Shown: positions 1 through 64,000 of the stretch, piece after piece
Layout: each line of letters opens with the position of its first letter
Numbering within the stretch: position 1 is the first letter of the stretch
Source of the DNA: an uncultured virus (IMG/VR IMGVR_UViG_3300042295_000410)
Lineage: Duplodnaviria; Heunggongvirae; Uroviricota; Caudoviricetes
Direction: 5' to 3' (one strand)
Length of the DNA stretch: 64,000 nt
IMG/VR virus record: IMGVR_UViG_3300042295_000410
Notes under the pieces: generated by a model
What the model was told of the DNA's origin: nothing
Seen by the model: only the letters and a program-made list of their open reading frames with translations
The model's database searches: none
Translations under genes and position numbers: made by a program

Positions 1-143
1 TCCTTGAGAGTGACACGCCCTGAGGCTTTGGTGTCACCTAGGTAGTAGTGGGGATTGTAGTCCCTGCGGTAATAGCTGTCTGCCATGCCGCGATCATAAG
101 GACCACCGTGTCGTGTGTCCATCTCGATGTGTTCTCTAATCAT
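1..143 (-). CDS. hypothetical early protein, 3' end runs off window (MIREHIEMDTRHGGPYDRGMADSYYRR...)
   Basis: Manual translation; AAGGAG Shine-Dalgarno and sigma70 promoter at 170-198 upstream; not in ORF track. Confidence 0.8.
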   Translation of the reverse strand, partial: MIREHIEMDTRHGGPYDRGMADSYYRRDYNPHYYLGDTKASGRVTLK

Positions 144-210
144 CTTTGCTCCTTAGTGTCTATGTGTGTATTGTAACAGGAATTCAAAGCCCTGTCAACC
201 ACTAAGGTCT

Positions 211-528
211 TTACCAAACCAACTCTTTTGCTGGGTAACGGATGGAACCTTCGTAGTCCAACTGGCTCTGCTCAAACTCTGTGAGGTAGTCGTCCTTGAC
301 AATGCGGAAGTCGATCACTGTTTCACGGAAGTGATCGTTGTCTGACTCAATCTGTGCTCGCAGGCACATGACCGCCATGGTAGCATCGGCAGAGCCACCT
401 TTGAACTTCTTGACCACGTAGTCCGAACCGCCCTTGGCTTTCCAGTACTGTGGGCACTCGTTCTTGCCGTCCCAATCATGGGCACCGTAGTTCTCGTAGT
501 ATTGTGTAGTGATTAACAGTTTAGCCAT
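211..528 (-). CDS. hypothetical phage protein (ENYGAHDWDG...CPQYWK.KGG motif)
   Basis: ORF with AAGGAG SD and its own promoter. Confidence 0.85.
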   Translation of the reverse strand: MAKLLITTQYYENYGAHDWDGKNECPQYWKAKGGSDYVVKKFKGGSADATMAVMCLRAQIESDNDHFRETVIDFRIVKDDYLTEFEQSQLDYEGSIRYPAKELVW

Positions 529-596
529 TGTGTGCTCCTTGTTGCGATGTATGTATTATAACATCAAAAAGAAACCCTGTCAAGTGCAGGGTTATT

Positions 597-671
597 TGGT
601 CCGGCCACCAGGAATCGAACCTGGATTGACTGCTTAGAAGGCAGATGTTCTGTCCATTGAACTATGGCCAG
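597..671 (-). tRNA. tRNA-Arg(UCU)
   Basis: Cloverleaf: acceptor CUGGCCA/UGGCCGG, D-arm GUUC/GAAC, anticodon loop CU-UCU-AA, T-arm CCAGG-UUCGAUU-CCUGG, encoded CCA. Confidence 0.95.
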
Positions 672-677
672 GAATCT

Positions 678-965
678 TTATCTACAGTGAGTGCGCCAGC
701 CAAAGAACTGACCATAGCCGTTATAGACCGGAGTATGGTAGCATACCGGCTGTGGGGGCAAGGGTTGGTAGATGATCTGCGGTTGTGGTTGGTAGATCAC
801 AGGAGGTTGTTGAACGATTACAGGAGGCTGAACGGGCTGTTGTTTAGCCATTGAATTGCCTATGAATCCGCCTAGGATGATACCCAGCAAGACATCCTCT
901 GGACCAGCTGCCTGTGCAGTGCCCAAGGATGCGATCAGTGCGATTGAAGTAAGGATTCGTTTCAT
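678..965 (-). CDS. secreted or membrane Pro/Gln-rich protein with glycine-zipper-like segment
   Basis: Signal-peptide-like N-terminus (AQA), GxxxG helix; leaderless start 6 nt after TATAAT. Confidence 0.8.
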   Translation of the reverse strand: MKRILTSIALIASLGTAQAAGPEDVLLGIILGGFIGNSMAKQQPVQPPVIVQQPPVIYQPQPQIIYQPLPPQPVCYHTPVYNGYGQFFGWRTHCR

Positions 966-991
966 AGTTCTATTATACAGTCAATTATTTA

Positions 992-1201
992 TCAAGTCAA
1001 CTCTTTAAATGTTCGCCCTTTGAGATCCAGCTTGAGCGGTGTACGGAACTTCTTTACCTGATCTGTGCCCGCAGGTATGTAGGCAATAGCTGTGGCACTT
1101 CGACCTGTAACCCGCTCGTTGAAGATGTAGACATGGTTACCGGCGTTGCTGTCTGTCCACTGTGTGGTTTCCTGATAGACTTTAATCGATTTGGATGTCA
1201 T
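992..1201 (-). CDS. hypothetical protein
   Basis: ORF in overlapping operon. Confidence 0.75.
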   Translation of the reverse strand: MTSKSIKVYQETTQWTDSNAGNHVYIFNERVTGRSATAIAYIPAGTDQVKKFRTPLKLDLKGRTFKELT

Positions 1202-1367
1202 GTATCTTACCCTCGTTGAAGATGTAGTAAAGGTTCATAGAACCGTAGTAGACCCAGATGCAGTCATTGCCCGGAGTCATTGTGTAGTGTGTGATTCCCT
1301 TGCGGGCCATGTCCTCTTCGACTAGGATGACCTCTAGTGGGTTAAGGTCTGGATGTATCTTAAGCAC
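1182..1367 (-). CDS. hypothetical protein
   Basis: ORF overlapping both neighbours; GGAG before GTG. Confidence 0.7.
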   Translation of the reverse strand: MLKIHPDLNPLEVILVEEDMARKGITHYTMTPGNDCIWVYYGSMNLYYIFNEGKIHDIQID

Positions 1368-1563
1368 GTTTCAGCACTCCGAAGATCGAGTTCTGGAGTT
1401 CAGCGGCTTCCTCAGTCTCGAGGTAGAAGTCAGTCCGTGGATCCCAGTAGCGGCCTTCCTTAGGATCGTAGTAGGCAACACGGCCATTGGGATAGTGGAA
1501 GGGTCCTTCAAGTCCTTTGCGTGGACCGTATTCCTTGTTGTGTTTGAAAACAATGTAGCTCAT
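1360..1563 (-). CDS. hypothetical protein (GLEGPF...YYDPKEG.YWDP motif)
   Basis: ORF with AAGGAG SD and promoter. Confidence 0.85.
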   Translation of the reverse strand: MSYIVFKHNKEYGPRKGLEGPFHYPNGRVAYYDPKEGRYWDPRTDFYLETEEAAELQNSIFGVLKRA

Positions 1564-1780
1564 TGACTGCTCCTTGTTGCGATGTATGTATTATAACACC
1601 GGGATAGTATTCTGTCAACCAATTCCTTGCGTCTTGTAGGGTCTTTAAGGGCTCTTCTCTATCGCTGAGAACACGATGGTTTCCACAGGCTCGGACATGA
1701 TAGCCTACTTGATCATTGCCTATGATACGAAAGCTTCGATCTCTGCGGAACCATTCTTCGTCGACATTGTTTAAGTTCAT
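1508..1780 (-). CDS. hypothetical protein, leaderless start; C-terminus reads through the next promoter cassette
   Basis: ATG 6 nt after TATAAT at 1787-1792; start revised from ORF track. Confidence 0.5.
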   Translation of the reverse strand: MNLNNVDEEWFRRDRSFRIIGNDQVGYHVRACGNHRVLSDREEPLKTLQDARNWLTEYYPGVIIHTSQQGAVNELHCFQTQQGIRSTQRT

Positions 1781-1934
1781 GTATGTATTATAGCAAGGTT
1801 TTACCACTCTGTCAACCTCTTTTGGTGTTGTATTTTTGCCACAAAAGGTGAGCCCCGCAACAGCTTCACAGCGTGGCAGGGCTCGGGGGTTTGCCTGGGA
1901 CACTACCCCCAGGACTTCGGAGCGAACTCTCTAC

Positions 1935-2204
1935 TTACGCAAGGCCGAGAGCCATAGCCTTGTAACCTGCGGCAATGATCTTGCGGCTTGGTTGACCCAT
2001 AACATACTCGGTCACTTCAACACCGTTACCGGCTTTGCGGTTGTTTGCATACACTGCGAAACCGCTTTGACGAATACGGCTGACTTCAGCTGTGACATTC
2101 TTGATACCGAAACGCTTTGCAGCCTGTGCAGGAGTCAATGCCTCGCCTGCTTTCAATGCTGTGAATAGTTTCCCGGCTTTGGTTTCTGGATTAATCGTTT
2201 TCAT
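1935..2204 (-). CDS. winged-helix/HTH-like DNA-binding protein
   Basis: LTPAQAAKRFGIKNVTAEVSRIRQSG resembles an HTH; AAGGA SD; start revised. Confidence 0.65.
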   Translation of the reverse strand: MKTINPETKAGKLFTALKAGEALTPAQAAKRFGIKNVTAEVSRIRQSGFAVYANNRKAGNGVEVTEYVMGQPSRKIIAAGYKAMALGLA

Positions 2205-2269
2205 TTTGTCTTCCTTGTTAGATACTGCTGTGCAGTTATTATCTATTATAGAGAAGACTGACTGGTAAA

Positions 2270-2488
2270 TCAAGCACTAATTTTGCCAAATTCACGATCG
2301 ACATAATGTCCGATCAGTTTACGCTGGATAAGGGTAATCAAATCCCCGTGCTGATCCGAAACAATGAATCGAACAGGGCAACGACCCCAAGTACCGGACC
2401 TTTGGAACTCTGCAAACCATTTGCGGTGTTGCTTGTTCTCCGGATCGAATGCCGTCCAAGGACGACCAATATAATCTAATCTACTCAT
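2270..2488 (-). CDS. hypothetical protein
   Basis: ORF; start revised to MSRLDY. Confidence 0.75.
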   Translation of the reverse strand: MSRLDYIGRPWTAFDPENKQHRKWFAEFQRSGTWGRCPVRFIVSDQHGDLITLIQRKLIGHYVDREFGKISA

Positions 2489-2572
2489 AGTGTTCTCTCT
2501 GAATACCCCGTTATACATGTTATCGAAGAGGACTTATTGACATTGCCTCTACGCACACTGCAGGGGTTATTC

Positions 2573-2992
2573 TTAGTAAGGGGCGTCTTCCATGTCAGCC
2601 AGCTGGGCAATCACTTGGGCTTTAGTAGGAGTGGGTTTGGCTTCTGCCTTCTTAGCAGCCACCTTGGCTTCGATAGCCTTCATAGTAGGCTTGGCCTTTG
2701 CAGCTTTGGCAACCTTAGCCTCTTTAGCAGGCACTTCGCTACGCTTGTCGATCTCAGCAGCCAGTGCAGCCAACACATCAGCATTGGTCTTGCCGTTGGT
2801 AGTGGCAAAGTCGATCTCCATGAGATAAGCAACAGCGTCCTCTTTGGTCATAGCGTGTTTCAGCTCGATGATATCAATATCGGTATGACCGTTCTTGATC
2901 AGCACCTTGGTACGCAGTGCGTCATTGGCAAAACGAACTTTGAATTGGCCATCTTGTTTAGAAACGCCAGCATGGGTAAAAGATTTAGACAT
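2573..2992 (-). CDS. hypothetical protein with Ala/Lys/Pro-rich, histone-H1-like linker
   Basis: AAAGGA SD; AKVAKAAKAKP low-complexity tract; start revised. Confidence 0.8.
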   Translation of the reverse strand: MSKSFTHAGVSKQDGQFKVRFANDALRTKVLIKNGHTDIDIIELKHAMTKEDAVAYLMEIDFATTNGKTNADVLAALAAEIDKRSEVPAKEAKVAKAAKAKPTMKAIEAKVAAKKAEAKPTPTKAQVIAQLADMEDAPY

Positions 2993-3074
2993 AAAATTTC
3001 CTTTGTGTTTGTCTGTGTGTACGAACAGCACCGCGCTGTCCATGTATTAATTATAACCTCTTTTGGAGGAACTG

Positions 3075-3254
3075 TCAACCAAAATATGGCGAATAGACTT
3101 CCTCCTCTTGTGGCGTATCAGCAACACTGTTGCCTTCAATCCAACCGTAGACCATCTCCACGGGGCAATCCAATGTCAGTGCAATCATTCTGGCACTCAT
3201 GCCATCGATGTACAGTTGCTCAATGTCGTATGCCAGTTCAGCGATCTTGCTCAT
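3075..3254 (-). CDS. 59-aa HTH-like protein (MSKIAELAYDIEQLYIDGMSARMIALTLDCPVEMVYGWIEG...)
   Basis: Manual translation; ATGA overlap with upstream gene; GAGGAGG SD; below ORF-track cutoff. Confidence 0.75.
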   Translation of the reverse strand: MSKIAELAYDIEQLYIDGMSARMIALTLDCPVEMVYGWIEGNSVADTPQEEEVYSPYFG

Positions 3255-3664
3255 TCCATTTCCTCCTCTTGCTTCTCTTGTTCAAATGCCAGTTCTAACG
3301 GAATCCAATTCTCTTGTGTGCCGTAGTGACGAACATACCACTGAGCCTTGCCTTTCCAGTTCATGCTGAGGATGTAGTCGTACTCCTCGCCGCTGACATT
3401 TTTGTAATAGTCCTCAATGTCTTTGTATTTCTCAATCGACAACTCTTCACCGCGTTGTGTGTAGGCACCCTGTTTAGTTTCCTCAACAGAGTCGCACAGG
3501 CTTGAGAAACCGCCCAAGTCAATCAAGTCACGCAGTTTGAACGGATCGCTGTAGTGCTTGAGCAAGAGCTGGCCGTTGTGTGCCAGGTAGCCGTCCCAGT
3601 GACAGTAGACTTGCTGTACTGTGCCATCTGCAAACTCAAGTGCGATAGTGCTTCGTGTACCCAT
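3251..3664 (-). CDS. conserved phage early protein (MGTRS...YCHWDGY family)
   Basis: Recognisable motif; GGAG SD; own promoter. Confidence 0.85.
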   Translation of the reverse strand: MGTRSTIALEFADGTVQQVYCHWDGYLAHNGQLLLKHYSDPFKLRDLIDLGGFSSLCDSVEETKQGAYTQRGEELSIEKYKDIEDYYKNVSGEEYDYILSMNWKGKAQWYVRHYGTQENWIPLELAFEQEKQEEEME

Positions 3665-3777
3665 TGTGTGCTCCAGTGTGTTTGTGTAAGTGTTAATTAT
3701 AGCAAGGTTTTACCAAACTGTCAACCCCTGCGAAGTACCCAGGCGTGTTGCAGGGTCTAATGGCAGGGGTTGACATT

Positions 3778-4020
3778 TCAGCAATCGGGATCAAAGTCTG
3801 CCCACTCTTGCGCTTCGTCGGGCTGTCCGTCAGCTTCCTCTTGCTCCAGGCGCTCTGCACAGTCCAGGAAGTTTTGGCACAGCTCGCGCATATACTCATA
3901 AGCTGCTTTCTCAGTGCGGCTCAAGTCCAGCTCGCTCATAGAGTCCGCATTGTCCATTGCTTCCACGCAGTGACGCAGATCATTCATTGTGTTCTCAAAC
4001 ATGCAGTAAGACATATTCAT
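3778..4020 (-). CDS. hypothetical acidic protein (MSYCMFENT..DL motif)
   Basis: AAGGAG SD; start revised. Confidence 0.8.
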   Translation of the reverse strand: MNMSYCMFENTMNDLRHCVEAMDNADSMSELDLSRTEKAAYEYMRELCQNFLDCAERLEQEEADGQPDEAQEWADFDPDC

Positions 4021-4092
4021 ATCAGCTCCTTTGTTGTGTATGTGTGTATTATAACACTGTTTGGCTACCCTGTCAACCAAAGACCCTACAGC

Positions 4093-4356
4093 TTACTCGG
4101 GCTTTACGCCCATAGCTTCAACAGCTTTCACGCCCTCTGCTGTAAGATAAAGTACACGATTGCGGGTAGCTGTAACAACAAACACAGCGCCCTCTTGCCC
4201 ATCGTTCCAGCTGTCGTAGCGCACAGCAGGGTTTTTAAGCAGAGCAGTTATAGCCATCTTACGAGCACGTTCGCCCTCGTTGTAAGTGCCATTGCATCCG
4301 CACATGCAGCCGGGCTTGCCAGTGTAAGAGCGGGTAGTTTGATTGACTGTAAGCAT
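4093..4356 (-). CDS. hypothetical protein with YTGKPGCMCGC motif
   Basis: AAGGAG SD; start revised. Confidence 0.8.
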   Translation of the reverse strand: MLTVNQTTRSYTGKPGCMCGCNGTYNEGERARKMAITALLKNPAVRYDSWNDGQEGAVFVVTATRNRVLYLTAEGVKAVEAMGVKPE

Positions 4357-4406
4357 GTCTACTCCTTGTTGCGATGTATGTATTATAACAAGATTTTGCC
4401 AACTTG

Positions 4407-4631
4407 TCAAGCCAGCGTAGCAGAAACCTTATCCGCTGTAGGGTCATACTTGAGGAACAGTTTGCCCGCACCGTCATCAGTGTCTGTCACAAGGTAGCAG
4501 AACTCGTGCCCGTTGGTGATGCCCAGGAAGCGGGCTGTCTTGAGTTTGGGTCGGCCTTTGACGGGCAGTGCCTGCTCTAGCATAACTGCTGGCATGTTGG
4601 TGAGGAGTTTGAGTTTGTCCGCTGTAATCAT
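4407..4631 (-). CDS. hypothetical protein
   Basis: ATGA overlap with upstream gene; GGAGG SD. Confidence 0.8.
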   Translation of the reverse strand: MITADKLKLLTNMPAVMLEQALPVKGRPKLKTARFLGITNGHEFCYLVTDTDDGAGKLFLKYDPTADKVSATLA

Positions 4632-4783
4632 TCCGCCTCCAACTCGCAGTCCTCTAACACAGCATCTGCGGTCTCAATAAAGCCCAACAGCTCATTGCCT
4701 GCACAGTTCTTGCCCTGTGCAAACAGGAAGTCCGCAAACTGTTCCATCTTTCCCAACAGCTCTTCAACATCTGTACGCTTCAT
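4628..4783 (-). CDS. 51-aa acidic hypothetical protein (MKRTDVEELLGKMEQFADFLF...)
   Basis: Manual translation; AGGAG SD; promoter 4811-4839. Confidence 0.8.
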   Translation of the reverse strand: MKRTDVEELLGKMEQFADFLFAQGKNCAGNELLGFIETADAVLEDCELEAE

Positions 4784-4865
4784 GTCTGCTCCTGTTTAGT
4801 GTATGTGTGTATTATAACGCAAAAGGGCACTGCTGTCAACAATGCCCTTCCACTTTACTGTACTA

Positions 4866-5252
4866 TTAAATGCCCTCGCACTCCGCAATCACAGCGTTAA
4901 CATGCTGGGGGTCCAAACGCATTAAGCCCGCAATAAACTTATCTCCTACATCGCACGACACGTAATTGTCGCCCTGCATACCCTGCTCGCTGTACTCCAC
5001 GTCGTTTGCTTCTGCTTGCGTAAAGCCCAACGTAACCAAGTACTCACGCAGTTCTGCTTTAAACTGCTTGTCTGTGTAAATTAGTCCCATTGTGTTAACG
5101 TCCCAGCTGTCTGCTGTAAAGTACACACACAGCTCGCCGAAGTCTCTCTCGTCGTTAATGAACTGCAAGTCTAGTTTCGTAACGTCTACAGCTTTAGCTG
5201 TGCGGCTCCAGTAGCCGAGTCCGTTTGTGTGCAGTGTAGTGTATGTTTGCAT
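4866..5252 (-). CDS. hypothetical protein (G.GYWS...GLIYTD..F...YSEQGMQG..YVS motif)
   Basis: AAGGA SD; start revised; lies in the motif-depleted island. Confidence 0.85.
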   Translation of the reverse strand: MQTYTTLHTNGLGYWSRTAKAVDVTKLDLQFINDERDFGELCVYFTADSWDVNTMGLIYTDKQFKAELREYLVTLGFTQAEANDVEYSEQGMQGDNYVSCDVGDKFIAGLMRLDPQHVNAVIAECEGI

Positions 5253-5335
5253 TTTAATTTCCTTTTCGTTTAACATGTGTGTATTATAACGCAAAAAGGT
5301 ACACAGGGCAACCAAAGACCCTATGTGCTGTAGGG

Positions 5336-5512
5336 TTATAAAGTAAACACTGCTACAGTGTCTCCTGCTTGCTTAATGCTTTGTGTTGCATGTGCGAGCA
5401 TAGTTTTATATTTGTACATGCTTGCTTTATTTTTTTGTGCTACTGCTAGCGGCACAAATTTTCCTGCAATTAGATAAGTGTTATTGCGTTGCAGTGTATA
5501 CATTTTTAACAT
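5336..5512 (-). CDS. 58-aa basic hypothetical protein
   Basis: AGGA SD; own promoter; lies in the motif-depleted island. Confidence 0.7.
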   Translation of the reverse strand: MLKMYTLQRNNTYLIAGKFVPLAVAQKNKASMYKYKTMLAHATQSIKQAGDTVAVFTL

Positions 5513-5595
5513 TTTGGTTCCTGTTTGTTTTAACATGTGTGTATTATAACACTGTTTTGTAAAACGAGCAACCAAAGCCCCTGGGGGCTGTAGGG

Positions 5596-6144
5596 TTATT
5601 CTTGATCCTCTTGGTTCTCTTCTTCCCAGTCAGCCATACTCTCGCTGATGCAGAAGTAGTCGTCTAACTCCTCGCCGATCATGTCACGCACCGTGTCAGC
5701 AGTTGCGCCACCGTACTCACAGCAGTCGTCACTACCGTTGTCCCACTTGCCCACAAACTGCATGCCAGGCTCGTAGTAGAAGGCCACTAGATCAAAGCCC
5801 AAGTCCATCAACTGCTCATATGCACGGATGGGTGGTGCCCAGGCACTGTCGAAGCCAGCTGTGACAGTGTTAGCATCCTCGATCTCTACATTGCTAGACT
5901 CTACATCCCACTTGGTGCCCCAGTTGGCCACATTGAAGTCATACCAGGAACTGTATCCGTACTTCTCTCGGTTAGCTTTTTCAGCATCGTTGGTGCCCAT
6001 CTGAGCCACAGTGTCCAGCAGTTCGGCAGGGCAAGGAATGAACTCCTGCAGGAACTTGCCCTCTTGCAGAGCCTTGGCGGCCCGCTGGATCATTTGGGGG
6101 TCTGCGTGACGCAGTGTAATACCGTTTGAACACCAATTAGGCAT
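5596..6144 (-). CDS. DUF1281/YubB (Api92-like) ferredoxin-fold protein
   Basis: MPNWCSN...NWGTKWD...FDSAWAPP...YYEPG signature; GAGGAG SD. Confidence 0.8.
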   Translation of the reverse strand: MPNWCSNGITLRHADPQMIQRAAKALQEGKFLQEFIPCPAELLDTVAQMGTNDAEKANREKYGYSSWYDFNVANWGTKWDVESSNVEIEDANTVTAGFDSAWAPPIRAYEQLMDLGFDLVAFYYEPGMQFVGKWDNGSDDCCEYGGATADTVRDMIGEELDDYFCISESMADWEEENQEDQE

Positions 6145-6349
6145 CGTAGCTCTCCTCGCCAAGTTCAGTAATCTCTTCTTCCACCACACTGATATCAACA
6201 ATGCGGAACCGTTGTGTCATATCGCTAACACCACAGAACGCATCTGTGAAGCTTTGGTTCTCTGCCAGAAACTCCAGCACACTTTGACGATCCGTGCCCT
6301 CGGGCACTTCAATCTCCTGACGGAGAACAGTTGTAACCATTGCTTTCAT
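6137..6349 (-). CDS. hypothetical protein
   Basis: TAATG coupling to upstream gene; start revised. Confidence 0.75.
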   Translation of the reverse strand: MKAMVTTVLRQEIEVPEGTDRQSVLEFLAENQSFTDAFCGVSDMTQRFRIVDISVVEEEITELGEESYDA

Positions 6350-6618
6350 TAGATGATCTCCTCTTCCCACTCGTAAAAAGAAACAGCCGGGTCCAACTTC
6401 TTCAACTGCTTTGCCGCAGTCATCAGTTCCTTGTAGCGACGATTGACTTCTGTGCGGCTCAGTTCGCCATCACAGGTCAAGTTCTCCGGACTCAATGCGG
6501 CATCGATCATGTCTGCGATACGCTGGCGACCCTTGGCACTCTGGATCTCGTATTGCTCGCCTTTGAAGAAACTGTTCCAGTGATTCTTCTGCTCGATAAA
6601 CTTCTCTAGTGCTTTCAT
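6349..6618 (-). CDS. hypothetical protein (LSPENLTCDGE motif)
   Basis: AAGGAG SD; own promoter. Confidence 0.85.
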   Translation of the reverse strand: MKALEKFIEQKNHWNSFFKGEQYEIQSAKGRQRIADMIDAALSPENLTCDGELSRTEVNRRYKELMTAAKQLKKLDPAVSFYEWEEEII

Positions 6619-6671
6619 CTTTGCTCCTTAGTGTGTAAGTGTGTATTATAGCAAGAAAACAGGGGATTGTC

Positions 6672-6854
6672 AACTACCCGTTAGTCCGTCTCTAACGTTC
6701 GGTGTGCCAAACATTACGCCCTAGTTCCCCGTCAGCAACTCGTGTAAACTTTCGTTTACAACTGCCTTCATGCCCCACAGCAACCTGTCCCCGTCGGAAC
6801 TCTTCGCTTGCTGTGGGCCCTAACGGACTAGGTAACCCTGTTTATTTCTTACTA
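6672..6854 (-). ncRNA. candidate multi-helix non-coding RNA, ~180 nt
   Basis: Own consensus promoter, no SD-led gene; closing stem plus three internal hairpins, one with a GAAA tetraloop. Confidence 0.7.
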
Positions 6855-6885
6855 TGCCTTATTATAGCAAGGTTTTACCAACTTG

Positions 6886-7116
6886 TCAACCAAATGCTTT
6901 GTATAACCCTACAATGCCTATGGCTAATGATACAACGTTGACCACAGCCTGTGGCTTATTTGCCACACGGATAGCCCATGCCAAGAACGCTACAGTGCCC
7001 ACAGCGAACGCGATAATATTGTAAGGATAGACACTGGGACCTATTGCGTTGAGTACGTGCCCGGCAATGATCGCCACGGCACCCACCCACTGTAGTACTT
7101 CATTCTTATTAAACAT
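6886..7116 (-). CDS. small membrane protein with ~3 TM helices
   Basis: Hydrophobic segments; start revised. Confidence 0.8.
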   Translation of the reverse strand: MFNKNEVLQWVGAVAIIAGHVLNAIGPSVYPYNIIAFAVGTVAFLAWAIRVANKPQAVVNVVSLAIGIVGLYKAFG

Positions 7117-7489
7117 CAACACCTTCACGATCAACCATGTCGCTCAACTCAGCGAATTTTTGTTTGTACTTGTAGACTTCGCGTTTGGCTTCGTGCAGTG
7201 CTTCGCCGATGCAGTCCTCTGCGGTGCCGTCTGTCAGTACTTCGCGAGCATCCTTGTACAGACATCCGCCCAGGTAGTGCGAACCCATCTCAAGGCTGTC
7301 AACCATTACACGCACTCGCAACATGAACCAATCCAAGTTGCCATTGTCGATGTCTTTACACATCTTGCTAACTTCTTCTTCACTATCAAAGTCAAAGCAA
7401 TCACGTGGGTTCAGGTCTTCGTAGCTCTTGTCTACGATCACAGTAAAGCCATCGCGCTCGTAAGTTGCCAGTTCATCGTAGTATCGCAT
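7109..7489 (-). CDS. hypothetical protein
   Basis: ORF with AAAGG SD. Confidence 0.8.
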   Translation of the reverse strand: MRYYDELATYERDGFTVIVDKSYEDLNPRDCFDFDSEEEVSKMCKDIDNGNLDWFMLRVRVMVDSLEMGSHYLGGCLYKDAREVLTDGTAEDCIGEALHEAKREVYKYKQKFAELSDMVDREGVDV

Positions 7490-7498
7490 AGTTGCCTT

Positions 7499-7729
7499 TC
7501 AATAGTGGTGACGTGAGCCGGGATCGCAGAAGTCTGCATTGTCGGGAGTCCACTCCTCGTCTTCTTCAACAATGGTGTCCTCATCCTCTTCGTCCAGGAT
7601 GTCGTTAGCACGGCACATGTCTTTAACATCGTCCTCGCTCATGTAGGCCAATGCCATCTCTGCCACAGCTTCTGCTGAGATCAAACCCTCATCCATCATC
7701 TCTAACAGCTTCGTAGTGTACTTGCGCAT
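7499..7729 (-). CDS. acidic hypothetical protein
   Basis: AAGGAG SD; start revised. Confidence 0.8.
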   Translation of the reverse strand: MRKYTTKLLEMMDEGLISAEAVAEMALAYMSEDDVKDMCRANDILDEEDEDTIVEEDEEWTPDNADFCDPGSRHHY

Positions 7730-7791
7730 ATCAGCTCCTTGTTGCGATGTATGTATTATAACAGGTTTTACCAACCCTGTCAACCGAAGGG

Positions 7792-8148
7792 TTATTCAAC
7801 GCCCACAGACACATCGACCTCAATATCTGTAACGTCGCCAGCGAGATCGTACTTAATACCCGTCACAGCCGCGCCGTAGTTGACCTGCTTGAGACGCTCT
7901 CTGATCATGCTTTCGAGGTCGCCCATCATATCGCCAATGAAGTCAGTGGCGCTGTCTTTAACGCCACGCAGGGTTTCGTTGATCCCATTGCGCGACATGT
8001 CCTCTTGCCCGTCCATGATCATCTCAATGAAAGCTTCTGTCTGGCTGATCAGTACTTGCTCTACAACGGCATTGACCAGTTCGCGCTTGCCAAACAACAA
8101 CTCAACGGCCTTAAAGGTCTGCTCACCTGCTTTATACACTACAGTCAT
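7792..8148 (-). CDS. hypothetical protein
   Basis: AGGAG SD; promoter. Confidence 0.8.
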   Translation of the reverse strand: MTVVYKAGEQTFKAVELLFGKRELVNAVVEQVLISQTEAFIEMIMDGQEDMSRNGINETLRGVKDSATDFIGDMMGDLESMIRERLKQVNYGAAVTGIKYDLAGDVTDIEVDVSVGVE

Positions 8149-8199
8149 CGTCTTCTCCTGTTAAACAAGTATGTATTATAACACGGTTTTACCAAAGTG

Positions 8200-8472
8200 T
8201 CAAGCGGTTTCTAACATATTTGCAGGCACCCTCCACAGGCCCTGGTTAGTACGAACTGTTACGTATTTGATCGCGATCTTGTCTACGACACCCTGCATAG
8301 TGATGCCTGTTTTAGTGCTAGTGAACTTCACAGCACTGCCCAGCGTGACAGAGCGTTTGGTCTTCTCTGCAAGGCGTGCTCGGGCAAATTTCACAGCGTC
8401 GATGATGCTGGTCAGTTGATCGTTAGTGAAGTTGCCTGCAAGAATCTCATTGTTGATAGATTGAACGGACAT
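8200..8472 (-). CDS. hypothetical protein with SH3-like C-terminal half
   Basis: AAGGAG SD; G.V.KI..KYV.V.....WRV pattern. Confidence 0.8.
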   Translation of the reverse strand: MSVQSINNEILAGNFTNDQLTSIIDAVKFARARLAEKTKRSVTLGSAVKFTSTKTGITMQGVVDKIAIKYVTVRTNQGLWRVPANMLETA

Positions 8473-8499
8473 ATCAGCTCCTTTGTGTGTAAGTGTATA

Positions 8500-8664
8500 T
8501 TATACGGTAAAACCGATAACCTTGTCAACCATTGGGTTTTTGCGAGCCACAGCCCGCCATGCCCGATTGGCCTTGGTCCATTGTTCGTGATTGGTGGTAA
8601 AGCCCGGGAATCGATCCTTGGCCCAGATCACAAAGTTCAAACGTTCAATTTCGTTCTTCATCAC
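8500..8664 (-). CDS. hypothetical protein
   Basis: GTGA overlap with upstream gene; GGAG SD. Confidence 0.65.
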   Translation of the reverse strand: MMKNEIERLNFVIWAKDRFPGFTTNHEQWTKANRAWRAVARKNPMVDKVIGFTV

Positions 8665-8939
8665 ATGCTCCAGTAGAGTTCGCTTGACGGATCGCAACTG
8701 CGGGGAGTGTCGTGTGCGATCTCAACCATTGCCCCAGTCATCAAGTTCTTAACAGTCTTCATGCTGGGAGTCCAGTCGAAGCGGAAGCCGTCTTCTGGCC
8801 TGTACAAATGGAACAAGTCCGCTACAGTGCGGCGCATGGCATTGTCATCCGCTACGGGCCAAACTGTAGTAGAGAACAAGCGCTCTCCGGTCTTTGTACG
8901 ACGATCTGCTTTGTAGATGTATAGTGTATAACTCATCAT
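8661..8939 (-). CDS. hypothetical protein (TP.SCDPSSE.YWSM C-terminal motif)
   Basis: AAGGAG SD; promoter. Confidence 0.85.
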   Translation of the reverse strand: MMSYTLYIYKADRRTKTGERLFSTTVWPVADDNAMRRTVADLFHLYRPEDGFRFDWTPSMKTVKNLMTGAMVEIAHDTPRSCDPSSELYWSM

Positions 8940-9010
8940 TGCTCCTTAGTGTGTAAGTGTCAATTATAACACGGTTTTACCAACTTGTCAAGTGTTACTT
9001 GAAGTGACAC

Positions 9011-9349
9011 TTAGTCCCCACGAACGTCTGTATTTAAAACAGGCTTAACCATTCTGCGGATCTCTACTTCACGCTTGTGGGCTTCTGCCTTGCCTCGTAT
9101 AACTTCATGCACGTATACTTCAATCTCGCTCTTGTCGCTCAGTGTGCGCAACTCAGCACAGAGCAGCCAGTTCTTAGTCTCAGTCTTGGCACGATAGAAG
9201 TGTTTAGCGGCACGACTCAAAACACTCTTGTTCACAGTGCTCTCTGTCTTAGCTGTGACGCCAATGTAGTTCTTGCCGTTGACCACAAGCTCATAGATGA
9301 TATGATTGCGGTCTACACGCTTCTTACGGGTTACTGTTTGTGTCGTCAT
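9011..9349 (-). CDS. GIY-YIG-like nuclease domain protein
   Basis: IIY(x8)YIG motif, conserved Arg and C-terminal E...LN; leaderless start. Confidence 0.65.
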   Translation of the reverse strand: MTTQTVTRKKRVDRNHIIYELVVNGKNYIGVTAKTESTVNKSVLSRAAKHFYRAKTETKNWLLCAELRTLSDKSEIEVYVHEVIRGKAEAHKREVEIRRMVKPVLNTDVRGD

Positions 9350-9476
9350 AGTGTATTATAGCAAGGTTTTACCAATCAGTCAACCAAAGACCCTCCAAAT
9401 GATCTGTGTTCAAAATACAACAAGACAGGCACTCCAAAAGATGCTATAATACATACTTAAACAACAAAGGAAGCAC

Positions 9477-9728
9477 ATGTCAAAAGTATACACTGCAAAC
9501 ACTGCAAAAGCTAAAATTGTATATAATAAAGAAAAAGAAGTATATACTATTATCTGCGCTTTTAATGTTACAGAACAAACAGATAAAGGTGCTTGGAAGT
9601 TTCCCACTCGTGCTAAATGCGATTTTGTTAGCGGAGATTTTGTTTGGGAAACTATACAAAAAGATAAAGAGCGTATTATCTCTACTGCAAAACAAACTAT
9701 GCGTACAGATAATATTGAGTTTGTTTAA
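9477..9728 (+). CDS. hypothetical protein, the only plus-strand early gene
   Basis: Promoter AAGACA-N17-TATAAT at 9422-9450 with extended -10; AAAGGA SD. Confidence 0.8.
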   Translation: MSKVYTANTAKAKIVYNKEKEVYTIICAFNVTEQTDKGAWKFPTRAKCDFVSGDFVWETIQKDKERIISTAKQTMRTDNIEFV

Positions 9729-9826
9729 AAGATAATCCAGATAATCAGTTATTGATTATCTACATAATAGACTATACTGTATATAGTGAGATAATACTCC
9801 AATATACCAGTATAGTCATTATATAT

Positions 9827-10041
9827 CCCGTATATACGCAAGTGTCATTATACGGGCCCGCAGACCTTGTTCCTGCTCAATGAGCTAGACTTTGCCGCTT
9901 ACCACATTCCGGCCGGTCTTTCACTGTATAGTACACAGGTCTAGGACTTCTGCTCATGTACTTGGTCCCCACTCCCATCCGGTAAGCGACTGTGGTTAAG
10001 CTCATACACTACCTATACAGTTACGGTTTTCTCTACTGTAT
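9827..10041 (-). ncRNA. candidate structured non-coding RNA, ~210 nt
   Basis: Promoter TTGCCC-N17-TATACT at 10048-10076; nested stems, possible pseudoknot and 3' hairpin. Confidence 0.6.
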
Positions 10042-10336
10042 GCGTATAGTATAACATCATTAGCTAGTTTGGGCAACTGTGGGGCTGAAAAACCCTGCTA
10101 ATAACCGGTGTATTTCCAGCATTTCTGTGGCGAAAATGCCACTTTTCCAGCATAAGATGCTGTGGTTTGGCTGTGGATTCACCGTGATTTCTAGGGTGCG
10201 GGCTGTGGTGGGGCCATGGTGAAGAGAGGTTATCGTAAAATGGTTTTCACCGTTCTTCCTCAGGTTCTCTCAGGTTCTCCCACCGCCAATCATTGTAGAA
10301 GTTTGAGTTCTCTTTACTGTGTGAGGGGCCTCTTAT

Positions 10337-10471
10337 AGCGGGGTATTTGACTATGTGTATATACGCTGTATGACTAATCCCCAATAGACCTACAGCGGGG
10401 TATTTGACTATGTGTATATATAAGAATCCCGCTATAACGTATTAGGCTGTAGCGGGGTATTTGGGTGTATA
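10337..10471. repeat. three direct copies of AGCGGGGTATTTG (two extend to ACTATGTGTATATA) plus one inverted partial copy
   Basis: Copies near 10338, 10394 and 10451; inverted CCCCGCTA near 10428. Confidence 0.85.
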
Positions 10472-10497
10472 CAGTGTAGTGTATATATACTGTGTGT

Positions 10498-11229
10498 TTA
10501 GAACTTAATCCATGTCCAGTCCATACCGTGTACAGGTGTTAGTCCCACATGACTTCTTGGTATAAAGTATTTGTCCGTTTTGATCTTTAATTGATCAACT
10601 AGATTACTATACACACTGTCGACCATTACTAGACTTTCTGCGCCTTCTATGATCTTTAGCCAGTCGAAGATGCTGTCAGTTTCCGCTTTGATATACACTG
10701 TTTGCCAGTCGCTGGGTATTATACTGGGATCGAAGTTGGCCGTGTGATCGCTGCCTTCTAGATGTACTACTGCGTATTTTTCATTGGTAATGATCTTGTC
10801 ATATAGACGTTGTTCTCTTTGTGCATCACGCTGAATACACTCGCTAAGTTTCCACTTGTTTAAGAATGGTACGCCCGCTTTGATGTACTTGTATTGATCA
10901 AACTTGGTCTGTTGAAAGTACAGTTCTTCGTGGAATTTATGGCCCGTCAGTGCTTGATACAGGGGGATGATCTCGTCACAATGAAAGTTCTTCAGGGCCT
11001 TCATGGGTTGGTCGTAGAAGAAACTGCCCGGGTCTGTCTGCACTGGAATCCATTTGATCCAGGGTACTGTGTGTTCAAAGTGCGAGATGAATTCTGTACA
11101 TATGGGCCACAGAATATCCCAGCCTTGATCGTGATAAAATTTAGCTATGGGCAGAGCTATCACTATGTCGCCTAGACCTCTTGATTGTACTATGCCCAGT
11201 TTGGGTCTACGTGGAGATTTTGCTGTCAT
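10498..11229 (-). CDS. glycosyltransferase, GT9/heptosyltransferase-like
   Basis: GLGDIVIALP N-terminal motif and ..VMVDS C-terminal motif. Confidence 0.65.
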   Translation of the reverse strand: MTAKSPRRPKLGIVQSRGLGDIVIALPIAKFYHDQGWDILWPICTEFISHFEHTVPWIKWIPVQTDPGSFFYDQPMKALKNFHCDEIIPLYQALTGHKFHEELYFQQTKFDQYKYIKAGVPFLNKWKLSECIQRDAQREQRLYDKIITNEKYAVVHLEGSDHTANFDPSIIPSDWQTVYIKAETDSIFDWLKIIEGAESLVMVDSVYSNLVDQLKIKTDKYFIPRSHVGLTPVHGMDWTWIKF

Positions 11230-11237
11230 ATTGTTGA

Positions 11238-11996
11238 TTAAAAGTATTCGCCGCGGGGATGATCCGGGAACCAGCATTCATTGCGTTCCTGTGGTAGATC
11301 TCTGCGTAGTTCACAGGCCCAGTCCGCTCCCAGTCCTATGGCCAGACTCAAACCTAGGCTTTGATTGCCCACGAACTGATCCGCACCCGCAATGACTTCA
11401 GCCAACTCCAGTAGGGTCTCTGTGGGATGATAGGGTATGGCCCAGTTGGCAAACTTACAGAACTCTTGATGCTCTTCGGGTAGACCCACAAACACAGCTC
11501 GATCTTCTGCTTGATCACGAATGGCTGTCCAACCTGTTAGACTGTCGGGACTGTTCCAACGAGCGGACCTGTTGACCACTATTTCCGCAATGGGCGTGGG
11601 CTTGGGCACGGTGAGCCAGGGTTGATTGCGTAAAATTGTGCGCAGACCCGGCTCTCGGATCTTGAATGCTTCTGCGTAGCAGTCCACATAGTTGCCCGGG
11701 TGACCCACGAACAAGGGTCTGAATAGATCCAAATTGTGCGTGATTTCCTCTTTGGGATCCAGTGCATCACAGCGTGTGATGTAGTCCTGGGCCAGGAAAA
11801 AGCTCTGCATGAAGTCTAGATCTTTTGGGGTCATGCGACCCTGATGGAATGGGTTTGGGGGGCTACCGTAGTAGTGTTGACCTATCCAGTCAACTTGATT
11901 GAGGTGTAGATAAAATTCTCCACCGCCAAAGTGACGCATTATGGGCAGAGCATATATGATGTCGCCCATGGTACCTGAATGTTTGTATCGTTTCAT
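11238..11996 (-). CDS. glycosyltransferase, GT9-like
   Basis: GTMGDIIYALP; LLELAEVIAGADQFVGNQS...LA. Confidence 0.7.
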   Translation of the reverse strand: MKRYKHSGTMGDIIYALPIMRHFGGGEFYLHLNQVDWIGQHYYGSPPNPFHQGRMTPKDLDFMQSFFLAQDYITRCDALDPKEEITHNLDLFRPLFVGHPGNYVDCYAEAFKIREPGLRTILRNQPWLTVPKPTPIAEIVVNRSARWNSPDSLTGWTAIRDQAEDRAVFVGLPEEHQEFCKFANWAIPYHPTETLLELAEVIAGADQFVGNQSLGLSLAIGLGADWACELRRDLPQERNECWFPDHPRGEYF

Positions 11997-12071
11997 AATG
12001 TTAGTATTTAATCTAAGCTGATTTGTCAATGTCGAGATCAAGGATAAATATCACACTATTGTAACATCATT

Positions 12072-12899
12072 ATGACCTATCCACTATATTCCAGTCCATT
12101 GACTCTAATCCAGATCGACGACTACAACACCATCTACAACAATGTGGAAGAAATTCTGGGCACGGGCATAGATGGCTATGGGTTGACCTGGCTGAACAGT
12201 GTGCCCGTGACCAATCGCAACAGGGTCACAGCCCAGGGTTGGCATAACTTGATTGCTGACATTAATCAAATACATCTTCACGTACTAAACGTCACTACAT
12301 CAACAGTGGGCCCCACAACAGGCACTACCCTGGTCTCCACAGCCACACATAATGATCTACACTACAGAGCTCTTTGGCTCTTGGACGATGTGCGTCGGTA
12401 CACTTGCCATCCTAGCCAGTACTTCTCAGATGGTGGTAATACTATAGATCGCACAGGCGCTGTGACCACAAGCCCTTATAGAGGGGGTGTTAGTACCAGT
12501 ACAACTACATCATGGGTTGGGGAAATCAGCCATGTGGTCACGGCCAGTTGGACTACTAGCCTGCTAGGTCACTATTTCTTTAACACTGGGGGTGAGTTTG
12601 TTTGGAGCAGTTTCTACGATGACACCACGGGGGTCAACGATCTAGATCAGGAGTGGGCTGCATTTATACTCTATATACAGGATACCCAGAACTGGAAATA
12701 TACCAGAACACAGTGGCGCGACACAGCCTGGCCCACTACCAGTACCTACTGGACCAGTGGTACCCTGCAGATCAGCATGGTAGCACAAAAGGACGTTAAC
12801 ACCGGCAAGGGTGTGGAATTTACCATAACCTATACAGATACCACGGCTCCTGGCTTTATCATCACGCCCAAGACCCATTTTGAGAACATCGTACTATAA
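12072..12899 (+). CDS. putative virion structural protein
   Basis: Thr-rich; GYG...W..L..DI and YFFNTGGE motifs; TAAATA upstream. Confidence 0.6.
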   Translation: MTYPLYSSPLTLIQIDDYNTIYNNVEEILGTGIDGYGLTWLNSVPVTNRNRVTAQGWHNLIADINQIHLHVLNVTTSTVGPTTGTTLVSTATHNDLHYRALWLLDDVRRYTCHPSQYFSDGGNTIDRTGAVTTSPYRGGVSTSTTTSWVGEISHVVTASWTTSLLGHYFFNTGGEFVWSSFYDDTTGVNDLDQEWAAFILYIQDTQNWKYTRTQWRDTAWPTTSTYWTSGTLQISMVAQKDVNTGKGVEFTITYTDTTAPGFIITPKTHFENIVL

Positions 12900-12914
12900 A
12901 AGAGAACAACATAT

Positions 12915-13739
12915 ATGGCAGCGGGAAACTTTAAACTATACAACAACAGTGCAAACACCATCACTGTTACCACATTCTCTTTTACAATTGACAACACTAA
13001 GATACTGCAACACGCGAATCTCACAGTATTTGGAGAGGGCAGTGACATTACCACAACGCCCATTACCCTGGCTAGTCCGTTGGTGTTGCCCCCACGTACA
13101 TACAGTTCTGAATTTACCACATTCCATACTTCGGCCACACTGGTCACAGGTGACTATCTCAGTGTTTTAACAGTGTCTGGTCAGTACCCGGACGCTAGTT
13201 CAACTACTACATCAGAGACCACAACAGTGCGTATTTCTGGAACATCGCAGCCAGACCCAGAAGTTCCTTACACACCTACAGGTGACGGCGGTGGTGGCGG
13301 TGGTGTTTCTTGTGCTGACAGCAACAGTAGTAGTTGCTCGGCCAGCGGCAGCGGCAGCGGCAGCGCCGGTGCTTGCGTAGTAGCAACAGCGTTGACTACC
13401 GCTGGCACTTGGTCTTTATCTGAAAAAATGGAATTAGTAAAGTGGTGCGAAAATGCTTTACATGATACAATGTTAGGTGAAACATTTCGACGCGGTTATC
13501 AGGTTATTGGATCAAAAATCATTCTTCCTTTATTGTTTAAAAACGGAACAAGGTGGACATCTAAATATGTAGAATGGTCATTTACTAATGCTACAAATAT
13601 GTTACGCGGTAACAGATTTAATAAATTATCTATACCAAATAGTGTTGTTTGGTTAGCGGCAATGACTGTAACTGGTGCTGTTGTAAGTAAAAGATATGCA
13701 AGAAAATCGTGGATATCCTTATATAGGAAAAACAAATAA
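12915..13739 (+). CDS. putative virion protein with Gly/Ser linker and ACVVATAL-initiated C-terminal domain
   Basis: Beta-rich N-terminus, GGGGGG..SGSGSG linker, basic and hydrophobic C-terminal domain. Confidence 0.6.
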   Translation: MAAGNFKLYNNSANTITVTTFSFTIDNTKILQHANLTVFGEGSDITTTPITLASPLVLPPRTYSSEFTTFHTSATLVTGDYLSVLTVSGQYPDASSTTTSETTTVRISGTSQPDPEVPYTPTGDGGGGGGVSCADSNSSSCSASGSGSGSAGACVVATALTTAGTWSLSEKMELVKWCENALHDTMLGETFRRGYQVIGSKIILPLLFKNGTRWTSKYVEWSFTNATNMLRGNRFNKLSIPNSVVWLAAMTVTGAVVSKRYARKSWISLYRKNK

Positions 13740-13742
13740 GTC

Positions 13743-15272
13743 ATGGCAAATAATTTTGATACTAATCTAAGAATTACCAGTTCACTCGGATTTAGAATAT
13801 CTGGTGGCGCTGTTAAAGGCCCAGTTCCAACATTAGAGACACTGAAATATCTATGGGAACCAGTTAAGAGGGCACCTACGGCTGTTACTCAAACAAAGAT
13901 ATTACGAGTAACACCTAATCCCGTTCCTACCTTTGTATTTCCACCAGCTTCGACCAGTACCACAGATCTTGTTTTGCAAAATCCAACTAACTGGGCAGAT
14001 TTGTTAAAATGGTACAGTACTGCTACACGACAGACTCTTACCCTACATAATGACGGAAATACTCCTTTGACCGTAGGAGACACTGATGGTAATGGTATTA
14101 AACGATCTTTTCCTAACGGAGTCTTTCCAATATTTCATACTACCAGTTCCTTTGTTATCCCTCCGGGCGGCAGTCAAAACTTTATTATCTCTTATTATGG
14201 AACTGAAGTAGGTCAATATTCTAATTTCTTAAATATTGTTTCTGATTTTGATGCTGTAAACTATAAGATACCTACATTTCAAAATGTAGAACGTACCTTT
14301 AGTATGCGTGTAAGTCCCATCACTGCAACTACCACGGCAACACAGCTAGGAGAACAAGTACGTCAAAGTTTTGAAATTATGCCCGTATATGATCTAATTG
14401 ATCAGCCAGATGTACTATTAGATTTTACTACATCGTTTGGAAACAACAACCCAGGATGGAGCATCGTTGATAAAGCCAACAATACCTTTACTGTAAGATT
14501 GCGTGTGCTAGAGCTAAACAACACACCCGGAACCTATACTAACAATGTAACTATTGCATCTGAAGGCGGTGTTGGAATTAACTCTGTAGTCACAGTCACT
14601 AACATAGTTAATGTAGCTATTGACCTTTCGAGATTTGAATCCTTGGGTTATTGGGTAAGTCCTGCTGCACCGTATAACAGTGTTATAGGAATGAGTTACG
14701 ACAAGATTGATCAAGTTAAAGTTCTTACCATAGGTGTAGGTACAGGTGGAGATGGCACAGATTTATATGGTGCTGGTGGTCAAGTCTTTACAGCAACCAG
14801 CACATTGGGCTATCTTGCCACAGCTACAGACTATCCGTATAGTGGATGGGCCACTGTATATAGATTCCCGTTATCGTCTACTGGACCTGTACAGCATCTC
14901 AGTAGCGCCACAAATAGTGACGGCCTGCCACTGTATAAGGTAAAGAGTACACCAGGATTGGACTACGAAACATCTTTTGGTTTAGAATCTTCTGTAGGAT
15001 CTATGTTCATTGTCAATGACGACGGCAACGGAAACGTTAATGTTTCATTAAATCAGTTGAGGGACATATCGGATCTTAACAGTGATTTTGATACAACACT
15101 AAAAAATCTAACTAGAGCATTCCATTATTATTCGAATGTTGATACTCCGCCTAGGTATTACCAGTTAGACTCCGGCGCTATACTTGATGGAACAGTGACA
15201 CGTAAATTTATAGGATTTGACAATTCGGGTACAGTACTGACCAGCATTGTGTCGCTGCCTAAGAGTTTCTAA
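13743..15272 (+). CDS. putative virion protein with Ig/ASH-like domains
   Basis: LHNDGNTPLTV...IPPGGSQ.F.I.Y pattern. Confidence 0.6.
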   Translation: MANNFDTNLRITSSLGFRISGGAVKGPVPTLETLKYLWEPVKRAPTAVTQTKILRVTPNPVPTFVFPPASTSTTDLVLQNPTNWADLLKWYSTATRQTLTLHNDGNTPLTVGDTDGNGIKRSFPNGVFPIFHTTSSFVIPPGGSQNFIISYYGTEVGQYSNFLNIVSDFDAVNYKIPTFQNVERTFSMRVSPITATTTATQLGEQVRQSFEIMPVYDLIDQPDVLLDFTTSFGNNNPGWSIVDKANNTFTVRLRVLELNNTPGTYTNNVTIASEGGVGINSVVTVTNIVNVAIDLSRFESLGYWVSPAAPYNSVIGMSYDKIDQVKVLTIGVGTGGDGTDLYGAGGQVFTATSTLGYLATATDYPYSGWATVYRFPLSSTGPVQHLSSATNSDGLPLYKVKSTPGLDYETSFGLESSVGSMFIVNDDGNGNVNVSLNQLRDISDLNSDFDTTLKNLTRAFHYYSNVDTPPRYYQLDSGAILDGTVTRKFIGFDNSGTVLTSIVSLPKSF

Positions 15273-15311
15273 AAGATTCGGAAGCATTCTCTACTAAGAT
15301 AATTAGTAGTA

Positions 15312-18257
15312 ATGCTTCTAGATCAATACCCCAAAATCAATACAGACCTAATCAAAGAAATCCCCTGGGGAGGGGATGAGTTTTATTATGACCAACAATT
15401 ATACAACTTAGGTGAAGGCGATACTGAATTCTTAGTGATAAATCCTTATGCAAGACATTCTAGTGTCTTGAACTTTGTAAATGATGTGCCTAAAACAAGA
15501 AAATGTCTAGTTTGGACATACAAAGGTGAGTGGGTAGCCAAACTGTTTAAAGATGGGTGGCACCCATATGCTGGATATGAAACACATGAAATAGAAGTAC
15601 CAAAGAATCACATGTGGGCAAAAACGCCTATCTGGAAAAAGAATTCTGCAATAGCAAGTTCTATTACATTTGAATTTAATCCTATAGAAAGTTATGTATA
15701 TAATCAAGACGATGCTGACTATACGTTAGTTTGGTACATTGATCCTAGAGTCAATCCTTTAGAAGATAAAATATGGGCATTTACTTGTGAGGTGCCTGGC
15801 GCCAACGTTAAAGGCGAGAAAGACATGGGATACGTTATGCCTGAAATGCGAGTTACATGGAATCCTGATCTTCCTAAACTACTCATCGATGTCAACGAAT
15901 GTTATCCGCCATTTTGGTTTCTGGATTACGTTACTGCACTTGAGCTGGATCCTAACTACAGTCCAAAACCAGGTACTTGGTTGATTAAGTTTGAACCTAA
16001 ACGTAAAAAAACTTCTAAATGGGAATGGTTAGGCACAGTTAGTCCTGAGTTTAAAATTGAACAAAATCCTAGCCTACCAGAAATGCGTTTTGATTTAGAT
16101 TACGACATTCCTTGGCACGATCTAGCCTATGAACATATATGGTATCTAGACAAAGAAATAAACGGGGAGAAGATTTGGGCTTTGAAAATTACTCCCAGTG
16201 CAGAGATTGTGGGTGTTAAAGAAATAGGAACAGTTACTCCTCTGATTGCCGAAACACTGGATGTAATCTTTATTAGTTACCATGAATCTAATGCAGAAGA
16301 GAATTGGCAGCGTGTTTTAGAAAAAGCACCACATGCCAAACGTGTGGATGGTGTTACTGGTATCTTTGAGGCACATAAGGCAGCGGCTAAGTTATCCAAG
16401 ACTGACATGTTCTATGTAGTCGACGGTGATGCTTACTTAGTCGATGACTGGCAGTTCGACTACCAACCAGAGATATTTGATAGAGACTGTACATACGTCT
16501 GGCACAGTAAGAATCCTGTTAATGATTTAGAATATGGTTACGGTGGCGTTAAATTATTCCCTAAGCGGGCATTTGGCAAAATCAAAGTTTGGAAAACATT
16601 AGACCTACTGACGACTATTGTTCCTAAATTAAAAGTCTTCGATAAAGTCAGTAACATTACAACATTTAACACAGACGAGTTTGCCACATGGCGAAGTGCA
16701 TTTAGGGAAACAATTAAGTTATGCAATACCATTGCACAAGATCCCGATAATGCTGAAGCTATTGATAGATTGGCAGCATGGGAGACTCTGGGAGTAGATA
16801 GGCCGTTCGGTAATTATGCATTATCTGCTGTACATTCTGCTAAAGAGTTCTTTGATGCAAATAAAAATACACCAACATTACAACAAATAAATAACAGGTC
16901 CTGGTTACTCACAATGTTCAACTCAAAAAAAATAACTGCCTTCGATTACAAACCTATTAAAATTGTCAAAAAAGAAGATGTAGTTGCAGTTGCAACAAAT
17001 ACAACCACAATATGTGCAGTGCCCTGGATGCATCTTGCATTTGAACCTAGTGGAAAAGTAATTCCGTGTTGCCTAACCTCTGTACATAATTATTTTGCTG
17101 GTGATCTAACACATCAGAGCATTGAAGAAATTTGGAACAGCGGCAATATGAAATCTTTAAGAAAAGATATGATAGGGGGCAAAGAGCCCGAAATATGCCG
17201 TAAATGTTTTGATAGAGAACGGGTCACTGGTGAAAGTGGTCGTTTCTATCACAATAGAGACTTTCCAGAGGTAGTAAAAAAAATTCCAGAAATTACACTA
17301 GCAGACGGAACATGCACTACTATGGAGTTGAAGTATTGGGATTTCCGTTTTAGTAATCTTTGCAATTTTAAATGTCGTAGTTGCGGACCACGTTACAGTT
17401 CAGCATGGGTGCCGGATGCTAAAAAATTAGGCCTCACTGATCAAGAAAAAATATGGAGCATCGAATCAGTAGATGATAAGAATAACTTTGATTTTCTAAA
17501 AGATCAAATTAACCATGTGGAAAGAATTTACTTTGCTGGAGGCGAACCTCTACTCATGCCTGAACACTGGCAAATTTTAGAAATGTTGGTAGAAAAACAA
17601 CGATTTGATGTTAAACTATCATATAACACAAATGCATCAGTGTTATCTTATAATAAGAAAAATGTTATTGACTACTGGCGGCGATGGAACTTTGGCAAAT
17701 TAGAAATATGGCCCAGTATCGATGAAGTTGGAGAACGTGCAGAACTCATTCGAGCCGGCACTGTATGGTCTAAGGTTGAGTCAAATCTAAAAGAATTGAT
17801 GACATTAGATAATGCTATCATACGCCCGGGTATTACTGTAGGTGCTTGGAATGTTGGCAGATTTCCTGAAATTATTAAACATTTGATTTCAATAGGAGTT
17901 ATACGTCAACATCCTAAAACCAAATTTATTAATTACAATAATTTCTTCATCAATTTGTTAGAACATCCTTCACATTATCATGTTAGTATTCTACCCGATG
18001 ATTATCGTGCAGAGACTGTAATTAAATTAGAAACTTTTGTCAAAGAGCACAACGAAACATATAATACAAGCATAGATCATCTTTTAACACATATCATACA
18101 TGAATTAAAAAAACCATTTGATTTAACATCAGCAAAGAAATTTGTAACAGTGACGGAACAATTGGATAAGTTAAGAGGTGAGAATACTTATGAAATCATA
18201 CCAGAAATGAAATTAGTGTTAGAAGCAACAAGGAATAATGAATATGGACAAGATTGA
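15312..18257 (+). CDS. fusion protein: N-terminal repeats, GT-A-like glycosyltransferase domain, Twitch/SPASM radical SAM domain
   Basis: DVIFISY...VDGDA; CAVPW...PCC...CRKC; CNFKCRSC; FAGGEP. Confidence 0.85.
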   Translation: MLLDQYPKINTDLIKEIPWGGDEFYYDQQLYNLGEGDTEFLVINPYARHSSVLNFVNDVPKTRKCLVWTYKGEWVAKLFKDGWHPYAGYETHEIEVPKNHMWAKTPIWKKNSAIASSITFEFNPIESYVYNQDDADYTLVWYIDPRVNPLEDKIWAFTCEVPGANVKGEKDMGYVMPEMRVTWNPDLPKLLIDVNECYPPFWFLDYVTALELDPNYSPKPGTWLIKFEPKRKKTSKWEWLGTVSPEFKIEQNPSLPEMRFDLDYDIPWHDLAYEHIWYLDKEINGEKIWALKITPSAEIVGVKEIGTVTPLIAETLDVIFISYHESNAEENWQRVLEKAPHAKRVDGVTGIFEAHKAAAKLSKTDMFYVVDGDAYLVDDWQFDYQPEIFDRDCTYVWHSKNPVNDLEYGYGGVKLFPKRAFGKIKVWKTLDLLTTIVPKLKVFDKVSNITTFNTDEFATWRSAFRETIKLCNTIAQDPDNAEAIDRLAAWETLGVDRPFGNYALSAVHSAKEFFDANKNTPTLQQINNRSWLLTMFNSKKITAFDYKPIKIVKKEDVVAVATNTTTICAVPWMHLAFEPSGKVIPCCLTSVHNYFAGDLTHQSIEEIWNSGNMKSLRKDMIGGKEPEICRKCFDRERVTGESGRFYHNRDFPEVVKKIPEITLADGTCTTMELKYWDFRFSNLCNFKCRSCGPRYSSAWVPDAKKLGLTDQEKIWSIESVDDKNNFDFLKDQINHVERIYFAGGEPLLMPEHWQILEMLVEKQRFDVKLSYNTNASVLSYNKKNVIDYWRRWNFGKLEIWPSIDEVGERAELIRAGTVWSKVESNLKELMTLDNAIIRPGITVGAWNVGRFPEIIKHLISIGVIRQHPKTKFINYNNFFINLLEHPSHYHVSILPDDYRAETVIKLETFVKEHNETYNTSIDHLLTHIIHELKKPFDLTSAKKFVTVTEQLDKLRGENTYEIIPEMKLVLEATRNNEYGQD

Positions 18258-19587
18258 TCAATTAAGAACAGAAATTATTGAAAGTGAGACATTTTGTTTT
18301 TATCCTTTTACACAACTAAGTTCTAATCCCGCTGGCCACCTTAAACCGTGTTGTAATTATGTAGGAACAATGACACACCCGAACGGAGATATCATTAGCA
18401 TTTTATCCGGGGATAATTTTAGTGATGCGTGGAACAGCGAACACCTTGTTGATTTAAGAAAAAAATTACATACAGGAGATACTCCTGATGCTTGCAGGCG
18501 TTGCATTCGAGACGGCGACGTTAGTATGCGTACACGGTCAATTGAAGATTATAAAAATAATCGAAAAACATTAGAGATAGTTGCCAACAGCATAAACAAC
18601 AGTTACGAAGTGTTACACCAACCAACATATTTAGAATTAAAGCCTAGTAATTTGTGCAACCTTAAATGTGTCATGTGCAACAGTTACGACAGTAGTCAGA
18701 TTGCTAAAGAGTTAGGTGAACTTAATAATAAATTTGGTGGCATCAAAGTATTAGATGGAAGATTTATTGAAATTTCCAGTGTGTTTGGAATCACTGAACA
18801 TAATAAAACATGGAAAGATGTCGAACATCCCGATTGGTCTGATAATGAAGAAATATGGGAAAGTTTTACAAAATTAGCACCTGGACTAGAAGTATTAAGT
18901 TTTGCCGGTGGTGAACCTACAATTATGCCATTTGTGTTAAAGGCACTGCAATATGTTGTAGACAATGATCATGCTAAAAATATTACTGTATTTTTGTCCA
19001 GTAACTTTACAAACCTAAATAAAAACTTTTTAGAGTTAATGCCTAAGTTTAAAAAGTTTGAACTCATTGCCAGTATTGACGGGTTTGATAAAGTCAACGA
19101 TTATGCTAGATATCCTAGTAAATGGCGCCAGGTATCAAAGAATTACATTGAAGCAAAGAGTTATATGAAACACAGCAATGTTAAGATATTGAATAATATC
19201 ACCGTTAGCTCATTGAACATTGTTAACTTAGATAGCCTATTATATTTTATAGAAGAACAGGCCAAAGTGCATCCATACTTTAAAGAGTGGCCATATAACA
19301 TCAACTTAATTATGTTTCCGATGGAACAACAAATATCAATGTTACCACAGTCTCTGAAAGATTTAGCTACACAGAGATTAACAGCATATCTAGAAAATAG
19401 TCAAGTCATTAAAGATTTTCCCGGACTAGATGGAAAGATACACTTGTTATTAAATGAATTAACCAAGCCTGACAATCCGAAACTGTTTAAGGTATTCAAA
19501 CATAGAATTAAAATACTTGATGACCATAGAGGAATTTCAATCGGCGATTATATTCCAGACTTGAAAGATGCTTTTAAACATGACTAA
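18238..19587 (+). CDS. radical SAM protein with N-terminal Twitch-like domain
   Basis: CFYPF...PCC...CRRC; CNLKCVMC; AGGEP. Confidence 0.9.
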   Translation: MNMDKIDQLRTEIIESETFCFYPFTQLSSNPAGHLKPCCNYVGTMTHPNGDIISILSGDNFSDAWNSEHLVDLRKKLHTGDTPDACRRCIRDGDVSMRTRSIEDYKNNRKTLEIVANSINNSYEVLHQPTYLELKPSNLCNLKCVMCNSYDSSQIAKELGELNNKFGGIKVLDGRFIEISSVFGITEHNKTWKDVEHPDWSDNEEIWESFTKLAPGLEVLSFAGGEPTIMPFVLKALQYVVDNDHAKNITVFLSSNFTNLNKNFLELMPKFKKFELIASIDGFDKVNDYARYPSKWRQVSKNYIEAKSYMKHSNVKILNNITVSSLNIVNLDSLLYFIEEQAKVHPYFKEWPYNINLIMFPMEQQISMLPQSLKDLATQRLTAYLENSQVIKDFPGLDGKIHLLLNELTKPDNPKLFKVFKHRIKILDDHRGISIGDYIPDLKDAFKHD

Positions 19588-20815
19588 GACATATTGCCCG
19601 TTAGCATGGAATCATTTTTCTACACACACTGATGGCAATATGCGTCTTTGTTGTAATTCTACTAATGCAGGAAGATTAAAGAAAGATGGCAAGTTTGTAA
19701 AAATAAATGAGATAACAAGTTTGATTGAATTTTACAATATTGATCAATTAAAAAATATAAGAAAGAAAATGATAGACGGCGAGCGGGTGGCCGAGTGCCA
19801 GCATTGTTATAATGTTGAGGACAATGGGGGTGAAAGTGTTAGAAATTGGTTTGTAAAGAGATGGCCGATTGAAGATATTATAACAAACACTGAAATGCAT
19901 ACGGGCAAGTTAGAATCTGTTGATGTAAATTACTTAGATTTAAGTTGGTCGAATAAGTGTAATCTACAATGCAAGATGTGTACCCCGGGAGCTAGCGATC
20001 AACTAATAAAAGAATTTAAATTCCTCAACATTAAACCATGGGGTGAAAAAGAAAGTGATTATAAAGCTCAATGGAACTATGATCAAATTAAACATATCCT
20101 TGACCTAGTAAAGACTGACGGATTAGTGCAGATATTAGTAACCGGTGGTGAACCATTAATCAACAACGATTTTTATACATTTTGTAAAGAACTAATTAGT
20201 TCAGGTTTATCTAAACAGGTTGACTTATCTATACATACAAATTTAACTGTGACACCGTCAAAATGGTTTGACATCTGGAGCCATTTTAAGACTATGACTA
20301 TTAAAGTAAGTATTGATGCTGTTGCTGATATGTACGAATATATTAGATATCCTGGAAAATGGAACATTGTTAAAGATAATATTGATAGCATAGTTCAATA
20401 TTCGAATGAAAACGAAAATATTGGTATCGAGTTTCACACTGTGTTTTCTATTTTTAATACACATAAATTTACAGAATTGTTAGATTATATTGTGAGGTTG
20501 GAAGGAAAGAATATTTTAAACTTTCCTCACATAAATTATATCTACGATCCAAGCTATGCATCCCCGAGTAATTTACCAACAGCTTATAAAAATACAGTGT
20601 ATCAAGAAATTGCAACCTGGTTTGAAAACAATAGAGAACTACTTGAAAAAGATGCAGTTAAAGAAAAGGCTAACATATTGAGTGCAATGATTACATTTTT
20701 AATCGGAACACCTGAGTCAGATATAAATTTTAAAAACAGTGTTTCGATAATAAAAAAGATGGATGCTTATCGAAATCACAATACAGAAAAATATTTGCCG
20801 TGGTGGAAAAATTAA
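19580..20815 (+). CDS. radical SAM protein with N-terminal Twitch-like domain
   Basis: CPLAW...LCC...CQHC; CNLQCKMC; TGGEP. Confidence 0.9.
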   Translation: MTKTYCPLAWNHFSTHTDGNMRLCCNSTNAGRLKKDGKFVKINEITSLIEFYNIDQLKNIRKKMIDGERVAECQHCYNVEDNGGESVRNWFVKRWPIEDIITNTEMHTGKLESVDVNYLDLSWSNKCNLQCKMCTPGASDQLIKEFKFLNIKPWGEKESDYKAQWNYDQIKHILDLVKTDGLVQILVTGGEPLINNDFYTFCKELISSGLSKQVDLSIHTNLTVTPSKWFDIWSHFKTMTIKVSIDAVADMYEYIRYPGKWNIVKDNIDSIVQYSNENENIGIEFHTVFSIFNTHKFTELLDYIVRLEGKNILNFPHINYIYDPSYASPSNLPTAYKNTVYQEIATWFENNRELLEKDAVKEKANILSAMITFLIGTPESDINFKNSVSIIKKMDAYRNHNTEKYLPWWKN

Positions 20816-20818
20816 CTG

Positions 20819-21601
20819 TTAGGTATATTTTATAAAATTAGTTCTATCCCAGTCCGGACCACGAAACTCCATTCTGTCATCAGTCCATCCTATGGGTTGA
20901 TACCCGTAACAATCAAAATCCTGAGGATAAGTTGTTTTAGTTATAGTTACAGGATATTTTCGGTCTTTCATATCTTTAGATAATACATCTATGCAAAACG
21001 TTTTATAAAAATCAAATGCTGGCGGTCTGCATAGATATGCTTTATTACATTGACCAACTAAAAACATTTTTAAATTTAATGGATGTTTTTCTAAATATGA
21101 AAAAGTGCTAGCTGTAACCTGAGGAAACATGGTTGAAAAGAAATCATCAACAATAACAACTCCATAGTCAGACAAAAAATGATCAGCTAAAATTAAATCT
21201 TTATAGCATTGTGCATAACTATGATCGCCATCAATATGAAACCATGAATAATCGCGAGAATGTTCTTGAAAAATAGAATAATGAAAATGCACCAAACTGT
21301 TAGAATAATCATTTATTAATCTTAGATTTAATCCCTCAATCTTTGATAGTAAATTTGAATAAGTTGTGTCCATCCATTCACCGGGATCTACAATCACCTG
21401 CTGTGTGTTGTTGGCCTGTGCATATAGCCCACTTAGCATTGCAGACTTTCCATGTAATACACCTATTTCTAAAAAATTACGCACAACTTTATTTTCGGTT
21501 TGATAACCTAATAACGAGTCCCATACTAATGCACTGGGAAATTGTAAGGACCCTGGTATATCTTCAGATATAACATTATATTGATTTAAAAAACTTTTCA
21601 T
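20819..21601 (-). CDS. class I SAM-dependent methyltransferase (Methyltransf_24-like)
   Basis: LEIGVLHGKS; HIDGDHSY; GVVIVDD. Confidence 0.85.
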   Translation of the reverse strand: MKSFLNQYNVISEDIPGSLQFPSALVWDSLLGYQTENKVVRNFLEIGVLHGKSAMLSGLYAQANNTQQVIVDPGEWMDTTYSNLLSKIEGLNLRLINDYSNSLVHFHYSIFQEHSRDYSWFHIDGDHSYAQCYKDLILADHFLSDYGVVIVDDFFSTMFPQVTASTFSYLEKHPLNLKMFLVGQCNKAYLCRPPAFDFYKTFCIDVLSKDMKDRKYPVTITKTTYPQDFDCYGYQPIGWTDDRMEFRGPDWDRTNFIKYT

Positions 21602-23562
21602 TTTTTAAAATCTATTTCTGTGTAATTAACTATCTTAATAGGGATAACTTTGCTAGGCTCCTCTAAAACAGTTATTAGTTTTGGCCAACCAACTTGATCT
21701 CCATCTAAATGAGTGCCGTCGAGGTGTATTACAATACAATCATTTTCAAAATTATCTTCAACTCTAATTATTTTTCTTGTTTGAAGATCTGAAAACTGTA
21801 CAATTTTACCAACTGTTAATTCTTCTAAAATGTAAGGAACATGTGAAAATAATATTGCAGGCCCCCAATTTCTAGCAACACCATTTAACCAATTCTCATC
21901 CGAATGCCGGCTAATTGCATAAACATTTGAACTTGGGGTACTTTTTAAGAAACCTGAATATTCGAATAAAAACTTTTTAGCTATTTGATCTTCGGGATGA
22001 TCTTTAACCCATTCTGTGTAATAGTATATTGCTTTTTCTGGTTGACCTATTGCAATATAATATTGGGCAATGACTTGATTTCTATTGAGAAGATATGTCG
22101 ACGGATAAGTGGTTTTTATACCTAAGTCGGAAACTAATCGACAAAAATCTTCAAATCTTTTTAATCGAACTAGGAATGTGTTATTACCATCTACACTTTT
22201 CCAAAAAGTTCCGCCGAGTGTTTTGTCAATACCGAATTTTTCTGCGTTCTCCCATCCAGGAGTTCCGTTAGCAAATCCGCAAAATGCTGCACTGGGATTT
22301 ACATATAATTTATTTTTTGAATTACGTCTTAAAAACTCTAAGACCATTAATGAATCTTCTTCAGTTTCTCCCGGTAACCCAAACATGACATTGTAAACTG
22401 CATTAAGTCCGGTCCTTGCATGAGATTCAGCAATTTTATCAATATCGGCACCTTTTGATAATAACTTTCCTACACTCCTCATAAGTGTAGGGTTTGGAGT
22501 TTCTAATCCGTAGGCCATGACCACACATCCGGACTGTTTTAATTTTATCATCAGTTCTTCGGTCATTTCTTTTCTAATAACTGCCTGTCCGGCCCATTGT
22601 ATTTTAATTTTATTTTCAATGAGGTATTCGGCAAACTTTTCAATTGCGCTTATCTTCCCGTTACATAAACTATCTTGAAAGTCAATAAAGTCAATTTCAG
22701 GATATAATTTTAATTGGTACTTAACTTCTTCAATCATGCTTTCTGCAGACCGAAATCGATATGATTCCCAATAAGGTTGCTCATTACAGAATATACATTT
22801 ATTAGGACACCCTCGACTAGACGCCATTGGTAATCGTGTTGGGGATAGGTAAGGAGCTAATGAAAAATCACTGTAGTGGGGTATCGGAAGAGTGTCGATT
22901 TTTGGAATCATTGGCCTTGTTGGAGTAGCATGTACTGCTCCGTCTTTAAACACTAACAATCCAGGGCAATCGAGCAATGATTGATTTTTTCGAACACGCT
23001 CAATTATGTCTACTAATGTTTCTTCTCCCTCAGCCTGGGCGACTGCATCTATTAACGGATTTTTTGCCAAAACATTACCAGCTAGATATCGGTGGGCATG
23101 AGGACCACCGACAATAATCTTTAGCTCAGGCTTACGTGCTTTGAGCAGTTTGATAAGATGCATCGAAGTATGCATTGAAGTGTTGTATAAACTAAATCCA
23201 ACTAATGGTGTATTAGTCGACACCACTAACTCGACAAAGTCATCAATTTCTTTTTTGTATTCGGTTAACAGGTCATTAACGCAGTCTTTAGATTCCCAAA
23301 ACCACTGAGATTGATCTATGTCCCACATTATGGAAAATTTCTCAGGTCTAATAGCAAAAAATTCAACATTTAAATCTAATGGTAAAATCTTGTATCCTTT
23401 CTGCCGAACATAGGCTGAAAGTGATGCTAAAGAAAGCGGAGCTGTTTGCACTCCCCATCCAGGTGCCTGGACTAGTATTATATCGGGATTGTTCAAATTA
23501 CCATGATTTGTAGTTGAATTTGGAAAAACATCAGTTAGTAATTGTATAGATCTATCAGGCAT
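21598..23562 (-). CDS. cobalamin-binding radical SAM protein (class B methyltransferase-like)
   Basis: PLSLASL...GGPH...EGE B12 domain; SRGCPNKCIFC; GLPGET. Confidence 0.9.
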   Translation of the reverse strand: MPDRSIQLLTDVFPNSTTNHGNLNNPDIILVQAPGWGVQTAPLSLASLSAYVRQKGYKILPLDLNVEFFAIRPEKFSIMWDIDQSQWFWESKDCVNDLLTEYKKEIDDFVELVVSTNTPLVGFSLYNTSMHTSMHLIKLLKARKPELKIIVGGPHAHRYLAGNVLAKNPLIDAVAQAEGEETLVDIIERVRKNQSLLDCPGLLVFKDGAVHATPTRPMIPKIDTLPIPHYSDFSLAPYLSPTRLPMASSRGCPNKCIFCNEQPYWESYRFRSAESMIEEVKYQLKLYPEIDFIDFQDSLCNGKISAIEKFAEYLIENKIKIQWAGQAVIRKEMTEELMIKLKQSGCVVMAYGLETPNPTLMRSVGKLLSKGADIDKIAESHARTGLNAVYNVMFGLPGETEEDSLMVLEFLRRNSKNKLYVNPSAAFCGFANGTPGWENAEKFGIDKTLGGTFWKSVDGNNTFLVRLKRFEDFCRLVSDLGIKTTYPSTYLLNRNQVIAQYYIAIGQPEKAIYYYTEWVKDHPEDQIAKKFLFEYSGFLKSTPSSNVYAISRHSDENWLNGVARNWGPAILFSHVPYILEELTVGKIVQFSDLQTRKIIRVEDNFENDCIVIHLDGTHLDGDQVGWPKLITVLEEPSKVIPIKIVNYTEIDFKK

Positions 23563-23671
23563 AGCGGTATTTATTAAATAAAATACTGTTATATTAACAA
23601 CATTTGATCTCTCAGTAAATAGATGCTATATTTAGGGTTCCTAGTCTTGAAAAAAATATTGAAATTAAAGT

Positions 23672-24223
23672 ATGATAGTGAATAAGGATGCATTTAGTAG
23701 CGGTCAAATAGGAAGTAAGATTTGGCTCTGCGAAGAATTAGAAAAACTTTTTGATTCTGTCGATAGTATTTGGATCTACGGCGGATGGTATGGAGTAACA
23801 GCGTTCCTATTAAACAGTCGAGGCAATATACAGATTGGAAAGATACGCAGTTACGACGTTGATCCAAAATGCGAAGCTGTGGCGGACATGATCAACGAGA
23901 ATTGGGTTATAGATAACTGGAAGTTTAAAGCTAAAACCCAGGACTGTAATCTACTTGATCTGGACTGGCACGGCCCAGATTTGGTTATAAATACAAGCAC
24001 CGAACACTTCGAAAGTTTGGATTGGTGGAACAGTATCCCAAAAGGAACCACTGTAGTACTTCAAGGCAACAATATGCCGCACGAAGACCACCACATACAC
24101 AGCAGTAGTTTAGACGAGTTCATCGGGACTTATCCAGTTAGTAACCTACTGTACCGCGGCCAAAAAGACTTTGAGTACCCCACTTGGAAGTTCTCAAGAT
24201 TTATGCTTATTGGCATTAAGTAA
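23672..24223 (+). CDS. SAM-dependent methyltransferase-like protein
   Basis: GGWYG motif I, YDVD, INTSTEH. Confidence 0.7.
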   Translation: MIVNKDAFSSGQIGSKIWLCEELEKLFDSVDSIWIYGGWYGVTAFLLNSRGNIQIGKIRSYDVDPKCEAVADMINENWVIDNWKFKAKTQDCNLLDLDWHGPDLVINTSTEHFESLDWWNSIPKGTTVVLQGNNMPHEDHHIHSSSLDEFIGTYPVSNLLYRGQKDFEYPTWKFSRFMLIGIK

Positions 24224-24322
24224 TCCTAGATTTTACCAAAACCGGTTGCTTTTTACCAACTTTGACTGTATAATAGTCATTGTTGTATAATTATTTTACC
24301 ACTAACGAAAAAGGAGGTCTAT

Positions 24323-24904
24323 ATGACTGAGTTAACGCTAGATAGGGATCAAGATACACAGGTGCAAGTTTCTTCGACTTTGTTGAAGATCATCACATTA
24401 TTGTTGATGATTGTAGCTGCTTATGGATCTGTATCTCTATTACAATGGGCCATTGCTAACAAGCAATCTAATTATCAAGTAACAGATAGTTCCCAAATTA
24501 CAACAGAAGTTCGCGAAAGACAATTAGCTTGTCTCGCCAAGAACATCTATTATGAAGCAGGCAATCAGCCGTTTGAGGGCAAGGTTGCAGTTGCACAAGT
24601 TACAATAAACAGAACTGAAAGCGGGCAGTATCCAAGCGATATCTGCAAGACAATCTATCAAAAGAACATTGTCTATGAAAAGGTCCTATGCCAATTTAGT
24701 TGGGTCTGTGACAGGACTGTTCCAACTAGGGCAGTGAACAAGGCTTCTTTTAAAGAAAGCGAAGAAGTCGCTAAGAAAGTTCTACTAGAAGGATTTCGCC
24801 TTCCTAGCCTAAAAGAGGCCATGTACTTCCACGGTGATTATATCAATCCAGGCTGGAAGAGAGAACGTATCACTAAAATCGGCAATCACATTTTTTACAA
24901 GTAA
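24323..24904 (+). CDS. SleB/Hydrolase_2 cell wall hydrolase with N-terminal TM helix
   Basis: CLAKNIYYEA..Q...GKVAVAQVT.NR, CQFSW, IGNHIFY; AGGAGG SD; sigma70-like promoter near 24246-24273. Confidence 0.9.
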   Translation: MTELTLDRDQDTQVQVSSTLLKIITLLLMIVAAYGSVSLLQWAIANKQSNYQVTDSSQITTEVRERQLACLAKNIYYEAGNQPFEGKVAVAQVTINRTESGQYPSDICKTIYQKNIVYEKVLCQFSWVCDRTVPTRAVNKASFKESEEVAKKVLLEGFRLPSLKEAMYFHGDYINPGWKRERITKIGNHIFYK

Positions 24905-24912
24905 GGACAAGT

Positions 24913-25233
24913 ATGTTTATCATTGATCAAATTAAAGACGCAGTATTATTTCTTGTTAAATTTGCTAAAGATCACCTTGGGCATGTAAGTGCCCATACAT
25001 TAGGTTGGGTTACAATTATCCTACTGCATCTGTCTAGTATTCCTACTCTTGTAGCAGTATTGATGGCGCAGAGCGATAAGCTGCCTCCTGTAGATTTAAT
25101 GGTATTTGTTTGGAGTGCATTGATCACGCTGTTTTTTAAAGCTCTTATTGAACGTAACTTCTTGTACATTGCTACTATCTGTTTGGGCTTTGCGGCACAG
25201 ACAGTAATTATGAGTTTGATCCTATTCAAATAA
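24913..25233 (+). CDS. three-TM membrane protein, possible holin
   Basis: Hydrophobic helices; adjacent to cell wall hydrolase. Confidence 0.55.
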   Translation: MFIIDQIKDAVLFLVKFAKDHLGHVSAHTLGWVTIILLHLSSIPTLVAVLMAQSDKLPPVDLMVFVWSALITLFFKALIERNFLYIATICLGFAAQTVIMSLILFK

Positions 25234-25241
25234 ATAAATCT

Positions 25242-25493
25242 ATGCGAATCACAGAACTACTTGCCGAAAAGAAAATAGCCGCACCTACTGCTAGCCAATG
25301 CTCTATTGGGCGTTCTAGATTGAGTAATGTGCGCTATTCACAATGCGTGAGCCGCGGCATGCTTAAACATGATAGCAATCATACTGACGGTACGGGTACA
25401 CAGGGCAAGGCAGGCAGCGGTGTAAGACTCAAAGGCAAAAAGTCTAAGAGTGAATTACACGGCGGCCCTGTTAAAGACTACGACAGTAAATGA
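25242..25493 (+). CDS. small basic protein, possible internal head protein
   Basis: MRITELLAE N-terminus; TAAATA 5 nt upstream. Confidence 0.7.
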   Translation: MRITELLAEKKIAAPTASQCSIGRSRLSNVRYSQCVSRGMLKHDSNHTDGTGTQGKAGSGVRLKGKKSKSELHGGPVKDYDSK

Positions 25494-25847
25494 TTACCAC
25501 TCGTCATTCTGATTGAGTTTCAGCACGGCCGTTTCTAACAACTCGTGATGATCTAACTCGGCGAAACACTTGTCGAGTTCATATATTTTTTCTTCGTTAT
25601 TAAAATTAGTTTCCCATTCCGAAACGCCTAACATTTCCATTAGTTCTGTAAACGTTATAGTCTCTCCCCGAACCTGGCTAACCCAAATACAGGTTAAGAA
25701 ACTGCACATAAAAATCACACGTTGATTTTCTATACCGTATTCTTCGCACCATTCTAAAGTTTTATTCAAATAGTAGTCGATGTCGTCAATACGATGCTCT
25801 AACTGTATGATCCATTCTTTAGTATCATCTCTAGACCAGTATGCCAT
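25494..25847 (-). CDS. hypothetical acidic protein
   Basis: ORF coupled by TAATG to the upstream Cys-rich gene. Confidence 0.8.
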   Translation of the reverse strand: MAYWSRDDTKEWIIQLEHRIDDIDYYLNKTLEWCEEYGIENQRVIFMCSFLTCIWVSQVRGETITFTELMEMLGVSEWETNFNNEEKIYELDKCFAELDHHELLETAVLKLNQNDEW

Positions 25848-26011
25848 TAATTGTACCCTCTGCTATTATCTAATTCTATGCACTCTGGACATTCGCAGTC
25901 CGGGCAGTATTCGCATTCAGTACAACTATGATTGCAGTGTGCAGGACATCCGCATTTGCATTTAGCTGTAAATCGTTTGTAGTTTTGAAAGTCATCCATG
26001 TATTGTTCCAT
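25847..26011 (-). CDS. 54-aa Cys-rich metallothionein-like protein
   Basis: [69 protein letters not shown] upstream; not in ORF track. Confidence 0.8.
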
Positions 26012-26051
26012 GTTTTTCTCCTGCTTGGATATTTATAGTGTAAATAGTAGT

Positions 26052-26375
26052 ATGATCAACATAACATCAAATGCTAAGACAAAGATTACAGACCTCCTAA
26101 TGGAGGAAAATAATCCAAAACTTGCCTTAAGAACCTTTGTACAAGGTGGCGGCTGTTCTGGATTTAGTTACGGATTTACCTTTGATGAAGAATTTAACGA
26201 AGATGATTTCCAATTTCCAATTGGTGAATTTAAAGTCGTAGTAGATGCTATGAGTATGCAGTATCTACAAGGTGCCGAAATTGATTACAAAGAAGATCTT
26301 TCCGGATCTAGCTTTTCAATAAAAAATCCAAACGCTCAATCCACTTGCGGCTGCGGCAGTAGCTTCTCCATTTAA
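26052..26375 (+). CDS. erpA: A-type Fe-S carrier protein (ErpA/IscA/HesB family)
   Basis: [22 protein letters not shown]; start revised. Confidence 0.9.
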
Positions 26376-26453
26376 ATTTTGGTAAAATGTCCATTGACAC
26401 TGTTCCAAAAATGTTGTATAATTGTCTTATCGTAACACACTAATGAAACACAC

Positions 26454-27746
26454 ATGACAACTCCTTGCGATGCAGTAATCCGCAGTCTGGAAGAACACTC
26501 CAGCCGACTAAACAAAGAAGCAATCCTAGAAGCAGAAATCGACAACGTAGAGTTGTTTGAAGGCTTTCAACTGGCTCTAAGTCCATTTATTACATTTGGT
26601 GTAAAGAAAGTACCTACCAGCACAGGTGGTAGCGGACAGGGTCTGCCTTGGGTTGCATTTAAAGAACTGTGCGAACTTCTACGCACTCGACAACTAACAG
26701 GCGATGCCGCACGTGATGCAATCGAATTGGCATTGAGTGCAAGCACACAGAAGCAATGGAATGATTGGTATCGTCGTATCCTAATCAAGGATCTCCGTTG
26801 CGGTGTTAGTGAAAAGACTATCAATAAGATTAAGAAAGACGCTGTACCATTGTTCGAGTGCATGTTGGCTCACGACGGCGCCAACCACGAAAGCAAAGTC
26901 GCAGGTAAGAAACTGCTTGAGCCTAAACTGGACGGTGTTCGTGCTGTGTTGATTGTTGATGCCGATGCTAAGACTGCAACTGTCTACAGCCGCAATGGCA
27001 AAATTTTAGAAAACTTTGGACACATTACCAAAGGCATTGAAGATAACATCGAACTGTTTGATCGCAGTATTGTCATTGACGGTGAAGTGGTTAGCTCTAG
27101 CTTCCAAGCACTAATGAAACAGGTACATCGTAAAAGCGATGCAGATGCCAGCGATGCACGACTGATGGCCTTTGATGTTCTTCCACTTAGTGAATTCCGA
27201 AAAGGTAAAAGCATTCTGGGACAACGCCGTCGTAGTAATCTCCTACGCAGTATGCAGTCTGTACTGGATAAGATTGGGAACATTGATATTATTCCTCAAC
27301 TTGAAGTGGATCTAGACACAGCAGTTGGTGAAATGCAATTTAAACAATATAACAAAGATGCCATTGATGCAGGGTTTGAAGGCATTATGATCAAAGACAT
27401 TGATGCACCTTATGTCTGTAAGCGTCATGTGGCGTGGCTCAAACAAAAGCCATTTATCGAAGTAAGTTTAACCATTGTGGGCATCGAGCCAGGAACAGGT
27501 AAAAATGAAGGCAAAATGGGCGCAGTTATCTGCGAAGGCGAAGAGGATGGCAAGTTCATCCGTGTTAATGTTGGCTCTGGCTGGACAGATGATCAGAGAG
27601 CCGAAGTTGACGATGAGGTTATTGGTCAAGTCTTGGAAGTGCGAGCAGATGCAATTACTCGGAGCCAAGATAGTGAAGACGTATACAGCCTCCGATTTCC
27701 ACGGGCTCTTCGATTCCGAGGTTTTAAAGCAGGTGAGAAACTATAA
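26454..27746 (+). CDS. ATP-dependent DNA ligase
   Basis: EPKLDGVR, DGE, FD, EGIMIK, WLKQKP, SLRFP; promoter TTGACA-N17-TATAAT near 26394-26422. Confidence 0.95.
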   Translation: MTTPCDAVIRSLEEHSSRLNKEAILEAEIDNVELFEGFQLALSPFITFGVKKVPTSTGGSGQGLPWVAFKELCELLRTRQLTGDAARDAIELALSASTQKQWNDWYRRILIKDLRCGVSEKTINKIKKDAVPLFECMLAHDGANHESKVAGKKLLEPKLDGVRAVLIVDADAKTATVYSRNGKILENFGHITKGIEDNIELFDRSIVIDGEVVSSSFQALMKQVHRKSDADASDARLMAFDVLPLSEFRKGKSILGQRRRSNLLRSMQSVLDKIGNIDIIPQLEVDLDTAVGEMQFKQYNKDAIDAGFEGIMIKDIDAPYVCKRHVAWLKQKPFIEVSLTIVGIEPGTGKNEGKMGAVICEGEEDGKFIRVNVGSGWTDDQRAEVDDEVIGQVLEVRADAITRSQDSEDVYSLRFPRALRFRGFKAGEKL

Positions 27747-27747
27747 T

Positions 27748-27990
27748 ATGGATAAAGAAGCTGTTAAAAATTTAATGTTCGGAGGCTTCTGCGAGTTGGC
27801 CAGGGACGATCGATTCTACCACCGCAGTGCCGTAGGTCCAGAATACTGTTATTTTACTGATCGGGGCAAGATTGCCATAACGGACTTTATGATTCAAATG
27901 GCAGTAAATATACACAAAGCTGAAGTAGCTGATTTAGATAGGAGAGCTAAAGAAATGGTCATTAAAGGACTTAAAGGAGAAAGTGTTTAA
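27748..27990 (+). CDS. hypothetical protein
   Basis: Start revised to MDKEAV just after the ligase stop. Confidence 0.7.
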
Positions 27991-27992
27991 TC

Positions 27993-28211
27993 GTGGCTAA
28001 AGAAGATATGATCAGCCTTGAGGGCAGGATCGAAGAAGTACTACCCAACGCAATGTTTCGGGTAAGGTTGGAACAAGGTTCCGCAGTTCTGGGATTCATC
28101 TCGGGCAAGATGCGACAGAACAGAATTCAAATACTGTTAGGGGATAGAGTTAGGGTAGAAATGAGCCCATACGACTTAACTAAATGTCGTATAGTATATC
28201 GTTCAAAATAA
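27993..28211 (+). CDS. infA: translation initiation factor IF-1
   Basis: MAKED.I..EG...[11 protein letters not shown]...ISGKMR.N.I.IL.GD.V.VE.SPYDLTK.RI.YR. Confidence 0.95.
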
Positions 28212-28223
28212 AATTTGGGTCAT

Positions 28224-28253
28224 AAAAAAAGCACCTTACGGTGCTTTTCTTTT
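28224..28253. terminator. bidirectional intrinsic terminator
   Basis: AAAAAAAGCACC-TTAC-GGTGCTTTTCTTTT between convergent genes. Confidence 0.9.
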
Positions 28254-28764
28254 ATCCTAAGTAGTTGGCCCACGATGGGTGTGGTATATCCCACTTTTGC
28301 TGTCTACGCTTGTCTACTAATTGATAGTAGGTGGGCTTAACTGGCTTGTGCTTTGGCACAATCTTCTTGTCGTTACCCTTGTTTGCATTACAGCTCGCGC
28401 AGGCGCAGACAGTGTTTTCAAAGGTAGTCTTACCACCGTGACTAACTGGCAGCACGTGGTCTAACGTGGCTGTTTTACGGCTTACATCATCCCCACAGTA
28501 CTGGCATGTATAGCCATCACGAAGGAACACATTATGTTTGGAATAACGAATTGCAGTCTTGCGCTTTTCGTACTCGCGAAGAATCATAACGGCAGGAACC
28601 TGTGTTTCCCAGTTTGCACTATGCACGACCCAATTATCGTAGACATCTAACACAGTGGCTTTTTCAAGCACTATGAACTTAATAGATTCTTCCCAGGAAA
28701 TTGTGCTCAACGGTAGCCAAGAAATCGGGGCTCCGTCTGCATTTAACAATAATGTCGAACTCAT
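28252..28764 (-). CDS. HNH endonuclease (McrA-like)
   Basis: RDGYTCQYCG...TLDHVLP.S.GG...EN.V.AC..CN..K. Confidence 0.9.
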   Translation of the reverse strand: MSSTLLLNADGAPISWLPLSTISWEESIKFIVLEKATVLDVYDNWVVHSANWETQVPAVMILREYEKRKTAIRYSKHNVFLRDGYTCQYCGDDVSRKTATLDHVLPVSHGGKTTFENTVCACASCNANKGNDKKIVPKHKPVKPTYYQLVDKRRQQKWDIPHPSWANYLG

Positions 28765-28840
28765 TTACTACTTTCAAAGGTTGTTGTGACCCAGTATTTA
28801 TTATACAGTCATTTACCATAAAGAGCAACTAAATAGTCAT

Positions 28841-29128
28841 ATGAGTCACTCAACTTTTATACATTCCGGCATTGTAAACCCTGCCAAACCAAATATTACA
28901 GTAAAGGAGTCCGCAGATGCTGTTGATACAGTAACATTGGATATTCCATTACTTACTCGAATTTTAGAACTAGCCCGCGAGGACGTAAAATCGGATGCAG
29001 ACCTGCACTTTGTTATCACTAACATTTTGGCTATTAAGAACAAGGGTGTACTCACTATGCAAGATTATGACAAGATTCTAGAGAAACCGGATCAGTTAGA
29101 GTCAATTAGAAAACTAGCAGGATTATAA
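28841..29128 (+). CDS. hypothetical late protein ending in SIRKLAGL
   Basis: TAAATA 5 nt upstream. Confidence 0.75.
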
Positions 29129-29130
29129 AA

Positions 29131-31830
29131 ATGACCATTCAAGTTATCAATACAGGTTCTAATGCAAACTCAGGCGACGGTGACAGCATACGATCTGCAT
29201 TTATCAAAGTAAATCAAAATTTTACAGAAATTGCCACACTGCTAGGAACAACTGGTACTGATTTTACAGAAGCAGTAGCAGACGCTGGTGCTACGCTATT
29301 AGTTCATAGTAGTCATAGTGGCATGACTGCTGTATATAATGATGCATTAAATATTGTTCAATTTACTGTAGCTGCCGGTCCTACCGGCCCTGCTGGGCCA
29401 CAAGGTGAGACTGGCCCAACTGGCCCTGCCGGTACCGGGGGCGGATTTTCAACCACGTCGTCTCTGGTTAACGGATCTTTTGTTACTAGTCTAAATAGCT
29501 TTGGAAACTTAGTAACTTCCGGTAATGTATTACCCAATGCTAGTAACCAATTTAACTTAGGATCTGACCTACGTAGATGGAATACCGTCTATGTTAACAC
29601 ACTTACCATTCGTCAAGCTATTGTTGTTGGAGGTTATGATAGTGACAATTATAGTAGAATACGTCACTTAGAATCAACTCCATTTACCGGAGGTGAATAT
29701 CGAGCATACGGATTCGCCTCGGCATACGAGCAATCAACAGTTTTAGTAAATGAAGATGCAAACATAAATCAAGTTTTATTTCTAGGGGATACGGGACCGG
29801 GTGATTCACAGACATTATTCGGTATCGGTGTTGCTGACAATTCATTTGAAACCTATACAGTCCCTACCACCGGACAGGAAACTACCTGGGTTAAAAAGTT
29901 AGAACTAACTGGACAAGGCAATCTATACCTAAACAGTGGAACGATACATGTAGCATCTACATCCATGTACTTTGACAATTACCAAGTATCTGTAGATCCA
30001 ACAACCGGAATTAGTATAGATGGTATTAGACAAGGAAGAGTAAATCCTGGTCAATTTGGAAGATTTGCACTCTACGGAACAACTAATAATACAGAAATTT
30101 CTCCTAGTTTAGCAATGTCTTACAATTTCGATAGTCAGGTAATTTTTATTGGTGGTGCTACCTCTAATACTGGTACAAGTGTTGCTTGGTCTAGAGAACT
30201 TTTTATACCAGGTGCCGCAGGTTGGTCATTTTCACAACACTTTGATCAACCAGATGCATTAGATTTTAGATGGGTTAGAACTAGAGGAACAGCAACTGCA
30301 CCAACACCTTTGTTAGAAAATGATAATATTGCAGAGCTTGTGTTTTCAACTCGAACTCCAACACAATTCATGGCTCCCGCAAGAATACACGTTCGAGTTG
30401 AAAACACAGGGACTTTCCCCACTGCCAAGTTTATGTTTTTTACTAACTCCGGAACTACTACTACTAGCATAGTTTCATCGGAGCTTTCATCAACAGGAAC
30501 ATTTAAGTTTACAAAGATAGGGTCACTGGCAACAGGTACAGACTTACAAGTGCAAAACAGTTTAATTCCAACAGATGATATAAGATTTGATTTAGGTAGT
30601 GCTGATAAACAATGGCGTAGTTTGTATGTTGGGACTAGCACCGTATATTTTGGCGGTATTCCTTTGCAAGTTACACTCGAAGGTGATATAAGTGTAAATG
30701 GTATTGTAGTTGCAAGTACCGGATCACAAGGACTAACTGGCCCACAAGGACCTGCTGGTGGTCAAGGAGCTGTAGGTCCAACTGGTCCTGCTGGTCCACA
30801 AGGCGTTCAAGGAGACGTGGGTCCAACTGGCCCTGCCGGTGGTCAAGGATCGGTAGGTGCAACTGGCCCTGCTGGTCCACAAGGCGTTCAAGGAGACGTG
30901 GGTCCAACTGGCCCATCCGGTGGCCCGCAAGGTCCACAAGGCGTTCAAGGAGACGTAGGTCCACAGGGGCCTACTGGTGCAACTGGCCCTGCTGGTCCAC
31001 AAGGCGTTCAAGGAGACGTGGGTCCAACTGGCCCATCCGGTGGCCCGCAAGGTCCACAAGGCGTTCAAGGAGACGTGGGTCCAACTGGCCCACAGGGTGT
31101 TCAAGGAGCTGTAGGTCCAACTGGTCCAACTGGACCATCAGGTGCTCAAGGAATTCCAGGCGATACAGGACCTACAGGTGCAGGCCCAACTGGTCCACAA
31201 GGACCATCTGGTGATACAGGACCTACTGGCCCATCAGGCGCCACTGGACCAGCAGGACCGGCAAGCGCAGTAGCAGGACCTTCGGGTCCTACTGGGCCAT
31301 CGGGACCCACAGGAGTCGACGGGGCCACAGGACCCACCGGGCCAACCGGGCCATCAGGACCTAGTGGAGCAAACGGCATAGGATTTATTGGACCATCAGG
31401 GCCAACTGGGCCAAGTGGTTCACAAGGCGTTCAAGGAAACGTAGGTCCAACTGGTCCACAAGGAGTAACTGGACCACAAGGACCACAAGGCGATACAGGG
31501 CCAACTGGCCCTAGTGCTTCTATTACGTGGTCAGTATCATCTACTGGAACTAGTGATTACGTATTCAGCGGACCCGGTGTAGTTGCAGGCAACACTAATG
31601 ATCCTGTGCTATATCTATACAGAGGATTTACCTATACTTTTATCAACACTACGGGTGGCAGTCATCCCTTTGCTATTAGAGTAAGTGACGGCGGCGCAGC
31701 TTATACTGACGGCGTTTCAGGCAGTCAAGCAGGCACACAGACATTTACTGTGCCAATGAATGCACCATCTACACTGTATTATCAATGCACTATCCATGGC
31801 GTAATGGGTAATGTTATCAACATAGTCTAA
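29131..31830 (+). CDS. tail fibre or baseplate-associated protein with long GPT/GPQ collagen region and C-terminal cupredoxin-like domain
   Basis: N-terminal G..ANSGDGD.IR.AF.KVN.NF anchor motif; Gly-X-Y repeats; HPF...[10 protein letters not shown]. Confidence 0.85.
30770..31130 (+). repeat. near-perfect nucleotide repeats encoding collagen units
   Basis: GGTCCACAAGGCGTTCAAGGAGACGT recurs five times. Confidence 0.85.
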
Positions 31831-31860
31831 TCAGTGTTAACTTACGAGTAAATACACATT

Positions 31861-32163
31861 ATGAGAGCAACTGAAATTATTCGTGGCGTACTGGATCTTA
31901 TTGATCAAGTTGAGTGCGCCCAACAATCTACACAGCAAGATCCGATCGGTGGTGCCTTTGCACAACTGTTTGCACAATTATCAGCAGAACCTGTAGAAGT
32001 TAAATCTGCTGGCATGTATGACAACAGTCCAGACGTGCATGTACAAGGCATTGACAGCGTGACCACAGCCGCAGGGCTAGGCGGACTAAACGGTCCTAAA
32101 AACCCTAGTGACATTAGATCAGACAGCGTAAGCATGTATCCAAACTTTCAAACCAAGGAATAA
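31861..32163 (+). CDS. hypothetical late protein (MRATEII)
   Basis: TAAATA 6 nt upstream. Confidence 0.75.
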   Translation: MRATEIIRGVLDLIDQVECAQQSTQQDPIGGAFAQLFAQLSAEPVEVKSAGMYDNSPDVHVQGIDSVTTAAGLGGLNGPKNPSDIRSDSVSMYPNFQTKE

Positions 32164-32165
32164 CA

Positions 32166-32456
32166 ATGAGTAGATATCACACCCTTTATGCTAGCAATAG
32201 CGCCACTCCAAAATTCACCACACTGCAAACAGGTGCAGCCAGTGTTAATACAGCAATTACCGCAAGACGTATTACTGTAGTAACCAACGGTACTAGCCAG
32301 TTCATGTCATTCGGTACAGGAACTGTTGCTGCAACGACTGCCAGCTGTGTAGTTCCTGCAAACTCTATGATGGATTTTAATGTTACTACAGGAACGCACG
32401 TTGCGTTTATCAGTCCAACGGGTTTAGGTTACGTTACACTTATCGACGCTGATTAA
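32166..32456 (+). CDS. small beta-rich putative virion protein
   Basis: AAGGA SD; composition. Confidence 0.7.
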   Translation: MSRYHTLYASNSATPKFTTLQTGAASVNTAITARRITVVTNGTSQFMSFGTGTVAATTASCVVPANSMMDFNVTTGTHVAFISPTGLGYVTLIDAD

Positions 32457-32458
32457 TT

Positions 32459-34171
32459 ATGGCGGTTGATCGCTATCAGAACAGCACAGCCTATGAACAT
32501 CCACAGGAGAGCAATCTTCTAAATATTCATAAGACTATGCAGTACAACAGCCAGGGGCAACCCGTGGCTCGTGTACATGTTGATGGTATCAATCTTGAAG
32601 GTGATGTTATTGTTGACACTGTAAGTTTAAGTACATCAACACTGGCTGCATTAGAAAGCATTAGTGTTCGTCAAGAAGGCACCTGGACAGTTAGCATAGG
32701 AACCAACGGACAAGTTGTAGTCAGCAATTTTACATCAACTGTAAATATTTCTTCTCTACCTGCTATCACAGGAACAGTCACAGTAAGTAATTTTACTTCA
32801 ACTGTATTTGTAAGCAATACACTGACAATCAGCAACACCAGTTTTGCTGTAACTAACTTTCCAACCACCTCCACAGTATACCAAGGTACAATACCGTGGA
32901 CTATAACTGGCACAGTTGCTATCTCAAGCCTTCCGGAAGTAGAGATTAAAAACGATTCAGGTAATCCTATACCCGTCAGTGGTACGGTAACTGCCACACT
33001 AACTGGCACTAACACATTTACATTGGGCACAGGATCTACTGATGCGTTTGGTAGACTGCGAGTCAGTGAGCCTTATACACTGTTTGACAGTAGAGCAAGA
33101 TATTACGACCACAATGATTTTAGCAGTAGCACCAGCACTGGCGGCACAGTGGTCTACGAAACAGACAGTTCTACATTTAGACTGGCAGTGAGCACAAGTA
33201 ATGGATCCAGTGTCATACGAGAAACCAAAAGAGTTTTTCCTTATCAGCCAGGCAAGAGTCTGCTGGTGTTGGCCACTTTTGCCATGAACACTCCCAAGGC
33301 CAACCTGCGTCAGCGTGTGGGATATTTTACCACCAACAACGGAGTCTATTTTGAAAATGATGGCGCATATAACTATTTGGTAATAAGAAGTTATAGTACA
33401 GGTGCGTTGGTTGAAGATAGGATAAGACAAGACGCTTGGGACAATCCATTCGCCGCATTAAATGTAGACAGGACACAGATATTTTGGACAGACATTGAGT
33501 GGTTGGGCGTGGGAAGTGTTCGCTGTGGATTTGTTGTCAACGGTGCTTATGTGCTTTGCCACACATTCCATCATGCCAATGTTGTGAATAATACCACCAC
33601 TTATATGACCACGGCTGTACTGCCAGTGCGTTATGAAATAACCAATACTGGAGCCACTGCTTCATCCAGTATGATGAGACAGATATGCTCCACTGTAATC
33701 AGCGAAGGTGGCTACAACGCATTTACCTACAGCGAATCAGCAGGACGTGGCACCAGTGTGTTGAGATTGGTCAATGCCGGAACATACTATCCGTTGGTCA
33801 GCATTAGATTGGCCAGCACAAGATTAGATGCTATTGTGTTGCCCAGACAAGTGGATGTGCTGAGTCCCACAGTGAATTACTATCGTTGGAGATTGGTGCT
33901 AAACCCTACCCTAACTGGTGCTACTTGGGCAGGAACCAGTACTTCAGGAACTGTTGAATATGACACGGCCGCCACAGGAGTTTCGGGCGGTATAGAACTA
34001 CAAACTGGTTATGTCAGCAGTAGAGAACTATCGGAACTAGGAGCAGATGCGTTTGCGTTTCAGTTAGGCAGAACATTGGCAGGAGTCAGCGATATTGTGA
34101 CACTAACTATGGCAGCAACATCAAACAACGCAGACGTGCTGGCACAAATTGGCTGGCAAGAAATTACTTAA
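32459..34171 (+). CDS. putative virion protein (DAFGRLRVSEP.TLFD...YQPGKS family)
   Basis: Motif recognition; Thr-rich stalk. Confidence 0.7.
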   Translation: MAVDRYQNSTAYEHPQESNLLNIHKTMQYNSQGQPVARVHVDGINLEGDVIVDTVSLSTSTLAALESISVRQEGTWTVSIGTNGQVVVSNFTSTVNISSLPAITGTVTVSNFTSTVFVSNTLTISNTSFAVTNFPTTSTVYQGTIPWTITGTVAISSLPEVEIKNDSGNPIPVSGTVTATLTGTNTFTLGTGSTDAFGRLRVSEPYTLFDSRARYYDHNDFSSSTSTGGTVVYETDSSTFRLAVSTSNGSSVIRETKRVFPYQPGKSLLVLATFAMNTPKANLRQRVGYFTTNNGVYFENDGAYNYLVIRSYSTGALVEDRIRQDAWDNPFAALNVDRTQIFWTDIEWLGVGSVRCGFVVNGAYVLCHTFHHANVVNNTTTYMTTAVLPVRYEITNTGATASSSMMRQICSTVISEGGYNAFTYSESAGRGTSVLRLVNAGTYYPLVSIRLASTRLDAIVLPRQVDVLSPTVNYYRWRLVLNPTLTGATWAGTSTSGTVEYDTAATGVSGGIELQTGYVSSRELSELGADAFAFQLGRTLAGVSDIVTLTMAATSNNADVLAQIGWQEIT

Positions 34172-34178
34172 ATACATT

Positions 34179-34619
34179 ATGAAAAAACTATTATTAACCC
34201 TATTATTAGCAGTGGCGGCAGTTCCTGCTCTAGCACAAAAGACACCTAAAGGTGCAACTTATGACGCACAGATTATACGTGTAAGCGACGGTGACACTAT
34301 TGTGATTGCAGCACCATTCCTTCCTGCTCCACTAAAGCCAGAACTAGCAGTTCGTATATTTGGTGTTGATACTCCGGAAAAAGGACACAGAGCACAGTGC
34401 CCGCAAGAAAACGAGAGAGCATTAGTGGCCAGCAAATTTACCACACATGCGATTCAATCCCACCCTAAACATCAAGTTATCATCTACGGTTGGGACAAGT
34501 TTGGCGGTCGCATTCTAGGAGACATCTTAGTCAATGGACAGAGCATTCGTCAAGGATTAATTGCCAACGGTCTAGCACGCGAATATTACGGCGATGCTAA
34601 ACAAAGTTGGTGTAACTAA
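34179..34619 (+). CDS. thermonuclease (SNase-like) with signal peptide
   Basis: RVSDGDTI, RIFGVDTPE, DKFGGRILG, GLA; start revised. Confidence 0.9.
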   Translation: MKKLLLTLLLAVAAVPALAQKTPKGATYDAQIIRVSDGDTIVIAAPFLPAPLKPELAVRIFGVDTPEKGHRAQCPQENERALVASKFTTHAIQSHPKHQVIIYGWDKFGGRILGDILVNGQSIRQGLIANGLAREYYGDAKQSWCN

Positions 34620-34757
34620 ACCACCTTAGGTCCGTTGTCGTAACGGTTAGCCCACCGGGCAGGCGTCCGTCTAGCAAACGTAAATTGCCGGCGTAATTAC
34701 ACTGCTGAGCCATAAAAAATTCGGCGCCGGATTAAGTAACCGGCAACTAAATACATC

Positions 34758-35048
34758 ATGAGAGCAAAAGAATTCACCATTAATGTACCTATTACCATTA
34801 CAATTAATGGTGATGAAGATCCTGTGGTTAATGCTGCTGGTCAAAACCCACCCGAGGAAGCCGATACAGAATTGCAGCAAAATCCTGTGATGATCAGCCC
34901 ACAGCAGCAAGAACTAGAACTTGCTAAAGCCGCAGCAGGCAAAGACAGCCCTGTTATAGACAAACTAACAGGTCAGGAAACAGTGGGCGAAGAGCCCCCT
35001 GAGCAGAACGACATTATTCAACAACTAAAAGCATTAATGTCAAGATAA
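34758..35048 (+). CDS. hypothetical late protein (MRAKEF)
   Basis: TAAATA 4 nt upstream. Confidence 0.75.
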   Translation: MRAKEFTINVPITITINGDEDPVVNAAGQNPPEEADTELQQNPVMISPQQQELELAKAAAGKDSPVIDKLTGQETVGEEPPEQNDIIQQLKALMSR

Positions 35049-35069
35049 CAGCATACGATAAATATCGTT

Positions 35070-36761
35070 ATGCCAATCTATAAAATACAAGCCGGTAGAA
35101 TAATAACTGTCAATTCTTACGACTGGGTAGGGGACAAGGGCACAATTTGGTATGATGAGACATTAGGGGACCTACGCATAGGTGACGGCGTTACCCCTGG
35201 CGGCAGATTACTGCAATTTAATGGTTCGGGTAGTGGCGTTACTATTACAGGCAGCGTATCTAATAGTACTCAATTGGAAACTAGTTACGCAGGCGATTCC
35301 GGTGATGGATTTATTGAAGAAGCCACTGGAAATTTATGGGTATGGGACGGGACAGTTTGGGTTGATGTAGGAAAAATACAAGGCCCTACAGGCTATACAG
35401 GTTCGCAGGGTAATATTGGCTATACAGGCTCGCGTGGAGATACCGGGTACACTGGATCTCAGGGAAATCTCGGATATACGGGCTACACAGGCAGTCAAGG
35501 TTTTACAGGTAGTCAAGGGAATGTAGGTTATACTGGATCAGTTGGTGATACTGGATTTACTGGTAGTCAAGGCAATACTGGATTTACTGGAAGTGCCGGT
35601 GTTGATGGATCAGTTGGTGATACTGGATTTACTGGTAGTCAAGGCAATACTGGATTTACTGGAAGTGCCGGTGTTGATGGATCAGTTGGTGATACTGGAT
35701 TTACTGGTAGTCAAGGCGATATAGGATTTACTGGAAGTGCCGGTGTTGATGGATCAGTTGGTGATACTGGATTTACTGGTAGTCAAGGCGATATAGGATT
35801 TACTGGAAGTCGTGGATATACTGGATCACAAGGTTTTACCGGATCACAAGGTGAATTAGGATTTACAGGTAGTCAAGGTGATCTAGGTTTTACTGGAAGC
35901 ATTGGATACTCGGGTTCACAAGGAGAATTAGGATTTACAGGTAGTCAGGGAAATGTGGGCTATGTGGGTAGTCGAGGTACTGACGGTACTAGTGTACAGA
36001 TTTTAGGTAGTACTTCTACCTACGCAACTCTCCCCGGGTCCTATCTAGGAAATATCGGTGATGGATACATTACATCTGATAATGGCCACTTAAACATTTG
36101 GGTCGGTGATGATTGGTTAGATGTTGGAAATATTGTAGGACCGCAGGGAGAGTTAGGGTATACTGGAAGTATTGGTTTTACTGGTAGCCAAGGCATAGAT
36201 GGATATACTGGTTCACAAGGCGATGTGGGCTATGTAGGTTCGAGAGGCAACGTAGGTTATGTAGGTTCGCAGGGAGAAAAAGGCGATGTGGGCTATGTAG
36301 GTTCACAAGGCGATGTGGGCTATGTAGGTTCGAGAGGCAACGTAGGTTATGTAGGTTCGCAAGGAGAAAAAGGTGATGTAGGCAGCGCCGGTGATCTAGG
36401 TTATACAGGTAGTATTGGATTCACAGGTAGTGCAGGTGTTGACGGTGTAATAGGACGTGATGGTTATACAGGTAGTCAAGGGGACATTGGCTATACAGGT
36501 AGTGCCGTAGAAGGTCTTGTTTCAGACGGTATCGGTTCTATTACTATACAATCGGGTTACACCCTAGTATTTCCAGATGGCTCGGGACAACTGTCAGCTG
36601 CACCTAGAATGTATACCAATGCAGATGCTGCAAACGGATTAAGCCTAAGCGATCTTAAACCCGGTGACTATTACTATGATGATGTCAATGCTGCTATATT
36701 CATTTGTTACGATACTGGATTAGGATATTTTGACATATTAGACTTGACAGTGAGAGCATAA
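35070..36761 (+). CDS. collagen-like fibre protein with G[FY]TGSQ repeats
   Basis: [11 protein letters not shown] anchor motif; Gly-X-Y repeats. Confidence 0.85.
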
Positions 36762-36784
36762 TAAAATAGGGTAAATATAATACT

Positions 36785-39700
36785 GTGACCATTTATTACT
36801 TTCCCTATCCAACAGCTCAACCTGCACCCGCTACTGTAGCAGGTGACAATTACTTCGGTGCTCAAGACGCTTATATCAACCAAAACGGCGCTGCCAGAAC
36901 GGGCGTATTAGGTACTGGGTTGTCTGCTGGTAAGATTACACTGGGCAACTACGATTTAACAAAACCTTACCTGGGCGTAACAGGTTCTAGATTTCCCGGT
37001 CTAGCTTCACCTCCTACTCCGCCTAATATTGTAGCAACGACCTTAGTTCCTACATTGAATTTTACACAAGGCACACTGGCCACCTTTAATCCGGTAAGTG
37101 TGTACGGCGGAAGTGCGATACCAACTGAAATTTTAAATGTTAGTATCAATCCTGCACTGCCTGCTGGACTTGCTATTAAAAAAACTAGAGTTGATCTAAA
37201 TGTCTCTGGCACTGCTCCTACTATATCAGGATCTGGAACTTCGTGGTCTGTAACATATCAATATACTTCTAACGGACAAACTCCTGTTGCTGGAAGTTTT
37301 TACGCAGTAAGAGGACAAACTAAAACCAGCTACAACGGAATATGGGAATGTACTGCTGTTACAGTATCCACAATCACGCTTAGATATAATGCTAATCCTA
37401 GTCTAAGCGGAGGAACATCACCGATAGGACAGGTTGCGTGGAATACAGGTGCAACTGTTAGTATCACTGATGCTACTGTTAAATCGATAACAGCAGCGGA
37501 CACAGTTAATTACTGGTACAACTATCTTGATATTGTTATCGCCGGAACTCCTACAGTAGCATCGCCATCTACTTCATATGTAATGACTTTTACAGATGCT
37601 AGCGGTCAAACAGGCAGTGCAACATTTACATTAGCTGTTGCCGCAGGAGCAACCCAATTGGGTTCTACACTAGACACGGCAAGTAGAACACTTACACAAA
37701 ATTTATCTATTACCGCATTTAAACCAGTTAATGGTACAGGCGGAATTGGAACTTTAACATATTCTATCAATCCTGCATTACCTGCAGGACTAACATTTAA
37801 TACTGCAACAGGATTTATTTCAGGAACACCATCTGTATCTTTTGCACAGAATAATTTTGTTATTACTGTTAGCGACAGTTCTGGTGCTACTAGCAGTAAG
37901 ACTTTTAGTTTAGAAATACTTCCTCCGGCGCTAATTACTGTACAAAATGTTTCTAGTAGAACTCTAATTAGAACTATTGCGTTCACAGCATTTACTCCAG
38001 TAACTGCTAGCGGTGGTATAACGCCTTTAGCATTTTCAATTAGTCCAGCATTGCCTGCTGGGTTAAGTTTTAACACATCAACTGGGGTAGTATCGGGCAC
38101 GGCCACTGAAGCCATTGCAGCTTCGACTTACACTGTATCAGTTACTGACTCTAGTAGTCCTTCACAAGTTAGCAGCAAAACTTTTAGTTTAACAGTTGAA
38201 GCATTACCTGCTCTTAATTCAACACTACTAGTTGCAACTAGTACATTCATTAAAAATACTACCATTACGGCATTTACTCCAGTATCTGCTAGCGGTGGGT
38301 ATTTAACTTTATCTTATGCAATTAGTCCGGCACTACCTGCTGGATTAACATTCAGTACTACAACTGGTCAAATATCTGGTCGTCCTACTGTTACTTCTAC
38401 TCAGACGCAGTATACAGTTACCATAACGGATCAAGCAACACAAACTACATCAAAACAGTTTACTATTCTAGTTGGCCCACCTGTATTATCAACGACACTG
38501 GCGATTTCTTCTAGAACATTGATTCAGAATTCGCAAGTTAGTGCTCCCTTTACACCGGTAACTGCAAGTGGTGGCGAAGGTACACTGACATTTGCAATTA
38601 GTCCTAGCTTGCCCTCAGGATTGTCATTTAATACTGCGACTGGACAAATAACAGGATCTTCTACAGTTGTAAGTGCTAACACCAACAACACTGTTACAGT
38701 AACTGACAGTAATAGTACCCCACAGACTAGCAGCAAAACATTTAGTCTTAAAGTAGACCCTGCACCTATATTGATAATTTCCAGTATTGGTACTAAGACA
38801 CTGGTTCAAAATCTAGCAGACACTCCTTTTATTCCAATAACTGCAACTGGCGGATTTGGTACACTGACATTTGCAATTAATCCAGCACTCCCTACAGGTT
38901 TAAATTTTAACGCAGCAACTGGACAGGTATCAGGCACCGCTACTATTTTCCGTACTGCTACCAATCATACTGTAACAGTCTCAGATCAGGCTACACAGTC
39001 TGCTAGCGAGAGTTTTAGTTTAACAGTTGAAACGCCTCCATTACAAGCACAACAATCTGTTGCAGGTTCGACACTGATTAGAACTGTACCAATTTCAGCA
39101 TTTACACCAGTGACTGCTACAGGCGGGTCTTTAATTTATTCTTACGGCGTAGCACCAAATTTGTCTGCAGGGCTAGCATTTAGCACTTCAACTGGACAGA
39201 TCACTGGAACCCCTACAGTTGTATCAACAGAAACAACTTATACAGTTACTGTTACAGACAGTTTAAGTCAAACAGCCAGCAACACATTTAAAATAACAGT
39301 AAATGAGCCGCCACCATTAACTACCACTTTGGTTATATCGTCTGCTACATTTAACAGAGTAACCGACACAATCAGCATAGTCCCGGTAAGCGCATCCGGC
39401 GGCTTTGGTTCAATAAGTTTTGCTATTAGCCCAAGTTTGCCCGCAGGATTAAGTTTTAACAGTGGCAACGGTAGAATCAGCGGTGTTGCCACAGTATTAG
39501 TTAACCAAACTTATACTATTACGGCAAATGATTCTATTGCACAAGTCAGTAGTAAACAATTTAATTTAACGTTGAACAATCCACCTGTTACTGCAACAAC
39601 GGTGATTGCTTCAACTACTGCAACAAGAACAAAAGAAACAACAGCATTTAAACCAGTGAACGGCGCTGGAGGTATTGCTCCTTTGGTTTACAGCATAAGC

Positions 39701-41407
39701 CCTTCATTACCTGCAACAATGACATTAAATGTCAACACTGGACTCGTTGGCGGTAAACCTAATTCTTTGTTGACAGCTACATCTTTTACTGTTATTGTGT
39801 CTGACAGTGTAGGGTCTTCAAATTCTTCCACATTCTTGTTAACTGTAATAGATCCTCCGCCAGTTAACACTGTGTTGAGTACTGCGTCAGTTGAGCTAGT
39901 TATAAGTCAAACGATCACACCCGTTATTCCAGTTACTGCCACAGGCGGCGATGGTACACTAGTATTTTCTATCAGCCCGAGTTTGCCAACTGGTTTACAA
40001 TTTGCCAGCAGCACAGGAAGAATAACAGGAACACCTGTTGCACTATTAACTTCTACTAATTTTACTGTTACAGTAACTGATAGTTTATCGCAAACCAGCA
40101 GTAACACTTTTAGTCTATCTGTAATCGCACAACCGTTAGTTGCCGTAGTTAATAATCCAACTATTGTATTGACAGAGTATGTTCAAATTACAGCAGTCAG
40201 CCCTGTCACTGCTACAGGCGGCACTGGATCTAAAACATATAGCATTAGTCCTTCGCTTCCTATCGGATTGACATTTAACACCGCCAGCGGACAAATTACA
40301 GGAACCCCTACTACTGAATCCTCAGCAACTTATACAGTAACTGCATTGGACAGTGTGGGCATAACTGCGTCGGCTAACTTTAACTTAGTAGTAAATGATG
40401 CTGTTCCTCCGTCGTTAGTTGCTGCACCGCAAAACAGCGATGTTGCTTTAGAATTAAACGCTGAAACAGAATTTCAGCCAGTGATCGTGTCCGGGGGCTT
40501 TGGTGCAGTTACTTATTCTATCAGTCCTAATCTTCCTGCAGGTCTAAGTTTCAACACTGCTACAGGATTTATCACTGGTATTCCTACTGTACTGACGAAT
40601 TCTGCTGCTTTTACTGTGACAGTGCAAGACACAGTTCCACAAACAGCATCAGCAACGTTTAATTTAATTGTTGTGTTTACACCTGTTGCCGGCGGCAAGG
40701 GCTTTACGGGTAGTAAAGGTTATACAGGCAGTATTGGATTTACAGGTAGTCAAGGCATTACAGGTTTCACTGGTAGTCAGGGTATTGCCGGCGATTTAGG
40801 TTACACAGGTAGTCAAGGAGTTGGATTTACAGGTAGTCGAGGCGAATCTGGATTTGTGGGATCAGTTGGATACACTGGCAGTATTGGATTTACTGGTAGC
40901 CAAGGAGCTGGATTTACAGGTAGTCAAGGTGAAACTGGATTTGTGGGATCAGTTGGATACACCGGCAGTCAAGGAACCGGATTCACAGGTAGTCAAGGTG
41001 AAACTGGATTTGTGGGATCAGTTGGATTTATTGGCAGTATTGGATACACCGGCAGTCAAGGATCTGGATTTACCGGTAGTCAAGGTGAAACTGGATTTAC
41101 CGGAAGTAAGGGCGATCTAGGATACACTGGTAGCCAAGGTATCCCGGGTGAATATGCTGCTGTTGGTTACACTGGTAGCGCCGGATCAGGATCTTCTATT
41201 AAAATTGTCGATCAAACAACTACTATAACTAACACCGTTACAAGTATCACATTCTTAGGGGACGGAGTGTCTGCTGTGTCAAGTGGCACAGGAGCCGTCG
41301 TAGTTACTATATCGGGTGGCAGCGGCGCATCCGGTAATTACGATGGCGGGACTCCGGACTCAAATCATGTGGGCATTACTGCCTTAGATGCAGGCTACAT
41401 TGTTTAG
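36785..41407 (+). CDS. large fibre protein with ~11 putative-Ig (He_PIG) repeats and a collagen tail
   Basis: Repeated GG...Y.ISPALPAGL.FNT.TG.ISGTP units; GTG start 7 nt after TAAATA. Confidence 0.85.
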   Translation: MTIYYFPYPTAQPAPATVAGDNYFGAQDAYINQNGAARTGVLGTGLSAGKITLGNYDLTKPYLGVTGSRFPGLASPPTPPNIVATTLVPTLNFTQGTLATFNPVSVYGGSAIPTEILNVSINPALPAGLAIKKTRVDLNVSGTAPTISGSGTSWSVTYQYTSNGQTPVAGSFYAVRGQTKTSYNGIWECTAVTVSTITLRYNANPSLSGGTSPIGQVAWNTGATVSITDATVKSITAADTVNYWYNYLDIVIAGTPTVASPSTSYVMTFTDASGQTGSATFTLAVAAGATQLGSTLDTASRTLTQNLSITAFKPVNGTGGIGTLTYSINPALPAGLTFNTATGFISGTPSVSFAQNNFVITVSDSSGATSSKTFSLEILPPALITVQNVSSRTLIRTIAFTAFTPVTASGGITPLAFSISPALPAGLSFNTSTGVVSGTATEAIAASTYTVSVTDSSSPSQVSSKTFSLTVEALPALNSTLLVATSTFIKNTTITAFTPVSASGGYLTLSYAISPALPAGLTFSTTTGQISGRPTVTSTQTQYTVTITDQATQTTSKQFTILVGPPVLSTTLAISSRTLIQNSQVSAPFTPVTASGGEGTLTFAISPSLPSGLSFNTATGQITGSSTVVSANTNNTVTVTDSNSTPQTSSKTFSLKVDPAPILIISSIGTKTLVQNLADTPFIPITATGGFGTLTFAINPALPTGLNFNAATGQVSGTATIFRTATNHTVTVSDQATQSASESFSLTVETPPLQAQQSVAGSTLIRTVPISAFTPVTATGGSLIYSYGVAPNLSAGLAFSTSTGQITGTPTVVSTETTYTVTVTDSLSQTASNTFKITVNEPPPLTTTLVISSATFNRVTDTISIVPVSASGGFGSISFAISPSLPAGLSFNSGNGRISGVATVLVNQTYTITANDSIAQVSSKQFNLTLNNPPVTATTVIASTTATRTKETTAFKPVNGAGGIAPLVYSISPSLPATMTLNVNTGLVGGKPNSLLTATSFTVIVSDSVGSSNSSTFLLTVIDPPPVNTVLSTASVELVISQTITPVIPVTATGGDGTLVFSISPSLPTGLQFASSTGRITGTPVALLTSTNFTVTVTDSLSQTSSNTFSLSVIAQPLVAVVNNPTIVLTEYVQITAVSPVTATGGTGSKTYSISPSLPIGLTFNTASGQITGTPTTESSATYTVTALDSVGITASANFNLVVNDAVPPSLVAAPQNSDVALELNAETEFQPVIVSGGFGAVTYSISPNLPAGLSFNTATGFITGIPTVLTNSAAFTVTVQDTVPQTASATFNLIVVFTPVAGGKGFTGSKGYTGSIGFTGSQGITGFTGSQGIAGDLGYTGSQGVGFTGSRGESGFVGSVGYTGSIGFTGSQGAGFTGSQGETGFVGSVGYTGSQGTGFTGSQGETGFVGSVGFIGSIGYTGSQGSGFTGSQGETGFTGSKGDLGYTGSQGIPGEYAAVGYTGSAGSGSSIKIVDQTTTITNTVTSITFLGDGVSAVSSGTGAVVVTISGGSGASGNYDGGTPDSNHVGITALDAGYIV

Positions 41408-41439
41408 AATAAATATCCTGTCAACTGGAATATATAAAA

Positions 41440-43683
41440 ATGGCAATACAGATTCAATTTAAAAGGGGGACAGCAGCGGAATGGGCTAGCGTTAACCCTG
41501 CCCTAGCTGTAGCCGAAATGGGTATAGAAACAGATACTGATCTGTTTAAAATAGGTAACGGCCAGGACAACTGGCTAGATTTAGACTACGGCGGGATTCG
41601 CGGCTATACAGGTAGTGTAGGTTATGCAGGTAGCGTGGGCAACATTGCAGTCGATAATGTTCTGTATGTTAGTGAAAGCGGCAACGATGCAAATTCTGGA
41701 ACTGCACTAAATTTAAGCAAAAGAACTATCAAAGCAGCGTTAGCTATTGCTACTCGCGGTACTACAGTTTTTGTCAAGAGCGGGGACTACACTGAAGCAA
41801 ATCCTATCACAGTACCAGATTTTGTATCTGTAATTGGTGATAATTTAAGATCTGTTACAGTTCGTCCACAAACTCCCACTAACGACTTATTCTACGTAAA
41901 CAATGGATCTTACCTAGCACACATGACATTTAAGGATCATGTAAGCCCCTCCGCAGCAGTGGCATTTGATCCGGACGGTAGTGCAGGTGTTATATCTACT
42001 AGTCCATATGTGCAAAACTGCACCAGTATGACCAGCAGCGGTACTGGTATGCGTGTTGACGGGGATCATGCACTGGGTACAAAGAGTATGATGGTTGATG
42101 CGTTCACGCAGTATAACCAGGGCGGCATCGGCATACATATGTTAAACAGTGGATATGCATCTTTAGTGTCAGTGTTTACCATTTGCTGCGATGTGGGATT
42201 TTTGTGTGAAACAGGCGGATTCTGTTCTATTACCAACAGTAACAGCAGTTTCGGTAACTATGCATTAAAAGCAGTAGGAGTAAGTCCCGCAAAATACACA
42301 GGCAAGGTAGTCAGCACATCTAGTGGTAGAACAATTACTATTGATAATTTAAGTATTAAACCATCCGTGGGAGATGCTATCAGTTTCGGTACTAGTACAT
42401 ACTATACCATTGTCAGTGCAACTGCATTTAAAACGGGCAACACAGACATTGTCTATCCTATATTAACAGCAGAAGATGCAGGTTTAAGAAATTCTAGACA
42501 AGTTATACTCAACGAAAAGCCAAAATTACAGGTGATGACTATTAATCATGTTCTTGAAACATTTCCAGGATTTGATTTTAATCAATTCAAGTGCAGTAGA
42601 GACGTAGGTGACATTTTAAATGCTGTGGCATACGACATGGTGTTAAACACTAACTATCAAACTGTGAAAGCAGGCACGAGTTATTATAGAGCAGCAAGTT
42701 TAGTAGTCGTAGAAGATCAATTAACTGAAACATTAAGTGCTATCAGTTTCTTAAAAACCAAGACACTGGCTTTATTAACTCCGGCAACTACTGCCTATAC
42801 ACGCACATCTAATCTGTTTGATATATTATTAAACATATTAGAGAATGGCGAATCGGCAGCGCCTGCACTGGCTTATAATACACCAACAGGTGCAAGTACT
42901 TCTACTGTTAATGCAGTTACTTTACTTCAGTCTAATAGAGCATTCATTGCAGAAGAAACTATAGCCTATATTGCTGATGAATATCCTTCTCTTGTCTACA
43001 ATACAGGCACCTGCAAGAGAGATGTAGGATATATTATAGATGCAGTAAGTTACGATGTATTATACGGGGGCAATAGTCAGACTGCCGATGCTGCCGATTC
43101 CTACTACGACGGAGCAGTGTTTAGAATACCATTAGAAGAAAAACCTGCTACTATTGCAGCATATGATTTTATCAGTACAATTGTAGATGATTGTATATTA
43201 GCAACAGCCGTTACTCCATTGCAGTCTAGTGTAGTGCAGAATACTAGTACCACAGCAGGAACATCTACTGAATCAGCAAGAGCACAGGCATTAGTAGCAA
43301 TCGTATCTAACATATTAGAAAACGCTTACTCGAGCACAGTTACCTTACAGTCGTCAGTTAGTCCGGCTGTTGCGGACAACACTGTGGTATCATTCCATCA
43401 ATACAGTCAAATACAGAGTTCGGCACACAACTTTGAATGGATTGGTGCAGGTATAAACATCAATTCGGCCTTGCCCTATCTAGGCGGTGAACCCAACAGT
43501 GATAATCAAGCAGTGGCATTAGATGGGGGGAAAGTCTACTATACCGGTACAGACCAGCAGGGAGATTTCCGTATTGGTAATGACCTGGTTATAAATAACA
43601 GCATAGGAACAATATCTGGTAGAACATTTACCAAGAGTCTGTTCGCAGTAATGACGCCATATATACTGGCAATAGGATCCTAA
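41440..43683 (+). CDS. tail fibre or spike with Mtd/hyaluronidase-type N-terminal domain and pectin-lyase-like region
   Basis: IQFKRGTAAEW..VNP.LA..EMG.ETDT..FKIGNG; YVS..GND.N.G; SPYVQNCTS. Confidence 0.8.
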   Translation: MAIQIQFKRGTAAEWASVNPALAVAEMGIETDTDLFKIGNGQDNWLDLDYGGIRGYTGSVGYAGSVGNIAVDNVLYVSESGNDANSGTALNLSKRTIKAALAIATRGTTVFVKSGDYTEANPITVPDFVSVIGDNLRSVTVRPQTPTNDLFYVNNGSYLAHMTFKDHVSPSAAVAFDPDGSAGVISTSPYVQNCTSMTSSGTGMRVDGDHALGTKSMMVDAFTQYNQGGIGIHMLNSGYASLVSVFTICCDVGFLCETGGFCSITNSNSSFGNYALKAVGVSPAKYTGKVVSTSSGRTITIDNLSIKPSVGDAISFGTSTYYTIVSATAFKTGNTDIVYPILTAEDAGLRNSRQVILNEKPKLQVMTINHVLETFPGFDFNQFKCSRDVGDILNAVAYDMVLNTNYQTVKAGTSYYRAASLVVVEDQLTETLSAISFLKTKTLALLTPATTAYTRTSNLFDILLNILENGESAAPALAYNTPTGASTSTVNAVTLLQSNRAFIAEETIAYIADEYPSLVYNTGTCKRDVGYIIDAVSYDVLYGGNSQTADAADSYYDGAVFRIPLEEKPATIAAYDFISTIVDDCILATAVTPLQSSVVQNTSTTAGTSTESARAQALVAIVSNILENAYSSTVTLQSSVSPAVADNTVVSFHQYSQIQSSAHNFEWIGAGININSALPYLGGEPNSDNQAVALDGGKVYYTGTDQQGDFRIGNDLVINNSIGTISGRTFTKSLFAVMTPYILAIGS

Positions 43684-43686
43684 AAA

Positions 43687-44022
43687 ATGGCAACGCTACC
43701 CTTAAATTCGTTTAAAACTATGGCATTCGAGTTAACAACATCGACGCAGACAATATATGAAACGCCGGCTGATATTACTACCATCGTACTAGGCGCTCAG
43801 GCAAACAACATAGGTAATGACCCAGTTACTGTTAGATTTACCTTGATTAAAAATGATACAAATTTTGTCATGTTAAAAGATTTTGAAATCCCTGTTAATG
43901 ATGCGGCTGAAGTAACTACAGGTAAATTGGTAATCGAAACAGGTTCATCTGTTACTGCCAGCGCCGGTGCCAATAACAGTGTAAATTTAATTCTAAGTAT
44001 TCTAGAAACAAGCAATGAGTAA
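43687..44022 (+). CDS. small virion adaptor-type protein
   Basis: Resembles the 46065 and 47840 proteins (..L..GD/S.V......SILE). Confidence 0.7.
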   Translation: MATLPLNSFKTMAFELTTSTQTIYETPADITTIVLGAQANNIGNDPVTVRFTLIKNDTNFVMLKDFEIPVNDAAEVTTGKLVIETGSSVTASAGANNSVNLILSILETSNE

Positions 44023-46063
44023 GAGCAGACTCTTCAGCGGTAAGATAAAAAAGTTAAGCGGAGGGCAACTCTCCGTTGATCGCTACGAATATTTAGATGT
44101 AAGTCAAGCGGAACCTGACTTGGGTCTACCCAACGATGACAATTCTGTATTATTAGGTAGTATCGATGGTTTAAGATATTGGTCACAAACATTAACTAAT
44201 CTAACTTTAGATTTTGTTACAATAACTACAGGAACTGTAAGCGGTATCCTATCAATAGTCAATGACACAGAATCTACTAGCACTACAACGGGTGCATTGG
44301 TTATTTCTGGCGGCCTAGGAGTCGGTGGCAATATATACTTTGGCGGTGACCTATATCAGAATGGAACGTTATTCACTAGTGGAATAAATGCCAATTCTAC
44401 TATAACTGCTGCCAGCATAGTGTTGACAACTGCAACACAGTCAACATCAACTGTTACGGGCTCATTAGTAGTAGCAGGCGGAGTGGGCATCGGCGGAAAC
44501 CTATATGTAGGTGGTGAGATTGTTGCTGAAAAGTTAACAATACAGCTGACTACAATTACTACAACATCTATTGTCACTGATGATGTATTCACAGTGGACA
44601 ATGATACTAACTCCGTATCAACAGAAACTGGTGCGTTAGTAGTTGCCGGTGGCGCGGGCATTGGTAAGGATCTACAAATTGCCGGAGAGATATTCAGAAA
44701 TGGAATCAGTGTAGGCTACGGATATACTGGATCTAGAGGCTATGACGGATCACAAGGGTATACTGGTAGTCAAGGCGATACGGGATATACAGGTAGCCAA
44801 GGAGACCCGGGTACAGACGGTACTAATGGCTCAGATGGCGCTGATGGTTATACTGGCAGTCAGGGAGATATTGGCTATACTGGTAGTCAGGGATTTACTG
44901 GTAGTCAGGGATTTACTGGTAGTCAGGGGTTCACTGGTAGTCAAGGTTATACAGGTAGTCAAGGAGATATTGGCTATACCGGAAGTCAAGGATTTACTGG
45001 TAGTCAAGGTTATACAGGTAGTCAAGGAGATATTGGCTATACCGGAAGTCAAGGATTTACTGGCAGTGTTGGATTTGTGGGTAGTCAAGGAGATATTGGC
45101 TATACCGGGAGTCAAGGATTTACTGGCAGTGTTGGATTTGTGGGTAGTCAAGGAGATATTGGCTATACCGGAAGTCAAGGATTTACTGGCAGTCAAGGTT
45201 ATACAGGTAGTCAAGGAGATATTGGCTATACTGGATCACAAGGAGTCGGATTCACTGGTTCGGCAAGCACTGTTATTGGATATACTGGTAGTCAAGGATA
45301 TACTGGTAGTCAAGGAAATGACGGAACTTCTGTGGCTATCGTTGGGTCTACTTCTACTTACACTGCGTTACCTGATCCTTATTCAGGCAATATAGGCGAC
45401 GGATACATTACAACAGACAATGGATATCTTAATGTTTGGACTGGTTCAACATGGAATGCAGTTGGCAGCATTGTTGGGCCGCAGGGGGATATTGGCTATA
45501 CCGGTAGTCAGGGATTTACTGGCAGTGTTGGATTTGTGGGAAGTCAAGGATTCACTGGTAGTCAGGGAGTTGGATTCACTGGTAGTCAAGGTATTAATGG
45601 ATATGACGGAAGTCAAGGATTCACTGGTAGTCAGGGAGTTGGATTCACTGGTAGTCAAGGTATTAATGGATATGACGGAAGTCAAGGATTCACTGGTAGT
45701 CAGGGAGTTGGATTCACTGGTAGTCAAGGTATTAATGGATTTGTGGGTAGTCAAGGATTCACTGGTAGTCAGGGAGTTGGATTCACTGGTAGTCAAGGAG
45801 TCGGATTCACTGGTAGTCGAGGAGCAGTAGTAGCAACAATATCTGCGACGCCACCAGTCACACCATCATTAGGTGATGTTTGGATTGATACTGACACGGG
45901 CATACAATATTTTTATATAGATGACGGCAATTCTACTCAGTGGGTAGAGTTCAGTAATCCAGGTACTCTTGGATTTACTGGAAGTGTAGGGACAGGCAGC
46001 GGGGGCGGCTTAACCGCTTCACAAGTTTATGGACTAGGCACAGTGTTTAGTTTTGGAGGATAA
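44015..46063 (+). CDS. collagen-like tail fibre protein
   Basis: GALVVAGGVGIGGNL repeats; G[FY]TGSQ collagen; GDVWIDTDTG..Y.YIDDG.S.QWVE. Confidence 0.85.
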   Translation: MSKSRLFSGKIKKLSGGQLSVDRYEYLDVSQAEPDLGLPNDDNSVLLGSIDGLRYWSQTLTNLTLDFVTITTGTVSGILSIVNDTESTSTTTGALVISGGLGVGGNIYFGGDLYQNGTLFTSGINANSTITAASIVLTTATQSTSTVTGSLVVAGGVGIGGNLYVGGEIVAEKLTIQLTTITTTSIVTDDVFTVDNDTNSVSTETGALVVAGGAGIGKDLQIAGEIFRNGISVGYGYTGSRGYDGSQGYTGSQGDTGYTGSQGDPGTDGTNGSDGADGYTGSQGDIGYTGSQGFTGSQGFTGSQGFTGSQGYTGSQGDIGYTGSQGFTGSQGYTGSQGDIGYTGSQGFTGSVGFVGSQGDIGYTGSQGFTGSVGFVGSQGDIGYTGSQGFTGSQGYTGSQGDIGYTGSQGVGFTGSASTVIGYTGSQGYTGSQGNDGTSVAIVGSTSTYTALPDPYSGNIGDGYITTDNGYLNVWTGSTWNAVGSIVGPQGDIGYTGSQGFTGSVGFVGSQGFTGSQGVGFTGSQGINGYDGSQGFTGSQGVGFTGSQGINGYDGSQGFTGSQGVGFTGSQGINGFVGSQGFTGSQGVGFTGSQGVGFTGSRGAVVATISATPPVTPSLGDVWIDTDTGIQYFYIDDGNSTQWVEFSNPGTLGFTGSVGTGSGGGLTASQVYGLGTVFSFGG

Positions 46064-46064
46064 C

Positions 46065-46418
46065 ATGGCAACACCAAATTTATTAAGTTTAACAACAATT
46101 ACACCAAAAACCGCAGTTCAATCAATAACAACTGCCGCAACTGCTATTGTTACCAACAGCACTGCCAGCAACACTGTGTTGAAAATCAGCGCATTATACA
46201 TTAGTAATGTGGATGGTACAAATAATGAATCCGTCACTGTAGATGTGTTTAGAAGCAGTGTTGCATATCACATTGCCAAAACTGTAGTTGTACCTGCTGA
46301 TGCAACACTAGATGTAATTAATAAATCAATTTATCTAGAAGAAGGTGATACATTGAGATTGACTGCTGGGGTCAATTCTCGTCTACAGGCAGTGTGCTCA
46401 TATGAGGAAATTCAGTAA
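46065..46418 (+). CDS. small virion adaptor-type protein (MATPN...SYEEI)
   Basis: GGAGG SD inside the upstream FGG codons; start revised. Confidence 0.8.
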   Translation: MATPNLLSLTTITPKTAVQSITTAATAIVTNSTASNTVLKISALYISNVDGTNNESVTVDVFRSSVAYHIAKTVVVPADATLDVINKSIYLEEGDTLRLTAGVNSRLQAVCSYEEIQ

Positions 46419-47332
46419 TGGGCAGGAATAATGGCGGCCTTATAGGTTCGTTGAATACACCAGATCCTCTGCTAGGATCTTCAGGTATATGGTCTATTAG
46501 TGAACAACAGCAAAACTTTAATAGATGGCCACCGGGGTTTATCGTATCTGAAGTTGAATATCTAGTTGTTGCTGGCGGCGGCGGCGGCAGCAATTATGGT
46601 GGTGGTGGCGCAGGAGGATTTAGAACCGGAACTTTAAGTATTGCAAGTCAAGTAAGTTATACAATAACAGTAGGTGCAGGAGGTAGTGGCGGCACTACTG
46701 CTGCAAGCGGAGTGAACTCTGTGTTTTCTTCTATAACTTCTACCGGTGGAGGTAGAGGTGGTGTTAGCAATGCCGGAGCAGGTGCTGCGGGTGGTTCAGG
46801 AGGAGGTGGCTCCTATACTAGTGGAGCTGCCGGCGACGGTAATACCCCGTCTACAACTCCGTCTCAAGGTAGTAATGGTGGACAAGGAGGTCCCGGTAGC
46901 CCACAGTTTTCAGCTGGTGGTGGTGGTGGAGCAGGTGGTACTGGATTTGCCGGCAATACTACTGGCGGCGGCGCTGGCGGCGCAGGAACATCATCGGCTA
47001 TTTCAGGAAATGCCGTAACCTATGCAGGCGGCGGAGGCGGCGGACATTTTGCTGGAACGGCTGGCTTTTTTCCTGCAGGAGGCGCTGGCGGTGGTGGCCA
47101 AGGTGGTAGAGCTAGCGGCGGGTTTGCCCCGGGAACTTCTAATACAGGTGGTGGCGGCGGTGGCGCCGGCAACACTACCAGTGCTGGCGGTGGTGGTGGA
47201 TCTGGCATTGTCATCATTCGCTATCCAGACAGATTCAATGCAGCATCAGCCACAACAGGAAGCCCTACAATTACCACAGTTGGTGGATTTAGAATCTATA
47301 CCTTCACCGGGTCCGGTAGCATAACATTCTAA
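46418..47332 (+). CDS. glycine-rich tail fibre tip protein
   Basis: YLVVAGGGGG...GSGIVIIRY...YTFTGSGSITF. Confidence 0.85.
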   Translation: MGRNNGGLIGSLNTPDPLLGSSGIWSISEQQQNFNRWPPGFIVSEVEYLVVAGGGGGSNYGGGGAGGFRTGTLSIASQVSYTITVGAGGSGGTTAASGVNSVFSSITSTGGGRGGVSNAGAGAAGGSGGGGSYTSGAAGDGNTPSTTPSQGSNGGQGGPGSPQFSAGGGGGAGGTGFAGNTTGGGAGGAGTSSAISGNAVTYAGGGGGGHFAGTAGFFPAGGAGGGGQGGRASGGFAPGTSNTGGGGGGAGNTTSAGGGGGSGIVIIRYPDRFNAASATTGSPTITTVGGFRIYTFTGSGSITF

Positions 47333-47376
47333 AAAGTAACAATCAGTTATCAAACAACAGATAAGTATACAATATT

Positions 47377-47838
47377 ATGTCATTAAATTTTCCATCATCA
47401 CCGGCCCTCGACGCTCTCTATACTCTAGGAACTAGAACATGGAAGTTTAATGGCGAGGGCTGGGAAGTTGTTCCACCCCAGGGAGAATTGGGATATACTG
47501 GTTCAAAGGGTGATATTGGATATACAGGTAGTCAAGGCAGCAGCGCATCAATAAATTTTGTAACTAGAAATTACACAGGTAATGGTAGTAATACAACCTT
47601 TACCATTACGAACGGATTGACTGTAAACAGTGTGTTTGTATTTGAAAACGGTATTATGCAGTTTCCCACAACTGATTATACTGTTAGTGGCACAAACTTA
47701 ATATTTGTCACAGCACCTACAACAAATATGGCCATACAGATAAGAGAAATAATCATTAGTGGCTCTGGTGGCTCTGGTGGATCCGGCGGAACTAGCAACG
47801 CAGCAATAGCAGGATACAATTTAGTCTTTGGAGGATAA
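47377..47838 (+). CDS. short fibre or adaptor protein
   Basis: LNFPSSP...W.FNG.GW; GNGS.TTF...NGI.Q.P..DYTVSG..L.F..AP. Confidence 0.8.
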   Translation: MSLNFPSSPALDALYTLGTRTWKFNGEGWEVVPPQGELGYTGSKGDIGYTGSQGSSASINFVTRNYTGNGSNTTFTITNGLTVNSVFVFENGIMQFPTTDYTVSGTNLIFVTAPTTNMAIQIREIIISGSGGSGGSGGTSNAAIAGYNLVFGG

Positions 47839-47839
47839 T

Positions 47840-48211
47840 ATGACAGCACCAAACTTAATCGGCGCAACAACAATTACAGGTAAGACCACCGGAACTAGTC
47901 TTACCACAACATCAACTACTACAGTGTTGAATAATCCATCAGATAGTGGAAAATGTTTGAAAGTCAACACATTGAACGTGGCAAATTATGGAGCCACAGC
48001 AACCAATGTAACTGTAAGTTGGTATAATACTGCAAGCATAGGAGGTGCTGCGTTTGCAATTATAAGTAATGCAGCGGTGCCGGCGGGAGCAACATTGAAC
48101 GTTATTGACAAAACTAGTCAGTACTATTTAGAAGAAAACAATAGTCTAGGCGCTGCGGCGGCGACAGGAAATTCATTGATAGTTACTTGTAGTTATGAGG
48201 ATATAAGTTAA
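47840..48211 (+). CDS. small virion adaptor-type protein (MTAPN...SYEDI), paralogue of 46065
   Basis: Visible protein similarity; GGAGG SD. Confidence 0.8.
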   Translation: MTAPNLIGATTITGKTTGTSLTTTSTTTVLNNPSDSGKCLKVNTLNVANYGATATNVTVSWYNTASIGGAAFAIISNAAVPAGATLNVIDKTSQYYLEENNSLGAAAATGNSLIVTCSYEDIS

Positions 48212-48212
48212 C

Positions 48213-49151
48213 ATGGTAAAACGGTACCTTGGCGGAATAATATCGGCTACACCCCCAACTATTAGCGCAGTAGCGGCGATAAATGGAGTTTTTAATGTTA
48301 CTCAGCAAATGCAGGCTAGACAAACTAATACCTGGCCGCCGCTGTTTCGTATACCTGTTGATGATATACTTATAGTCGGAGGGGGTGGAGCGGGCGGTGC
48401 CGGAGCAAATAATGCACGTGGCGGCGGAGGTGGCGGCGGCGGCGCATACTTAACATTGTCTTCTCAGAATTTTGAGATTGGCCAAACCTATATCATCACA
48501 GTAGGCGGCGGCGGCACAATTGGAGGCGTGGCCAGTAGAACTCAAACCAACGGAGGTAATAGCAGTATTACAACAGCAGGAGCAGTTGCGTATTCTGTCA
48601 CAGCCAATGGAGGAGGTTTTGGTGGAACTGCCGGTGGTACTGGCTCTAGTTATGCTGCAACTCGTGCCGGAAATAGTTCCGGAAATGGGTCTGGAGGCGG
48701 TGGCGCCAACTCCAGTGGCGCTGCTGGTGCAGGCGGAGTTTACGGTAGAAACGGTGGATCTACAGCAGAAACTGGCACCAGCGGCGGCGGCGGCGCAGGT
48801 GGTGGTGGAGCTGGCGGCGTGGGCGCAAACGGTGCTGGTATAGTGCTGGCCGCCGGAGGTGCAGGGTTATCTAATGGTATTAGGGGCTCTGCTGTAACTT
48901 ATTCACCAGGTGGCCAAGGCGCTCCAACCGCCGCAGGTAATAGACCAGTTGCTGGCGATGCAAACACGGGTGGTGGCGGTGGTGGTGGTGGCACAGGTTC
49001 GACAGGTACCGCCGGTTCGTCCGGAGTTGTGGTACTTAGATACTCAAGTGCGTACCCGGCGGCCACATCTACTACTGGTGGTCCAACTATTACATTATTG
49101 AACGGTTTTAGAATCTACTCCTTCATTGGCTCAGGCTCTATTACATTTTAA
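48213..49151 (+). CDS. glycine-rich tail fibre tip protein, paralogue of 46418
   Basis: Same architecture, ends GSGSITF. Confidence 0.85.
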   Translation: MVKRYLGGIISATPPTISAVAAINGVFNVTQQMQARQTNTWPPLFRIPVDDILIVGGGGAGGAGANNARGGGGGGGGAYLTLSSQNFEIGQTYIITVGGGGTIGGVASRTQTNGGNSSITTAGAVAYSVTANGGGFGGTAGGTGSSYAATRAGNSSGNGSGGGGANSSGAAGAGGVYGRNGGSTAETGTSGGGGAGGGGAGGVGANGAGIVLAAGGAGLSNGIRGSAVTYSPGGQGAPTAAGNRPVAGDANTGGGGGGGGTGSTGTAGSSGVVVLRYSSAYPAATSTTGGPTITLLNGFRIYSFIGSGSITF

Positions 49152-49168
49152 ATATTAAAGGAAAAGAT

Positions 49169-49534
49169 ATGGCACATTTTGCCCAACTAGATGAAAATAA
49201 TTCAGTAATTCAAGTAATCGTAGTAAACAACGATGTTTTATTGGATGCTAACGGTAATGAAAGTGAACAATTGGGTCAAGAATTTTGTACACAGTTATTG
49301 GGTGGAAATTGGGTTCAAACCAGTTACAATGCTAATTTTAGAAAAAATTATGCGGGCACGGGCCATACATATGATCTAGAATTAGACGCATTTATACCTC
49401 CCAGTCCCTATCCAAGTTGGGTTCTTGACACAGATACCAGCCAATGGACTGCTCCAGTACCGTATCCAACTGACGGTGAAACATATACATGGGACGAAGA
49501 TACACAATCTTGGATTCTACTCACGCTGTCTTGA
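49169..49534 (+). CDS. tail fibre-associated protein (MAHFAQLD...WVQTSYN..FRKNYAG family)
   Basis: Motif recognition; follows Gly-rich fibre gene. Confidence 0.8.
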   Translation: MAHFAQLDENNSVIQVIVVNNDVLLDANGNESEQLGQEFCTQLLGGNWVQTSYNANFRKNYAGTGHTYDLELDAFIPPSPYPSWVLDTDTSQWTAPVPYPTDGETYTWDEDTQSWILLTLS

Positions 49535-49561
49535 AACGTTATTTGATCAAAATTTAAATAA

Positions 49562-49909
49562 ATGACTACTCAAATATCATCGAACAATATTCAGCCCAGT
49601 ACATTGGATATTATATATATATCTGGCCCTAAAATTACCAGCGTGCAGGTTGCTAATGGTTCTTATATTGCAACAGGCGGAACCACAATAGGCACAACAG
49701 GTGGGTTTGCAATCATCAACGGATCTAATTTTTCAAGTAACATCAATGTTGTGATAGGTACAGCACTGGCCAGCACAGTTACATTTGTAAGCTCTGTTAG
49801 AATAAATATTCAAGTACCTGCACTAGCTGTGGGAAATTACATTGTTTATGTCACAACCACTGACAATGGAAAAGTTGCAGTAAAACCGAATGGAATAACA
49901 ATAGTATAA
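49562..49909 (+). CDS. stand-alone IPT/TIG domain protein
   Basis: Paralogous to the N-terminus of 49912. Confidence 0.75.
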   Translation: MTTQISSNNIQPSTLDIIYISGPKITSVQVANGSYIATGGTTIGTTGGFAIINGSNFSSNINVVIGTALASTVTFVSSVRINIQVPALAVGNYIVYVTTTDNGKVAVKPNGITIV

Positions 49910-49911
49910 CT

Positions 49912-52900
49912 ATGCCTACTCAAATTAGTCAAGACAACATACAACCTGCAACATTAGCCGCGTTGGGCGGCCCTACGTTAACCAACGTACAAATAACAGA
50001 TGCCAGTTATGCTATTATTGATGATACCGCTGTATTACTATCCGGTGGTTACATAAAACTCACAGGAACTAAGTTTGTTTCAGGATGTCAAGTTATTTTA
50101 GGCAGTGCAAACGCAACATCAGTTACATTTGTAAATAGTACTACCCTAAATGTACAGGTTCCTGCACAGGTTGCGGGTACATATGTAGTGTATGTAGTCA
50201 ATCCCGATGGTGGAGTCGCAATACGAGTTAATGGGTTAACCTATAGTGGAAACCCTACTTGGGTAACAGGTAGTACATTGCCCGATCAACCGGCAAATAC
50301 TGCCATCTCTATACAACTAGAAACAACCGGAGATTCACCACTAACATATGCGGTTCAAGCCGGTAGTAGTTTACCGAGCGGTGTTTCATTGTCCAGCAGT
50401 GGATTAATTACTGGATTAGTTGCAGTGGGTGTTGAAACACTTTATAATTTTACTATAGAAGCAATTGATGTGGAATTACAAGAAAGCCCCAGAGCCTTTA
50501 CTGTTACTATAACGATCGCTGACCCTTTCTTTAAAAATGTCACTACATTGATTAGTGCAAATTCCCCTGCAACTAGTGTATTTGTCGACGATGCAAGTAC
50601 AAACAACTTCCCAGTATCTATATTTGGCGATACTAGACCAAATAACTTCGGTCCATATACACCTGGATATTACAGTAATTTCTTTGATGGTACTGGTGAT
50701 TTTATATCTAATCCGGGAAATGTAGCATTTAACCTAAGCTCCGGGTCGTGGACTGTTGAATGTTGGTTTTATCAAACAAGCTCAAAACAAGTTCAATTAA
50801 TTTCATCAGGCGCCGCAAGATGGCGACTTGATGTAAACACATCTCAACAAGTGACTTGGTTATTTAATACTGGCAGTAGTCAACTATCAAACAATACTGC
50901 TCCTTTGAACCAGTGGAATCATGTTGCCATGTGTTACGACGGAACAACAAATATACTGTACTTAAACGGTGTAGCGCAAACAGCTACTGGCGCACTTGTC
51001 CCGGGCTCCGATAATGCAAGTACATTTTACATTGGTAGAAATCCAGATGCAGGCAGTGGATGGGACTTCAACGGATATATTTCTAATGTAAGAATAGTCA
51101 AAGGTTCTGCTGTTTATACAGCTAACTTTACACCGCCTACGGTACCACTAACTGCTATTGCAGGTACTACTTTATTAACTTGTCAGAGCAATAGATTTAT
51201 TGATAACAGTACAAACAATTTTGCACTAACAGTAAATGGAAATTTGGCTATATCAGGGTTTGATCCGTTTGTACCCAATACTAGTTATAGTGGATACGGC
51301 AGTACTTACTTTGATGGTACTGGGGACTTTTTAACGGCACAATCAATGACGCTCGGAACTAGTGCCTTTACTATAGAGTTTTGGGCTTATCCTACATCAA
51401 TACCAACAAACGCTATTATATTTGGTACCACTACAAACGGAGGTATACAATTACAAACAGATAGCGGTGGAAATTTAAATATTGGTACATACGGCGTAGG
51501 CAATACTATAGCAACATCGGGAAGTCCGTTTGTTACAAATAGATGGTTACATATTGTGGCTGTAAGAAGTGGAACAGGTGCAAACCAAACAAGTATATTT
51601 TTTAACGGTGTTCGTAATGTCAATGGTACAGTCAGCACAAATTATGTAGCAGGACCAGCAACTATAGGCGGTGCAGCTTCACAGATGTTTTTTGGTTATA
51701 TTAGTAATTTTAGAGTTGTTATAGGTACAGCAGTTTACGATCCGACACAAACTACATTAACTGTACCTACTGAACCACTAACTGCTATCGCAGGTACAAG
51801 TTTATTGACTTGCCAAACCAATCAACCAGTCAACAACAATGTGTTCATTGACAACAGCACTAACAATTTCTTGATAACAAGAAATGGTAATACTACACAA
51901 GGAACATTCAGTCCCTACGGTGGTGGATGGAGCAACTACTTTGATGGTACTGGCGATTATTTAAGTATTCCGGACAACGCTGCGTTCACATTGGGCACTA
52001 ATGACTTTACTTTTGAATGCTGGGTGTATCCAACTTCTATTACTTCAGGAAATAATAATATATTGGCACAATGGGGTACCGGTAATGCATGGATCTTTAG
52101 ATATGTTGCTGCTGGTCGACTACAATTTTCAGGGGCTGCTACCAATGTAACAGGAACTACCACTGCGGTAGTCATCAACCAATGGAATCACGTTGCAATT
52201 ACACGATCCAGCAGTACTGTTAGATTGTTTGTGAACGGAGTATTAGATGCAACTACCGGCACAATAGGAGCACTAACCGACGGTGCAAGCCAAGTGACTG
52301 TTGGAGCATATTCAGACGGAACATCTGAATATGTTACCGGTTATATTAGTAATTTAAGGTTAGTCAAAGGCACCGCACTTTATACCGCTAACTTTACACC
52401 AAGCACCGCCCCACTGCAACCCATAGCTGGAACAAGTTTGTTGACCTGTGCTCGCAATCGACTCGTCGATGCCAGCCCCAACAACTTTGCCGTCACCAAG
52501 GCGGGTGATGTCAGTGTGCAAAAGTTCAGTCCTTTTACAGAAACCTCATTACCTACACCTTATTATAGCAACTACTTTGATGGTACTGGGGATTATTTAA
52601 CTGTACCATCAAATGCTGCATTTAATATCACTTCGGGTAGCACAGATTCTTTTAGTTGCGAGCTTTGGGTAAACTTTGCTACTGTTAGTGCCAACCGAAC
52701 TATCATTGACAACGGCGGATTAGATACTGTCTCTTTTTCAAACTGGGCAATATATTTAAATGCATCTAGTCAAATTGCTATAAATTGGGGAGCTTCTGGT
52801 GCACCTGGCAGCTCGGGGATCGGCGTTCTTCCTTCTAGTACCGTTCCTGTTGCAGGTCAGTGGTATCACTTGGCATTGGTCAAAACAAATGCAGACTGGG

Positions 52901-54492
52901 CTTTGTTCATCAATGGCACTAGGGCAACATCTTTCAACGGATTGAACACTGCTGCAAAAACCAGTGCCAGTGCTTTATATATTGGTTTTGGCATCATTGC
53001 TGGGGGCGGAGGCCATGTGGGGTATATTAGTAACGTTAGGATTTATAATGGTGCTACTGGTTCTGCTCCCTACGCTGCTACATCTACTACGATAACAGTA
53101 CCTACTGAACCACTAACTGCTATCGCAGGTACAAGTTTATTGACTTGCCAATCTAATACTTTCATAGATAACAGTACAAACAATTTTGCAATAACTGCGG
53201 TTGGTAACACGATACCATCCCAATTCGCACCATTCAACGTCGCTTACACTACTAGACAACGTTATACACCACAAGTGTTTGGCGGTAGTTCACGCTTTGA
53301 TGGTACCAATGATTGGATTGGTTCTGCTCAGACCAATACCACATCCGTAATGAATTTTGCTTCCGGTCAAGACTTCACTATGGAGTTATGGGTTTACTCA
53401 ACTAGCGGTTTGGCAGATTACACAATAGCAAACTACGGCACTTACAAAGAAGCATATAACAGTGAGCGGGTTATTTGGATTACTAACAAAAGCGCAAGTA
53501 TCTTTATCAGCGGCGGCAGTAATACGAGCTCTGTACAATATACCGCGCTATTTCCGTCGTCGGCTACTTTATCAACTAATAGCTGGAACCACATTGCGCT
53601 AGTTCGTTCGAGTAATTTTATTAAAGTGTATGTAAATGGAGTAGGAGGAACAGCGGTCAGCGCACCTGGTGCAGCACAACCATTGAGTAGTCGATATGAT
53701 TTAGCTGGACCTAACGGATTATGGTTAGGCGTTAATTCAACCAATTGGACTGCTTTTAACCCAGTAGGTGTTACTGGTTACATCAGCGATTTTAGATATG
53801 TCAAAGGTACCGCACTCTACACCTCAAATTTCGTACCACAAAACACACCATTAACAGCAGTTAGAAACACTGTATTATTGATCAACGGAACCGGTGCTGG
53901 TGTCTATGACAGTTCGGGAATGAACAATTATGAAACTGTGGGTGATGCTAAAATTGACACCACAGTAGTTAAATTCACCGGCACAGAAAGCGTGAAGTTT
54001 GACGGTAATGGGGATAGTTTGACTTATATAGGCGGTGCCTCTATAAATTTTGGTACAGGCGACTTTACTATAGAACTTTGGGTAAACATGGCAAACACTA
54101 GTACATTTTCTTCGTTTTTACGACCTGACGATGGAGGATCGGTAGTGTCATTTGGTTACGATTGGAGCACCACCCAACTGAAGCTTGACGCAAGAAACGC
54201 GGTTATATTAAATGTGACGACCACAGCAGTAGTAGCAAATACTTGGACTCATATAGCAGCTACCAGATCAGGCACATCACTGAGATTATTTGTTAACGGA
54301 ACACAAGTTGGCTCCACTACTTCTAATTCAACTAATTTTGCATCTGCTACCGGTCTTATATATATAGGTGGCAGTAGCTTTAGTGCTGCTCATAGTGTCA
54401 ATGGTTATATTAGTGACTTTAGAATCACCCTAGGTATTGCCCGTTACACTGCTAACTTTACACCACCTACAGGTGTTTCCCTGACTCAGTAA
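49912..54492 (+). CDS. large fibre or receptor-binding protein: IPT/TIG, Ig and ~6 LamG/ConA-like domains
   Basis: Repeated FDGTGD...FT.E.W...W.H.A..R....LF.NG...GYISN.R...G.A.Y. Confidence 0.9.
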   Translation: MPTQISQDNIQPATLAALGGPTLTNVQITDASYAIIDDTAVLLSGGYIKLTGTKFVSGCQVILGSANATSVTFVNSTTLNVQVPAQVAGTYVVYVVNPDGGVAIRVNGLTYSGNPTWVTGSTLPDQPANTAISIQLETTGDSPLTYAVQAGSSLPSGVSLSSSGLITGLVAVGVETLYNFTIEAIDVELQESPRAFTVTITIADPFFKNVTTLISANSPATSVFVDDASTNNFPVSIFGDTRPNNFGPYTPGYYSNFFDGTGDFISNPGNVAFNLSSGSWTVECWFYQTSSKQVQLISSGAARWRLDVNTSQQVTWLFNTGSSQLSNNTAPLNQWNHVAMCYDGTTNILYLNGVAQTATGALVPGSDNASTFYIGRNPDAGSGWDFNGYISNVRIVKGSAVYTANFTPPTVPLTAIAGTTLLTCQSNRFIDNSTNNFALTVNGNLAISGFDPFVPNTSYSGYGSTYFDGTGDFLTAQSMTLGTSAFTIEFWAYPTSIPTNAIIFGTTTNGGIQLQTDSGGNLNIGTYGVGNTIATSGSPFVTNRWLHIVAVRSGTGANQTSIFFNGVRNVNGTVSTNYVAGPATIGGAASQMFFGYISNFRVVIGTAVYDPTQTTLTVPTEPLTAIAGTSLLTCQTNQPVNNNVFIDNSTNNFLITRNGNTTQGTFSPYGGGWSNYFDGTGDYLSIPDNAAFTLGTNDFTFECWVYPTSITSGNNNILAQWGTGNAWIFRYVAAGRLQFSGAATNVTGTTTAVVINQWNHVAITRSSSTVRLFVNGVLDATTGTIGALTDGASQVTVGAYSDGTSEYVTGYISNLRLVKGTALYTANFTPSTAPLQPIAGTSLLTCARNRLVDASPNNFAVTKAGDVSVQKFSPFTETSLPTPYYSNYFDGTGDYLTVPSNAAFNITSGSTDSFSCELWVNFATVSANRTIIDNGGLDTVSFSNWAIYLNASSQIAINWGASGAPGSSGIGVLPSSTVPVAGQWYHLALVKTNADWALFINGTRATSFNGLNTAAKTSASALYIGFGIIAGGGGHVGYISNVRIYNGATGSAPYAATSTTITVPTEPLTAIAGTSLLTCQSNTFIDNSTNNFAITAVGNTIPSQFAPFNVAYTTRQRYTPQVFGGSSRFDGTNDWIGSAQTNTTSVMNFASGQDFTMELWVYSTSGLADYTIANYGTYKEAYNSERVIWITNKSASIFISGGSNTSSVQYTALFPSSATLSTNSWNHIALVRSSNFIKVYVNGVGGTAVSAPGAAQPLSSRYDLAGPNGLWLGVNSTNWTAFNPVGVTGYISDFRYVKGTALYTSNFVPQNTPLTAVRNTVLLINGTGAGVYDSSGMNNYETVGDAKIDTTVVKFTGTESVKFDGNGDSLTYIGGASINFGTGDFTIELWVNMANTSTFSSFLRPDDGGSVVSFGYDWSTTQLKLDARNAVILNVTTTAVVANTWTHIAATRSGTSLRLFVNGTQVGSTTSNSTNFASATGLIYIGGSSFSAAHSVNGYISDFRITLGIARYTANFTPPTGVSLTQ

Positions 54493-54508
54493 CAGCGAAA
54501 TACTATAG

Positions 54509-54532
54509 AAAAAGGACCTTCGGGTCCTTTTT
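54509..54532. terminator. bidirectional intrinsic terminator
   Basis: AAAAAGGACC-TTCG-GGTCCTTTTT. Confidence 0.9.
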
Positions 54533-54584
54533 CATTACTTACTATATTATGTTTGGGCTATGCCCTAATATTATTATTATAAAA

Positions 54585-54850
54585 TTATTTCTTAGCACCA
54601 GCATTGACAAAACTATACATTTTTTCCGCTGTCTCAAGAACTTTTTCAAGTCCTGGAAACTCTGGCATACCAACTTTGGTAACGATCTGACCAGTCTTCT
54701 CGTCACGAGTAGCAGTCATTTCCCAACCTTGAAATTTGGAATGAAATTCTTCGCTTACTAGTCCCTTTGCCATATCTAGGATATCTGTACGGATTTCGTA
54801 TCCGTTTTTGTTGAATTTAACTTCTGGCAATTTTGGGGTTTCAAAACTTT
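54585..54850 (-). pseudogene. 5'-truncated copy of gene 58945-59214
   Basis: ..[24 protein letters not shown] matches MTDFNTPKLPEV...; no ATG, SD or promoter; joined to a LamG remnant. Confidence 0.7.
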
Positions 54851-54967
54851 GGAGGCCAGGCTGGTGATTATTTGAACGGATACATTAGTGACTTCAGAAT
54901 TACCAATGGTGTAGCACGTTACACTGCTAACTTCACGGCACCTGCAGGTCCTTTCCAAACTTCTTAA
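54851..54967 (+). pseudogene. orphan 3' end of a LamG fibre gene (..[34 protein letters not shown])
   Basis: Paralogous to the last ~30 codons of 49912-54492. Confidence 0.8.
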
Positions 54968-55089
54968 CTTTACAGCACTGACAGAGTCTTACCTAGATTA
55001 TTAAAAGATTAATTTCACGAGCATTATCCGATCAATGAGTAAAAATCAATATCATTGACCCTACTAAGATATACTGTATAATTAATAGC

Positions 55090-58000
55090 ATGAAGCTAGC
55101 TATTATAGATATTATCGGCATCCCATACGACGGAACTACGGTATTCAAACAAGGACTAGGAGGCAGCGAAAGTGCTGTTATCCTAATGAGTAGGGAACTC
55201 GCACAAATTGGATTTGATGTTACAGTGTTCAATAACTGTAACATTGATCATGCAGTACCTGGCAAGTACGACACAGTAACTTATAGGCCACTTACAGATC
55301 TAGCTAACAATCACGAGTTTGATATTGTTATAAGCAGTCGCACAATTATTCCATTCACTGATCCGAAAGATTATCCGAGATTAAACGATAATCGCAGTGT
55401 ACCATTCATGTCTATGAATCTATACGACAGGATTATCAGTAAAGCTAAAATGCGAGTATTGTGGATGCACGACACATTCTGTCTAGGCGATAACTTGATC
55501 GAAGAGCTTGCTGTTGCAGATAGAATTACAGACATCTTTACACTAAGCGATTTCCACCTAACCTATGTTACTAACTGTCATCATGGCCGCAGACGAAACT
55601 TCGAAGTACTAAAGCGTAAGATGTTCATCACACGTAACGGTGTACGCATCTATAATCGCGAAGTGGATATCAAAGCCAAAGATAAGAATTTGTTTGTTTA
55701 TAATGCATCAGTGACCAAAGGAATGATTCCGCTGGTTAAAATGATCTGGCCACATGTCAAGCGACATATACCTGAAGCTAAACTAAAAGTCATAGGCGGC
55801 TACTATAGATTTAGCACAAATGCAGAACCTGATCAACAAGAAAAAGATTGGCGCGAGATGGCTGCTGATCCGCAGCTAGCAGCACAAGGTATAGAATTTA
55901 CAGGTGTTATACCGCAGAAAGAAATTGCCGATATACTAACTACTGCTAACTTCATGCTGTATCCGGCAGCGTTTCCGGAAACCTACGGCATTTCATCAAT
56001 GGAGAGTTTATGCTACAACACTCCTATCATAACTTGCCGCTTTGGTGCATTAGAAGAAATTGCAGTGGCAGGTGCTTGTTACTTAATTGACTATGCTATT
56101 GAACCCAATGGACTGTTTCCGGATATCAGTGTACCAACACAGGTTGAACAGTTTGTCAAGACCACGGTAGAAGCATATCGTAATCCGTATCTACATCAAC
56201 AGAAACAATACTATTGCAACATTGTTAAAGACATTGCGGGTTGGGACAGTGTAGCACTGCAATGGAAGCAGCATTTTTATAAAAAGACAGGACATTATCT
56301 AAGCAGCAGTGACTATCGTGCTGTTAGCAAAATCAACCACAGACTGCACAAGATTTACAATCGCAAGTTTCATAATACAGTTGAATTAGAAGATTACAAG
56401 CCGGGAACAGAGCAACCTATTGTGGTTGTTAGCACATTCTACAATTGCAAAAATTATATTGCACGTTGCATCAACAGTATTGCTACACAAGACTACGACA
56501 ACTATCGATGTATTTTGGTAGACGATGCAAGTACTGATAATACACTGGAAGCATTGTACACTGCACTGTCAGCCTATCCTGCACACATTCGAGCCAAGTT
56601 TGAAGTTATTGAAAATCAAAATAACGTAGGCGCAGTAAAAAATCAAATAGATACATTTAGAAGTCTACAAGATCCCAATGCTATTGTAATGATACTCGAC
56701 GGTGACGACAGTCTAGTTAATGACAACACTGTGTTCAGCTACTATAACAATGTGTATGACGGCACAACAGAATTTACCTACGGTAGTTGCTGGTCAATGG
56801 TTGATAATATTCCATTGATTAGTCAGCCTTATCCCGAGCACGTAAAGAACAGCAAAGAATACAGGAATCATCACTTTAATTGGATCTTACCTTACACACA
56901 CCTACGCACATTTAAACAACAGTTAATTGACGGTCTAGACGATAGCCTATTCCAAGATGACACAGGTGCATGGTATAAGGCAGGCGGTGACGGCAGTATT
57001 TTCTATGCACTAATCGAAAATGCTGATCCTAGTAAAGTTAAATGTCTACAAGATATTGTATATAATTACAATGATGTTAATCCACTCAACGATTACAAAG
57101 TAAATGCTATTGAACAAAACGTAGCAGCTAAATCTATTATTAAAAAAATGAATCCATCTAAAAAAAAGATTCTCATAGCAATTCCAACAGCTCGTAATAT
57201 TGAACCGGAAACTTTTAAAAGTATCTATGACTTAATCATCCCCGAGGGCTACGAAGCAACGTTCCAATATTTTTACGGATACAATATTGATCAGGTACGC
57301 AACTTGATTGCCGACTGGGTAGTAAAAGGATTTGATTATCTATTCAGTGTAGATAGTGATATTAGCTTCCCTCCTAACACACTGTCAAAGTTGCTATCGC
57401 ACGATAAGGATGTTGTCAGCGGTTTATACATACAACGTAAACCTGGATTACATATTTTAGAAATATATGAACACAATCAGAATGGCGGAGTAAGCAATAT
57501 GCCGTATGAAAAGCTAAAGGGTAGACCTTTAGTTGAAATTGCCGGCTGTGGATTTGGTTGTGCTCTAGTCAAAGCAGAAGTTATGTGTGAAATAGGTTAT
57601 CCACAATTTAAGTATTATAGTGCTATCGATCATAGGAACACTGTTTCAGAAGATGTAGATTTCTGTCGCAAGGCCCGGGACAAAGGATTTAAAATTTGGG
57701 CAGATCCCAGTGTGTTATGCAGCCATACTGGCAGCTTTACTTTTAATGTAGATAATGCCATTACTGCTGCCCCAGATGTAACACCGTTTAACATACAGGA
57801 TCGTTTACGGGAGTTAGGAAGTCAACGACTGATTCCTCGTAACCATGTAGATTATCTTGCCAAACTCAAGAATGAAGGGTTTGAACCAAAGGTTATATAC
57901 GATATCGGTGCATGTGTTCTGCACTGGACTAACGAAGCACAACGTATTTGGGATCGAGCAAAGTATGTTGTATTTGAAGCAATGGACAGTAGCGAGTTCC

Positions 58001-58458
58001 TATATAAAGAACGTAATTTGCAATATCATATGGGTGTGCTAAGTGACCAGAGTGGCAAAGAAGTTGACTTCTATCAAAATGATGTACATCCGGGTGGCAA
58101 CAGTTATTACAAAGAAAACGAAGAAGTAAATCCCGAAACAGTCAACTACTTTAACGAAACACATCGTCGTAGGCTAAAGACAGTGACCCTAGATGCTGTA
58201 CGCCGCCTTAAAAACTTTCCTCCCCCAGATATGATTAAAATGGATGTACAAGGTGCAGAGTTAGATGTGCTAAAGGGTGCTGTAGAAACATTATCCACAG
58301 TGAAACATGTTATTCTAGAACTACAGGTTGTAGAATACAATAAAGGTGCCCCGTTAAAAGATGATGTAATAGCATATATGGACACACAAGGGTTCGACTG
58401 TTTGGGTATCTTTAGCAACAACGGACCCGACGGTGATTATCATTTTGTTCGGCGCTAA
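55090..58458 (+). CDS. multi-domain glycosyltransferase: GT4-like, GT2, GT2-like and FkbM methyltransferase domains
   Basis: GLGGSE, ETYGISSME; VDDASTD, LDGDD; VDSD, GFGC, SED..FC; YDIGA, IKMDVQGAE; promoter near 55056-55083. Confidence 0.9.
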   Translation: MKLAIIDIIGIPYDGTTVFKQGLGGSESAVILMSRELAQIGFDVTVFNNCNIDHAVPGKYDTVTYRPLTDLANNHEFDIVISSRTIIPFTDPKDYPRLNDNRSVPFMSMNLYDRIISKAKMRVLWMHDTFCLGDNLIEELAVADRITDIFTLSDFHLTYVTNCHHGRRRNFEVLKRKMFITRNGVRIYNREVDIKAKDKNLFVYNASVTKGMIPLVKMIWPHVKRHIPEAKLKVIGGYYRFSTNAEPDQQEKDWREMAADPQLAAQGIEFTGVIPQKEIADILTTANFMLYPAAFPETYGISSMESLCYNTPIITCRFGALEEIAVAGACYLIDYAIEPNGLFPDISVPTQVEQFVKTTVEAYRNPYLHQQKQYYCNIVKDIAGWDSVALQWKQHFYKKTGHYLSSSDYRAVSKINHRLHKIYNRKFHNTVELEDYKPGTEQPIVVVSTFYNCKNYIARCINSIATQDYDNYRCILVDDASTDNTLEALYTALSAYPAHIRAKFEVIENQNNVGAVKNQIDTFRSLQDPNAIVMILDGDDSLVNDNTVFSYYNNVYDGTTEFTYGSCWSMVDNIPLISQPYPEHVKNSKEYRNHHFNWILPYTHLRTFKQQLIDGLDDSLFQDDTGAWYKAGGDGSIFYALIENADPSKVKCLQDIVYNYNDVNPLNDYKVNAIEQNVAAKSIIKKMNPSKKKILIAIPTARNIEPETFKSIYDLIIPEGYEATFQYFYGYNIDQVRNLIADWVVKGFDYLFSVDSDISFPPNTLSKLLSHDKDVVSGLYIQRKPGLHILEIYEHNQNGGVSNMPYEKLKGRPLVEIAGCGFGCALVKAEVMCEIGYPQFKYYSAIDHRNTVSEDVDFCRKARDKGFKIWADPSVLCSHTGSFTFNVDNAITAAPDVTPFNIQDRLRELGSQRLIPRNHVDYLAKLKNEGFEPKVIYDIGACVLHWTNEAQRIWDRAKYVVFEAMDSSEFLYKERNLQYHMGVLSDQSGKEVDFYQNDVHPGGNSYYKENEEVNPETVNYFNETHRRRLKTVTLDAVRRLKNFPPPDMIKMDVQGAELDVLKGAVETLSTVKHVILELQVVEYNKGAPLKDDVIAYMDTQGFDCLGIFSNNGPDGDYHFVRR

Positions 58459-58466
58459 ATACTGCT

Positions 58467-58871
58467 ATGAGAGCACGTCAGTTTATTGTTGAAGGCGCAG
58501 AGGAAAATGCCAACGTTGTGGAAATGTTTCAAAAGTTTCTACCTCTAGCTATGGAGATCCTTGAAATAGATCAGTTGCCTAAGATGCAGTTTGCCCCGGA
58601 TCTAAATACAGGCGAGCAGCCCAGCTTTGGTGCATACGTGCCGAGTGAGAATATGCTGTTAGTTGCCTTAAAGAACCGTCACCCTGTTGACATACTGAGA
58701 ACAGTGGCACACGAGCTGGTTCATTACAAACAAGATCAGCAAGGTGAGCTAACGGATACTAGTGGTGAAACAGGTAGTCCGCATGAAAATCAAGCACATG
58801 AGATAGCAGGAGTTATTATGCGTAACTTCAATAAACGATATCCTAACTATCTAAGAAGCAAGCCACTATAA
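58467..58871 (+). CDS. HExxH zinc metallopeptidase-like protein
   Basis: LRTVAHELVHYKQ...E.QA. Confidence 0.75.
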   Translation: MRARQFIVEGAEENANVVEMFQKFLPLAMEILEIDQLPKMQFAPDLNTGEQPSFGAYVPSENMLLVALKNRHPVDILRTVAHELVHYKQDQQGELTDTSGETGSPHENQAHEIAGVIMRNFNKRYPNYLRSKPL

Positions 58872-58897
58872 AAAAAGGACCCGAAGGTCCTTTTTTA
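58870..58897. terminator. bidirectional intrinsic terminator
   Basis: AAAAAAAGGACC-CGAA-GGTCCTTTTTT. Confidence 0.9.
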
Positions 58898-58944
58898 TTT
58901 TCTAGTATATTATTTTATGGGCTATGCCCTAATATTATTATAAA

Positions 58945-59214
58945 TTATTTCTTGGCGCCAGCGTTGACAAATGCGTACATTTTTTCTGCTGTTTCAAGAA
59001 CTTTGTCTAGTCCTGGAAAAGTCGGCATTGCAACAGTACTGACGATCTGACCAGTCTTCTCGTCACGAGTAGCAGTCATTTCCCAGCCTTGAAATTTAGC
59101 ATGGAAATCTTCTTGTACTAGGCTTTTTGCCATGCCTAGAATGTCTGTACGGATTTCGTAGCCGTTCTTATTAAATTTAACTTCTGGTAGCTTTGGTGTA
59201 TTAAAGTCTGTCAT
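58945..59214 (-). CDS. hypothetical protein (NKNGYEIRTDIL.MAK family)
   Basis: AGGA SD; start revised. Confidence 0.85.
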   Translation of the reverse strand: MTDFNTPKLPEVKFNKNGYEIRTDILGMAKSLVQEDFHAKFQGWEMTATRDEKTGQIVSTVAMPTFPGLDKVLETAEKMYAFVNAGAKK

Positions 59215-59236
59215 ATTTTTTTCCTGTATGTGTGTA

Positions 59237-59491
59237 TTAAGCCTTAGTAGTGGCTTTTTCTTTAGTCTGTGGAAATGCCTTGTTGGCAAAAGAATCCACG
59301 GAATACTTGGCAAGATCAGCGAAGTTCTTAGACAACATCTTGGCAAATGTAGTCTGAGCATCGATGTATTGGTGTGCCGCTTTGTTCAATGTAGGATCAG
59401 TGATGATCTTATCTGTTAAACCACGCTTGGTAGTTTGAAACGCATCGATCTGTGCCTCGAGCGTAAAGTATGGTGCAAATGCTGAAAACAT
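59237..59491 (-). CDS. helical protein, weakly phasin-like
   Basis: AAGGAG SD; amphipathic Ala/Lys/Gln-rich helices. Confidence 0.6.
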   Translation of the reverse strand: MFSAFAPYFTLEAQIDAFQTTKRGLTDKIITDPTLNKAAHQYIDAQTTFAKMLSKNFADLAKYSVDSFANKAFPQTKEKATTKA

Positions 59492-59597
59492 ATTTTTCTC
59501 CTTGTGTGTATGTTTGTATAAGCAGTATCATTACTGCCTAAGTATTTATTATATAGATCTTGTTACGCTGTGTAAAGCGATCTGACAAAATACGATA

Positions 59598-59720
59598 TTA
59601 CTTGCCAGCCAGTAATGTCTGTGCTTCTTTGTGCATGCCTGCACGAACCATAGCAGAAGCAGCACGAGCTTGACCAATGCTTAGGCCAATTTCGTATAGA
59701 ATGTTTAGTAATTTTTTCAT
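59598..59720 (-). CDS. 40-aa protein (MKKLLNILYEIGLSIGQARAASAMVRAGMHKEAQTLLAGK)
   Basis: Manual translation; ATGA overlap; AAGGA SD. Confidence 0.7.
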   Translation of the reverse strand: MKKLLNILYEIGLSIGQARAASAMVRAGMHKEAQTLLAGK

Positions 59721-59893
59721 AGATAGTTTTCCTTTTGAGAATTAAATTGTCGGACGTAAGTTTCCAACTGTGCGGCATCGGTAATGCCTTTGGTGCTTAG
59801 ATATGCGTCTAAGCGGCTTTGATAACTAGATCCCGGAAACATCTCACTTAAACGTTCCATTAGTCCTAGCATAAATTCTGATATAATTTTCAT
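59717..59893 (-). CDS. 58-aa DUF3563-like protein (..ERLSEMFP..SYQSRLDAYLS......AQLE)
   Basis: Manual translation; GAGGA SD; TATAAATA upstream. Confidence 0.65.
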   Translation of the reverse strand: MKIISEFMLGLMERLSEMFPGSSYQSRLDAYLSTKGITDAAQLETYVRQFNSQKENYL

Positions 59894-60043
59894 ATTTTTT
59901 CCTCTGTAAGTGTGGGTAGACTCATGGTTTCTACTGACTCTGTATTTATATATTAGTGTTTCTACTGAGTTAAAACAAGATAGTATTTTACCAAAATATC
60001 TATTATACTTTATTTGAAACTAAATATTGCAAAGGATACTAAC

Positions 60044-60343
60044 TTGAAAAGAGCCACAAAAAGCCTATTAGAAGAACTAAATTCAATTACGCTTAAGAAA
60101 GACGGCGAAGCTATTGTAGAAAGTAGAGCTGCTCATGTCATTAATAGCGCAATTAATCTTTTAGCAATCATTAAGGAAAATTTCCCACCTGAGCAGGCGT
60201 ATGAGTTAGAGCGGCGCCTCTTAAACAGCATCAAAGCAGGTGATCCTACTAAATTTACTAGGGGTATACGTAAGTTACGTGATAGTAAAGAAACTGCTAA
60301 AGGGTTAAAAGTTATCGAGGGTGACCTAAAAGATGACGATTAA
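60044..60343 (+). CDS. conserved hypothetical late protein
   Basis: AAGGA SD before TTG; TAAATA at ~60021. Confidence 0.75.
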   Translation: MKRATKSLLEELNSITLKKDGEAIVESRAAHVINSAINLLAIIKENFPPEQAYELERRLLNSIKAGDPTKFTRGIRKLRDSKETAKGLKVIEGDLKDDD

Positions 60344-60436
60344 TCAGTCATTTGAGTAAATTTTTTTCAAAGAGACTAAATAAAAACATAACGAGCTCCA
60401 TAGGGGAGTTCAAAAACGATTAAGGAGACCATTAAA

Positions 60437-60841
60437 ATGGCAACATTAACAAACAAAAACGAAAAGGTAGTAGCACCTTTTTACAAGAACGGCGTAACAC
60501 TACAGTTCTTCCAAATTGACTTCGGCGCAGACGTATCTGCAATGTTCGATTCTGACCCAGTTGGATTCCCAAATGCTCCACGCAGCCCAGTTGCTGTTGC
60601 TCTAGAAGCAATTGCACAAGTTGCTAGCATCGAAATTATCGGTGCAGGTGATGCAACTGGCGGTGCTGGTAATGGCCTACGTATTGCTGTTGCAGCAATC
60701 GGCGGTGCATACGGTGCTGACACATATGACGGTACAAACAGCGAAGCTTTCGCTGTTCACCTAGAAGACCTAGTTATTGCCGCTGGTACACACCAGGGTG
60801 TTAACCTTGCAAATGCTACCGTAGTTGCTTACGCACTATAA
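60437..60841 (+). CDS. putative highly expressed virion protein
   Basis: TAAATA, AAGGAG SD, biased codon use, own terminator. Confidence 0.65.
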   Translation: MATLTNKNEKVVAPFYKNGVTLQFFQIDFGADVSAMFDSDPVGFPNAPRSPVAVALEAIAQVASIEIIGAGDATGGAGNGLRIAVAAIGGAYGADTYDGTNSEAFAVHLEDLVIAAGTHQGVNLANATVVAYAL

Positions 60842-60860
60842 TCTAATTACTTAGATAAGA

Positions 60861-60890
60861 GAAGGACGTTTTTTAGCGTCCTTTTTCTTT
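60861..60890 (+). terminator. intrinsic terminator
   Basis: AAGGACG-loop-CGTCCTTTTTCTTT. Confidence 0.85.
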
Positions 60891-60922
60891 GACATAAATA
60901 TCTGTAATTAAATAGGTACTTT

Positions 60923-61348
60923 ATGCAAACCATCGAAATTCAAACACTTGTAGACATTACAGACACTAAAGTCGCTAGACCCAATCAAGGATCTGTTCTA
61001 GCACACGATCAATATCGAAACTTTACAACACTGAGACAATGTGTTGAGATTAGATCTATTATCAGCTATGACGCTAGTCCAACTGTGGAAACAGTCGACA
61101 TCAAGGATCTAGGATTTGGATCACAATACAAGGGCAAACACAGGGTATGGACATTCCGATTCTATCCAGATCGTAGTGGGGCTTACATAGAAGGAAACAA
61201 CGAAGTTGGCGCACTACTCGACGATGTCAACGGAGTCCCCGTTATCCAAAAATTGACAGAAACTATAAATATGGATACGGCCATGTTTGAGTTAAAAAAC
61301 GCCGCCACTAAAAATACCATCATCAAGGCAATCCAAGGCAATAACTAA
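60923..61348 (+). CDS. hypothetical late protein (TLVDIT...NF.T..Q...RS)
   Basis: ORF with TAAATA upstream. Confidence 0.8.
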   Translation: MQTIEIQTLVDITDTKVARPNQGSVLAHDQYRNFTTLRQCVEIRSIISYDASPTVETVDIKDLGFGSQYKGKHRVWTFRFYPDRSGAYIEGNNEVGALLDDVNGVPVIQKLTETINMDTAMFELKNAATKNTIIKAIQGNN

Positions 61349-61386
61349 GTAGTAAGTTTCAGTTTTAAAAATTAAGGAGAGCCTCA

Positions 61387-61692
61387 ATGGCAACAACAGT
61401 AGAGCGACTTGGTATAGTAGAGACCAAGGTCACTAACTTAGATGAAAAATTAGACAATCTTAAAGTCGATGTAAAAGAAATGCACGATTGTCTAGATAAA
61501 ACTCGTGATGAACTAGGAGTTAAACTTGATACTATGTATCAGGCCAGTTGCCAGCAGCACGAGGAACTGGCTAAAAAAATATCTGCCATGGAAAGATTAA
61601 AAGACAGGTGGATGTATACGTTTGCCGGCGGAATGATAGTATTAGGTTGGGCAACAGCACATGCTGACACTATCTTAAAATTTATAAAATAA
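61387..61692 (+). CDS. coiled-coil protein with C-terminal TM helix
   Basis: Heptad pattern followed by hydrophobic segment; AAGGAG SD. Confidence 0.75.
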   Translation: MATTVERLGIVETKVTNLDEKLDNLKVDVKEMHDCLDKTRDELGVKLDTMYQASCQQHEELAKKISAMERLKDRWMYTFAGGMIVLGWATAHADTILKFIK

Positions 61693-61693
61693 C

Positions 61694-62110
61694 ATGCGTA
61701 TATTCGAACTTCTAGAGCAGATTCAACCAATTGGCAGTGTGGGCTCAACTGCAGGCACTCCTGGTCAGGTTCCTCAAGTTAGTCAATCATCTGCACCGAC
61801 CAATACTGATAATAAGGCAACCACAAATCCCGATCAAGAAAAGATGGCCAAGTTGTTGATGCCACAGGGTATTACAAACCCGGAAGATCTAAACAATGCC
61901 ACATCCGCTCTGCAAGTTGCCATGCAGAATCCTAAACAATTAAGGCCTGATCAGCAAGAGCTGTTAGGTAAACTAGTTAATCCTATGATGAAGAATCAAG
62001 GATTTGCAACTGCTCTAAAACAATTATCTGCACAAAAGCCAGGTCAGCCAATGGGACAAAAGCCTGCTACCCTGCCAGGCCAAACAACTCCTGCACAGGG
62101 AACAATGTAA
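61694..62110 (+). CDS. Gln/Pro-rich hypothetical protein (MRIFELLE)
   Basis: ORF in late operon. Confidence 0.75.
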   Translation: MRIFELLEQIQPIGSVGSTAGTPGQVPQVSQSSAPTNTDNKATTNPDQEKMAKLLMPQGITNPEDLNNATSALQVAMQNPKQLRPDQQELLGKLVNPMMKNQGFATALKQLSAQKPGQPMGQKPATLPGQTTPAQGTM

Positions 62111-62111
62111 T

Positions 62112-62321
62112 ATGAAAATTGCACAACTTTTAGACGGTGTTTCAATTGCACTTACAAATGAAGAACAAAAATTTGTAAAGCGTTTCCCTGAAGCCACTAT
62201 CAACGCACTAGACGAGCGAGATAAATGGATTGCTCAGAACCTTGTACGCAAGGGCATCTATGAACTAAGTAATGACAGCCGATCAATTATAAAGAAATTA
62301 GATGAAAATAACTTCAGATGA
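62112..62321 (+). CDS. hypothetical protein
   Basis: ORF in operon. Confidence 0.75.
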   Translation: MKIAQLLDGVSIALTNEEQKFVKRFPEATINALDERDKWIAQNLVRKGIYELSNDSRSIIKKLDENNFR

Positions 62322-62772
62322 AATTTATTTAAAGATTCAACAAATCAGCACTGATGTTAAGGAAACACTTAAACGTCAGGGCATTGTTGTTCCTGTAAAG
62401 AAACGTGATGGATCTATTCAAATAGGTTCGTACAGCATCAAAAAAGAAGGGTCTGGATTTTACTCCATACTGGATTTTAAAAATGAAGTTATACTTAATC
62501 GTATAAACTTACCGCAAACCGCAGCAATACAGGCCAACAGGTTAGCACTGGGCAAGTATATAGATGACAATATAATGCAGGCAGATACAAAATATGGCCA
62601 TGCACATTTCGATGAAGAATTGCATACTCATTTAGCTGAGCGCAGCCTAGGTAAAAAAGACCTAGACAAAGCCGAAATGATGTACACAAAGTCAATTATT
62701 GCAAGACACAAAAAGAATCAGCACATGTTTGAAGTTAAGAAAGTCTTCGAGAAACTAATGCGGTTTAGATAA
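62302..62772 (+). CDS. hypothetical protein
   Basis: ORF in operon. Confidence 0.75.
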   Translation: MKITSDEIYLKIQQISTDVKETLKRQGIVVPVKKRDGSIQIGSYSIKKEGSGFYSILDFKNEVILNRINLPQTAAIQANRLALGKYIDDNIMQADTKYGHAHFDEELHTHLAERSLGKKDLDKAEMMYTKSIIARHKKNQHMFEVKKVFEKLMRFR

Positions 62773-62802
62773 ATAAATTTAACCAATTCTTTCGGAACCA
62801 CT

Positions 62803-64000
62803 ATGAAGACAACAGATTTTTCAGCTACAATTACTAGTTTTAAACTAAAGGAAAACATGAATAAAATGTTTGGCCTTAACGTTCATCTTGACAAATATGA
62901 CAGAGAGCAGCTAGAAGATATGCGTAACAAACTACGCACAAGGGTGTTCCAACAAGAAGGACGTGCAGGTATTAACGATCTGCTAACTAACGAAACATAC
63001 CAAAAAGACAAGGCCATGTTGGACTTGCTCAACACAAGGATTAAAGAAATGCTAGGTGAAGACATCAAAAAACTACGTGACAAAATGACAGAGCTAAGTG
63101 AAGCTAAAAAGGGCGTCAAAGCACCTAAGTACAAGATTCACTCACAGGGTACCTCTGCTAAAGACTACGACGGCGATGGCAAGAAAGAAAGCCCTAAGGA
63201 CGAAGTCTGGGGTAGTCGTGCTAAAGCTGCTGCCAAGTCAGGCAAGCCATTTGAAGAAGGTAAAGGATCTAAGCCAGACTTCCTCGACATGGACAAAGAC
63301 GGTAATAAAAAAGAACCGATGAAGAAAGCCGTTAAAGACAAAAAAGTCAAAGAAGGTTTCCCAACTGTTGACGATGCTAAGAAAGCAGCCGCTGGTACAG
63401 CCAGTATGAAAGCAGGCGAGAAGAAGAAGTCAAGCACAGGTGGCGAGATTACTAAAACTGCTACAGGTCTAAAGCACACAGCAGGCAAGAACTACGGTGG
63501 TAAGGATGCTCCTAAAGCACCAGACAGCGATAAGAAAGCTAAGAAGGCTATGAAAGAAAGCCAATTTAACCACAACGTTCACTTTGTAAATGAGAGCCTA
63601 CAGTTCTTATTGCAAGAAGACGAAGAAGGCAAGGCCAAGGCTATCACAGCCGCAGGCGACATGGTCAATGACTTTACAAGTTGGATGCAACGTGTTGGTC
63701 AATATCAGACAAAGACAATGATTGAATTGGCTGATGCTATCAAGGCAGACTTTGGAGCACAAGAAGCAGAAGCATTCAAGGCATCCGTAGGCCCGGCACT
63801 GAGCGCAACACTAGAAGTATTGACACAACAGCGTGAAGCAGTAAGCGGCGCAGTTGCAGTGTTGGCAGGCGAAGCTACTCCAGACATGGGCAATATGGGA
63901 ATGGAGCCAGGCATGGACGCAGGTATGCCAACAGATGATCCAAGCATGGATATTGCGGCACCAGACGATATGAATGCACCTGCACCGGCCGGTGACGAGT
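62803..64000 (+). CDS. large charged protein, possible scaffold or internal head protein; runs off window
   Basis: Open from ATG 62803 to the window end; DYDGDG and DMDKDG motifs; TAAATA upstream; absent from ORF track because it is incomplete. Confidence 0.75.
   Translation, partial: MKTTDFSATITSFKLKENMNKMFGLNVHLDKYDREQLEDMRNKLRTRVFQQEGRAGINDLLTNETYQKDKAMLDLLNTRIKEMLGEDIKKLRDKMTELSEAKKGVKAPKYKIHSQGTSAKDYDGDGKKESPKDEVWGSRAKAAAKSGKPFEEGKGSKPDFLDMDKDGNKKEPMKKAVKDKKVKEGFPTVDDAKKAAAGTASMKAGEKKKSSTGGEITKTATGLKHTAGKNYGGKDAPKAPDSDKKAKKAMKESQFNHNVHFVNESLQFLLQEDEEGKAKAITAAGDMVNDFTSWMQRVGQYQTKTMIELADAIKADFGAQEAEAFKASVGPALSATLEVLTQQREAVSGAVAVLAGEATPDMGNMGMEPGMDAGMPTDDPSMDIAAPDDMNAPAPAGDE

What the first reader, a model, noticed from the sequence alone, without database searches (positions are those of the whole stretch)
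6672..6889. Promoter cassette that appears to drive a multi-helix RNA instead of a protein
Seen: every other early promoter in 170-9383 leads to a start codon, but the perfect TTGACA-N17-TATAAT at 6861-6889 leads into ~180 nt with no SD-led gene. On the minus strand this folds by eye into a closing stem (GGUUACC-UAGUCCGUU / GACGGACUA-acg-GGUAGUU) enclosing three arms. Arm 1 is CCCACAGCAA/UUGCUGUGGG carrying GUUCC-GACG-GGGAC. Arm 2 is GGCAGUU..GUAAAC-GAAA-GUUUAC..AGUUGCU. Arm 3 is UAAUGUUUGG-CACA-CCGAACGUUA. AGUUCC could also pair with the downstream GGAACU, and GACGGGGA occurs twice. The G-U pairs work only on the minus strand. I cannot match it to a family I know. Inference: an early phage ncRNA such as a protein decoy, antitoxin mimic or ribozyme. 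A 16-codon ORF (MKAVVNESLHELLTGN) lies inside without an SD.
Basis: partly seen in the sequence, partly recalled or inferred. Interest (0 to 1): 0.85.

Follow-up and report, generated by a model that had tools for sequence, protein, structure and literature searches.

The report
Orphan folded RNA of jumbo phages
This gene-free gap encodes a real, intricately folded RNA of about 200 bases that many uncultured freshwater jumbo phages carry, either at the head of their tRNA operons or behind an early promoter; it matches no catalogued RNA family and its job is still unknown.

Summary
The unit runs about 6855-6648 (minus strand), closed by a 17-bp AU-rich helix that overlaps the next promoter (z = -6.4). 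I found 116 distinct relatives, all in viral or metagenome contigs. Covariation is strong (47 of 59 pairs change on both sides). The 16-codon ORF is not conserved. There is no Rfam match and no cellular relative in what was searched. 61 of 116 copies lie just before tRNAs, and 43 follow a boxA-like signal as in rRNA operons. Very different alleles swap in this early slot. Four lake or river metatranscriptomes hold short contigs on the RNA (weak). Best guess for function (about 45%): a stable trans-acting RNA that binds a host protein. No partner is known. The scan probably met this family before on other DNA (e1-5380848).

The parts
6861..6889 (-). sigma70-type promoter (TTGACA-17-TATAAT, extended -10)
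   Evidence: 12 of 12 matches
6648..6855 (-). predicted RNA including its closing helix (208 nt); the 5' end falls at the expected transcription start (inferred from spacing to the -10 box)
   Evidence: z -6.4; family model hit at 6656-6845, 101 bits (the window was in the seed alignment)
6836..6855 (-). P0 leader strand (pairs with 6664-6648): 17-bp AU-rich leader-trailer-like helix with a 3-nt bulge
   Evidence: in the family 114 of 116 have such a helix, median 23 bp; 6 of 8 modelled pairs change on both sides
6648..6664 (-). P0 trailer strand, which doubles as spacer and first -10 bases of the next promoter
6822..6835 (-). 5' strand of the conserved bulged core helix P1 (P1a 6835-6832, P1b 6831-6827, P1c 6826-6822)
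6714..6733 (-). 3' strand of P1 (P1c 6733-6729, bulge, P1b 6725-6721, bulge, P1a 6717-6714)
   Evidence: L035 and L088 change A-U to G-C in P1b
6772..6819 (-).
6766..6771 (-). conserved junction strand A-U-G-A-A-R between P2 and P3
   Evidence: 76 of 76 distinct members of A2; 19 of 19 members found without an RNA pattern
6734..6766 (-).
6667..6710 (-). P5, the 3' arm (6710-6705 with 6672-6667; 6703-6701 with 6678-6676; hairpin 6697-6692 with 6684-6679, 7-nt loop); its outer strand includes the -35 box of the next promoter
   Evidence: 4 of 6 hairpin pairs change on both sides among 9 alleles
6645..6673 (-). next sigma70-type promoter, overlapping the RNA's 3' end
6721..6771 (-). 16-codon ORF; not conserved, judged spurious
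6349..6618 (-). downstream 89-aa early gene of unknown function
   Evidence: no PHROG match
6886..7113 (-). upstream 75-aa hydrophobic early gene of unknown function
   Evidence: no PHROG match

Best explanation
The locus is one allele of a phage-only family of structured non-coding RNAs (core 152-268 nt) from uncultured freshwater jumbo phages of about 320-380 kb. SHOWN by comparison: a long AU-rich helix closes a conserved bulged helix with a three-way junction at each end and three variable arms. The gene is single-copy in nearly all records, occupies two kinds of site (head of a tRNA operon behind a boxA-like signal, or an early promoter-to-promoter cassette as here), and moves or is exchanged as a cassette. 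INFERRED: host sigma70 polymerase transcribes it strongly. The closing helix acts like an rRNA leader-trailer helix that sets the fold and gives a handle for RNase III-type release or protects the ends. The stable RNA then acts in trans by binding a host protein of translation, RNA turnover or anti-phage defence through its invariant core, as a decoy or scaffold, while the arms vary. The partner is not identified.
For: Structure: 90% of 4119 cells paired, 47 of 59 pairs with changes on both sides, covariation score 0.477 against 0.155 shuffled and at most 0.113 when slid (alignment fitted to the model). Members found without any RNA pattern keep the core and compensate it (L139, L122, L428, L431 in P1c; L130/L436 in P1b and P1c). 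Trans action: the RNA changes genomic site; here it is followed at once by another promoter; an empty site exists (L145); one match per record in 17 of 18 records, with one tandem pair (L304/L391). Protein contact: bases inside helices are nearly invariant, not just paired (35 columns at 90% or more, most in P0, P1 and the junctions). Divergent alleles in one slot: neighbour gene 78-86% identical in both groups while the RNA is 87-93% or only 53-60% identical (shuffle baseline 52%). rRNA-like chassis: boxA-like motif at -61 to -74 in 43 of 116 (background 81 of 18441 windows), 42 of these before tRNAs; strict consensus of PMC5725501 in 26 of 116. Short stand-alone contigs cover the RNA in 4 of 4 metatranscriptomes laid.
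Against: No binding partner, target or activity was shown. No sequence likeness to 16S/23S rRNA beyond chance, no 6S, RNase P or SRP match, no GGA enrichment (4.4 against 4.8 expected), and no Ro60, RtcB or RNase III gene in 5 complete relatives. For this allele the family fold is about 13 kcal/mol less stable than the predicted minimum (-71.4 against -84.4), and only about half of the members show the core helices in their own minimum-energy fold (39 and 38 of 76). This copy has no boxA and no terminator. The expression evidence is weak: contigs only, runs chosen because they hold the stretch, one contig (X2) runs past the trailer, and no DNA run was laid. Most members were found with patterns taken from the core, which inflates its apparent invariance.
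Confidence: 0.45

Rival explanations
1. Cis-acting transcription or stability element: the folded leader helps host polymerase read through (put- or EAR-like, recalled) or caps and stabilises the downstream tRNA or early transcript.
For: It is the first element after promoter and boxA in 4 of 4 tRNA operons mapped. 52 of 116 have a promoter within 85 nt upstream. 4 of 5 complete relatives also encode an RNA polymerase omega homologue.
Against: 43 of 116 are followed at once by a new promoter. An empty site keeps both flanking genes. Other tRNA clusters in the same region lack it. Tandem copies exist.
Confidence: 0.15
2. RNA-only structural particle or scaffold, a small analogue of GOLLD and ROOL that oligomerises or holds tRNAs.
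For: Same niche: phage, lake, next to tRNA islands, unknown function (bioRxiv 2024.12.08.627333, passages). Many other unassigned RNAs sit in the same operons.
Against: It is a quarter to a third of their size, no conserved pseudoknot or complementary loop pair was found, and there is no Rfam match.
Confidence: 0.15
3. A new self-cleaving or tRNA-processing ribozyme whose active site is the invariant P1/P2/P3 junction.
For: Invariant unpaired junction bases (A-G and A-x-G-A-A); position upstream of tRNAs.
Against: Hammerhead, group I and RNase P core motifs are absent in 76 of 76, the hairpin loop-B motif in 75 of 76 (recalled motifs). No pseudoknot. The bulges next to the core vary in length and sequence. 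Contigs span the junction intact.
Confidence: 0.12
4. Peptide gene, or a neutral by-product of promoter repeats.
For: A 16-codon ORF lies inside; the region is a promoter-cassette array.
Against: The ORF is disrupted in close alleles, and covariation is far above the controls.
Confidence: 0.03

Closest known systems
GOLLD and ROOL RNAs (bioRxiv 10.1101/2024.12.08.627333; passages read)
   Same: Phage-encoded, found by covariation, often near tRNA islands, function unknown; GOLLD is also lake-derived.
   Different: 659 nt (one ROOL) and over 800 nt (many GOLLD) with pseudoknots for ROOL, against 152-268 nt with no pseudoknot found here; no Rfam hit; nanocage formation untested; boxA plus closing helix layout not mentioned in the passages seen.
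rRNA operon leader: boxA plus leader-trailer helix (PMC10250234, PMC5725501; passages read)
   Same: boxA consensus at a fixed distance upstream, a leader hairpin (43 of 43), a closing helix usually longer than 17 bp, then tRNAs.
   Different: The cargo is a 190-nt orphan RNA with no rRNA likeness; the window's own copy has no boxA; RNase III cleavage untested.
PeSL promoter cassettes of T4-type phages (PMC2839356; passages read)
   Same: Gain, loss and exchange of units between repeated strong sigma70 promoters (empty site L145; allele swaps).
   Different: The cargo is an RNA gene, not an ORF, and the RNA's 3' arm and trailer have merged with the next promoter.
6S RNA (RF00013)
   Same: Similar length; long closing helix.
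   Different: No central single-stranded bubble, two branched junctions instead; no model match.
T4 rnaC/rnaD stable RNAs
   Same: Stable orphan RNAs inside a phage tRNA region.
   Different: Those are described as tRNA-shaped; this RNA gets no tRNA call from ARAGORN or Rfam and has no T-arm/CCA motif (0 of 76).

Membership tests
Any Rfam 15 family | Covariance-model score at or above the gathering threshold | tested here: not met
   Window; 15 loci at gathering; 18 loci at E up to 10, no listed hit overlapping the RNA; 6 long regions
GOLLD / ROOL | Length of several hundred nt with a complex, pseudoknotted fold | tested here: not met
   Core 152-268 nt; no extra conserved helix that crosses the fold without competing for the same strands
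GOLLD / ROOL | Phage-encoded, near tRNA islands | tested here: met
   61 of 116 have a tRNA within 700 nt downstream
GOLLD / ROOL | Forms RNA-only oligomeric cages | not testable with these tools
   Needs mass photometry or cryo-EM
6S RNA | Closing stem, central open bubble, terminal stem; RF00013 match | tested here: not met
   Zero-linker junction instead of a bubble; 0 of 5 complete phages match, though the model rang in only 5 of 14 control genomes
CsrB/RsmZ-type sponge | Many GGA motifs in hairpin loops | tested here: not met
   4.4 GGA per RNA against 4.8 in shuffles
Small self-cleaving ribozymes (hammerhead, hairpin, HDV-like/theta, twister, pistol) | Catalytic core motif or conserved pseudoknot | tested here: not met
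   Hammerhead core 0 of 76, hairpin loop B 1 of 76 (recalled motifs), no conserved pseudoknot; no Rfam hit
Small self-cleaving ribozymes | Self-cleavage in vitro | not testable with these tools
   Bench assay needed
SRP RNA / RNase P RNA | SRP helix-8 loop with tetraloop; RNase P P4 core | tested here: not met
   0 of 76 for both recalled motifs; the G needed for an SRP-like sheared pair forms a G-Y pair in 76 of 76; RF00010 0 of 5
Bacterial Y RNA | Ro60 gene in the same genome and a tRNA-like domain | tested here: not met
   No TROVE gene in 5 of 5 complete phages; a host Ro60 is not excluded
rRNA fragment mimic | Sequence or structure match to a 16S/23S domain | tested here: not met
   E. 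coli rrnB only: profile no hit, best model score 8 bits on the terminator; motif-pair scores reached by 16-36 of 60 shuffles. Shape mimicry without sequence likeness is not excluded
rrn-type antitermination unit | boxA consensus upstream | tested here: met
   26 of 116 strict, 43 of 116 relaxed, background 0.4%; absent from the window's own copy
rrn-type antitermination unit | Nus-dependent read-through and RNase III cut in the leader-trailer helix | not testable with these tools
   Bench assay needed

The most novel reading that the evidence does not exclude
These phages build a 'mini rRNA operon': boxA, leader-trailer helix and tRNAs, with this RNA in the slot where 16S rRNA would be. The product is a new functional class of RNA that takes over or decoys a core host machine (ribosome assembly or quality control, or an RNA-sensing defence nuclease). 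Its arms are swapped between phages as in an arms race, and it is the lead member of a whole kit of uncatalogued RNAs in these operons.
Probability: 0.2. Interest if true: 0.9.

Novelty: new variant of a known kind. Interest (0 to 1): 0.62.

Why it matters
It is a large, well-covarying RNA family absent from Rfam, apparently near-core in a widespread clade of freshwater jumbo phages, and small enough (about 190 nt) for probing, pull-down and cryo-EM. Why big phages fill their tRNA operons with orphan RNAs is an open question. This family gives natural alleles, an empty site and a defined invariant core to test it with. The rRNA-like boxA and closing-helix layout suggests that phages borrow the host's rRNA production line for their own RNAs.

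Tried and rejected
Rfam: nothing for the window or relatives. Cultured phages: no real match to the window RNA (one 57-nt piece at E 0.6), to a consensus-type allele or to the downstream protein; structural and ligase genes gave only distant hits, so no cultured host system exists. Cellular relatives: 0 of 29 pattern hits in the genome collection score with the model; 0 of 5, 0 of 151 and 0 of 101 sampled genomes (only 17-25 candidates per genome scored in the two large searches, so this is 'not found', not 'absent'). rRNA mimicry (23S 3' end, 23S 5' domain and L1 stalk came to mind from recall): scattered chance-level hits only. A pseudoknot between the 3' loop and the 5' strand, my first idea: dropped, because that strand pairs in P1c and many members change the loop without compensation (alignment). 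SRP-like loop, CsrA sponge, Y RNA, 6S, RNase P: see the membership tests. A phage RNase III or RtcB partner: 0 of 5. The 'tmRNA' hit near L308 is below threshold and probably a tRNA end; the standard tmRNA model gave no hit over cut-off, while permuted tmRNAs are real. The P1c part mis-parsed bulge lengths and is not used for counts. Absence of cover on flanking genes is not used as evidence. Literature: searches found no description; in PMC10690425 only 3 of 6 listed supplementary files could be searched (no hit), and the alignment archives could not be read, so a fragment of this family may be among its 29-151-nt candidates.

Full report
Setting. The window is part of a 67.7-kb virus record estimated 19% complete; complete relatives are 320-383 kb. 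Positions 170-9383 are an array of small minus-strand genes, each behind a near-perfect sigma70-type promoter; tail and virion genes follow. No cultured phage is close. The host is unknown. A proteobacterial host is an inference from the boxA motif, the permuted tmRNA of relatives (3 of 6 regions scanned, two also hitting the alphaproteobacterial model) and an omega homologue in 4 of 5 complete relatives.

Observation. The promoter at 6889-6861 is real. It is the only one of 19 listed early promoter sites that does not lead to an ORF start within about 60 nt. The 208-nt unit folds at -83.6 kcal/mol, z -6.4 (plus strand -3.0). The helix starts where transcription should start and ends inside the next promoter's -10 box. 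Rfam has nothing.

Family. A 14-base pattern gave 113 stretches, mostly chance; 14 were close relatives (besides the window's own locus) and one was distant. Loci of the downstream gene gave further distant ones. Core patterns then gave 112 and 83 viral stretches and 119 or more metagenome stretches, of which 72 of the 80 tested score with the model, two of them only as short cut-off pieces. After removing duplicates and copies with short flanks, 116 distinct members remain, 152-268 nt between the terminal GG and CC. The seed alignment A1 used 50 of 64 sequences; 14 long or badly bounded ones were left out. Model R1 found one match in each of 17 of 18 records; the miss was a record that came in through a chance pattern hit, and most of the others were chosen because they had a hit. 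Among 50 of 80 records picked by the neighbouring gene alone, 14 match, including all 4 that are at least 30% complete. No cellular copy was found (limited sensitivity).

Fold. On alignment A2 (79 matches from 78 chosen loci, 76 distinct, fitted to the model) 90.3% of cells pair and 47 of 59 pairs change on both sides. The covariation score is 0.477 against 0.155 for shuffles and at most 0.113 for slid partners. The architecture is: closing helix P0; a junction of P0, P1 and the 3' arm P5 with almost no linker; P1, three short helices separated by two bulges on the 3' strand; and a second junction joining P1, P2 and P3 through A-G and A-x-G-A-A-R strands. Near-invariant bases cluster in the end of P0, in P1 and in the junctions; the arms vary widely in length. 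Since patterns bias this, I checked 19 members from loci fetched without an RNA pattern: 9 do not match the main pattern, yet 19 keep the junction strand and 18 the UAGG, and their changes in P1 are compensated. Among 9 close alleles the family fold has 98% of cells paired and 11 pairs with changes on both sides. Only about half of all members show P1 in their own minimum-energy fold, so protein or tertiary contacts may be needed. The internal ORF is not conserved.

Context. 61 of 116 members have a tRNA within 700 nt downstream. 43 have a boxA-like motif at -61 to -74 (background 81 of 18441 windows), and 42 of these precede tRNAs; 26 match the strict consensus given in PMC5725501 (passages). 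All 43 have a leader hairpin after boxA. 114 of 116 have a closing helix, median 23 bp (best-match search without a random control). PMC10250234 (passages) reports that boxA recruits the rRNA antitermination complex, that a leader-trailer helix longer than 17 bp is essential for 16S maturation, and that it holds the RNase III site. In 4 of 4 operons mapped the RNA is the first element after promoter and boxA. The other context is the window's: 52 of 116 have a promoter within 85 nt upstream and 43 have one directly downstream. Fifteen distinct members share both flanking genes with the window. In 13 loci compared, 8 carry RNAs only 53-60% identical to the window's (shuffle baseline 52%) although the neighbouring gene is 80-84% identical; 5 carry RNAs 87-98% identical with genes 78-94% identical. 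L145 joins the two genes with a single promoter and no RNA.

Expression. 24 runs hold part of 6560-6960; I laid 4. Each has one stand-alone contig of 155-205 nt on the RNA: 6625-6782, 6669-6824, 6670-6817 and 6648-6828. These are contigs from runs chosen for holding the stretch, without strand, ends or a DNA control. This is a weak hint of a stable RNA, not proof.

Function. Tests against known classes were negative: rRNA likeness, 6S (63), RNase P (114), SRP and ribozyme motifs recalled from memory (97), CsrA sponge (83), and phage Ro60, RtcB or RNase III (111-113). What remains is inference. Mobility between sites, an empty site and a promoter directly downstream argue for action in trans. 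Base identity conserved inside helices argues for protein or tertiary recognition. Exchange of divergent alleles suggests selection for variety. I put a trans-acting protein-binding decoy or scaffold at 0.45, a cis transcription or stability element at 0.15, an RNA-only particle at 0.15, a ribozyme at 0.12 and a peptide or neutral origin at 0.03; the remainder is something not thought of. That it is a real conserved structured RNA I put at about 0.95.

Known or new. It works like the orphan structured RNAs of phage tRNA islands (GOLLD, ROOL; bioRxiv 2024.12.08.627333, passages) but fails membership by size, fold and model score. Nine literature searches (listings only) found no description. 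PMC10690425 (first fifth of the text read; 3 of 6 supplementary files searched) lists 8495 IMG/VR candidates of 29-151 nt whose alignments I could not read; a fragment may be there. The size range and habitat fit, so it is probably the same family, but five sequence look-ups did not return it and it could be a sibling family. Verdict: a new RNA family, best classed as a new variant of a known kind, marked by its rRNA-like expression layout and allele swapping; interest 0.62.

Noticed in passing
L586 7990-8637; L587, L589, L591 (tRNA operons of complete relatives): Several other recurring non-coding elements of about 65-215 nt lie between tRNAs, none with an Rfam hit and none similar to this family or present in the window; seeds found 5-89 hits each among the fetched, redundant loci. 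A whole kit of uncatalogued RNAs.
   Followed up: partly
L243 upstream of 2285; L591 after tRNA-Asp; L223 and L292 downstream: The same kind of AU-rich closing helix encloses different cargo RNAs, so the helix looks like a general expression or processing cassette.
   Followed up: no
L586 12853-13220; L588 2707-3103; L589 13555-13977: Permuted (two-piece) tmRNA genes in three complete relatives.
   Followed up: no
L600-L603: RNA polymerase omega homologue in 4 of 5 complete relatives.
   Followed up: partly
L304 / L391 91-516: Two divergent copies of the RNA in tandem, each with its own closing helix.
   Followed up: no
window 6645-6673: Dual coding: the next promoter's -35 box is a strand of P5 and its spacer is the P0 trailer; in other alleles at this slot the promoter lies clear of the RNA.
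   Followed up: partly
window 9355, 1787, 972 (minus-strand promoter ends): Three early promoters lead to an ATG 6-8 nt after the -10 box with no SD, i.e. apparently leaderless mRNAs.
   Followed up: no
window 597-671: Lone tRNA-Arg (TCT) inside the early-gene array.
   Followed up: no
L591 8006-8090; L589 about 9285-9375 on the reversed strand: A tRNA-like element scoring just over the tRNA-Sec threshold (48 against 47 bits) and missed by ARAGORN.
   Followed up: no
   Followed up: no

Follow-up and report, generated by a model that had tools for sequence, protein, structure and literature searches.

Does an ORF-poor gap in the DNA of an uncultured virus encode a structured RNA, and what kind of RNA would it be? 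The gap lies in a 64,000-nt stretch (hereafter, the window), which comes from a linear virus record of 67.7 kb. Since this record is estimated to be 19% complete, the source is probably a giant phage of roughly 350 kb. On one side of the gap is a minus-strand 259-aa gene, and on the other is an array of small minus-strand genes standing behind near-perfect sigma70 promoter matches. A first-pass annotation, all of whose quoted letters are found in place, proposed an independently promoted, structured, and pseudoknotted non-coding RNA on the minus strand. This proposal is borne out, the promoter by prediction and the fold by covariation. There is hardly any doubt that the RNA is real and folded as drawn here (Table 1), although its shape differs from the one first suggested.

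Several other features of this DNA were observed. Near-perfect sigma70 promoters are dense at 7755-9383, each driving small genes. The sole tRNA within the window, tRNA-Arg(UCU), is located at 597-671, and a tRNA is also the only Rfam match in the whole window. Four radical-SAM genes (two with SPASM and one B12-binding) and a methyltransferase are clustered at 15312-23562. A search with T4 gp23 gave only sub-threshold matches, in two of four records.

Table 1. Positions of the RNA, its helices, and neighbouring features in the window
Feature	Positions	Strand	Remarks
Conserved RNA core	9827-10029	minus	203 nt here; family 200-220 nt
P1 closing helix	10026-10023/9861-9858	minus	After 5' AAA; 4 bp; 95.2% paired
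5' domain closing helix	10021-10013/9931-9923	minus	Domain span 9923-10021
5' domain long arm	10009-10004/9961-9956 (by eye), 9995-9992/9972-9969, 9990-9988/9979-9977	minus	Ends in 8-nt loop
5' domain small hairpin	9947-9945/9941-9939	minus	N-U-A loop
PK1 loop-loop kiss, 7 bp	9986-9980/9904-9898	minus	98.6% paired; two-sided changes at all 7 pairs
3' domain three-way junction	9862-9919	minus	Px, Py, variable hairpin, AGGAAYAA linker
Px	9919-9915/9866-9862	minus	100% paired
Isolated purine-pyrimidine pair	9914-9869	minus	Beyond AA bulge
Py	9913-9910/9897-9894	minus	135/135 cells paired in hold-out rows
Base of variable hairpin	9888-9887/9874-9873	minus	Carries short variable hairpin
PK2, 3 bp	9892-9890/9842-9840	minus	Junction linker with terminal loop; 63/63 rows paired
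Terminal hairpin	9856-9846/9838-9827	minus	Loop motif GANACYUGC; 88.4% paired
Predicted sigma70-type promoter, extended -10	10048-10076	minus	Start probably near 10041
Terminator-like hairpin	9770-9817	minus	Perfect 10-bp arms 9770-9779/9808-9817; weak U tail
112-aa GIY-YIG-like gene	9011-9349	minus	phrog_5123, E 8e-4; usual downstream neighbour; outside RNA unit
259-aa gene	10498-11277	minus	No family match
42-codon ORF	9877-10005	minus	Judged non-gene; not conserved, no Pfam match

Homologues of the RNA

A first scan with an exact pattern and a scan with the upstream gene returned identical copies only, a scan with a loose 3' pattern was dominated by chance matches, and blastn found nothing relevant among GenBank phages or plasmids. 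Diverged copies of the RNA are found at the same place beside relatives of the neighbouring 112-aa gene (best 80 of 273 viral loci). Across these best 80 loci, the stand-alone GIY-YIG-like protein is 77-100% identical; tblastn with this protein gave no match among GenBank phages, and one locus (L132) has a second, inverted copy of the gene upstream. The helices were drawn by hand from the first 18 aligned rows, followed by scans with short 3' patterns, and the known range of the RNA rests on the loci found by these scans. An iterated profile identified true copies in 45 of 47 viral loci and 66 of 103 metagenome loci, thus confirming the RNA in viral and metagenome contigs. None was found in 29 cellular-genome loci, an absence that holds only for the exact scan pattern used.

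In total, 535 loci gave 73 distinct matches, 66 of them full length. Nine of the 73 lacked the 5' anchor and were dropped (six cut at contig ends, two full-length variants whose starts lack AAACC, and one degenerate copy), and L358 was excluded from the alignment because its anchor was misplaced. The final alignment has 63 rows with a mean identity of 55% (minimum 38%), equivalent to about 30 effective sequences. Since the AGGAAYAA, GGG, and GANACYUGC columns were set by the scan patterns, the invariance of these motifs in the later rows is partly by construction; the first 18 rows include a few variants of them. With a covariance model (R1), window positions 9820-10030, which belong to its training set, score 152 bits, and L153 (full length) and L358 are recovered at 80 and 60 bits, respectively. 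The 29 cellular loci gave no match to the model at E<0.01, and the 37 unconfirmed metagenome loci gave two weak ones, of 20 and 16.5 bits.

A branched fold with two pseudoknots

The alignment defines two domains set on a short closing helix. P1 closes the whole RNA except for the last hairpin, with changes at both partners of columns 9/219 in 30 rows. The helices of the 5' domain are 84-98% paired on the 63 rows. PK1 links the loop of the long arm in this domain with the Py loop of the 3' domain, and PK2 connects the junction linker of the 3' domain with the loop of the terminal hairpin. Over the 63 rows, pairing is kept in 93.9% of 3,608 cells; column shuffles keep 66%, and slid controls 32-40%. 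Fifty of the 58 named pairs change on both sides, and the covariation score is 0.73 (about 0.1 in slid controls). In an unbiased ranking by mutual information, standard pairs fill nearly all of the top 30 places, and RNAalifold recovers most of the same nested helices. G-U pairs occupy 281 cells and A-C mismatches only 29, which indicates RNA-type pairing on the minus strand.

The fold also holds in the 45 hold-out rows, in which Px is paired in 225/225 cells, Py in 135/135, PK2 in 135/135, PK1 in 268/270 (6 of its 7 pairs), P1 in 170/180, and the arm in 154/176. Joint changes were counted on trees built without the tested columns. For a Px pair (columns 142/215), two PK1 pairs, and a PK2 pair, the joint changes (14, 8 and 6, and 2, respectively) equal the larger single-column count. 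The middle pair of PK2 is A-U in 36 rows and G-C in 27, but with two changes on the tree, PK2 rests on few events. The variable hairpin of the window copy (9873-9890) resembles the start of the D-arm of the tRNA(CAU) that neighbours the RNA in relatives. This likeness is not family-wide and is probably due to chance or local borrowing.

The first-pass annotation had instead drawn a rod with a central bubble, which is the minimum free energy (MFE) structure of the window copy taken as a single sequence. Three of its five tested helices pair at chance level (30-47%) on the alignment: the AUGAGCU/AGCUCAU stem in 38-47%, the AGUACAU/GUGUACU stem in 35%, and the UAGACCU/AGGUCUG pseudoknot in 30%. 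The GGUCU segment of the last in fact pairs in all rows with AGACC at 9919-9915. Two parts of the drawing persist, namely the last hairpin (85.6% paired) and the CUUACC/GGUAAG part of a 10-bp stem, which is PK1 of the conserved fold. The suggested 5' hairpin lies partly upstream of the conserved start and competes with a conserved long-range helix; in seven promoter-proximal relatives its folding energy ranges from -0.4 to -7.6 kcal/mol, and it is weak or absent in some. The single copy also fails the shuffle test proposed for it, since 64 of 200 shuffles fold as well (z -0.40). Four longer boundaries gave z between -0.3 and -1.1, and the rod by itself gave -1.9.

The rod had suggested a decoy of RNA polymerase. 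6S RNA is a long closing rod with a central bubble, is transcribed from an independent promoter, binds the sigma70 holoenzyme, and serves as a template for pRNA. The RNA described here shares its size class of about 200 nt and the independent promoter, and the rod-like MFE structure adds to the likeness. However, the outer rod stems are only 35-47% paired on the 63 rows, and the conserved fold is branched with two pseudoknots and has neither a conserved rod nor a central bubble. The Rfam comparison suggested in the annotation, 6S included, gave no match on the RNA stretch of the window (E<=10) or on 15 homologue loci (E<=5). A 6S-like decoy is thus very improbable.

The alternative put forward with the rod was a self-sequestered mRNA of a type I toxin, on the grounds that a 42-codon ORF spans the region. 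Of the 63 rows, 4 have an ATG at the homologous position and 17 have a span divisible by three, and indels across the rows break the frame. Because neither start nor frame is kept, the toxin reading is unsupported. The near-zero z of the window copy would suit this mRNA as well as a DNA-level structure or mere chance, but the excess of G-U over A-C and the strong covariation speak against all three, and we give them almost no credence.

Predicted promoter and terminator, and neighbouring genes

The promoter match proposed for the window copy, TTGCCC and TATACT with a 17-nt spacer and a TG extension, is present at 10076-10048 and agrees with the consensus at 9 of 12 positions. The scan found 24 such sites in 6 kb, as compared with 10.9 +/- 3.1 in shuffles, so that one promoter match alone is weak evidence. 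Similar matches end 12-19 nt before the RNA in six copies that have no tRNA (L002, L364, L468, L498, L408, and L470), the window copy included. A second tRNA-less subgroup has, by eye, a promoter-like site about 55 nt upstream. On the plus strand, a sigma70-type scan found no promoter match within 9830-10080, the nearest being at 9759-9795.

A same-strand tRNA(CAU) is present within 250 nt in 35 of the 49 copies that have at least 400 nt of upstream sequence. The gap to the nearest tRNA is 3-70 nt, and 14 of the 49 copies have no tRNA. The subgroup of the window belongs to the latter and has its own promoter match instead of tRNA(CAU). ARAGORN calls this tRNA Met. We infer that it is Ile2, because sister operons pair CAU with Arg(UCU) and Leu(UAA) and because ten genes of the window use AUA, AGA, and UUA for 31-35% of the respective codon groups. 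In two relatives, decayed tRNA-like or structured remnants are seen where tRNA(CAU) normally stands (L198:~1860-1905 and L188:~1750-1815).

The position beside tRNA genes bears on the possibility of a new ribozyme, in which the junction and the docked loop would act as a catalytic centre for cutting another RNA or the RNA's own transcript, in the latter case to release the tRNA or to define an end. Conserved unpaired G and A residues do cluster at the three-way junction and in the terminal loop, the fold has two pseudoknots, and theta ribozymes likewise sit 3' of tRNA genes, according to the available part of their description (PMC10879173). However, theta ribozymes cut at the tRNA 3' end, whereas the tRNA gap varies here and the tRNA can be missing altogether. 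Moreover, Rfam gives no match to a ribozyme family, and the helix order is unlike that of HDV, group I, or RNase P, judged by eye against consensus structures. A ribozyme is therefore unlikely. As separate candidates, RNase P RNA and group I introns were rejected, since they have no Rfam match and since the look-alike motifs violate the required helix order once the covarying pairs are fixed. Likenesses to cobalamin, FMN, and hammerhead RNAs, seen by eye against consensus structures, were also dropped after covariation had fixed the pairings.

At the 3' end, hairpins with a folding energy below -8 kcal/mol stand behind 63 of 64 copies, and a U-rich tail is present in 43 of the 64. In the window, the region 9700-9849 has a folding z of -6.1; the terminator scan made no call there. 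The next ORF in the window is convergent with the RNA, and the 9770-9817 hairpin possibly also serves a convergent 83-aa gene. The usual neighbour downstream, the gene of the GIY-YIG-like protein, is found near 49 of 64 RNA copies and has its own promoter match in 46 of 51 cases. A stand-alone unit is suggested by the length held at 200-220 nt, the hairpin after nearly every copy, the next gene's own promoter, and the presence of one copy in each of three large records.

These neighbours also bear on a small-molecule aptamer, either as a riboswitch or as a free sponge for a nucleotide of the host's immune or stress response. A compact and conserved junction resembling a pocket, a terminator hairpin directly after it, and an early position suited to counter-defence would all fit such a role. 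By eye, however, the terminator shares no strand with the fold. The next gene's own promoter makes control in cis unlikely, and the arrangement is not that of a riboswitch expression platform. We regard the aptamer as quite improbable.

Presence and absence among phages

Each of three large records carries one copy of the RNA (3/3). In sister phages that share the slot and have complete tRNA operons, the RNA is missing from this place, and an unfiltered covariance-model search of 19 loci gave a best score of 9.3 bits. In seven loci (L155, L169, L171, L180, L195, L202, and L204), a CAU/UCU/UAA tRNA operon occupies the slot of the RNA upstream of the 112-aa gene, and most of these sister operons have a small gene ahead of them. 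On a tree of the neighbouring gene, explaining the presence of the RNA takes 6 changes over 43 rows, of which strong branches force 3 or more; one row labelled as absent (L193) in fact has the RNA further upstream in its record. In a search of whole records, the RNA was found in 1 of 15; of the 14 without it, 13 have a completeness of 31% or less, and the other, a distant relative, reaches 92%. Given the sister phages without it and the patchy tree, the RNA is accessory and dispensable at the clade level. Likewise, the GIY-YIG-like gene is not its obligate partner.

The DNA upstream of the slot has its own conserved features. Three 30-nt repeats at a spacing of 57 nt, with the minus-strand core ACCCCGCT, are located at 10334-10477, and the window holds no others. 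Relatives have 2-5 copies upstream of the slot, and the sister group has a GGCCCCGCT variant. These ACCCCGCT repeats could be sites where proteins bind in an origin or packaging region. At 10207-10290, a purine-rich tract is followed by a conserved CCATTT...CCTCTC...CCCACC element and then by A/T-tract-rich DNA up to the promoter. The element is kept in phages with and without the RNA and could be a DNA element, e.g., an origin or terminus. Between the upstream repeats of four relatives (L135:~605-680, L133:~880-950, L140:~1170-1235, and L188:~1400-1470), there is also a small three-helix element with an outer CACUG/CAGUG-type stem, an inner hairpin, and an AAA linker. It is absent from the window, has no Rfam match in the loci scanned, and may be a second small structured RNA.

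Distribution and upstream DNA are both relevant to the idea of an RNA-only multimer, a ring or cage formed by the 7-bp kiss in trans, after the manner of the GOLLD and ROOL cages or a packaging-RNA ring, which would function in storage or DNA packaging. The covarying kissing loop of GOLLD proved to be intermolecular, RNAs under 200 nt can form cages according to the available part of a preprint (10.64898/2026.07.01.735769), and a conserved DNA repeat element is found just upstream here. However, covariation is blind to cis versus trans, and there is a single long kiss only. Furthermore, the early promoter and the patchy presence speak against an essential role in packaging. A multimer is distinctly unlikely.

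A proposed role

Our best explanation, in which we have moderate confidence, is a stand-alone and early-expressed RNA of a giant-phage clade that works as a non-catalytic, trans-acting binder. Host sigma70 polymerase would make the RNA at the head of the early-gene array. Transcription would start at the RNA's own promoter, as in the window, or the RNA would be the tail of a tRNA(CAU) transcript, and it would end at an intrinsic terminator. As the covariation shows, 7 bp form between the 8-nt loop of the 5' arm and a loop of the 3' domain, and the loop of the terminal hairpin docks into the three-way junction by 3 bp. Through packing by conserved unpaired adenines, the RNA would take on a compact shape of fixed size that needs no protein, and an oligomer would be possible if the kiss forms between molecules. 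More speculatively, its target would be a host factor in translation, RNA decay, or anti-phage defence, for which it would act as binding surface or decoy during takeover, and it could be accessory cargo of the tRNA slot. A shared promoter slot may be all that links the RNA with tRNA genes. As a second explanation, tentative and somewhat doubtful, the RNA could represent a new catalytic or ligand-binding class that acts at the start of infection, either as a ribozyme of a hitherto unreported fold with two domains and two pseudoknots or as a sponge for a signal of host immunity.

Comparison with known RNAs

Few large and highly ordered RNAs are known from bacteria and phages, and the solved ones are ribozymes or surprising RNA-only machines. 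To our knowledge, GOLLD, ROOL, and raiA are still without an assigned function. The present family adds a fold that has no Rfam match and that, at about 205 nt, is small enough for transcription, probing, and imaging all at once. Mutants can be guided by about 30 sequences that are effectively independent, and sister phages with and without the RNA occur naturally. Thus, the question of why phages keep ornate RNAs beside their tRNAs becomes testable in a much smaller molecule.

Rfam has no credible match on the RNA stretch, on the 15 homologue loci at the thresholds given above, or on two short cut-outs. To judge from these comparisons, the RNA family and its fold are new and lie outside Rfam 15, GOLLD, ROOL, and raiA. 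A literature search, covering the supplements of Fremin 2023 in part, found no description of the RNA. The viral motif screen of Fremin 2023 reports motifs of up to 151 nt in the part of the paper available (PMC10690425), and its motif set may hold a fragment of the RNA. In the available part of the COMPASS preprint (10.64898/2026.10.21.760802), no such RNA is named.

GOLLD and ROOL are both carried by phages beside tRNAs, as stated in the accessible parts of several papers (PMC5737381, PMC12286853, PMC12990946, and PMC7567579). The present RNA resembles GOLLD in being phage-borne, ornate, of unassigned function, and near tRNAs; GOLLD env-38 is located downstream of a Met-tRNA, and the near-tRNA location characteristic of GOLLD is seen here in 35/49 copies. 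The last module of GOLLD, P23-[P24, J24/26, P26]-P27 with L27 pairing into J24/26, is similar in topology, by eye and as a lead only, to the junction and terminal hairpin of the RNA. However, the linker and loop letters differ, and there is no sequence likeness in this module. GOLLD is also far larger, with 700-833 nt and a 375-nt 3' domain, as compared with 200-220 nt. A search with the GOLLD model, RF02032, gave no match in four records at E<=10 and found no GOLLD-bearing positive control. ROOL is likewise ornate, phage- and tRNA-associated, pseudoknotted, and of unassigned function in the accessible text (PMC5737381), but it has an average length of 581 nt, six junctions, and three pseudoknots, whereas the RNA has two pseudoknots in 200-220 nt and no Rfam match.

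In size, the RNA is closer to the raiA motif, which has about 205 nt, two pseudoknots, a P1 closing helix, and no known function, and which is a compact monomer, according to the part of its description available (PMC12968392). However, the same text places raiA in cells of over 2,700 bacterial species, whereas the confirmed copies of the present family are viral and metagenomic. raiA has P1, P3-P6, and both pseudoknots arising from one long linker, as far as that text goes; here, one pseudoknot is loop-loop and the other loop-junction, the pairing order is different, and there is no Rfam match. Theta ribozymes, which are minimal HDV-like RNAs, resemble the RNA as phage RNAs found directly 3' of tRNA genes, but in the accessible description they have a minimal HDV fold and cut at the tRNA 3' end (PMC10879173), whereas the RNA is larger, has another helix order, and lies at a spacing of 3-70 nt. 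The novelty lies in the family and the fold, and the function may turn out to be GOLLD-like.
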